Origin: Lingula anatina
Lineage: Eukaryota > Animalia > Brachiopoda
DNA length: 64,000 nt
Assembly: GCA_051362555.1 (NCBI GenBank)
Contig: CM120643.1
Coordinates: 13,366,644-13,430,643 of the forward strand
Direction of reading: 5' to 3'
This document shows positions 1 through 64,000 of this stretch, one piece after another (the stretch's first letter is position 1; each line of letters begins with the position of its first letter). The translations under genes were made by a program, and so were the position numbers. Under the pieces are notes generated by a model that had not been told where the DNA came from, searched no databases, and saw only the letters and a program-made list of their open reading frames with translations.

Positions 1-114
1 AGGCTGGTTGCTAAAAGGAAAATGCCCAAGGTTGTTGTTTTGAAAAAAATTAAAAAGTGTACTGTTGTTAGTGAATGTTTAATGCATCTTAGGCATTAGG
101 ACAAAAGTAACTTA

Positions 115-1663
115 CCCCAGACACGCTGACCTCCTTTTTTCATTGACATTTTAAAATTTTTTCCAGCCTGACCATAATTCATATATTCAATGCAGCTTTC
201 TCCCATATCTATAATAGAAGAAAAAAAAAACTTGAGTAGTGTTAAGATATGCATGTAAAATTCATTATCAATTTTGAGAGAATTTCTGTTTCAACACTGC
301 AAGATGAAATATTTACTTTCAAGTAATGAATAAACCTTAATAGAGTTCTATTCTTTTGTAACCACCAAGGCAAAGCTTTCTTAAAATGAACTGAAACATC
401 CAAGCTTGCCACCTAACATGCCAAAGTAGTGAAGTATAATTAAAGTAGAGAAGCAAGTACCCCTTAATTATAGAGGTGTCTTACACAATAAGGTGTGTCT
501 TACACACCTTGACTCAAAGGGAGATGTGTAGTGAGATAACAGGTAAAGTAATTGGTGGAGCCTAGGTGAACTTAAGACTTTAAATTAAAAGCACCAGGTT
601 TCATGTGTGTTCTTTTTTCAAAGGTTTAATATGAATTAAAACATATATATGTAAAAAGAAGACTAAATAAGTTTAAAATAACTATGCCATGAAGTCAAAC
701 TTCCTGTTAGACCGCCATGATGGAAAATGCTGGGTGGAGGCAAAATTTTCCAGTCAAAAAAAAACTGAGCACTTTACTTTAACAACAAAGTTACCACTCC
801 AAAGCCACCCACCATGGTGAGAAGAAAAATGATGACCAACTGTCATGATAAGTCTTTTTAGATTTAAACATGAAAAAGGTAAAGGCCAAAATGGTACATT
901 TACCCATAACACTAGAGTAAAAAATTGGTATTCTGAACAAATCAGGTTATTTTTTCCAAGAAATATTGGAGCAGTATCCATGCAATATATACCACGCCAC
1001 GATCAAGATGTTCAAGAATCTAAACACACCAATTTTTTTTATAATCTTGCATTTGAAAAGTACAAAAAGCGGTAAGGCTTTTGGCCGTAACAAGCGTAAC
1101 ACTTTCTGATCGGAACTCATGAAAATTGTCAATTGTCGTATCCAAGCTAGACCACATGTAAAATCGCAAAAAAAAACGATACTGCTCAAGCGAGTGTGTT
1201 GCACACATAACAATTAGTTAAATTTTATGACTGTCATGTGACACAAGTTTCAAAAAGTAGGAGGAAAATGTCTTTTGGAGTAATTTTTTTTCGAAATATT
1301 AACAAGATGGCGGCTTAAGCATCTGCTTGTTATTCAGCTACTAAAAGTGCACCTAAGTTTTATTCTTTGCTATTGCCACAAATTACTTAACAATTGCAAC
1401 TGTATAAAGACCAAACTTTCTTCATCTGATACTATATTTATAGGCACTTGTTATGAGTGGGAAATATTTTTCGTGCAATATTTATTCTCCACACACCACC
1501 TCGCGAGATCAACGTGTAGCTGGACACTTACACAGTGAGACCCTACGACATAAAAGTTGCAATTTATCTTCATATTTCGTGTAGTTATGCATTTAAAAGC
1601 ACTTACCTGTTTTTTGAAAACCTTGTCCAACGTAATATCATATAAATTCTGTATTTTTCTCAT
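115..1663 (-). CDS. Possible 5' exons of an unidentified gene running off the left edge
   Basis: Minus-strand donors CAG|GTAAGT (~1607) and GG|GTAAGT (~115). An acceptor after a T-tract (~210) opens a 32-codon frame (MGESCIEYMNYGQAGKNFKMSMKKRRSACLG). CCAAT and GC boxes lie upstream at 1814-1850. The exon phases do not join directly and I recognise no homology. Confidence 0.3.
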
Positions 1664-1860
1664 TTTTTAGAAACTTGGGACTCCGTTTCTGTTTCTGTCC
1701 TCAAAAATCAACAGACGAAGGCACAGATACTAACAAACGAGATTTAAACGAGAGCAACAATTAAGCGTAACAGAGATAGGCATCCATTGTTATCTGGGTT
1801 CTATTCATTCCGACCAATGAGAGACCGTAATACGGGCTCCGCCCCCACGCGTGTAATCTC
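1300..1860. promoter_or_regulatory. CpG-containing promoter region, possibly bidirectional
   Basis: YY1-like AAGATGGCGGC (~1304), CCAAT (1814), SP/KLF-like CTCCGCCCCCACGC (~1838) and locally retained CpGs. Confidence 0.5.
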
Positions 1861-3034
1861 CTTCTGTTATAACTCCTTGATAATAGTGAATGTGTATTTT
1901 TTGCAATGGTGAATTGGTACTAATAGTTAGCCAATGGTTATTTGGCCTAAATTTTTAATTTAATTTTAATTTTGAAATCCGCCATTCGTCATGTAGATGC
2001 ATTTGTAAAAAATAAGGTTTACACCCTTGCGATATTTAAACAAAAATTTAATCTTAAAGAGTGTCTATCATTGGCCAACAACTCACCCATAATTTGGCCC
2101 TTTGCCTCACTTTTTTGCCCTACCCTATACTACACATAGTAAGCACTTGTACTTATCACAGTTTGTAATACAGGATGTTATGAGACCTTGATAGTGGGAA
2201 GTACATAAAATCAATGTAAGGCCAAAAACTGTATAACAGTACTCCCTCCACCACTATTCATTCCCAATAGTTCACTGTTATAGACACAGACCAGTTGTGA
2301 ATGTTGCTGTAATTATTTCAGTTGATGAGAAATTCTGTAGAGCCGAATGGGAAATACTGCCACTGGCAAGCGGCCCCTGGCAAGCATCAGTTTTGCTCTT
2401 CTCTTTCGTTTAGCACTTTAAGATCAATATTTCTGTGTCAAACATGGTAAAGATAATGTTTAAAATTTAGTCTGTGCTCTGTCATCAAATATACGTAGAG
2501 TAACTGTACATGAGTATTATAAACAAACAAATAAATGAATACACTGATAATTAAATATGTAAACGAAGAAATAATGTTATGTTTAATCAAGTATTGCCTT
2601 AAACAGCAGTTATTTGTGCGCACAGCATGAAGTTTATTTTAACTCAGAAACCTCAGCAGAGTATATTAGTAGGTGAGAAGTTTAATTATTATCAATAACT
2701 GCTGGTGCTTAACCTGATTCTATGAATATAAGGCCCTTATAAAGCCATTTTGGAAGATTTATCTTACATTATCATAAAACTGCTATTCTGTTGTTCTGTC
2801 TTAAGGTGTGGCTTGGGTGGAAAGGGTCAATTAATGATTGATTTATATTCTTTTGAAAGAAATGTCTAGGATGAAACTTCATCTGCATACATTGTCAGGC
2901 ATATATCTAGGTTCACTTGTCTAGCATGAAGACTCAATCTTTTGGGACCTTTTACAATGAATTTTGTTCACCAAGCTAATATCAAGGTAGAACTGTAGAA
3001 TTCTGTCATGGTATCCAGGAATTCTTTTTTTTTT

Positions 3035-3265
3035 AGGGGGCCTTTTCCAAGTGAAACTACCACTCTCTATAGATCTATCTGACTCCACAAGGACTCTTGC
3101 TATATCATATGGCGTAATATGCAATCAGACATACACGCCTTCTCTTGTTTCCAGTATGTTTGTATAATCACCAGCTTTTTGATATTCAACTCAATGCCAG
3201 GAAGATGTGTTTTGGTCTGTTATTCTGAATTGCATTCAGCAAGAGTCTAATAGAGTTTGTGTGCA
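3035..3265. mobile_element. Degenerate copy of foldback MITE family A
   Basis: Shares GAAACTA..GATC..ACTCCACA.GGACTCT..ATGCAATCAG and TTGCATTCAGCAAGAGT with the element at 8369-8657. Confidence 0.55.
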
Positions 3266-3571
3266 CGAGCTAGGTTGACAAAATTCATTGTAACCGGTCC
3301 CATTTATATGTGGTTTCCTCTTTGTAAATTCCTTTGTGCATGCCCTAGTTATAGCGAAGCTCATGATGTCACTCCCTATTCTACGGATACATTGATCACG
3401 TATTGTACCATGAAATAAGCATTCCACAACCAAGATCAGTATATTAAGCATCATTTTCCAGATCAGTGAGCCCTTCACTTGTTGTGAACATTTACATTGA
3501 TTTATCCTGCTTTGTACATCTTTCAGATATTGGTAGTGCACTGACCCTGATGAAGCTGTACACATGTCAGG

Positions 3572-14325
<10,754 letters not shown>

Positions 14326-15951
14326 AAAAGTATATCTATGTCATTGGCTTCCAACTGATTTTTCAGTATATAAGTATAGGCACAAGCAAAACAGTACCTC
14401 TTGAAAGCATCCTTCAGCTTGAATGCTAAAGGCACTCAAGGTGAGGTTTACTGTAAAATTTACTGAGAAAATTGTTTGTTAATTTTTCTAATGGTATCTG
14501 ACATTGGATATACAAGTACATTTGTTGTGCATACTTGCAAAAGTTGTCCTTGCGATACCAATCATTACGATGGTGAGAAAGTTTTGGGGCTGGATATTTG
14601 TGTGGCAGTCCTCATCTGCATCCATCTGTATACAAGCTGACCTCCTCCCAGCCTGGGGAGTTTTCACCACATGCTTAAAATGTTTACCTTTACTCCAGCA
14701 AATATCACTTCTGAATCAGTAAATGTTGATCATTTTTCACCACCTCCTTTCAAAATAGCTTAAAAATTAATGAATGTATTTTTCAGACCCAGGATAACCC
14801 CTCATCAACAGATTTTTGTTATAAATGTGTAATATGACAGAAAGCATTCCAAATCAAATGCATATATGTATCTCTATCATGTAGTATTATAGATTTAATT
14901 TAATCATATCAGAACAAATTATCATTTATAGTCACTGAATATTTCTAGGGTTTTCCTATTTTACACAGGGTATTGATACAAACAAGAATTGTGAAAACAA
15001 ACTATTTTATTAAAAGTTTGTTATATTATGTGAAAAAAATTAATTTATCTCTATTATTTGCCATATCTTATTCTTTGCTTAAATACACTTGTTTTACACT
15101 TGTTTTTATTTGATATGATCACACGTAGTAGCCCAATTAATGGATTGTATAGCTGTATTTTTCATATTGAATCTGTTAAAATTGTCAGTAATGGCAGATT
15201 TGCCCTGTACGATTTAAATGAAAAAGACGTCAATATTAATTTTTTTTTTTTTTTTTTTGGGGGGGGGGGGGGTTAGCTTCTTCATTCAGCAGAGCAGCCG
15301 AAATTAAGAGATATTGACACATGGAGACTTAGAATTCAAGTTAAGGTTTGGAGACACTACAAAGTAATCAGTTGATTTACACAACTGACTCAAAGATTTT
15401 TGATTAGTATTTAACATTTACATTTAAAAGATTTTAAGTGATTCTTGTTTTAGACAAAAAAAAAATGTGCAAAAAATCATGCGATATTTTCTGAATGCAG
15501 CAGTTGATTATGACTGTAATAATATATTTGTACTGTGGAAATGTAATTTCCTTCATTTGGGCACAAAAGTGCTTAAAGCACATTGCTGTGATTATAAAGG
15601 TGTTATTATCTCACTTCTCTCACTTGCATATTTTTGTTAAATAAAATGCATATAATTATCTTTTCATAAATCTATAAGTTATTTCAGATAAATAAACCCC
15701 TACAAGGCAGCACCCAGATGTAGATTTTAGAATTGCTTTTAAATTGTACTAGATTTAATTTATACATCCTATTTATTCTATTGTGGGGTTCTTTATAGAA
15801 TTATAGTACCCACACCAGTTCCTCTTTTATGAAAATGGGAACAATAGACATGTATTGCTGTCAATATATGATGTAGATAGTATTTAAGAAATTTGCTTCA
15901 GAATCACATACTGCTCTGATGTACAACTGCATCTGTAAATTGTCATAATGG

Positions 15952-18900
15952 TTTATTGTACCACCAGCGTTAGCGCTGGCGGTACACATGGTTTCGGTCT
16001 CGTCCGGATCGTTCCGCCGGCTCCGTTGGCTCCGCCGGACGGCTACCGTTACCGCTTCTCCTCCTAGACGGTAAGGGCCCCCGTACCCATCTCATGGATT
16101 TAGGTCACCTATAATCTCAACTCGTTCCACGTAAAATTTGGGCTTTGTCGGTATTGTGGTCTGGGTGTGGCACTCATTGCAATGCACCCTTGTCTAAAAA
16201 TGGCAAAATTAAATGCTAATTATCTACCCTACGGAAGGAGTTATGGGAAAAATTTCTATAGACGGCTTTCCAAAAGTCATATGTGTAGATTTCAAATATA
16301 CCCTTGGATTTGACCTTTGACCTCTACTTCAAGGTCAAATGGGCCAAAATTTTCAAAAAAATGAAATTTTTTACGAAAAAAATTTTTTTTGCCCTGTTAT
16401 TCAGACACCACACAGACTTAACCAATAATATTATTGGAAAGTGTTACCCTTCAGGTCATCTTTCATCTCCATGAATTTGGGGTCAATCGGTGCATTTTCA
16501 CGGGAGTAGCGGCCATAAGATACCGAAACTTAAAACTGTTTCTAATTCGGGAACCGTTAATGCTAGAGACCCGTTCTTTTTTGCATTTTGTAGAGCATGT
16601 AAAGCCCAACACTGGAGGTGGTCTCGGTTTTTTTGTATTCCATACGGTTTTCGAGTTACGCTCTATCAAAAAGTACATATTGGTGGTAAAAGCAAAATGT
16701 GCAGTACGGTAATGGATAATAAATTTTGAACTCTGGAAAAATAAAACATAAGGCTTGGCAAAGCAGACAACTTGTGTTCAAAAATGACATTATTTCATCA
16801 AATTTGAACTTCTGAAACTTCAGAGCACCTCCTATTTCAAGAATTTTGACCAAAATGACATTTTCTTTATTTTAATTAATTTTTTCTGTACGAAATTTAA
16901 GGCACATTATGGTAATTCCAAAATTATAACATCTAGTCCCTTATATCTCCAAAACTGGCAGAGATAGGTCCATAGTTACTATTGAAGTTGAATAGGAAGT
17001 CATATACTGGCAATCTAAATGTGACCTTAAAATTGACCTTTGACCTACTTTTCACCATGAACTGAACTTTGCAAATTTTTCTTCCCTTTTATCTCCAAAA
17101 CTGGCAGAGATAGGTCCATAGTTACTATTGAACTTGAAAAGGAAGTCATATACTGGCAAGCTAAATGTGACCTTAAAAATTGACCTTTGACCTACTTTAC
17201 ACCATGAACTGAATTTTGCAAATTTTGCTTTCCTTTTATCTCCAAAACTGGCTGAGATAGGTCCGTAGTTACTATTGAACTTGAATAGGAAGTCATATAC
17301 TGGCAATCTAAATGTGACCTTAAAATTGACCTTTGACCTACTTTTCACCATAAACTGAACTTTGCAAATTTTGCTTCCCTTTTATCTCCAAAACTGGCAG
17401 AGATAGGTCCATAGTTACTATTGAAGTTGAATAGGAAGTCATATACTGGCAATCTAAATGTGACCTTGAAATTGACCTTTGACCTACTTTTCACCATGAA
17501 CTGAACTTTGCAAACTTTTCTTCCCTTTTATCTCCAAAACTGGCAGAGATAGGTCCATAATTACTATTGAACTTGAAAAGGAAGTCATATACTGGCAATC
17601 TAAATGTGACCTTAAAATTGACCTTTGACCTACTTTACACCATGAACTGAATTTTGCAAATTTTGCTTTCCTTTTATCTCCAAAACTGGCTGAGATAGGT
17701 CCGTAGTTACTATTGAACTTGAATAGGAAGTCATATACTGGCAATCTAAATGTGACCTTAAAATTGACCTTTGACCTACTTTTCACCATAAACTGAACTT
17801 TGCAAATTTTGCTTCCCTTTTATCTCCAAAACTGGCAGAGATAGGTCCATAGTTACTATTGAAGTTGAATAGGAAGTCATATACTGGCAATCTAAATGTG
17901 ACCTTGAAATTGACCTTTGACCTACTTTTCACCATGAACTGAACTTTGCAAACTTTTCTTCCCTTTTATCTCCAAAACTGGCAGAGATAGGTCCATAATT
18001 ACTATTGAACTTGAAAAGGAAGTCATATACTGGCAATCTAAATGTGACCTTAAAATTGACCTTTGACCTACTTTACACCATGAACTGAATTTTGCAAATT
18101 TTGCTTTCCTTTTATCTCCAAAACTGGATGAGATAGGTCCATAGTTACTATTGAACTTGAATAGAAAGTCATATACTGGCAATCTAATTGTGACCTTGAA
18201 ATTGACCTTTGACCTACTTTTCACCATAAACTGAATTTTGCAAATTTTGCTTCCCTTTTATCTCCAAAACTGGCTGAGATAGGTCCACAGTTACTATTGA
18301 AGTTGAATAGGAAGTCCTATACTGGCAATCTAAGTGTGACCTTGAAAATGACCTTTGACCTACTTATTATCATGAACTGAACTCTGCTAATTTCTTTCTC
18401 TTTTAACTTCAAACTTGACAGAGATAGGTCCATAGTTACTATTGAAGTTGAATAGGAAGTCATATACTGGCATTATAAATGTGACATTAAAATTGACCTT
18501 TGTCCTACTTTTCACCATAAACTGAACTTTGCAAATTTTGCTTCCCTTTTATCTCCAAAACTGGCAGAGATAGGTCCATAGTTACTATTGAACTTGAATA
18601 GAAAGTCATATACTGGCAATCTAAATGTGACCTTGAAATTGACCTTTGACCTACTTTTCACCATGAACTGAATTTTGCAAATTTTGCTTCCCTTTTATCT
18701 CCAAAACTGGCTGAGATAGGTCCACAGTTACTATTGAAGTTGAATAGGAAGTCCTATACTGGCAATCTAAGTGTGACCTTGAAAATGACCTTTGACCTAC
18801 TTATTATCATGAACTGAACTCTGCTAATTTCTTTCTCTTTTAACTTCAAACTTGACAGAGATAGGTCCATAGTTACTATTGAAGTTGAATAGGAAGTCAT

Positions 18901-19586
18901 ATACTGGCATTATAAATGTGACATTAAAATTGACCTTTGTCCTACTTTTCACCATAAACTGAACTTTGCAAATTTTGCTTCCCTTTTATCTCCAAAACTG
19001 GCAGAGATAGGTCCATAGTTACTATTGAACTTGAATAGAAAGTCATATACTGGCAATCTAAATGTGACCTTGAAATTGACCTTTGACCTACTTTTCACCA
19101 TGAACTGAATTTTGCAAATTTTGCTTCCCTTTTATCTCCAAAACTGGCTGAGATAGGTCCACAGTTACTATTGAAGTTGAATAGGAAGTCCTATACTGGC
19201 AATCTAAGTGTGACCTTGAAAATGACCTTTGACCTACTTATTATCATGAACTGAACTCTGCTAATTTCTTTCTCTTTTAACTTCAAACTTGACAGAGATA
19301 GGTCCATAGTTACTCTTGAACTTGAATAGGAAGTCATATACTGGCAATTTACTGTGACCTTGAAATTGACCCTTGACCTACCTTACGAAGAACTTAAATT
19401 TGATTGTACCATATATATTTTTTGCAATAGTTTAAAAATTCTTGTTGATTGCATTTTTACAGCTTGTCAAGCACAAAACTGGTGGCTGTGTCCCTTATTT
19501 TGTGTATGTGGGGGTCTATACGAATGCGCTTGCTCCAGCTGGTGGTACAATATTTGGAGGCGGTATCGCCTCTCTGATCCTCTAGT
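15952..19586 (+). mobile_element. Non-autonomous Helentron-type element (HINE/DINE-1-like) carrying an internal satellite
   Basis: 5' subTIR TATTGTACCACCAGC (15954-15968) with an adjacent inverted copy forming a hairpin (15957-15986), then a degenerate (TCCG/GTCC)-like tract. Perfect 3' subTIR GCTGGTGGTACAATA (19538-19552), 3' stem-loop GAGGCG-GTAT-CGCCTC (19557-19572), terminus CTAGT, T-rich flanks, no TSD. Confidence 0.85.
16940..19385. repeat. Tandem satellite, ~146-bp monomer x ~16.7, with a 438-bp (3-mer) higher-order repeat
   Basis: Unit TATCTCCAAAACTGGCAGAGATAGGTCCATAGTTACTATTGAAGTTGAATAGGAAGTCATATACTGGCAATCTAAATGTGACCTT..TGACCTTTGACCTAC... Variant units recur every 438 bp (spurious ORF starts at 17351, 17789, 18227). 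Confidence 0.97.
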
Positions 19587-21131
19587 TTTCTCCGTCTTCT
19601 GCATGGCATTTTTTGTTTGCCAAAAGTTTACCATGTAAGTCATTTGTAATTGGTGTAAAATTGTTTTTATTTCAATATTGTTGAAGTATATTTATTATAT
19701 AGTAGAACTGAAAAACATAGAACAAAGCAATCTTATTCTTTAGTCTAGTTATTGTGTATGTTATGTTGTAAGTAGACACCAGTATTTTGGAGCAAACTGC
19801 TGTATATTCTTCACTTCTGATAAAGGAAGACGGTTTCTCTGAAAAAACTTATTGTTGTGATATTTGGTGCACATACGTTGCTTTATTCATGTGAATTAAG
19901 CATCCGACCATTATATTTCGTCTATTCCATCAATATTATTTTCAGACCATGAGTATAATTTATTAATTCTGTAACTTTCACATGAACATTCTCAGTTTTG
20001 TTATTCTGTTGCATGCATTTTTTTCAAGCTCCGAATACCCTGGTATTTGACCTAAACTAGCAAAAAGTAAAACAAAAGTAGTTTTTCATGTGGTATTTTG
20101 CACTTGAATGCCTGATACTGATTTACAAAATGTTTAACACTTAAGATGCTTAATTTCATGTAGTTATTATTATTAAAATAATAGGACCACCAGTTAAGAA
20201 GCAATTGATTCTCCTTGCCCAAACCAACATTTTGAAACTGGCAATACTGAATTTTTTTTACTTTGTGAGGGAGGAAATAGATTATGAGTGTTATTGTAGA
20301 CAAAAACATCTCTGAAGCAGTTATTGGTGCATTTATGAATTTGCACACCAGGGCACATGTGGCAAGAGGAAACAATTTGAAACTTTTTTTAATGGTGGCT
20401 CGGCTGTATTTTTAATCTTGGGGAGGGTGCAAATGCGAATTTCGTTAATTGACCACTATTTACTGTATTTTTACAACAATTAGCAACAAAGTACTCACAC
20501 GCAAAATTAAAGAAACCGTACAAGAATTATTATTCATCCACTCATGTTGTTATAATATAAATGTTGAATTTTTTACAGATGTTTAGAAATGCTATTTAGT
20601 CATCATGATAGAGCAAATTAAGTTGTATTTGATCAAAACTGTCACAAAATAAATATTTTTCAATAAGTGATTTCTTTTTTTGTTTTCGTTAGTTAATAAC
20701 CATGTAACCTGTGGCACAGGTTTTAACATATACGACACCTTGGCAACTTAGCCTGGAAGCTTAGGTTTTAAAAAGAGAAAAAAAAAGGTGACAGCTGTGA
20801 CATCATTTAATACCTTTATCTTATAAACTTTCTTATTACATTGAAGTTCATTTCATCAGGTTTAAATTCAGCAAACCTCAAATGTGGAGAAAGGCCAAAA
20901 GTGAACCTAACACACTCCTTACTGCTATATCACTGGTAAAATTATTTTGTCTGATGATGTCATCAAAACCCAAACCAGTCGAAGTTGGTTTGCTTAATTG
21001 TCTTGAAATATAATGATGTTAGTTTCTGTGAGTACTTCAATGAGTACATAAAAACATTCTACAAATTGCCAAGATAAATAATAATGCTGTTATAAAAATG
21101 TAAGATCTTTGTCCATTCAACAAATGAAATC

Positions 21132-24100
21132 TCATTCTTGCTGAAAAACTATCTGATTTCCCTCAGACTGTGGCACTAGTATTGTCCTGGTTACTCCCTC
21201 CGAGGACGGCACAAAAATTGTCTTGGTGTGTTCTCCACCATGTGTCTCAGTTGTACTCTGTAACAAGGCCTGGTACAAATCTGCCGCCTCATACGTTATC
21301 GCCGCACCCTGAGAGTCAGACCCAACATAGGTGATAGGGGCACCCTGGGAGTCAGCAGTGACCACAAACTGTTGAGTTTGCAGTGGTAAATGATCTCCAT
21401 CGGTGTTGATGATGAGATTCATGGGTTGAGATGAGGTGACCTCTTCCTGGGTGTCGATGACTTCTGTCACCGCCATGATGTCCTGACTTCTCTGGTGCTG
21501 TTTCTGCGAGTCGTGGTTTACGCCGTGCATGCGGCTTTCGTGACGCTGGAGGTGGTGTTTATGGCGGAAGACATAGCCACAAAAACGGCAGCGGAATTTG
21601 CCGTCGCTTGTGTGGGCACGGATGTGCGCTTTGCACATCACATCCGTGTTGAATCTCCAAGTGCATCCTGGGAATGTACATGCAAACGGTCGGTTTAGAT
21701 CGTGCACCCTCTTGTGTTTAGCCAATGTTGGTTTGTCCGTGTAAGCATACCCACATATATCACACAGCACACTGCCTTGACTGTGGAACTGTCTGTGGGC
21801 ATGGATTGCTGCATTCACTTTGGACGTAAAATCACACTGATTGCACTTGAATATTCTCTCCCTGTGGACACGTTTATGTGTATTGAGATAAGTGAGAGTA
21901 GTGAACCCCTTGCCACACTGATCACAGACAAAGGAGCGCTCAGTTCTATGAGTCTTCAAGTGATTCCTGAGATACCGCAAGCGCCCAAACACTTTCTCGC
22001 ACTGATCGCAAGGAAAGATACCCGGTAAGTCCTGCTTCTCTATGTTTCTATTTCGTCTCTTTGATTTCACTGTTTTGGTAAGAGAGTCGTAACTCTCATT
22101 AAACACTCTAAGACTGATAATCTTTTCCCTGTCTGTTCCGTCTAGAATGTCTCTGTCCACTTTCTGGTTGATCTCTAATGCCTCTCTGTGGTTGCCCATA
22201 AAATGCTTCACTAATGCACTCTTTGACACAGTTTTATACTGGCAGTGAAGACACTTCAGGAACATCTTAGAATATTCGTCAGTATATCCTTTCAATTTCT
22301 GATAAGACAGAATAAAGTTGAAGTCACAATCAGTATCAGTGTCCATATCCATATTGTCCTGATTTTCCACCTGGGAATCTTCTGCTGGTGCAGAATCATG
22401 TTCTGTTTCACAGGAATCTTGGACAACTATTTGAACATGTATTGTCTTGGAATTTTCCTCTCCCTCCTGCCCTCGTTCTGTGAGAATCTTGTCCTGGTCC
22501 GTGCTGCCACCTATGTTAGTGTTGTCTTGTACTGCACTGCCACCTGTTTCTGTGTTATCACTGTCTGTATTTGGAACCATATCAAATTCATGTCCAGCTG
22601 GTTTGAGTTCTGTCCTGTTGTTACCTTCATTCCTACAATGTCCAAAAATACTTTCAAAAGATAAAGATGACCCTGGTCTAATATTCACAAAAACATTAGA
22701 TAATGCAAACAAAATAAACACTACACATGTTGATGGGTGCCTAATAGTAATTGCTGCCTTATCCTGAACTGAGAATTTTCTCATTTAAATGGTTTATATT
22801 TTTAAAAAACCTCCATAATTCACAAGCTATAAATTGATAGCAAAAGCCCATATGCACCTTGGGTAAATATTACATTAAGGGCCAGCAGTAATTCAAACAC
22901 TATTATGCCACAAGTAAACTCCACTCACCTGGTGACCTCTTTGTTAACAGCCTTCTTGGTTCCCTCCCCTCTGTGGTAGAACCTGCTGATCTTGTGCTGT
23001 TTCTTGTAATGCTGAACCAGTGTGAAATGGCGTGTGAACTTCTGTGTACACAGTTCACAATGGTAACGGCTGCTAGAAGATAGATCTGGAAAAACAAAAC
23101 AAAAAAGTTTAAATGACCTTAAAGAGAATTTGTAAGATTTTTAAGATTTGTAAGGATTTGTAGATTTTGAAAGATTAGCATTTTTGACTGAAAATCATTA
23201 CGGTATATGATTATTTTTAATAATATGCTATATCCTAAACTTCATTATTACTAATATATATAAACCTGAGATCACACTTAGCCAGTTTAAAGGAAATATT
23301 AAAATGAGGCTTACATAAGGGGGCCGTAAGAGAAGTTGTCAATTTTTTTACAGTTTTAAGAACATGTAGATTTAAGTTTAATTATACCATGGAGGTACAT
23401 CTCTTGACTATGCACACTACACTTTGATAAATATGGATTACTAGTAACTGGGTGAATACATAAAAGGGAAAAAATGTCTTACTTGTACACAGTAAATATA
23501 ATGCATTTATGTAGATGTAAGTTACTCACATTCTTGATACAATTCAAATATATGTATATCTAGTGAAAACCATCAGCTTAAAACTTACAATCCGACTTAT
23601 GTTCCAGGAAAGTCAGGATGTCCCTGAAAACCTTGAGGCACCTGCCACACTTCAGTTCATCAGTGGCCACTGGAAAGTACAAAAAGATTAAAAACTTGAC
23701 ATAAAAGTTAAAATAAGACTTATTCAAACAAAAAAAAAAACATATTGATAAATCACTGTTTGAGCTGCTGTATGTTTTTAAAGAATCTTTTTAATAATAC
23801 TTGAAATGTAATAGCTTGAGAAGAAACTTAAGGCTATATTGTGAATTGAGTCGGAACTCTATAAACACCTGACTAAAAGATACTAGTAGTATCTCTGTTC
23901 TTTTCCATTCCTTCTGACTGCTTATGACTATATTTATCTCAAATTGAGTAACCTTTTGTTCTCTTGGCTGCATTTCATAAATTTTACTTTTTCCGCTAGA
24001 TTTTGTACCCTTGCCAAAACAGACAAATGACATAGCAATTTTAATGAAACTTCGTTTAACCTTTTCCCCTTAACTTCCAGTGCAATACGCAAAAACAATT

Positions 24101-24240
24101 ATAAACACTTAAAAAAGTGATTCTTAGGATATGTACCTACCTGAAATATCTGTAACATCCTCAACCAAATTGCCTGTCTCTTCTAAATTCTGATTGGTAT
24201 TTTCATCTGACTCAACTTCTTGCTCATCTGGGTGGTCCAT
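21132..24240 (-). CDS. C2H2 zinc-finger protein (~8 fingers plus an atypical N-terminal CxxC..H finger reminiscent of ZFP64/ZNF341/BCL11)
   Basis: Exons 24240-24141 (MDHPDEQE), ~23669-23588 (DELKCGRCLKVFRDILTFLEHK), ~23085-22929 (CELCTQKFTRHFTLVQHYKKQH) and 22632-21132 (seven C2H2 fingers). Phases join. A non-coding first exon has donors at ~24830-24837. Confidence 0.88.
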
Positions 24241-24739
24241 TCTAGGAAGAAAATCAAATAAATTGGAAGGTCAAACAATACTGAGTATAAAAAAGCCACG
24301 CAGAAGAAAATTTCATTTGTTAAACCGTTGTGAACATTATCAATTGATCACTGGACTCGTTTTTTAAATTTTTTTAAATTCTTTTTATGATTATTAATGT
24401 TTAAATGGGCAAAGTTCTAAGAGCTACTACAAACAAAAAAGTTTCATGCACTTATACTTAGTACCATTAAGAGCAAGAAAACAAAATAAACTGACTCATA
24501 ATATGCGTGGACCTACTTTGTCTTATTATGTGCCTGTAAGCTGTAGTAAGCGTATATCTCAAGTCGCAGTGTACATGTACGTATGAATACCATGCAAGCA
24601 AGGAGTTTCAACAGTTCAACTGTTAAAACTCCTTGACACAAGTAAAATGCACAAGCACGGTAAGTTTGGGCACAAACTTAATAAAACTTAATTATTCTAC
24701 AAAGACAATGTTTGTCACTCATTCTGACTCTGTAAGAAT

Positions 24740-25200
24740 CTTCACGTATACACGTGATCACGTGCTTGTTAAAAAGCATACTTGATCTTCAATTGCTTTT
24801 CAAATTTTGATAAGAAGAGGTGCAAACTTACCTTACCTGGAGACTCCTGCAACCGGAAGTTTCGAAGATGGATAATCGGGATAGACGGCGCAGTTAATCA
24901 AGATAAGCTATTTATTCAGAAAAATAAGTGTGTTATATCGTCCAACACTGTATTAAATGCATTATGTTAATTTTTTAAAGGCAATGAATATTTTGTTGAT
25001 GTTAATGCTGATAGAATGTGGTATTAATTATAAATGTTGATCTTTAATTCTCAATTAGACTGTCTTGGCTTTGGTTGGAGGGGAAAGTGCAAGTGTCAAC
25101 AAATCTCCGGCGATCACCAGTGCTGATAACGTTAGAGTTTATCATCAATTGACAGCCAGGAATCGAGTAACATATGATGACACATTGATATCTTAGAAGG
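24740..25200. promoter_or_regulatory. Bidirectional promoter for the zinc-finger gene and the SCARB2-like gene
   Basis: Divergent first-exon donors at ~24835 (-) and 25200 (+), ETS motif ACCGGAAGT (~24852) and the double E-box palindrome CACGTGATCACGTG (24751-24764). Confidence 0.65.
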
Positions 25201-25932
25201 TGAGTGCCCTTTCCGCCTCAAAAACCGTAAAAAACAATCTGTTTTGACTGGGCAATAAGCTGAAAATTGGAAAGAGGTGGAGTTCCTATAAATCTTAAGT
25301 TAATGGAAAGTGGAAAGTCACATGCTTTTGAGTAATAATTGCCGGCAGCAAACGTTGAATAAAGTCGTAAGCCATGAAGGACTTGCTATCGCAGAGTGGC
25401 CTGTATTGCCACTTATGGCGAACTCTGAATTAATAATCAGCAGTGGAATTGGGAGTAAAATAAATTAGCTGGCCACAATAACAATGTAAATCTGGATATA
25501 GAAGAAGTAACTGAAAAATTGTTAGAAAATTATTAGTGCGATAAATGAAATAAGTGTAAATTGCAAAATGCAAAGTATGAAATCCCATGTATTGTTCTCT
25601 TACGCATGAAACTTATTGTGTTTTTTGTCTTTCACCACCTTAAAATTTCCACTTCTGTGTAAATTGTAATGACATCTTTTAACTTACAAATTTGAGCAAA
25701 TAAGGAAAATTAATTAGTCTGTTGCCCAAAAATATTTCCTTCATTAGATCTTATGTACAAGCTTTGTAAAACTCCGAAAAGTGATGTAAGTTCAAGTCTT
25801 CATTTGTGTGTGTGTGTATTTTATAAAATTTCATTATCTAAAAGACAAAATGTGTGTAATAACTACCCGCTACCCGGTAGGTGCCTAAAATCATGAATTA
25901 AATACTATAGCATATTTTCCAGAGATCCAAAG

Positions 25933-28900
25933 ATGGCAACATGCCAAAAGGGATGCAAGAAGTGCACAGCCCCATTTCTGCTGATAGTTGGAGTTATCCT
26001 TGTTGTTCTTGGCATAGCTGGTGTCTATGAGTTCCCTGTGCTGATAAACCAACAAGTAACTCAGGTAATTAATGTCACTGTTAACCACCAGATGTCAGAC
26101 AAAACCAAGACTGTACACTGGTAAATATGGTACCTGCCGCCTGAAATCCTTAGTTTATTTGTCTCATCTCTTTAAACCTAAACAACAACAGACTGCTATG
26201 AGCTAGACTTACTTTGTACATGTTCATGTACTCAATAGTATTGTCCTGAAAAGTAAGTGTAGATCTAATACACAAGTCATGTGTAATAGTTTTAGGAAGC
26301 AGGTTAATTTTGTTATTTGAGTGGATTAAATACTGCATGCTTATGTCAATGTCAAATTTGATTACTAGTAAATATTTGACCTAACAGTTATTTGAATATA
26401 TGACCTTATAATAAGTTTGTTAGTGAAATGGAAACTTAGTCACCATGTTATCTCTCCTGTTTTGATTAATTTAGTGAATCAGGTGTATTTCGATTAAATT
26501 AAACTGATATTTATGTTATCTCTACAAACCCAGCATACAGTATTTGTCATATTTTATATGTATTACAATGTAATTGATAAGGTTTTATAGAATCATTATG
26601 GAAACATTAAATTAAGAATTTTGAATAAGAGTTGACCAGTGCTAATATTACATATCCACTGATAAGATTACCAGTGGTGCTGTTTTTTTGTTACATAGAA
26701 TGACTTGATTTTTACAAAAATGTATAATGTAGGTATTTCAGTGGCTATTTAATAGTATTGGTAGTATTTCTGTGGTATTTTTTGTCCTTTGAGTACTAGT
26801 ATTTGCCTTTTTGTTCCTTTGGCAGTTTTTATCCCTCCTTGAGGTTTTGTCACTTTTCCTCACTTTATTTACTTCAGAAGAGTTGAGTTGAAATGAAAAT
26901 TTACTTTTTTTATTAATGGAGTGGAAAAAGAAAGGAAAATATAGTATTAAATGGTCTCCTATATTTTTTTTTTCTTACCAATTTGCTGTCACTCTAGAAA
27001 TATCACTAGAGCTATTTTATTATCCCATTTGTTGGTGGTGGTACAAACATAGGAGATGTCTCTGTCTCTCTGGTCCTCTAATTTTATCATTTTTTCCAGA
27101 ATGTTATGCTCAAAGAAGGGACAATGGGATATAAACAGTGGAAGGAACCCACTGTTCCTATTTATATGAAGTTTTATGTGTTTAATCTAACCAATCCAGA
27201 CGAGGTGCTAGTTGGTGGGAAGCCCTATGTGGAAGAAATAGGACCGTATACATACAGGTAAGCTCGGTAAATATTACAGTACGGCTGTTTGGAAGATTTG
27301 GTTAGTACGAGTGTAGCTTTTCTAATACAGTGTATGTCTTGTGGATTTATGTATGCTTTGGCCTGTAGGTATTTTAGATAGATGATATTGTTTTAAGAAA
27401 TACACTGTAGGTCTCCAAAGACTGTTCACAAGATAAAATTTTTTTATTTGTCAGCATATGAAATTGTACATATACTCATCAAATCCCCCCCCCCCCCCCC
27501 CCCATGGTCTCTTGTTTTACTGTTATAAGTTGGTTAAAATGTTTTAATGAAATTTATTTCTCTGTTTTAGAGAACACCGTGAGAAAGTCAATATAACCTT
27601 CAATGGCAATGGAACGGTCTCCTATCGCCAGATCAGAACATTCCATTTTGTAAGAGAGAAGTCAGTCGGAGATGACAGTGAGAATTTTACCACCGCTAAT
27701 ATCCCTTTACTGGTCAGTGGTGAATGCATTTTCTTTAAGAAAATGTAATTTCTTTTAAAATGGATCGACAAATATAAAGGAAAACTGAGCTTCCCATACA
27801 TGTACCTCAGTTACATTTTTCATTCCTTAGAAACTGATTTGTTTATTGAGGCAGACATATTGAACTCAATTTTCTTCCTGTCACTGAAATTTTTACCTAC
27901 AGTATAAAGTTTCAGCATGTATATTTAGTCGTTGTTGCCATATTCAATTCTTTGTGAAAGTTGACCTTGTTATAATTATACCATGTTAGCTTTAGAAAAT
28001 CACCTTTCTGTTTTCAGACAGTAGCAGAGGCAATGAGAAACCAAAGTTATTTCATTCAGCTTGCAGTTGAAGCCGGGTTAAAGGTAAAGTTGTTGAATTT
28101 GTATGTGTTTGAATAAAGAAGGTTTTGTAATCAATAAGAATGAGAGAGTCATTATAAATTGTGTCTAAGGAACCATTCAGAATGAGGTTTGTAGACCTAG
28201 CTAATGTGCACATAAAATATAATTTGATTTTAATCAAATAAGACAGTGTTTAAGTATTCATTGGGTGTTTTTTTTGCAAGATTTTCATTTCTTTTTATCT
28301 TTTAAGTTGACAGATGAGAAGCTCTTCATCAGCCGGCCTGTACGCCAGATAGTGTGGGGTTACCACGACCCCCTGATGCACCTGATGACCCTGATGCCTG
28401 GCCTCAGTGACTGGTTCTACACTGACTGGATTGGTGTCATGATGAATGTGAGGAGAAAGGGGGGACTTCCATTAAATAACAATACAGTGCAGTTCAATAC
28501 AAAACAATACAACAGAATACAACACAACACATTGTAATGGTACCTGCAAAATAATATTTCTCGTAATAATTTTAGTTTTAGGGACTTCCAGATGATTATG
28601 AAACAAAAGTGTTTTAGGAAAGAATCAATTTCTTAGACTTAAGTGAATTTAGATCATCACAATAATATATAATTATGTCAAGTATTAAAATTGGCCTCAA
28701 TGGTGATTTTTGCAGAATAGTTCCATGTTTTTGTAAAACTATCTTGTACATTTATAATTTATTAAAAGTTTTTTAACGTACGTAAACACTGCAGTTTTAT
28801 TTTCATTTTTTATCCAGAAAAACGCCACAGACGATGGCCTGTACACAGTGTATACTGGAGAGAATGACATCAGCAAAGTTGGAGTGATAGACAAATACAA

Positions 28901-31900
28901 TGGTTCCAAGTATCTCAATTTTTGGACAACAAAATATGCTAACATGGTGAATGGATCAGGTAGGCTTGGATCTGTTGTTTGGATCTTTTATAAGAAAAAA
29001 AATCACTCAGATTGATAAAATTGTGCCATTATTTTGTAAAAGTATGGTAATTTTTTTTTTAAAGTACTAGTATGGTTAAGTAAGAGACACGTATTATATA
29101 TAGGAGGTCAATATGGGCTGATCTTGACTTGCACATGATTGCTCTCAACCAATCAACATTCGACAAAATTTGTGGTCTTGTAACAAGAAGATTTGTTGTT
29201 TGCTTCATTATTCATTATAATTTCTTCCCTACAGATGGGACGCTCGCTCCGCCTTCCTTTGCTGTTGAAAATGACACCCTCTCGTACACCTTCCAGAGTG
29301 ATATTTGCAGGTAATGTGATCTTTTTGTTCCCAATTTTGAGATGAGTTTCAGAGGTTATTGTAAGGCACCTCTGTACCAATGGAATACAGACACAGACAC
29401 ATGCTGAGGTGAGGTTTCAGTAGTTTCTGAAATTCTGGATGGACAGCATGTAACGTTTATATCTGATTGATTTACATTTGTTAATTTGTGCCCAGCACAA
29501 CAGGGTCACCAATGTGTTCATCTCACAATTCTTCCTTTTCTTATTTAAAGTACTGAGTATACTCTCAATGAAGTTTTCGAAGAAATATCACAATTTTCAT
29601 TCTTCTGATCAATATTTCTGATGATTTTCACAGGTCAGTTTATGGAGTTAAAAGGGGCTCAACTAAGACCCCCCAGGGTATCAACCTCCACAGATATATC
29701 GGGACAGCGAGTGAGCTGGCCAATTACAGCGTCAACCCAGACAACATCGGCTTCTGTCTGCCTAACAAGGACTGCCTGGGTACTGGGCTGCTTTGGTTGA
29801 AGTCCTGTACAAATGGTTAGTATGGGCTAGGGTAGAAGATAAATTTTGGGTCCTGGGTATGGGTTATTGATGACAGGCAAGGATAAACTCTGCTTATGGA
29901 TGTGGAGTATAACATACTGTGAAGTGGATCTAATAACTTGTTTGTAGTGGGTTGAGATCTTGTCAGAATATATGCTAAATTTGAGCATTAGCTAATGATG
30001 ATAGAAGTGAAAAAATGATTTAGTTTCTCAGAAACGAAAACATTTTCTGCTTCAAACCTATCATTATCAGTTATAAAATTCCCCATTCTTGTATTTTTCA
30101 TAGACATGATAATATAGAATATAACAAGTTAAGAGCTAGCAGAGTTCATGTCAAAAAGCACACACATGCAAATAAAATCTTTCAATTGCCCAAGGCTTCA
30201 CTTAAATTGATAATCATTGAAAATAATTGATTATTGATATCATTCTGTATCTGTATCTGTACATAAACTTCTAAAGAAACCACAACTGGTGTATCATTGA
30301 TATTCCAGTTTTGAAATTTTCCATTGGCATTCTTGTATTTTGCATTTCTATGACATTTTAATAAAATATTTAATTCTCTTTGCAGTGGACTACTTCCCCG
30401 TGCCCGTGGTGGCATCTTTTCCTCATTTCTATCAGGGAGATCCAAAATTTGTGGAGGCCATTGGTGGCATGCATCCCAATGCCAGCTTACACCAAACTGA
30501 AGTAGACGTAGAACCTGTAATTGTGCATGTGTAGTCAGGCCTTTTTAACATTGAGCGGTAGCTTTCTGTTACTTAATAAATGTGGTCCAGCTTGAGAGAG
30601 TCACAACTTACATTCATAATAGCCTGCTATAAAGGAAGAAAGTCATCCAAATGCAGCACCCACACTAGACACAGCATGGATCAATTTTGATTGATATTCA
30701 GGGCTTGTGAAATGGAATAAAAATCCATTGAGCCTGGAACAGTACAGAAAACTGTTCTTCTTGATGTGAATGAGGAAATTTATCCTGGGATAAATCCTAG
30801 GATGATATGAAATAGGCCTTCTCTTTAAAATACATGATTTTATCTTGTCATGTATCAACTTGTTTAACAAATGATTTGACTTTAGACACCGCTACTACAA
30901 AGTGCTGAATATTAACTGTTATACGTCGATCACATTTGATCTTCTGTGTATAATGCTATAAAAAGGTGGTGATACATAAAAGAGAAATTAACTAAGTTCA
31001 GTATTAGTCTTGTATTTTCATTCTTTCTTCAGATCACAGGGTTAACTATGGGTGCTCACAAAAGGGTGCAGATTAATGTATTTATGACCAAAGTAAAAGA
31101 TATAGGGTAAGTACACTATACAGTATTTTTGCACTGTACACAATAGTTCTCAATCAAATGTTACAGCTATTTCAAATAGGTAATACTTTGCATTTTATTT
31201 TTTTAACAAAGCAATGTTTCCTGTTATGGAACAGAAATGTTATAAAATTAATTAATTTTCATAGTACAATATATCATGTTTACAGTTGATACATTTCCCT
31301 TCTAAAGAGAAGAAAAAGACCTATTTTTGCTTGTCAGATTAACTGTTTTTTCTTTGAATCTGTGAAATGATATACAGTTCAATCTGAGAGTGTGAAGTTG
31401 GGTTTCACAGTGAATCAAAATCTACACCTTTTCTGTCTTTGAGTGCTTTTCCCAGACAAGTATCCACTGGTTATCAGCAAGTGTTTCAAATGTGGTCTGA
31501 AAATTAGGGTTAATTTTGGGTATTTTCTCAGTTTTTGGAATCTGTAGTTCAGAGATGGGCTTGGTTGGATTTTTTTTCTTCTTTTCACAAAAGTTTATTT
31601 TATTTATTTTTTTCTTAAAGATACTGGTATTTATTGCTGAATAGCAGTTCTGTATTATGTTTGTCTTCATATCAGTTTGGTTTGATTTTACACATTGTTT
31701 CATTTCAGACTAACAGAAAATGTCTCCACGTTGTTCTTCCCCATAGTATGGCTAGACGAGGTAAGATGAGGTGTGCTTAGACATGAAATATTTGAGACTG
31801 GAAATTGGATCAACTTGCATCATCAAAGGACCAGATTGATGAATCTGGGAGAAAAATGTCTCAGTTCAGTTGGGCCTTGTAGTATAATTTTACAGAGAAG

Positions 31901-32899
31901 GAGAATAGCACCTCAGATGTTAGCATGTACATGGTTAATTAATCTGGCTGCTGGTAGCTTCAAGTTAGCCAAGGTGTCAGTCTAAATAAATCCTTGTCTG
32001 AACAGTTTATTATTATTATTTATTTATTTATTTTTATTTTTTTATTATTATTTATTTATTTTAGTGTCATGGTCGCTTGAGTGTATTTTGTTCAGAGAAT
32101 GCACTGTGAGCACACGGAAAGTGGGTGTGTGTTTGTGTGCATGCATGTGTATGTGTGTGGAATATTTGCTCAATGTAGCAAAGGTAAAAACACTGCCCTA
32201 GTAAAAGAACTAAACGTCACTTCACAAGGAAATTCCCATTGCCTCTTGTATGCCCCTTGTGATTATATCAAAAGGCTTTGTTAAAAAATAACATGATTTA
32301 TATACCCATCACTGTTGGTAGCTAGATCACCTTTTCTTTGAAATAGTCTACTTATACAAGCTGTAATATGTTATGATGTATTTCAGAGTGTGGAATTAGA
32401 CGATGCCACAGCAGATCTCTTCAAAAACATGGTGTATATGCCCATAACAGCCACCACTGTGGTACAGTATGCCTGTTTTGGGTTGGGAGGAGCTCTCATT
32501 CTTATATCCATCATTATAGCAGCAGTCAGATATAAAAAGGTAAATAAAATGTTTTTACCCTTTATATGGTGCATTTCATTAGAAATGTAATCTAGATATT
32601 ACAATTATTTCTCCTGTCACCATGATTTTTACTTTGAAGGTTGAGTTGAAATTTTCCAAGACATGAATTTCTTTAAAATTAATGTCAGAAAAGCAAGTTT
32701 AATATTAAATATTTCCTGTTATTATCATTTTATTTATCCTGAAAAATTATTTATCTACATATATAATTATGTCAACTCGGTTATTCACAGCAATGCATAA
32801 CAAACAAAATGAGGTTTAAAAAATATAAGTTTTTTTATTACATTACAGTGGAAAGAGAACCAGTCCAAGCTGGAGTCGGAGCGTCTACTCAATAACTGA
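25933..32899 (+). CDS. SCARB2: CD36-family scavenger receptor class B, LIMP-2/SCARB2-like (13 coding exons)
   Basis: N-terminal TM, then WKEPTVPIYMKFYVFNLTNPDEVL..GKPYVEEIGPYTYRE, WGYHDP, NGSDGT, SDICRS, SFPHFYQGDP, VDVEPITG and FFPIVWLDE. C-terminal TM and tail KENQSKLESERLLNN* with a [DE]xxxLL lysosomal signal. Assignment among CD36 paralogues is inferred. Confidence 0.9.
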
Positions 32900-33023
32900 G
32901 ATGCTTTCAGTGTTATAACATAAATATTCCATGGCAACTTATATACAGGAAAAATGCTCATTCTTTTAAATGCCAGTCATTTGTGACAGTCATAGTGAAA
33001 TACAATATATATATATATTGTAT

Positions 33024-33153
33024 ATGTTCACATATGACCATAATCATGATTTTGACAAAAACAGAATTTTCACATCCTAGTCCTCCTTTCAAGCAAATAT
33101 GAACTGAATTTTAACAGTTCTAATTGTAATACACTTGATTAGCCAGTCAAGGA
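33024..33153 (+). repeat. Copy 1 of a ~125-bp near-identical direct repeat (SCARB2-like 3' UTR)
   Basis: Matches 38648-38770, including an identical core TTTTCACATCCTAGTCCTCCTTTCAAGCAAATATGAACTGAATTTTAACAGTTCTAATTGTAATACA. Confidence 0.92.
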
Positions 33154-35026
33154 ATGACAATTTATCACTAAATGTAAGCAAAATTTTAGTTATTGAATGT
33201 ATTTTTCAAACAATGTACCTTTTATAATTTAAGAAATAAGCGCTCAGAATTTTTTATTGTTTTTTTATATACAGACATTTCTGTAACTTTTAGTCACTGA
33301 TCCTGACGTAACTTGGAAAAAAATGCACTGTTTAAACCCATGGGTTATTACCATAAGTGAATGTGCCGATGTTTAGCAATGGATATTGTTTGAAAAGCTC
33401 TTAATATGGTTCTGTTGACGCTACGCGCAACAGCGATTCAGAGAATTAAGCCTTATTTCATTTTTTTGTTGGCAAGTTAATGTGATGAAACCAAATTTCA
33501 GTTTTATGTGCGTTTTACAGTCCTGTTACTCATTAAGTATTCATAAGAAATGGGCATAAGGAAGTGAATGCTGCCAGGCCAGTTCTGCAAGGCTGAGTGA
33601 TAAATTTTAAGTCATCTTCTCTATGAAAGGAATTTTGGTGATATCGGGATACATTTAAGGGGTTCTCACTTATTTACCGACACCCGCCAAGTTGTTTTCT
33701 AATGGGATCCATACTCTGTGAAATCCTGGATACGTGTCAAAACTGCAAAGACGGTATTCATGGTTTCAGATTTTTTAAGGGTTGGTCTCACTGTTATTTA
33801 TCATTGAGGACATGCAAACTATTAAGTGTAACTTGTTCCTCGAAGTCAAATGGAAAATATTGATGTGATGTGTTGTGTTTGAGAATCGTTGTACTTTGTG
33901 TTTACAAATATGTTGTGGCTTGTTATTAATTATGTACAATAATAAAACTGACCAACAGAACAATTTGAAGTTTTCAAATATATATATAAAATGTAAACTA
34001 GTCTTAATACCGCTGTTGGTATTGCTGTTTGACATGAAATTGTTCTTTATGTGGAATGTGGTGTGAATTTTCACCCACCTTTATTAAAACTATTATAACG
34101 ATAAAATTGTTGTAACAGTTTTGTAAATGAATAAATGAGAAAAAAAAGTATACGTAATTGTGGTTTGTTGCAAGGAGGCCGTACGTGTACCTTCAGTAGG
34201 TAATAAGAGAATTATTGTGATTTGGAATTATTTAACAAAATTAACGAAAACAAATGAAAGTATTCTAGCGGTATTATGCGATCTCAAAGTTACGAATTAT
34301 ACTTTTTTAAACTATGAAAAGATGAAGAAAATAAGCCAGATTCCCTTTGATCTGTTAATGTGTAGACGTCCTAGTTTCTAGCCACTGCCGTTCGTCGCGG
34401 TCTAAAAATGTTAAACAAGTTATTTTAACATACCTAGCTAATTTTGTACATAAAAAATATCTAATGATTAATGTCAAGTTTGGCCGTTTTAACGGGGTAA
34501 ATGGCCACTACATTTGGTCCTTTTTGCATTCTTTTTTAATGAGTTGGTTACAAATTGAAAAGAAATCTCTAGGTCAAGAAACCGCACCCACGTTTCTTAA
34601 TTTGCGGTAAAATTTGATTATTTAACAAGGCGGCGTTTTGATCAACTCTAGCTTATCGATTTTTCTAAATCTACAGTCGCAAAGCATGATCAAACGTGTG
34701 TTAGTTTTATTGATTTTAGTTTTATTTGTTTAGATTATAAATTGCGTTAACGCCACAATAAAACAGTGCAGTGCTTGATATTAATTAAAGTTTATATTAC
34801 CGTGAAAGACAGTTCCATTACTCTTGCGGTAAAATGTCTATTACAGCAAATTAATGCGATATAAAAAAGAAAATTGGACAGTTAAATGCTTTTTTTTTCA
34901 ATAAGAAGAGTTAAAAATTTCGTTTCGGGTGAAGGGTCCCCCTTATAAAATCTCAAGTCACCTTACACTTGTCTTATTTACTATTGCGCCGTGAAACTCG
35001 GTAAGATCCAGTAATATTTCACGAAG

Positions 35027-36781
35027 ATGCGACTGACGATTATCCGTCTGTTTCTACTGGCTGCAGGTAACTTAATTTCGATTTTTCTTTATAAGTTAAG
35101 CAGAGTTCAAAGTGCTTAGAGCCAAGCTGGGAGACGTCAGGTACCGTTTACGAAGGATTGATATGTCCCCGGACGAGGTCAAATCGCGTCCTCCCGCTCT
35201 GGCGGCGGGCACTCTGACCACAAGGCCACTCAGAATACGGAAAATCTTATTTTTTCAGTTAAATGGCGCGTGTGCTTGTGTACTTGTGTGTTTGAGAAAT
35301 AAGTGTTAGATCGTTTGCGTGAATATAAAAAGTCTAGAGGCGTGGCACAAAATGAAAAAAAAAGAAAGAAAAGACAAAAATGATAACATTTTCCACCACT
35401 AGGAGAGTCTGTGGTGAGTGGTCTCTTGCTTTGATTATCTTTATTACTTCAATGAGTTATCTTAAACAAAACCTAATTACAAGTGGTATAAAACTTTTTT
35501 GTGGCAAGAATTTGCAATAAATAAATAAATGAATGAATGAATAAAAAGTTTGCCGTCACAGTTCTAAAATGTTATCTTTAAATGTTTTGTGAATGCTGAT
35601 GTAAATGCAATGAATAAATTTGCGCAAATTTCAGATACATCTAAAAATCCACTACTTATTCACCCCTATCTCACTGTAATTATAATTCCTCTTTTTTAAC
35701 TTCCCCGGCAGCATCATCCGTGTCCTCCGCAAATCTAGATGTGACGGCGCAGACGGTCTGTGCGTCCACGTTACCCACGACGTTCCCTGCCGTGGTCTAC
35801 GCCATCCGCCGCCTACCCACCGACCCAAGCTGTACCAACCTGTGCAGTGCACGGCTAGTTGATTTACCGTGTCCTTGTGGTGGACAGTGCATTTGTCCTA
35901 CCTGGTAAGGCAGTACTTTCACCCCCAGGTGAAAAATCTCGATTGTGCAAAGTATTATAGTTTTTGATGTTATATTTATTCGTGCGATACGGGCCGAATT
36001 TTTTGATTATTTATTTATTTATTTATTCCATCGGTGGTTGATTCAATGATTAATTTGTTCATACAATCTTTCATTCATTGGCATCTGTCGATCAATCTGC
36101 ATGGATTAGTATGTTTTCAAACCCTTTTTCCCATTATTTGATTATTTTCTTACTTATTCATTTGTCATTTTACGGGAATTTAGTTATTCGTTGACTTATT
36201 CCATCCATTTCTTTTCCATATTGAAGTTGCAACCTGGAGTGTTTCAATGCGCTGACTGTGGATGCGGCGCCGGCCGTGCTCTCCGGGAATGCCCCGGACC
36301 CACGGAGTGTGGGGATACGCACGGGTGTGTGGCACCAAAGGGGGTGCGGTATAACGCAAGGTGAGTGCCCTGGGTTTGGGGTAAGTTCTAGATTTTCGCA
36401 CATTATGCAAGTCCATATTCCCTCTCTCTCTTTCTCTCTCTCTCACACAGGGACGTTTTTCCTCTGTCTCTCTCTTTTTTTTTTCAAATATTTTACAATT
36501 ACATCTCAAATTCATTTTTCCCAGGACCAAACTACTGCTGCTGCCGCTCCCGGCAGTACCTAGCGCCTTATCTCGGCGGCCAAGCTCCCACGACCACCCC
36601 GGCTACTACCACAGCGAGGACCACCACCCCCTGGGGATTTCCTTGGCCCTGGCTGACCTTCCCGGCCACCACCACCACAACCACCGCAAACCCCTGGAAT
36701 TTTCTTTGGCCTTGGAACTCTGGGGACTCTTCGAGCCTTCCTTGGTTGTTGAATAATAACATTGGAAAAAAGAAGAAATGA
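35027..36781 (+). CDS. Uncharacterised secreted cysteine-rich protein with a GPNYCCC motif and a Thr/Trp/Pro-rich tail (4 exons)
   Basis: TATAAAA at 34944. Exons 35027-35066, 35712-35904, ~36227-36360 and 36525-36781 join in phase: MRLTIIRLFLLAAASSVSSA-NLDVTAQTVC...VYAIRR...CTNLC...CPCGGQCICPTCCNLECFNAL...GCGITQGPNYCCCRSR...TTTPWGFPWPW...GKKKK*. Confidence 0.8.
35117..35230 (-). mobile_element. Probable degenerate tRNA-derived SINE head in intron 1
   Basis: The reverse strand reads AGTGGCCTTGTGGTCAGAGTGCCCGCC...GGAGGACGCGATTTGACCTCG, with A-box-like and weak B-box-like motifs and no intact cloverleaf. Confidence 0.45.
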
Positions 36782-38647
36782 AGCGGGAGTCGGTATCTGG
36801 ACAGTCAAAAATACTGCACGAAGGCGCCCTAGAAATTTAAACAATGTTAAGTAATTCGTTTAAGCGATGAAATTGGTTTCTTCAATCGTAGAAGTGAATG
36901 TGGCACTTTTGAAGGGAATGAAATGCAAGTTACCTTTACAGTGTGAATCTCGAAATATAAATCCAGCTTTAAGATTGCACTTCCTTCATACAATTAATTA
37001 ATTAATGAATTGAGTAACTAAACCAGTTTCTTGTAGCACTTTTATCAAGTATTTTAAGGGATAGTTCATTCTGTTTTTTATTGCCATGGCAGCGTGTTGC
37101 CCGTAAAATGACCAGCTTAACTAGCATTTTGGAACATGCTTTGGTCGTACTCTCTAAACACAAGTAGATATGGTCCGTCACAAAATTACTATACCTTAAA
37201 TCAGTATGCCATTTTAGAGGCTCCCGATACCAGAGGGGACTTATACTTTGCCTTCACAGGTCGTTTGCACACTACAACTCTATATGTTTCCATTCATGGT
37301 GGAAATAGATTTTGTGTATAATAATAAAAAGTAACTCAAAATAAAATAATCCAATATCAATTTATTTTCACCATCCACGACGATGCTGCTATAACATATT
37401 TACAATTCCTTTTTATAAAACGAATTTTTCCACTATCTGCATATTCGTTCTAAAATACTCTTCGATAAAAGTATTCTAAAATTCTTACTGAAGACATTCA
37501 ATGTAAAAGGCTGAAAAGACTTCAGACGCCAGAACCGTAGTCACATTGGTTTTAACTGGGTTTAACTAATTAACATACGTTGTTCATTACACAAGAACAA
37601 AACTGGATCAATTGTATTGCCTAGTAGAGAATAATGTTGACAATACCTGAATAATGTTAGTAGAGTGACACCTGAAGACGACTTAATTTTTTTGTAAATC
37701 TGGGTCTATGCATTTATGAAAAGCAAAGGGAAAATGAAGCATTACATCAACCTGACCAAGCATTTGATATACTTAATATACTCGGTTACACTAAACTGAT
37801 ATTTAGTAGACGATTCCCAAAATTATATTCAAAAATGTAATAAAAAGACGACCACCTCTTAAAGTTCATTTAGTACCTTACGTTGATGAATGATGTTGAT
37901 GAATATTGAACAGAAATTATACTGTAATGTGTGTGAAATTTGAGTTATTATGATGGAGGTGAAACTAAGTAGTCGCCAAACAAAACTTAATACATTTCTA
38001 CAATGAAGTCAGAATAAAATAAACACTAAAACCACTTATGTAAAAATTGGCTCAAGAAAATGACATCATGTTCACTTTAGTAACCTTGTATGGCCTACCA
38101 TCCAAAATAGTGCCTTTTACTGCATAAATTTGCTAGTCAAACTATTTATGAAGAAAAAAAAAAAAAAAAAAAAAAACTGGTTTTTGGAAGAAAACAAAAC
38201 ACTACATTATTCTAGTTCAGGGAAATTGGGGCAGGGTGGTAGAGGCAGGAATATTGTACTAGGGTTAAGTGCTATTTACCCCTGTTAACACCTATACCCT
38301 TTCTTTCATCATAAAAGAAAGAGCAGCTATGTGACAGAAAAAAAAAAGATCATTACTGGATATCAAATGAAATGATAAAGTTACATTCAACAATGGTTAT
38401 ATAAGTAAACTTGAACACAATGTACAATCAATATGTTTAACTGAAGACGTAACAGTGCAGGTAAATCTAAAAAATAAATAAATATTGAACATCTTCATTT
38501 TCTTCTGCCAAACATAATATTATTTCATAATCCACTAACTCATTAACATAAGAACTGTATTCATTCCAACGCACCCCTTTCACTCTTTTTCACAGCCACT
38601 CCTCACTTTCCTATCAAATATCCCAAACAGTCAAGATAATTAGATAA

Positions 38648-38770
38648 ATGTTCGCATATGACCATAAACAAGATTTTGACCAAAAACAGATTTTTCACAT
38701 CCTAGTCCTCCTTTCAAGCAAATATGAACTGAATTTTAACAGTTCTAATTGTAATACAGCCAGTCAAGGA
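38648..38770 (+). repeat. Copy 2 of the ~125-bp direct repeat (TPX2 3' UTR region)
   Basis: Near-identical to 33024-33153 and starts ~55 nt past the TPX2 stop codon. Confidence 0.92.
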
Positions 38771-38824
38771 GGTATTGGTCGATAACCATTCTGCCAAACA
38801 CACATGGTCAGCCTCAAGGAAAAA

Positions 38825-41800
38825 TTACACCTTGCGCGTCCGCTTTGAGAATCGCGGTGTCTTGGGTTCCGTGAGGGGCTTATCGCTGGGCATAACCTCA
38901 ACGGTGTTATACTTCCGCACAGGGTTTGGCTTGTGGACCATCTCTTTACGAAGTCTGGCAATTTCAGCCTTCTCTTCTTCCTCCCTTTCTCGCTCCCTCA
39001 TTTTCTGGATAAGGGCTATTTCTATTTCCTTCTCCTTTTTATGCATCTCGAACCCCTGTCGTTCTTCAGCCCTTCGTTCAGTGTACAGTTCTATATTACT
39101 GACGTCTGGAAGGTATTAAACATTCCATTAGGCCACACTTTTTTTTTATGGATGATATCCTACGCGCACCAATTTTCGTCATAATATGAAAAATTTGACT
39201 TCTAGACTATTACATCATAAAAAAAAATAAATTAATTTAAAAAAAATCCATTCTCAGCCAAAAGTATAGAAAGACCACAACCCTGACAGAGTCCATCAGA
39301 GCCCACTTACCTGTGAGAGCTTTGTTGGATTTTTTTGGTACAAATGGGGCCTCGTGCAGTACCTTGCTTGGTTTGGCTTTGAAGATCTTAGCTGCTCTCT
39401 CTTGCTTCAAACTTTCCTGCACCTGACATGGGTAAAAATATAACAATTAAATTAAGTAAGTGATATCTTACATAACAACCTAAAACTGTGAAGCTAGCTG
39501 TGTATGATTTATGAATGCTGGCTTGTTTCATCAATAATGCACTAGAAAAAAAATAATACAGAAAGAAAAAACACAGTGTATTAAGCTTCCTAAGAGGAAA
39601 AACACCCTATGCATTTTTTTTGTGCTTATAAAAGATAATTAAAAGACCACCATCAACCACAACAATGAAAAATTATTAATATAATTATGATTTTAATAAA
39701 TATATGATTTTGTAAATTTATAAATTATGGAGTTGTATTTTTATCTTATGACTCAGCTAGCAATGGCATGGGTAGAGAAATACTTTCATTAATTTGTGTT
39801 TCTTTAAGAGGACACCAAATAATACATCAATTATGGTTAAACTGAACAATTTTATATTACCAAGTCACCAAATCTACTTTTAAGCTGCCTTGTGGTAAAA
39901 ATGAAAGACCCACAAGGAAGACAGCCTTAAAGAAACCAATCCGCCCTGTCTCTACCTGCTGTGCCCATTCCTCGGCCCTTTTGGCTCCTCGCTGGTCGAT
40001 TTCCAGTTTGAAGGGCTGAGGCTCCGTGATAATCACTGGATTTTTGGATGGAATTCCTTTTGGGGAGCTTGACGGGAGCGGCTGTGCCTGGAACTCTCGG
40101 GCCTAGGGGGGAAAGTACATGAGATGTTCACCAAAATCGGTAACACGTTTAAAAATTATAAAAGGCCAACTTTTTTATTGTTATTTAGTTGTTTTGAACC
40201 CATATTCTTAATGTTCAAATTTTCTTAAATACTGCCAACAATTTATTTGGGAAATACAGCACGAGGTGTTTTGGGCCATTTTCCAAGCTTGGTATGGAAA
40301 AATTGTCCTAAATCAATGTTTGAAGATAGGACATGCATAATTTCACCAATGGGGTCTGCCAAAGTACTGGGATTGACTAGTTCTTACCCAGATGCCGCAA
40401 AGCCTCATGCTTCATCTCACCTTTCTCTCTTCTACCAAAACTTTATTAAGCTTCTGCTCCTTTCTTGTCAACATCTCTTGTGTATGACACTCCACACTGG
40501 GGAAGGGCTGAGGCTGGGTGGCCTCGTGGTTCAACTTGGGCTGGAAGACAAGGCCCGTGTGTGGGAGGGGGCGTGCCTTGAAGACCTCCTCATGCTGGAA
40601 ATCCCATAGAAGAATGCGTGTTAAATAATGTATCTCGGCACACCTTTCTTTAGTTAAAAAAACTAATTAAATAACTCAATTAATAGGTTCCTCACAACAG
40701 ATGTCTCACTCGCCCTGATGCTATATCTCTCTCTGAGCTCTCCCCTTCTCTAACCAAATAGAATCAGGATGGAAAATTTGAAAGATGTGCCAAAAAATGT
40801 ATATATTAGTTTATATTCAACTTAATGAAATTATTATCAATTTAATTTAATATTTATGAAGTAGTTTGTTGCTTACCATTGAGATAATGCTCACATTTCT
40901 TTAATTTTTGCAGCTTAAATTTCTCTTAAATTTGGGTAAATTTAAAATAAGTGACATTTTTTTTATAAAAACCAATTTTGCCAAGAAAACAATTGAGCAG
41001 TTACACTTTTAACAAATATGATATATATATGGCCAATGACAATCAATTCTCGGTAATAAAAAAATAAAATTCCATTGAACTCACCTTTTCCTCCTCTTTC
41101 TCATCTCTGCTTCTGTTTTTCATCTCCTGCAGCCTGCGATCTGTCTCAAAATCAAAGGGCTTGGGCTCTGTGAGATTCTTGGAGGCCACCTTCTTCACTC
41201 CCATGCTGGGGTTGGTGAAAATCCTGTGGTCCAATTTGGTTGCCTTAAATACATGCCTGCAAATAGCATGAAGATTAACTCAGCATTATATAACAGTCCT
41301 TCGATAAATGATGTATGCTATTATTCCTTCAGCATTTGTCTTTGTAGGTTTTTTCACACTAATGGTGTTCAAGAATATCAAACTTTTATTCAATATAACC
41401 CTTAAACAAGGAACAACAAATGTTAAAATTTCTCCTTTCAGAACATTTTACCTTAATATACAAACTTTCTGACCTCTTAGTTACACAAATAACAAGTAAA
41501 CAGTTATACAAGTAAATAAGAAAACAATCTCAAAAGCAGGAACAAAATACCCATACCTGAACAAAGTGGAAAATGCAGCAGTGTCGCAAAACTTTAAAAA
41601 GGACACATTTATTTACAGAACACTTACTGTTTCATTTCCTCCACTTCCTTCTCTTCTATCTCTTGTTTGCTTATGGCAGATACGGGCCTCTTTCGGCTCT
41701 TTGTTTCAAACTGTGGAGTCTTAGGGACAGTAAGTCTGGGAGAACCCTTCTTCTGGGTTGGGGCAGGCTCTGGAATAAAACACACCTCTCAGCTACGACT

Positions 41801-42827
41801 TTTAATCCATTATCTCAGCAGCTCATTCCCATTAAAACAATCATTCTGCATAGAACCTTAGATCAATCCAACTCTGCAGGGACTCTCACTGAGTACAATC
41901 AATTTAACAGATAAACACGCCAAGTTTTCAATCTCACAATTCAAGTTAATTTTTGGTTACAAGAAATCCTCATCCAAAAGGGTCCCTAAAAGATTTCACT
42001 CTATTACCTTTGCTCTTGTTTCTGAATCTGTCTGGGGTCTTGCTCTGAAACTGAATGACTTTCTCCGCCACCGAGGTAAACTTGTGACCTTCCTGTTTAT
42101 CACCATTCCCGTCCTTGCTCAGCTTCCTCTTACGGTTGTCAGAGAGACTGAACGGCTTTGGGATGGTGATGCCTTTGTGTGCTTTTGCCTGTGAATGCGA
42201 GGTGCCATGAATAAATAGCCACAAAACAATCTTCACTCTTTTGAGGTAAGAGTTTCGTTACTGACTTAAGCACCCAAAAACATAAAGCATAAGTCAAGGG
42301 CATTTCAATTTTTCTCTAAGATACACCTTGAACTGGGTCAAAGAGAAAGACAAAGTTGTTGACAGATGCAAATATTCATATCTCAGCACAACAAGAATCA
42401 AGTTGAACCATCTCAATAAGCTTTTATTTTTGGCACAGATGAGCTGAACTGAGATTTTCTGATACTCCTCTAAAGATAATAATAATGCAATGCAAAAAGA
42501 CTGACCATTTTTGCCAACATAAACCAAGGGACAAAAGCACTATGGCAACTGCCACAGATAATATTTCAAAGCTATCAGCTAGGTTTATATTAAAAAACTG
42601 ATTGGTATTTGAACTTTATCTGTGAACTGTAGCAGCACTTACATTGGGCTGGCTGTAATGGCGGAGTCCAGACTGGAAGTCTTGCTTGTCCTGCCTGGTC
42701 TCCATGGAGTGGACCTTCACCCGGCTGTCAGTCTCAAAGTGAAACTCCATAGGTCTGGTCAGCTCCACCTTGGAGTGAGGCACAGTGTAACCTGGGGAGG
42801 AATCCAAGAAGCAGACATGAGCATAGG

Positions 42828-42882
<55 letters not shown>

Positions 42883-45266
42883 ATTTATCATGGGACCCCA
42901 CACCTAACCAACCGGGGCCAGGGGCCGTCTTAGGAATTGATTCTAAAAATGCAGAATTCCGCGTTTTCGCAGAAAAATCTCATGTCTGAAAGTGTTCTAG
43001 GATATGCTGTTTGATAATTTAAATAAATAATTAAATAAACTAAAAACACTGTTTAAGATTAATGGATGGCAGGATATGACTAACCCATCATTCCATATAC
43101 ATCGTTTGCTTTTATCACCATTTTCTCTGTGGCCTTAAACTTTATTTTATCACAGAATATGGCTAAATTATTTATTTTCCTGTCCTGAAACTCTACTTAT
43201 ATCAACAAATATGCAAAGGGAGAAAACATATTAATTAAACGAGACTTCCACCACATTAGTTATCTCTGAGGCTGAAAGTTAAATTATTATTTATGAAAAT
43301 AAATTAATAAATGGCAAGTTAATACATAAAAATATAGAATTTTACCCTGGGATGCTTGTGCCTGCTTGTATGAAGCTTGAGCCATTTTTTTCTTTTCAGC
43401 CAGCTGATGTCTCATTTCATTAATTCTTTCCATTTCCAAGTCTTCCGTACTTTTAATATCAGCTGTTTTGTGTGCACTCCTCCTGAGTGAGTGAAAAAAA
43501 ATCATAAAATTTTACTGTCATATTCATACAAGTACAAAACACCTGTTCAAAAAGTCTCAGAAGTACAACAATATATATTGCAGGGTGAATCATTACAAAT
43601 TAGAACTAAAATATGTTAGGGCATCACATAGTAAGGGCTGTCATATTGTTCAATTAAAAAAAAATAATAAAAAATTGGGAAAAGAGTCCCTATTTCAGTC
43701 ATACCTCATAAAGCTAGGTGTATTGGGGATGGTGAGTTTGGGTGGTCCTTTTATAACTGGGACAGCCACATTTTTATTGTTGGCCTCCCGACTCCTGCCT
43801 CTGGCTGAGGACAGACTGTGGGTGCTGCTGTTGTGACTGCTGTTGTGACTGCTGTTGACCATGCGCCTCTTCTTAGCTGCCGGAGTTCTGTAGAAGAAAA
43901 AAAAAACATACTAAGTAAGAAAGCCATCTTCGAACAGGCTCACAAAAATTTTAACCCCTTTTTAGGAAACATTTGGAATAAAAAACTGTCATTTTAGAAC
44001 CTTCTGAAAACATTCCCAAGTCACCAGGTCATAAAAACATCAAAAATATCATACAATGACAGGATAATTTATTTTATAGAAGTTATTATCAGGGACCCAT
44101 AATTCTGCAGTAATGTAAGAAATAAAATACCAATTTTTCCTTTTCTTACCCAACTGATGCAGCCCTGGGTGCTCTTGGTGTTCGTCGCAATGCTGGTGAC
44201 CTGCTCTGTCTGGCTGCACGTATTGAGCGACTGCAACTGGAGGGATAGAATTTCATGAACATATAACAGACAAAATGTTATACACAATGAATTATACACA
44301 ATCTTCATATTGAAGTAGTTATCCCCCCTTCGGCTCCCCATCACAAAAAGGACAAGCTTTTCCAAAGTCTAACCTTCCCAAGAAGAAAAGAAGAGGCAAG
44401 TATGACAACATCTCATCTCTTTGTACAACACCTCTTGAAAGTCTGAATCTGCTACTGCAGCCAGGATTAAAGATGAAAATGTTTTCCCCTTAAGAAATCT
44501 GAAAACATTTACCTATTAGATCTACCACCATGCTTAGGTTTTGCATCATTCCATGCTGAGAGGGAAGTCACAAGGTTTGATGGAACTTTTAACTTTGTCT
44601 CAGCAGTTGCCTCTGTTTTACTGTCTAAATCTTTTTGATCACCCTGTTTTTCTTCAGACTTTAAGCTGGCTCGTGGTTCCCTTCTTGGGGTTGTCTTTGG
44701 AGAGGAATGAACTTGTTTGCTGTTTTGCAAACTTTTAAGAATTTGTCTTTCAGATTTTCTTTTCCCCTCTGATTTTGGTGTTTGCGCCAGCCTGGAGTTG
44801 CTTCTACTGGACGGCAGGCTTTTTTCACGCTCTTCATTAACACAATCTACAAGGAAAATAAAATAATTTCAAGAACAAAATCAAACAATTTGTCTCTTTT
44901 TATCAATATCACTGTAACTAAGGATGATTTTGACAACAACCTTAAGAAAAATGACAATTAATAAAAATAGTCTGTGTTATGAACGACTGTGTATAGAGAT
45001 CATAGCACAGTTCAGCTGAAATTTTTCCTTTTACTCATGAGGTGAGTCGATTAAAATAAGTTTATGCATTGTTACCATCTGGTTGATGTACTGAACTAAA
45101 CTCATTCTTGTTAACCTTTGACTGAGATACCATAAACAAAACTATGTATCTTGGCGAATTTAAAACGATACTCACCAAACCATTCATCCGCATTATCATC
45201 CATCGGGATGGGTGCGCTGAAATCAACGAATTGCGGAGCTTCAAATTCCCAAAGATCTTCGTCCAT
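38825..45266 (-). CDS. TPX2: Targeting protein for Xklp2 (spindle assembly factor), ~13 exons
   Basis: N-terminal Aurora-A-binding-type motif MDEDLWEFEAPQFVDFS...NADEWF, repeated T.P.PF.F.TD.R and LT.P.TP motifs, FKAKP, and C-terminal EIARLRKEMVHKPNPVRKY...SDKPLTEPKTPRFS. Confidence 0.93.
41820..41920. mobile_element. Partial copy (one arm) of MITE family A in a TPX2 intron
   Basis: GCTCATTCCCATTAAAAC...GATCAATCCAACTCTGCAGGGACTCTCACTGA matches the left arm of 8369-8657. Confidence 0.6.
42832..42990. repeat. Dispersed ~110-bp repeat next to a poly(A) run, with an inverted homologue at 46157-46282
   Basis: ACATTTATCATGGGACCCCACACCTAACC...GCAGAAAAATCTCATGTCTGA matches the reverse complement of the copy in anamorsin intron. 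Confidence 0.7.
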
Positions 45267-45339
45267 TGTAATGCTTTACCTGTAGCCTATTTATCCTTTT
45301 TAAAACAAAAAGAGTTAGGTGTGCTGTCCTGAGGAAAAC

Positions 45340-45700
45340 TTGCTTCACTCTAACAACAATTTCAAATCGCCGCTGTTGCAGGTTTGAGTATCAACCAATG
45401 GGAGCGATAGTTTCAATGATTTGCAAGGCTGAAAACAAGGCTTTGATTGGTTGACAAAACTCGACATTGTCCGGTAAAATCCGTCACTTAAATTTATACG
45501 ATTATAATAAAGTTTCTTCGCTTCAGATATGAAGATATGTGTCAATTCTGACCTTATGCTAAATTACTTGGTCATGTGAAAATTCTTATGGTTAAAACTA
45601 TCCATTTCCTATATAAGTAGGTCATTCAAGGTCGTTGCCTATTTTTGGTGACCTAAACGTCTGAAGGTGCAAGTCATAAAGATAAGTGCGTGTTACTGGT
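45340..45700. promoter_or_regulatory. Bidirectional TPX2/CIAPIN1 promoter with a CDE/CHR-like element and two CCAAT boxes
   Basis: The minus strand reads GCGGCGATTTGAAA at 45360-45373. CCAAT at 45395, ATTGG at 45446, and the CIAPIN1 non-coding exon donor at ~45699. Confidence 0.65.
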
Positions 45701-45937
45701 AAGTTTGTTGTTGTGAACCTAAAATACAACAGTAACTTCAGTCTTCTTCTATATTTGGCTCTAAATCAATTTTTATTGTTCAATTATAGGAGATAGTGGG
45801 AATATATTGAAGTTGCGATTAGTGGGTATTTAAAAGTCTTTTTTTTTTATCTTTTTACATATTAAAAAAGTAATTTTGTATATGAGGTGAATAATGCAGG
45901 TTTGTATTTATTATTTCAGTAATTCTATACTGTAAGT

Positions 45938-47484
45938 ATGGATTTTAACCAAAGTGTGAAGAAAGACGATCATGTTCTGTTGTTGTGGGGCAGCAGTAAT
46001 TCCCCAGCCACACTGCAAGAAGCAGTGACACAGCTACAGGATGTGGTGGGACAAGGAGGCAAGGTTCAGGTGGAACATACAGAAAGGTTGATGTTGTGTA
46101 AGTTTCAGTTTGTGTACAGGCTTAGAGGTCTACATTTATATTGTTAACATCCTAGATCAGACATGAGCTTTTTCTGCAAAAAAGCAGAGTTTGTTTTTTA
46201 ATTCAATTCTGATGGTTCCTGAGATTCGTCAAGGTTAGGTGTTGGGTCCCATGATAAATGTTCAGAGTTTTTTTTTTTTTCTTAAACCTAGGTTTATGTC
46301 TGTTAGATATATGTTGAAACATATAGTTTCTGAGCTTCCATTTCTTTACCAAATGCCCAAGATAAACCAATATTTGCACATAGAAAATGTAAGATAATTT
46401 TGATGTCATGTACCATTTTTTTAAGTGAATAAGATAAATTGGCCTACATAAGAAGTATATTTGACTTTCACATTGTTGGCTTTCATTTAGGTGGTATCAT
46501 TTATGTCTGAATAAAGTCTACCAGTTACCAAGGCTACTTATGTTTGTTCAAATCATGTTGATGAATCCATATGATGCATGCAGATATTGAAATGATTGAC
46601 CTAAGGTGTTTAAGGTTTCCTTTGCTTTTGTGCAGAAAACTTCTTCTCATTATATCATACACATACGGAGTTGATGAACATTTTTCAGTAAGCTAGTTTA
46701 TGAATAATTTTTTTTTTTAAATTTCAGCCAATCACCAAGCATCCACATTTGACACGGTATTGTCTGGTGCTGTCAGTCCTGCTGCCTATGTCCACAGTGC
46801 TGAAGTCACATCAGAAATAGCCAAAATTTTAAAACCAAATGGAACATTTGTGTTGAGAGAACCAGTGACAAACACAGAAAATTCCTCAAAGCTTCGGACA
46901 CCAAAGAAACTGATGTCGGCTTTAAAATTGGCAGGATTTGTAAATATTTCAGAGGTAGTGTTTATGTGCTTGTGTTTTTGCTTGTACATGAGTGTTTCAC
47001 TAAATGACTTGGTAAATGTTTGACAAGTTATTTCCTATTATATCAAGATAATCTAATGAAAAGTCAATTCATAGATATTGAGAGTGTGCAACAATTTGCA
47101 TTTTGATGAAACTTTCAGATAAAAAGACTGTGATCATGATTTGACTACATGAGCCTCTGAAAAACAATTAAATGCATGTGTTGGAAAAGCAAAATGCCAT
47201 GTGCAATTTCCCATTTACAACATTGAAAAGAAATGACACTATTGTCTCTGTCTCTGAAAACAGTTTTCTATGTATCTGTGTAAAACGAACAAAAACATTT
47301 TTTTCCTGATTTCTTTCTTATGTTGTAAGGGACATTCAGATTTTATGACATGTACTGTGTTATAATGTCCTAAATAAATTATTATTATTTATATTGTTAA
47401 GTCACAATTCATATTGTGTAGTGGTAAAAACTTAGGCATGATCTTTTGTGTCAACAACTTAAGCAATTTGCATAGAATTCTCGC

Positions 47485-47538
<54 letters not shown>

Positions 47539-49141
47539 ATATGGATGTGGTTTTAATTCATTCCAGCCGGAAGTGGTCAGTCTAACAGATGATGACAAGT
47601 CCCAGTTAAACTCTCTCCTTGGTGCTGGCGACGTCTGTCTGGTTCAAATACAGGGGTCTAAGCCCGCCTATGAAGTGGGTGCAGCCTCCCAACTCAAACT
47701 ATCTTTTGCTAAAAAAACAGGTACAGATCAAAAATTGCTGGTATTCATTTAATTTTTATTGTTAGAAGAATACCTGTGAAATGTATGACTTTGATGATTT
47801 AAAAAAATTTTTTTAGTGTTGAAATGAAGTAATTTTAATTAAAATTTGAGCTTTACTACACTGAGCAAAAATGTAATTTCCCCATGTGAATTATTTATGC
47901 AACATGTAATGGGCTACTGACATTTATCTGAAGCTACAAACAGTACAGAAAGTAATCTAGCATAATGAACAACAAAATTCATTTTTTGATTTAATATATA
48001 CATATATAACCCATAAAGCTGATAAATGTTTAAAGTACTGCATGGGGCATTTATATTTTTGATCAGTTTTAACATGAAAATCCTGTTATGAATTGTAAAT
48101 GTGTGTTCCAGACAAGCCCAAGGTGGACCCCAGTGCTGCCAAAGTGTGGACGTTATCAGCTAATGACATGTTAGATGGTGACATAGAACTGGTAGATGAT
48201 GATGACCTGCTAGATGAAGATGATCTTAAAAAGCCTGATGCAGATTCTCTGAAAGGTGCCTAATTAGATAGTTGAAAATGATGCTTTTTTTTTATGATAA
48301 AATATTTCCATTTTGAAAATTGAGAAAAGTAATTGTTCTGAATTTAGTACAGATTTTAGAAATGAAAACCAAAATTGATAACAGGGATAGAATGAAGTAA
48401 TTTATTTTTCTTCAGTCAACAACAAATTTTGAAAAGGAGCAGCATAGATCATTATTATTATTTTTAATTAATTAGTTACTTTCTTCTTCTTATTATTATT
48501 ATTCAGCCTGTGGTCCCGCTAGGAAGAAGGCTTGTAAGAACTGCACCTGTGGCTTAGCTGAAGAACTGGCAGAGGGTGGACCAGAGCAGAAAGCTCCAAA
48601 ACAGAAAGCTGCTACCTCAGCTTGTGGAAGTGTGAGTACTCAGTGATTAGTATTTATATCTGAAAAATGGTATTTTCTTGATAAATATGGATCTTTCTCT
48701 TTTTCTCTCTCTCTCTTTCTCTCCATTTATTTTATTTTAGAAACTTAAAATGATAACACCAGATATTGGAATATATTTACTGTTTGCAAAATGCAATATT
48801 AAAATCTGAATTTTTTTCACTCAGTAACACAGTAATCTCTAGAGTGTGTGTGAATACATTTTTACATTCTTGCGTGCATTTGTGTGTGATAAGAGTGAAA
48901 AAAGAGGTGTTTAATAATTTTTTGAATTAATGTAATTATACTGTAATTAATGTAATTATACTGATAATATATTTAAGACAGACTTAATATTTAGTGGAAT
49001 GATTAATTGTTAATCCTCGTGTTTCAGTGTTACCTTGGAGATGCCTTCAGGTGTGCCAGCTGCCCCTATCTTGGGATGCCAGCTTTTAAACCAGGAGAAA
49101 AGATTGAACTATCAAACAGGCAATTGAAGGCTGATGCTTGA
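45938..49141 (+). CDS. CIAPIN1: Anamorsin (cytosolic Fe-S cluster assembly factor, Dre2 homologue), 6 coding exons
   Basis: Methyltransferase-like N-domain ([37 protein letters not shown]), acidic linker [15 protein letters not shown], then [15 protein letters not shown] and [31 protein letters not shown]. Confidence 0.96.
47489..47538. repeat. (TTA)n microsatellite
   Basis: Read directly from the sequence. Confidence 0.95.
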
Positions 49142-49176
49142 TCTTTAACTAACCGCCACTGAATGAGATATGAGAA

Positions 49177-49329
49177 CAGTGCCCCGTATCTCGAAAGCAT
49201 CGCGTATTGCGAATAGTGATATCACATAGAGGCTACAATGTATTATATAGGGCGAGTATGGGAGAGTTATGGAATCCAGACGCTTGCGCTCAGTCGTAAT
49301 GTGCGATGCTTTCGAGTTACGGGCACCTG
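49177..49329. mobile_element. MITE with ~35-bp TIRs in the CIAPIN1 3' UTR
   Basis: CAGTGCCCCGTATCTCGAAAGCATCGCGTATTGCGA at the left; the reverse complement of the right end reads CAGGTGCCCGTAACTCGAAAGCATCGCACATTACGA. Confidence 0.8.
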
Positions 49330-49912
49330 GACGTGCAGGGCTTTCTGCTATTGCAGCTCTCATATCATTGTCTCATTTGAACTAAAAACCATAAAAAAGG
49401 AATGAGTATGACACACTTCTGCTATTACTGCTCTTGTGTTATTAACTCTTTTTAACTAAAAATGACTGCCACTTCTGAAAGCAGTGACCAATGAAAGCAA
49501 AGCGTTCCATACTTGATTTCATTGTTATATATCATTTGATAATAAGTGCTATTTATATGACAGTTTTTCAAGCTTAAGTTGTAGCCATTACAACACGGCG
49601 GTAGGTATGAGAGGAATAAAAGAGAGAGTGCTGGATATTTATGTTTAACAGGTAGCCTAATGATTATTTATTTGAGAGAGAGAGATAGAGAGGTGGGGGG
49701 GGGGGGGAGAAAGGGAGAGAGCAGTTTCCATACAGAGGGGGGTGGGACAACACGTTTTTAAAGTGTCAAGACAGATAACCAAATTTTAATTTTTTAATTG
49801 TAAAAAAAACTAATCTTTTCCTTCGTAGAATAAGTTTGATAAGCTAATTTTGTTAAATAGAGATGTTGATATGATTGGAAGCTGAATGATGTTAAATAAA
49901 TTTTCCTGAGGT

Positions 49913-50071
49913 CAGGGGCGGATTGAGGCTGTCTTCTGGAAGACGGTCAGATTTTCAAGTTTACATTGACAGGTATCTAATTTTTACTGTCGGAAGACGG
50001 TCAAAAATGGAGGATGGATCAACTAAGATAATTTGGAAGACTGTCAGAAAATATCTCTGGATCCGCCCCTG
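49913..50071. mobile_element. MITE with CAGGGGCGGAT/ATCCGCCCCTG termini and a 5-bp TSD
   Basis: Perfect 11-bp TIR, with GAGGT directly repeated on both flanks (49908-49912 and 50072-50076). Confidence 0.82.
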
Positions 50072-50989
50072 GAGGTCTTCTGAATATTCTACTATCAACG
50101 GACCAATGTTATTACCATGTGTGACAGGAATGGTAGTGCTAGGTTAGGGTTAGCTGGAAGTATAAGACTGGGTATATGGGACGTACCTGGGACGAATGTC
50201 ACCTATACAAAGTAATGCGGATCGGACTAAAGTACCTAGTGGACAACAATATCTTGTACCGAGTTAAAAAAAAAAGTTCCTGATAGAACATGATCATTGT
50301 TTTATTTCTTTGTTGAAAAGAGGAAATTCCAGTAATTTCCAGACATAGTTTATACTGAAAAGAATTTAACTCAAATTCAATATAAACATTTAAGATGAAT
50401 GGAGTTATTTATTCAGTCGTTTAAATATTTCTATGTTAATAAATGTATTTGTGCAGAGAATATTATTTTCACATTTATTACAGGAAAAGTCGCTTTAGAA
50501 AAATAATTTATCAAAAATTTAACAACAATCAATTCAGTTTTAAATTGGTTAGTTTTGCCATATTTTGTGTGATTTTGTTTGGAAGTTGACAGGCGTTTAA
50601 AATATGCTATCAATAAGACAAATGAAAATTAAATTGTCTCACGAAGCCTGAGACTGTACTCTCTGATTACAGGGTGCGTTAATAGTCTGTTACCCTGCAA
50701 TTTTGTGTACTATCTCGGGAGCTCTTGATATAAGAGGGCACTTAGACTGCACTACGCTTGGAGTACGTGACACCGAAGTGACTCTCAACGTCGACATACA
50801 AAATGCACAAAACCTCTTGAAATCATGCTCTTCGCGAAACAAATTGAGAATAATTGCATCTCAGTGAAAAAGGAGAAAGAAATGGTAAATAGGAAAAGGA
50901 AAACCAGCGATGTCATCTACAAGTTTGCAGCAATGAATGTGCCTTCTTTGGAGAGAAAACGGTAACAGTGATATTATATAGATATTTTA

Positions 50990-51123
50990 TACTCTCTACC
51001 AGAAGCACAGATTGATTTTTCACTAGATATTAAGAGGTATGTCTCTGGTTAAATAGATGGCTAATCTCTACTGCCTCAGCAAAAATGTCCACAGAATAAT
51101 AACTGCGGCCCTGGTAGAGGGTA
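50990..51123. mobile_element. MITE family B (TACCCTCTACCAG termini), copy 1
   Basis: TACTCTCTACCAG...CTGGTAGAGGGTA, with an interior similar to 56463-56596. Confidence 0.7.
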
Positions 51124-51401
51124 GATATTTAAGGTGTATTTTGGATTTATTAGCACGGCGCAAAACGAGCACTTATCATGGATTATGATGTATAAAATCA
51201 TCGCTGAATCATTTATAAACTCGCTGGTTGGGTCTATATACAGCTTTACGAGAATGTATCTCACAATGAGTCAAATATCCACTCCACTTTCGTTGTCAGT
51301 TATTGTCTTCTTTCGTCATAGGGCACTGCGAAAACGAGTTCAACCTTTAAGGTGGTAACCTTTGACTCTTGACTTTGATCTGAACCTAGCCCTTGTGATT
51401 C

Positions 51402-53536
51402 TCATGACATTGTCTGATACATTTTTTCAACCCTACATCCACTCATAACAAACCTGAAGCCATCCTGAAAAGAAAAAAAAACAAAACGTGAAATTAATAC
51501 TTGGCAATAAAAACACTGTACGATTCAAAAAGTCTTCCGTATTCAAAATGTGTAGATTTATGGTTGACCCAACTGAACAAATGTAAACCTAAAGCTATGA
51601 AAAATTGCATATAAAATACGTCAAAGGCAGTCTCGTGTTAGCATGTATCAAAAAGGTGATTGTGCATTGATATGCACTTTTCTTTGTTGTTAGTTTTTAA
51701 AATATAATTATACACGTGTTGGGGAGTTACAGTACGCGCAAAATAGAATGAAAGTTATTGCAACGAGTTCAGTCTCGGATTATTTAAAAAACAACTGCAT
51801 TTTATTTGATTTTACCTCCGTAGGTAATGTAACTCCGATGCACATACCACGTTATTTAAATATTGCTACAACGATGGATAATAGCTTTTTGGCAAATTTA
51901 TGGTTATCTTTCAGCTGTTGTGTAATCCAGGATCTCGTTTTAAACATACGTATGCATTACACACATCTATATAGACGCACGTAAACAGAAAACAAGACTT
52001 GTTCAGATGGGCATCATATAGCTTTATACAACGAACATTTGACACCCGATTTCTGCCTTTTCAATTACTAAATATTCATTATTCATTTGTTAATACCGGG
52101 CGTGTATTCAAAGCTTTGTGTTCCGTTCTGTTGTTCATCAACGTAGGTTTAATTATCAGCGGGATATCGAGGCTATTTTCCCATATTTTGGTAAGACGGG
52201 CTTGTGTGCCCAAATGCGTAATTCTGGTTATTTTCACTTGAAATCAACCAATTTGTCACCCTTTGCCCAAAACTCTTTTTTTTACTGCCTTGCATACATT
52301 CTTTTTGGTAATAGATTAATCTTCTCTGTTTCGGTGACTAAATTAATTTTAAAACGTTTACACGTATGTCATCTTACGGTGACGTCACAATTGCGATTTA
52401 GGGGAAAAAACCGAAAAATTGCTTCCTCAAATATCTCTTTTACCTAAACAAACACGATCACTGTTTCAATGCCAATTTAATGACATAATTTAGTACTTCA
52501 AAACACTGCCAGCGATTTTTCTTAAAAGTCTTAGTTCAGATTTTATCGTTGATAAAGCAAAAGAATGCCTTTGTTTAAGGAAAATCAGTAATTAGGGGCT
52601 CATAACTCGATCCATAACCAATACATTTAAAGCAAAATGACGACACGGGATTGTAGCTCATACACTCGTGGCTAACTTTTCCAATTGATAAAATCTTGTT
52701 CAATGAAGAAGTTAAGCCCCGTATCGATTGATATCTCACCTCAAAATATGGGTGTTTAATTGACGATTAAAGCTGTGATTTGCCTATGCTTATACACTGC
52801 AACGAGAAATATTTTATGTTTCACTATTTCGATATTTTATCTTTTCGAGGTTTATTTATTGTATTAAATCAGCAGAAAGATAATTTAATAATTAGATGCA
52901 GGAAACACCTCATTTTCTGTATCTGGATGATAATAAAGGGTTACAATACCGTTAAGACAAGTGTGACTGAAAGAATTATATCAAAAGACAAAAAAATGTA
53001 AAACGTCAACCTGCATGCCATGACAGATTTCCACAGCTCTGCCGTGACCAGGATTCGAACCTGGGTTGTCTCGGCCACAACGAGAAGTACTAACCACTAT
53101 ACGATCACGGCCCGTACTGCAGGTACGATCAATTGACAACACGTGTAAACCTGGCTTTGGCACGTGGTTTCTATTCATTCCTTAAAAAAACGATTTATCA
53201 AAATTATACAGGTATTACGGGCGGGGCACGCACTGTATCCCCTTTTGAACCAGTCTTACTCTTGTGTTTACACCTTGTAAGATAAAAAGCGCCCATATAA
53301 AAAAGAAGCAGCAATAGAAATAAGGTGATGCAGAGGGTGGCCAGATATCCTGTGGGTTAAGTAATTCTTTCTAAACACTAGATACTTTTTTGTTTCTGAT
53401 ATTGCTATCCAGTGGCTAGAAATTGTTGCTCTCCTTAGGATAATTGTTCAGAGGAAAACAATTTTATCCGATGGAAAGTGCAACTGTTATCCATAGGGTA
53501 GCTCTCTCCAGCATTCATAAAACTGGGATAGCGTTT

Positions 53537-53572
<36 letters not shown>

Positions 53573-56500
53573 CTAACTCGGACTCGTGACGAGAGCTGTC
53601 AGGAAAAGTGACCGATTTGTATGTGCTTAAGAACATTGCTAATTTTGTTAGCATTATTTAGAACAATAGCCTTGTAAGTATTTATCGTATAGCCACATTT
53701 CGTTTTTGATATTGTAGTTGCTGTGAAGAAAACTTCTTGTAACGATTACACGGTAGGCCTATCTAAAATCAACAAAAGATCTCCTGCATGCCATGACAGA
53801 ATTCCACAGCCCTGCCGTGACCAGGATTCGACCCTGGGTTGTCTCGGCCACAACGAGAAGTACTAACCACTATACGATCAAGGCCCGTATTACAGGTGAA
53901 AACAAAGTCAACGGCACGTGTAAACGCGACTTTGATTCGTGGTTGTTATAGCTTTTTAAGTACCAGAATTTGGCATAATAATAACACATAAAATTACGGG
54001 CCGCTCACTATACCTGTCCTTTTTTTCACTAGTCTTACTTTTTTTCTCAATTTGTAAAAAAAAATATATATATATATATACGGCGTTTCTGTATTCTTAT
54101 TTGCCGAACTGATAAGAGCTTGCGGGAAAAGTGGCCGATAGGTATAGCTTATGTAAATTTACTGATTCTGTTGGCATGATTTAGATCAATAGATTAATAA
54201 GTATTTATCTTAATGCCACATTTCGTTGTTGATATTGTAATATAGCAGGGGTTTTGAGTACTAAATGGTGTCATTAAATTTGCGATGACACGGTGATCGT
54301 GGGTGCTCAGGTAAAAGAGAAATTTGAGAACACGATTTTTCAGTTTTTATCCCAAAATCGCAATTGTGACGTTACCCTTTAGATGACATGCGTGTAAATG
54401 TTAATTAATTTAGTCATTGGAACACTGAAGATTTATCTATTACCCAAAACAATGTATGTAAGGCAGTAAATAAGGAGTCTTGGGCGGAGGGCAACTATGT
54501 CCTTGATAATAAAAAGACAAAAGAAGTCCTGCATGCCATGACAGAATTCCACAGCTCTGCCGCGACCAGGATTCGAACCTGGGTTGTCTCGGCCACAACG
54601 AGAAGTACTAACCACTATACGATCACGGCCTGTACTGCAGGTAGTGACCACTGCGACAGCACGTGTGAACCCGTCTTTGATGCGTGGTATAGTTATTGAT
54701 TCTTGGCAAAATCGTAGAAGATATATAACAAACGGGACGTGCACTGCGTCCTTTTACTCACCAGTCTTATTATATTATTTACAATGTGTAAAACATATAT
54801 GCGTCTTAATTGAAAAATATTTTAAAAAGTAGCAGTAACAGAAAGAAAAACAGTGTTAACCAATATACGATCACAGCCAGTATTGCAGGTAGACATACGT
54901 GTTAGACAGTATGTGACTCTCGGTTTTTATTGATTCAAAAATATTAAAGATGCATACAAAGTCAATTTTTTGTCACAAAAAACTACCAAAATGCCAGCAT
55001 ATAGTTTCAAGTAGTATAACTAAGAGAATTACCAAAAGGCAATGTTTAATTTTACCCGAAAATGATGTTTGAACAGATTTTTCTGCTAGCATTCTATGCT
55101 GTATGTCAATGGGGAAGAAAAGTAGGTCACGAAAGTAGGTTAAATTTCTGACCAGAAATTTGAAGAAAGGAGCAGTCTAAAGCTCTTTTATGGCTGATCG
55201 AGTGATCTATTCAGTTTATCCCTTGGCATGTCGAATTTATTTGAGTCGTATAAGAAACTAGTAGAAGTGGTTTACATGTGTTACTGGGAATCCACACTCC
55301 ACCGATGCTCGGTTCGTATGTACCTTTAAATTTTGGCAAAAAAATAACATAATAGATTAAGAACGGAACTCGCAGTTCACTTTTCTTACTAGTCTTACTA
55401 CTCTGCTCCCAATCTGTAAAACAAAAGATATAGCTGTCGCACCTGCTCTGCAAGTGTTAACTTTGACAAACGTATCGACTCACCCGTATAGAATATGGAA
55501 CCGATTTCCAGAACTCCACGTTTGGAAGCAATTCTACTCCAGACTTTCCTTTTGCTTTGTAGTTATACGCCACACCGGCTATAAGGTATACAACCACAAG
55601 GACCAAGACTCTGGAGAGTACAAGAAAAATGTGAAATTAGAGTCGGTCTGAGCTCAGACCCCCTAAAGAAGTGGGTCCGAGGGTTGAGGTTCGTATGTGT
55701 GTGAGGGTCAACCAAATAAATAAATAAATAAAATAAATTAAGTGGCGGGAGGGTGAAGCAGAGAGACAGTTTTTTCTTTTCTTTAATCCAGTTACACGGT
55801 TACTAACGGTCAGCCCACGCATATAAGTATAAAAAGAAATAAGATATGTTTCGAAAATATGATGAAATAGAAGATAAAGCACCCCATTTCTTAATAATCA
55901 TGGCCTCTGGAATAAATTATTTTGCATTATTCAACAGACATCATTCTCCGTAATTCTGATCATTACCAGTGCATGGTGTTCACATTTACTTACATGATAA
56001 TAAGAATTGTCCCGCCGCTTAACCCGCCTCCGCCTAGCGGAGCTCCAGAGAAACAAGCATATTTGGACGTCAGCGTCATATACTATAGGAAAAGCGAAAA
56101 GATTAACATAAAAATGACACGTAATTAAAAAAAAAAAAAAACTAGACCAGGATCTTTTAAAAAAATAACCCATTCTATATTTTAGACACACTGGTAGCTT
56201 CTATGAGTTTGATAAATTAGCCTAAAAACCAGGAATTAATTTCCCTGTTCGTCCAACATCAAAGTAGCAAAGTAGTCTGCACTGTTTCCACTACGCAAAA
56301 GATTAGGCTGTCAACAATCAATTTAATGTTGCAATCCACTGTAGTCTCCATAGCGATATACATATGTAGCTAGTCAGCGTGTGTGACGCTCTCGAAGAAA
56401 CACAGTGACGGAAAGAGTGGATCTCTACTCGGCGAAATAGGAACAGCGTCACCATTGAGCCCTACCCTCTACCAGGGTCGCAGATTGAATTTTCTCTAGA

Positions 56501-58550
56501 TATTCACAGTTATGTTTTTGGCTAATTCATGATGCGATTCTCTTCAGTGAAGAAGTAGCTTAAGAAAAATGCACATAACTAATCTGGTAGAGGGTAATGT
56601 TGAGTCCTATTCTAAATGCATACGCATACAAAGTGCAGGACGTAAATAGCTTACATCGTATACAAAAGATCAAGGACAATATATACTCACGTAGTTGGTG
56701 GGGTTGCTGGTGTCCTCCCCTGACGCTGTGAAGTCGCCCTCTTTATTCTGGTCACACACCAGTTTAACATGCCCCTTCCTGGGTGTTGGAGGAAAGTGAA
56801 TTAATTTGTTTTCAAATAAATTTATAAATAAATTGTTACATGGAATAAACAGATAAAAAATGATTTTTTTATTTGTAGATATATTCATTTGTATATTTAC
56901 ATATTTTGTCAGTATGAATCTTTTTCTTTCACTCGTCTATTAATATGCCTATTTCTTTTACCTCACAGTTGAATAAAATAAGATAATTAATGAGACCTAC
57001 TCATTCATCTATGCATTCACTCGCTCACTCTCTCACTCATCGTCCATCCATCCCCTCATCCAGTCAATCATTTATTTATTTATTTATTCATACTGACTTT
57101 ACCTCGCCGTGCCTGCTGTGTCAGTCGCCGTATAAACTAGTTGTAGCTTGCGGTCGTCTGCTGTGCTGAAGGCGGCGGTGTTCTGACTGCCTAATGGATA
57201 CCCTTGACTATAGACGTCCACTTGACACGCCTAATATACATATATAGTTATAAAACAACTTGTTATGGAGTTTTTTTTATTAATTTACCCTTCCTTTTTT
57301 CTTTGTCTGATTTGAAAACATGTAACCATTTAACCGACGGCATGTTCCAATGAAAAAGAGTTTCCAAGAATTTTTTTTCTTTTCTTCCACTTGTGTAGGG
57401 TGCGGGGGCTTGGGATTCTATTTTTAAATAGAATCACAACACACTGACCTTTTTAAGTCTGATTTAAACTTACAAACGCGCTGGTGCAACAACGCAAAAC
57501 CCACCCCACCCCACCCCCACCCGAACTCCATCATCTACACACAGATGGGTGACTGGAATCAGGTACCTGAATGCCAGAAGTCACCACCGCGCTGTAGACG
57601 CTGGAACTGTAACACACACCCCGCCCCCGCCCTCCAACCCCCCAACCCCACAGGTGGGCGACTAGAATCTCTTCACTGCCAATACTCACCGCCACGCTGG
57701 TACAGCCTCCGGTGGGGCCGTCACTACCAGCAAAGTCTGTGCACGGATTCCAGTTGTACGTGTACGAATCGGTGCCAACTGAACTGAACCTGGGGAATGA
57801 ATTAATGAATGAGAGACAAGATAAATGAATGAATGAGTCAATGAATGAATGAGAGATAGGACACCATAAATGGGACGGTCCTGCCCGGCGTTCTTTTTTT
57901 ATAATAATAATAATAATAATAATAATAATGCACTTTTACAGTTTAACTTTTTTACCCCAGTCAAAGACGGATATAACGTTTTTAGTTTTTAGTTTAATCT
58001 ATAGGCTACATGCCTGTTTTACAAAAGAACATTAGACTCGTCTGTTTATTGGTAAATTCTAACTGTTAGACCAAGACTTAATGCAGGGCGATTATGTAAT
58101 TTTCTACTGAATTAGAACTCGGATACATGATACATGATACATGATTACAAGTGATATTAAACAGTAGCTGCTTCATTCTTGTTATAAAACAGACACAACA
58201 TTCCCATTAAAAAAAAATCTTAGGTCAGAGTAGGGGTCAGTCACTGTTACCTTCACTTTCGCTTTCACAGCACAGGTAGGCTAAATACCATAAGACTGGG
58301 GGATAGTTCATCTTTAAAAATGTTTGATTGAAGATGAACTATAAAATGTTCTGGATAAAGCACGATTTACTGACCGGGGAGTCCCATCGCTGTTCGACAC
58401 AGGGGTCAAGTCCAGTGTTCCCTGGTCATTCTGACAACTGCAGGGTCCGGTCTTCTGGCAGCTTTGTCCGGAGACACCTGACCACAGAAGCGTCACAGCA
58501 GCGGTCAGTACCAGGAGTGACTGCCCACTGACCTCTCTATACAGCGCCAT
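51402..58550 (-). CDS. Cation-dependent mannose-6-phosphate receptor / Atg27-like single-MRH-domain membrane protein (7 coding exons)
   Basis: Signal peptide, then CQKTGPCSC..GTLDLTP, YNWNPC, ACQV..YPLG, VKLVCD, MTLTSKYAC, a TM helix and GVELLPNVEFWKSVP. The last exon 51464-51402 encodes DGFRFVMSGCRVEKMYQTMS*. Phases join. Confidence 0.85.
52258..52510. repeat. ~250-bp dispersed repeat with an inverted homologue at 54244-54495
   Basis: TTTACTGCCTTGCATACATT...GTCACAATTGCGATTT...TTTAGTACTTCAAAACACTGC aligns throughout with the reverse complement of 54244-54495. Confidence 0.8.
53040..53111 (-). tRNA. tRNA-His (GTG), intact
   Basis: GCCGTGATCGTATAGTGGTTAGTACTTCTCGTTGTGGCCGAGACAACCCAGGTTCGAATCCTGGTCACGGCA: full cloverleaf, A and B boxes, downstream T-run. 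Confidence 0.96.
53813..53884 (-). tRNA. tRNA-His (GTG) variant, probably a pseudogene
   Basis: G4>T creates an acceptor-stem mismatch, and the B box is changed to GGGTCGAA (T54>G). Confidence 0.8.
54558..54629 (-). tRNA. tRNA-His (GTG) with one U-G wobble in the acceptor stem
   Basis: Identical to copy 1 except that the 3' acceptor strand reads TCGCGGC. Confidence 0.92.
54857..54891 (-). pseudogene. Relic 5' fragment of a fourth tRNA-His unit with its leader
   Basis: TAACCAATATACGATCACAGCCAGTATTGCAGGTA matches the first ~21 tRNA nt plus the conserved leader. Confidence 0.7.
56463..56596. mobile_element. MITE family B, copy 2
   Basis: Perfect 13-bp inverted repeat TACCCTCTACCAG / CTGGTAGAGGGTA. 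Confidence 0.75.
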
Positions 58551-59279
58551 GATATGCTGAAACCAGGGTGATTTGAAACCCGTGTCCAGTCTAGTTAAAG
58601 ATTGTGTTATCACGTCCTATAATAACAGAGAGACATCACTGAGACTGATATCTAAATCACAGTTTGCTTGTTTGATAAGTGGTAAGTTTACTTTTAAATT
58701 GTGTTCACAGAATCATACCATGCTATACAAGTTCCAAAATTGACTGATAGACTTTTATTTCATTTTTAACCTTGCATTTTAGTTATTTTGTTTTAAATTT
58801 GTCCATATATGTCTTTTAATATTCCTTTATTCTTATTCACTAGTAGTTAAATTCAACTATGATGCAAAGAATGTGTTTATCCAATTCTCTGGTTGCAAAT
58901 TTGATAATAATACTCGAGTAGTCGTCAGTAGGCTCTGGTTTAACGATGCTGATTGCAATAAAGTCTTCGTAATGCAATTTTTTGATGTGGAACTCCTACC
59001 TGAAATGAATCGAAGGACAAATTAGATCAGGATAAGGGGGGAACAGGTTCAGGTGATATTTTTGTAATGTCACCCTGTTACTCCTCTCCCCCTTCATTAT
59101 TTTAACCAGGATAAGTCGGCAAAAGCAGCTTACTCACAGACCCAAAGTGTTCAAATAACAAAGAAGTCTGAAGACTCCATGACTAAAGGATCTTGACTTA
59201 CTGTTGTCTTGTTTTGGTCGGTCTGCCAGGTCAGAAATGAACTTGGAAGATAATCACGTCAGATACTGACATACATGTC

Positions 59280-59805
59280 TCGTCATGTGACGATAACAAC
59301 TTTAAATCACAGACGCCGAAGTGAGGATGTTCCACGTGACACTGACCATAGGTGTAAATAAGTGCAGAAATGGCCTTATGACCACGAACTAAAATAACCA
59401 ATAATGTAAAACAATTTAAGAAAGACAATAAGACTCACGTCGCTTTAAGTGTTTTGTCTTATCGACTTCACTGGTATCACTGTCACATGAATATGATCAT
59501 CCCTGTCTTCGTATCACAAGAACCTGCCTCTTGTAATGTTGCACTAACGAGGCCAAGCAGAAGACGTCTAGTCTTCATAAGTAACATATTAAGAATTTTC
59601 TAGTGGCTGTAAAGTTTACGACGCAGGTCCATTCTTTATATATGTCATCTTGGCAGTAAGATAACACCTTCACGTGACACGTAGTAGGGCCTCAGCACGA
59701 GTTTGATTTGAACAAACAAGATGTCCCCTTGGCAGTTGGCTCTCTGTATCTCCCTAAACGAGCTTTGAAGATACAAGTTAGTTTAGAGAAGCTATTTATA
59801 TAAAG
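59280..59805. promoter_or_regulatory. Upstream region of the MRH-receptor gene with clustered CLEAR/M-box-type E-boxes
   Basis: GTCATGTGAC (59282), CCACGTGAC (59332), GTCACATGA (59482), TCACGTGAC (59670) and a minus-strand TATA-like TATATAAATA (~59793-59802). Confidence 0.5.
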
Positions 59806-61006
59806 ACACGGTAACGCGCTGTCCAGAGTCAAAACTGTCTTCCTTTAAAACGTTTTCATCAGACCTGCCTCGAGTGCTCCCCTCTCCCAACACCATGCAT
59901 GGTGTAGTTAAACCTGAACCTTCTTTGTCCCTCTTTTTATCCAAACGGTCAACAAAGAAATATTTGATTAAGCAGGAATTGACCTTTCACCTTTTAACAA
60001 AATAAAACGACACCAAGGAACATATTTACAAAATTGTTCTTTTATTTTTGAGTTTAGGTATTTGAGTTCACAAGTGCGTTTTTTTTTTTTTCAATAAATC
60101 GTATCGGACAACTTTTCATGCCTCTTGTATAATTAAAACAACCAATATCTCCGTCTCTCGCTATGTACAATTTCTATTTAGTTTTTTTTCTGTATTTTAA
60201 GTTGCTTAAACACAGTGGGAAACTTCTCTGACATGCTTCCTTTTTTATGAAACACACTGCCATACCATTGCTGAACAACGTCTTCTCACTTCGATGATAA
60301 AACGATTTCTTTGAAGCTGTATGCCACAAATGACTTCTTACAATATATCAAGGCCACAAAAATGAAGAGGAAACAAATGAAAGGTTCCCGACAATGGCAT
60401 ACATATCAAATCACACAAACTTATGTATTGTCATAACATAAATCGTGAAACTATTTGTATGTAATTCGTCCTTCTGCCTCAAAATATAACGGGATACGAT
60501 CCCGATACCTTGCTTTAAATGAGACGCTGTTACATAGTTTACGTCATAATTGGCTAATTGTACTTGCAACAATGTCACACTGTTGCTGACAGCATTCTGA
60601 TTCAACTTCACTTTTTTAAAGGCCACGCGACCTGGTGATAAATGTAGGTCCACTTCTTACAGTAGCCATATTAATGGCACTTTATTTTCCAAAGATTTTC
60701 TGTCAGTTCTTTTCGACAAATACTTTCAGTTTAATGTGGTACTCTGCCATTTTCAGCATTAGTCTTTCCAGAAAAGCCATCTCCTTTTAATAATACTGTA
60801 ATTTTCCACTCGGTGTTTCCCATTTTCTTTTGTGCACATTTTGGGGTCTCTTGGGGCACTTTCATAGAGTGCTCACATTTCTGACGGCCCGAGGCCAGTT
60901 ATAACCTACATAAATGAGCCCCATTTTTTTGCACGTTGGACCCGAACGACACCCACGTTCCAACTGTCGCGGAAGTTCTACAAAGAAAAGATTGGTTTCC
61001 CGTCAT

Positions 61007-63961
<2,955 letters not shown>

Positions 63962-64000
63962 TTAACTATTTTCAGTTTTAGCATTTATTTCAACCTTCAT

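Follow-up and report, generated by a model that had tools for sequence, protein, structure and literature searches.

Leader-trailer pairing that extends the acceptor stem of a pre-tRNA has been described in yeast and human (Lee 1997 and Gogakos 2017, as cited in PMC8457004). The passages of the same article on MALAT1 mascRNA describe leader:trailer pairing that leaves a stretch at the RNase P site unpaired, and a trailer that is conserved and affects processing; tRNA trailers are described there as generally not conserved. Precursor ends can also favour a non-cloverleaf fold, as in pre-tRNA-Ile(UAU), where an alternative hairpin yields miR-1983 and La shifts the balance (Hasler 2016, as summarised in part of PMC8051267). 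In synthetic riboswitches, precursor structure controls access of RNase P (sections of PMC8925977 and PMC7897497), and eukaryotic RNase P is governed by leader accessibility in such switches (PMC8925977, in part). Finally, RNase P and RNase Z are believed to cleave the acceptor loop of circularly permuted tRNA intermediates (PMC3978253, in part). Here we report a conserved leader and trailer element of tRNA-His genes that is predicted to hold the new pre-tRNA-His in a strand-swapped form, and that on balance, if narrowly, we judge likely to gate end processing.

The window, by which we mean the whole 64,000-nt stretch of Lingula anatina DNA analysed, contains three tRNA-His(GTG) genes on the minus strand, with the cloverleaf, GTG anticodon, A discriminator and T-run terminator of a eukaryotic tRNA-His(GTG). 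Copy 1 lies at 53040..53111 (ARAGORN; Rfam RF00005, 61.9 bits). Its trailer comprises element 1 (+3..+9, GCTGTGG; 53031..53037), a copy of the 5' acceptor strand that complements the 3' acceptor strand; a middle segment (+10..+16; 53024..53030); element 2 with a false discriminator (+17..+24, TCATGGC-A; 53016..53023), which complements the 5' acceptor strand; and the trailer strand of a clamp helix, P1 (+25..+31; 53009..53015). The first T4 run beyond it (53000..53003) is the likely Pol III terminator. Alignment and folding place the leader strand of P1 at -13..-7 (53118..53124), and it starts on a pyrimidine-purine step that is likely the Pol III start. The predicted precursor of copy 2 spans 53774..53897 (leader; tRNA 53813-53884; trailer 53783-53812; T4 53774-53777), and that of copy 3 spans 54519..54642 (leader helix strand 54636-54641; tRNA 54558-54629; trailer 54528-54557; T4 54519-54522); a full precursor is predicted to be about 125 nt long. 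Copy 2, in which the alignment of the three copies shows a mismatched acceptor pair and an altered B box, may be defective; its RF00005 score is 50.5 bits compared with 61.9 and 59.8 bits for the others. Its precursor scores 118.5 bits against model R1.

The first-pass annotation, made from the sequence of the window, had described a near-invariant 30-nt trailer amid drifted flanks. Indeed, 86 of 90 pairwise positions match among the three copies. Further out, identity is 0.4-0.8 over +31..+40 and 0.1-0.4 past +50, so that conservation of the trailer far exceeds that of the other flanks; the tRNA bodies are 96-99% identical. The first T4 run follows +30 by 6, 5 and 5 nt in the three copies, in agreement with that description, as does the complementarity of leader CCTGCA to trailer TGCAGG, with CCTGTA in copy 2. 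Its reading of the trailer as mimicking both acceptor strands also stands: in a post hoc test, both mimics occurred in the correct order in 43 of 200,000 shuffled trailers and in 29 of 127,940 30-mers of the window. It was incomplete, because a third complementary segment, the middle one, is present.

The element is not local to Lingula. In an unselected scan, one of nine animal tRNA-His loci (L008) shares the layout with a different sequence, and a second scan, in which only element 1 was fixed, recovered 74 further loci, a design that would overlook any homologs whose trailer hairpin covaries freely. Judged from sequence, the element is common to distant invertebrates, many of them marine, and is present at unlinked loci of other animals; one further host is probably a copepod. 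Nine rows without element 1 were left out (eight from the unselected scan and a degenerate second copy in L076), as were three of the remaining 75 rows with cut-off trailers, leaving 72 for counting mimics. The counts are not independent, since 29 of 83 loci fall in one flank-similarity cluster; alignment A2 holds 33 non-redundant loci. The element occurs in 18 groups of <75% flank identity, between which the wider flanks are not alignable. A T4 run lies 33-43 nt past the tRNA in all 58 homolog rows with a full tRNA, a 14-nt leader and a 40-nt trailer, while 36 neighbouring non-His tRNAs terminate within 12 nt. Pfam searches of 81 of the 109 flank ORFs at homologous loci gave one match, and viral contigs searched for the element gave none. 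CACGTG, considered as a shared upstream DNA motif, was absent from all 60 upstream regions of the homologs.

Comparison across homologs shows that P1 is a helix of 6-10 bp formed between the leader (about -13 to -6) and the final bases of the trailer ahead of the terminator, and that its pairing is kept while its sequence changes. In the 58 rows, P1 of at least 6 bp forms in 55 of the own leader-trailer pairs compared with 984 of 3170 swapped pairs. All seven pairs show two-sided changes in A2, G-U pairs included, and the unselected homolog L008 carries three two-sided changes in P1 with the layout kept. The covariation expected of the leader:trailer helix is thus observed. The outer edge of P1 lies at -12/-13 in 25 of 33 loci, 4-6 unpaired leader bases are left at the RNase P site, and the trailer strand sits beyond element 2, about 20-35 or 25-40 nt past the tRNA.

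The same comparison shows element 1, the middle segment and element 2 retaining complementarity to the tRNA's own 3' acceptor strand, to the 3' strand of its anticodon stem and to its 5' acceptor strand, respectively. Pairing of element 2 is 6/6 in 68 of the 72 rows and 5/6 in four, one of which represents L061/L068, which are not tRNA-His genes; the scan had been fixed on element 1 only. Variation in element 2 nearly always preserves pairing with tRNA bases 1-6 (195 of 198 cells in A2). Its fifth base is G in 33/33, as is required opposite C3; opposite element 1 (U in 32/33), A would pair better than G. The middle segment reads TCTC-TG in most homologs, complementing anticodon-stem strand 40-43, and it reads TCGC in all eight rows whose tRNA has a CGCGA anticodon strand. 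This change, which is missing in L045, may be a single evolutionary event. In Lingula the middle segment is weakened, with 2/4 pairs in copy 1 and 3/4 in copies 2 and 3. The segment can alternatively pair with the trailer start (85.9%). Near-invariance of the tRNA strands precludes two-sided changes in the swapped helices.

Two folds had been proposed at the outset: fold A, a normal cloverleaf followed by an acceptor-like microhelix, and fold B, in which the 5' acceptor strand pairs with element 2 and the 3' strand with element 1. In Lingula they lie 1.1, 3.0 and 1.1 kcal/mol apart (copies 1-3) with B lower, and across homologs B minus the best native fold has a median of -0.9 kcal/mol (range -4.6 to +4.1). 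Fold B is also the RNAalifold consensus of the 33 loci. Inside the swapped structure, several alternative forms come out nearly equal. The native acceptor stem has a median pairing probability of 0.01 in 56 precursors with the element and 0.37 when their trailers are shuffled; it reaches 0.98 (0.96-0.99) in seven element-free tRNA-His and a median of 0.87 in the 36 neighbours. Pairing of the 5' strand with element 2 exceeds 0.5 in 42 of 56 precursors, and the T arm is kept above 0.5 in 39 of 56. The precursors in the window fold no more stably than shuffles (z -0.7 to -0.9). These values come from ViennaRNA folding, in which tertiary contacts, Mg2+, modifications and La play no part; each of these four favours the cloverleaf. 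Pairing of element 1 with the D arm was rejected as a general fold (just 2 of 56 precursors exceed 0.5), and a temperature switch was unsupported, since predicted native pairing stays at 0.00-0.05 between 10 and 55 C.

Switching and a function are inferred from these folding models, which take no account of tertiary contacts, as follows. With P1 closed, element 2 is predicted to capture the 5' acceptor strand; the 3' acceptor strand thereby released would pair with element 1 beside the T arm, as in fold B, or with the anticodon loop. The true +1 site would then lie outside the measuring frame of RNase P, so that strand exchange back to the cloverleaf would be needed before cutting, with tertiary folding, La or a helicase as possible aids. 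Because both mimics contain wobble pairs, the trailer would come off once cut. The obvious candidate reason for the restriction to histidine is that Thg1 adds G-1 to this tRNA. An encoded G-1 of tRNA-His is retained in C. elegans (PMC4338351, in part); because position -1 is G in 20/33 and A in 13/33 loci, such retention is not the general purpose of the element. In seven of nine long-RNA runs of the same species, sampled at 6-25%, a single read pair fell on a tRNA copy, the others being repeat-derived flank reads. That pair, from a poly(A) library, begins at +1 and retains about 11 trailer bases, which counts against the model as weak evidence that 5' cleavage can precede trailer removal.

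A bolder version, which we put forward only tentatively, would make the element a natural, histidine-specific processing switch of animal pre-tRNA that predates the spiralian/arthropod split and in which the trailer replaces tRNA strands. The T arm and the 3'-strand:element-1 helix of fold B would form a loop-closed top half resembling the acceptor loop of permuted tRNAs (compare the relevant part of PMC3978253), cuttable by RNase Z or P while the true 5' site is hidden, and a chaperone, stress or metabolite signal might be tied to tRNA-His output or to the order of end processing, on which faithful G-1 addition depends. The gene itself is collinear and complete, unlike a circularly permuted tRNA gene, and implies neither a BHB junction nor a circular intermediate; a permuted gene was ruled out, the 72-nt genes having no 3' half upstream. 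Relative to mascRNA, leader and trailer likewise pair, through P1, but the pairing bases neither directly follow the discriminator nor extend the native stem: P1 lies beyond three tRNA-copying segments and extends a decoy stem. The synthetic RNase P riboswitches, as far as the consulted sections of PMC8925977 and PMC7897497 describe them, are engineered, leader-only and aptamer-driven, whereas the tRNA-His element has no known ligand or aptamer and the acceptor stem itself is predicted to be swapped.

The same data could reflect a static fold, with a normal cloverleaf, an acceptor-mimicking trailer hairpin and closure by P1, that tunes RNase P or Z or binds a His-specific protein (Thg1, HisRS or BCDIN3D) without strand exchange. 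MALAT1 mascRNA would be its model, where conserved leader-trailer pairing promotes RNase P cleavage (PMC8457004, in part). Fold A fits A2 as well as the swap does (93.1% paired compared with 89.7% for the extended swap), the unpaired leader bases at the RNase P site are kept, and unmodelled tertiary contacts would favour the cloverleaf. However, the hairpin, which is the microhelix of the original proposal, has a mean pair probability of 0.05 in the 56 precursors and is wobble-rich (U-G in 32/33 at one pair, G-U in 21/33 at the next), and a static fold leaves the tracking of the anticodon stem by the middle segment unexplained; we consider it unlikely. It is very unlikely, in our estimate, that the precursor is instead diverted to fragments, with the 5' strand captured and the 3' acceptor strand and anticodon loop forming a rod or mini-tRNA cut by Dicer or RNase P. 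Anticodon loop 31-37 does complement 65-71 at 7/7 positions, 17 of 56 precursors have this pairing at a probability over 0.5, and pre-tRNA-Ile/miR-1983 is a precedent (PMC8051267, in part), but the rod is a minority prediction next to the T arm. The summary in that source presents the pre-tRNA-Ile hairpin as mis-channelling to be prevented, whereas the alternative pairing of tRNA-His is kept by selection across phyla; its consensus is a multi-arm fold, next to which the rod-type pairing of the 17 precursors may correspond to the single long hairpin of the miR-1983 type.

The cut-off trailer of 35-43 nt might also be a product acting in trans, either as an antisense partner of mature tRNA-His or by decoying a protein. 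Its fixed length would suit this, and the middle segment with element 2 complements tRNA 31-44 at most positions (fold C). The blocks are short and wobble-rich, though, P1 makes sense only in cis, and no stable, conserved structure is predicted for the isolated trailer. Release of a structured trailer RNA, as had been suggested, is unsupported, the trailer by itself failing to form the microhelix (z +0.23 and +0.46). We assign this explanation a very low probability. [quoted passage not shown] A duplication may be the origin of the mimics but cannot explain their maintenance across the 18 flank groups, and the P1 covariation largely refutes such a neutral relic, which we regard as extremely improbable.

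A tRNA-derived SINE was ruled out: the bodies are nearly invariant, T4 comes at 33-43 nt and similarity stops there. The Helenus/Ajax retrotransposons, as portrayed in part of PMC10886601, are unrelated to the element. No HDV-like or hammerhead core was seen by eye, and neither had an Rfam match. Over the window, Rfam returned RF00005 only, without a family match on leader or trailer, and on 20 of the 74 homologous loci it returned tRNA, 5S and U1 only; we found no Rfam family or published description of the element. The clamp helix alone would be a known kind of feature and the triple mimic a new one. The layout appears to lack defining features of each family compared.

One tRNA type thus keeps a structured, covarying leader and trailer across distant invertebrates, although such flanks are generally regarded as disposable (PMC8457004). 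Should the element gate RNase P or Z, it would be a natural counterpart to the control that synthetic switches have demonstrated. Its short precursor would then offer an easily probed substrate for post-transcriptional regulation of one tRNA type and for the way in which end trimming of tRNA-His is coordinated with the addition of G-1. The window also holds a fourth, truncated copy on the minus strand, missed by the first-pass annotation, which consists of just the leader and the tRNA-His 5' end (54852..54892) and belongs to repeat family D2.

The three tRNA-His(GTG) genes of the window lie on the minus strand at a spacing of ~750 bases, and a fourth copy, a 5' fragment only, is located at 54852-54892. 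Here tRNA bases are numbered 1-72 in sequence (72 being the discriminator, standard 73), with leader positions negative and trailer positions positive. The first-pass annotation had described a near-invariant trailer amid drifted flanks, and we observed that 86 of 90 pairwise positions are identical among the three copies over +1..+30, with identity at background level beyond +50. The trailer motifs, the complementary leader stretch and the distance to T4 were likewise as described when rechecked in the sequence. Element 1 of the trailer mimics the 5' acceptor strand and is complementary to the 3' strand, and element 2 is complementary to the 5' strand; by a post hoc test, the two mimics coincide in ~2 per 10,000 30-mers, whether shuffled or drawn from the background. 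Closed by the leader:trailer helix P1, the precursor could form a cloverleaf followed by an acceptor-like trailer hairpin (fold A) or a strand-swapped structure (fold B), and predicted energies place B lower by 1.1-3.0 kcal/mol in the Lingula copies.

A metagenome scan that required GYYGTG at 1-8 nt past the tRNA 3' end, thereby fixing element 1 alone, yielded 83 stretches representing 74 loci, which are not independent (29 of the 83 belong to one flank cluster); thinning by leader-plus-trailer identity left 33 loci at <85% and 18 at <75%. Element 2, P1 and T4 spacing were left free by the scan, yet they co-occur with element 1. Of 72 rows, 68 have all of tRNA bases 1-6 paired with element 2 (6/6) and the other four have 5/6; 55 of the 58 complete rows contain a leader:trailer helix of at least 6 bp, versus 984 of 3170 with leaders exchanged between loci, and the first T4 lies 33-43 nt beyond the tRNA in 58/58 rows. 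Termination falls within 12 nt in 36 non-His tRNAs from the same contigs. A covariance model of 33 loci, whose training set included L008, L045 and window copy 3, gave 99-147 bits for element loci with most of the tRNA present among the 31 sources searched, and 69-84 bits for eight element-free tRNA-His genes.

An unselected search, using a generic animal tRNA-His pattern without any trailer requirement, gave no match in viral contigs and nine in genome contigs, the latter apparently animal DNA within bacterial assemblies. One of the nine (L008) has the Lingula layout in other letters (leader CCGCAA:TTGTGG versus CCTGCA:TGCAGG in Lingula). The element is absent from the remaining eight and is thus not universal. 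The host group could be read from neighboring genes at two loci only: L045 adjoins a major vault protein gene (best named match the copepod Tigriopus, 77%; Lingula, 66%), and L044 adjoins a prohibitin exon with a weak assignment (across 59 residues, 86-89% to its best named matches, two molluscs and a nemertean). Based on these neighbors, the range of the element probably takes in spiralians and one or more groups of arthropods.

Judged by the alignment, P1 is the firm part of the structure. In a sequence-only alignment of the 33 loci, two-sided changes occur at 7/7 of its pairs in a single register, with 68% of cells paired, and none of 500 shuffles matched the whole-structure covariation score in a control that ignores relatedness. 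G-U pairs are common in P1, which points to RNA rather than DNA. The outer edge of P1 at -12/-13 (25/33 loci) and a pyrimidine-purine step at -14/-13 (22/33) are in line with Pol III initiating 7-20 bp 5' of box A (PMC8925977). Position -2 is U in 31/33 homologs, Lingula being among the exceptions, and -1 and +1 are purines in 33/33; a U-purine pair (-2:+1) beside a purine-A mismatch is possible at the RNase P site.

Within the clamp, the RNAalifold consensus is fold B. Pairing between element 2 and tRNA bases 1-6 holds in 195/198 cells, the variation being C/U facing G and A/G facing U, and the fifth base of element 2 is always G in the 33 loci, as C3 requires and the U of element 1 does not. 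Two bases 5' of element 2 lies a middle segment that is complementary to bases 40-43 of the anticodon stem (31/33, 30/32, 31/32 and 27/30 cells) and is TCGC in 8/8 rows having CGCGA in the tRNA anticodon strand, a co-change that is possibly a single event. Its other option, pairing with the discriminator and trailer start, reaches 85.9%. These patterns indicate that selection acts on P1 and on the complementarity of trailer segments to three strands of the tRNA, an arrangement confined to tRNA-His among the genes seen; a neutral relic is accordingly hard to credit.

Under an energy model that omits all that stabilizes the L-shaped tRNA, the native acceptor probability in single-sequence ensembles has a median of 0.01 in 56 element precursors versus 0.96-0.99 in seven element-free tRNA-His, with medians of 0.37 once the trailers are shuffled and 0.87 for neighboring tRNAs. 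What stays constant across these ensembles is that element 2 captures the 5' strand (probability >0.5 in 42/56), and the freed 3' strand pairs with element 1 in 28/56 and with the anticodon loop in 17/56. The ensembles are flat, with a median gap of 0.9 kcal/mol in predicted energy between best swapped and native folds, and the swapped precursor fold is thus predicted to lie near the cloverleaf in energy. Anticodon loop bases 31-37 are fully complementary to 3' acceptor bases 65-71 (7/7, wobbles included), a built-in misfold of animal tRNA-His.

The swapped fold would act as a gate on end processing, a reading we somewhat favor because eukaryotic RNase P gauges acceptor and T stems and requires an accessible leader (PMC8925977), and RNase Z is inhibited by paired trailers (cited in PMC8457004). 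The trailer could instead be a static mimic of the acceptor stem that involves no strand exchange, which we think unlikely; fold A matches the alignment as well as the swap does, given that no variation is possible on the tRNA side, and element 1 was in addition fixed by the search. Fragment production from the precursor seems improbable, and a trailer acting in trans is similarly doubtful. One read pair from a poly(A) run starts at +1 of the tRNA, fits to ~+11 of the trailer and is then unlike the DNA; this single molecule appears cut at its 5' end and extended at its 3' end, and would argue weakly against a strict 3'-first order of processing. With regard to a His-specific reason for the element, G-1 addition may provide one by analogy with yeast Thg1, whose fidelity is reported to depend on the CCA end (PMC6470698).

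Rfam gave no match to the leader or trailer flanks of the window and 20 of the 74 loci. We found no description of the element in a literature search that covered subscription journals and older tRNA-processing papers only sparsely, and an earlier mention is possible. Leader-trailer pairing known in other tRNAs resembles the P1 clamp. Because its layout departs from the defining layout of every family compared, we class the element as new and its function as putative.

The element-free tRNA-His genes L001, L003 and L007, which we take to be of vertebrate-like type, may carry another, different conserved flank (L001:85-110 and the trailers of L003 and L007): L001 and L003 share a leader ending TAGCTC, L001 and L007 share the trailer block TGCGTCGAGC, and in two of the three the trailer is long, at 35 and 51 nt. 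Mixed arrays that combine element-bearing tRNA-His with 5S rRNA, tRNA-Cys and tRNA-Arg, or else with U1 snRNA plus tRNA-Lys, are seen at L019:765-883, L063:1554-1672 and L017:962-1125. At L061:1344-1384 and L068:2995-3035, a non-tRNA sequence contains no more of tRNA-His than its T arm and 3' acceptor strand, with a stretch resembling element 1 after them; it may be a repeat that has taken up a tRNA 3' end.

In the window, copy 2 (53813-53884) has a U4-C acceptor-stem mismatch and a B-box change, its trailer nonetheless being kept, and is possibly a young pseudogene. Identity islands separated by drifted spacers lie upstream of the three genes (CACGTG at ~-35, ACCACG at ~-60, TAAGACT at ~-150; plus-strand 53140-53290, 53915-54065 and 54660-54800, and 55381-55423, the far island recurring a fourth time at 55381). 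They may be upstream Pol III elements specific to this lineage; none of 60 homolog upstream regions had CACGTG. A dispersed repeat at 52278-52509, 52900-52950 and 54245-54486, inverted at two places, borders and breaks up the array and attracts many divergent RNA reads. Elsewhere, the window is shown to be brachiopod DNA by a zinc-finger frame of 550 residues (21135-22784), which shares 98% identity with a Lingula anatina protein.
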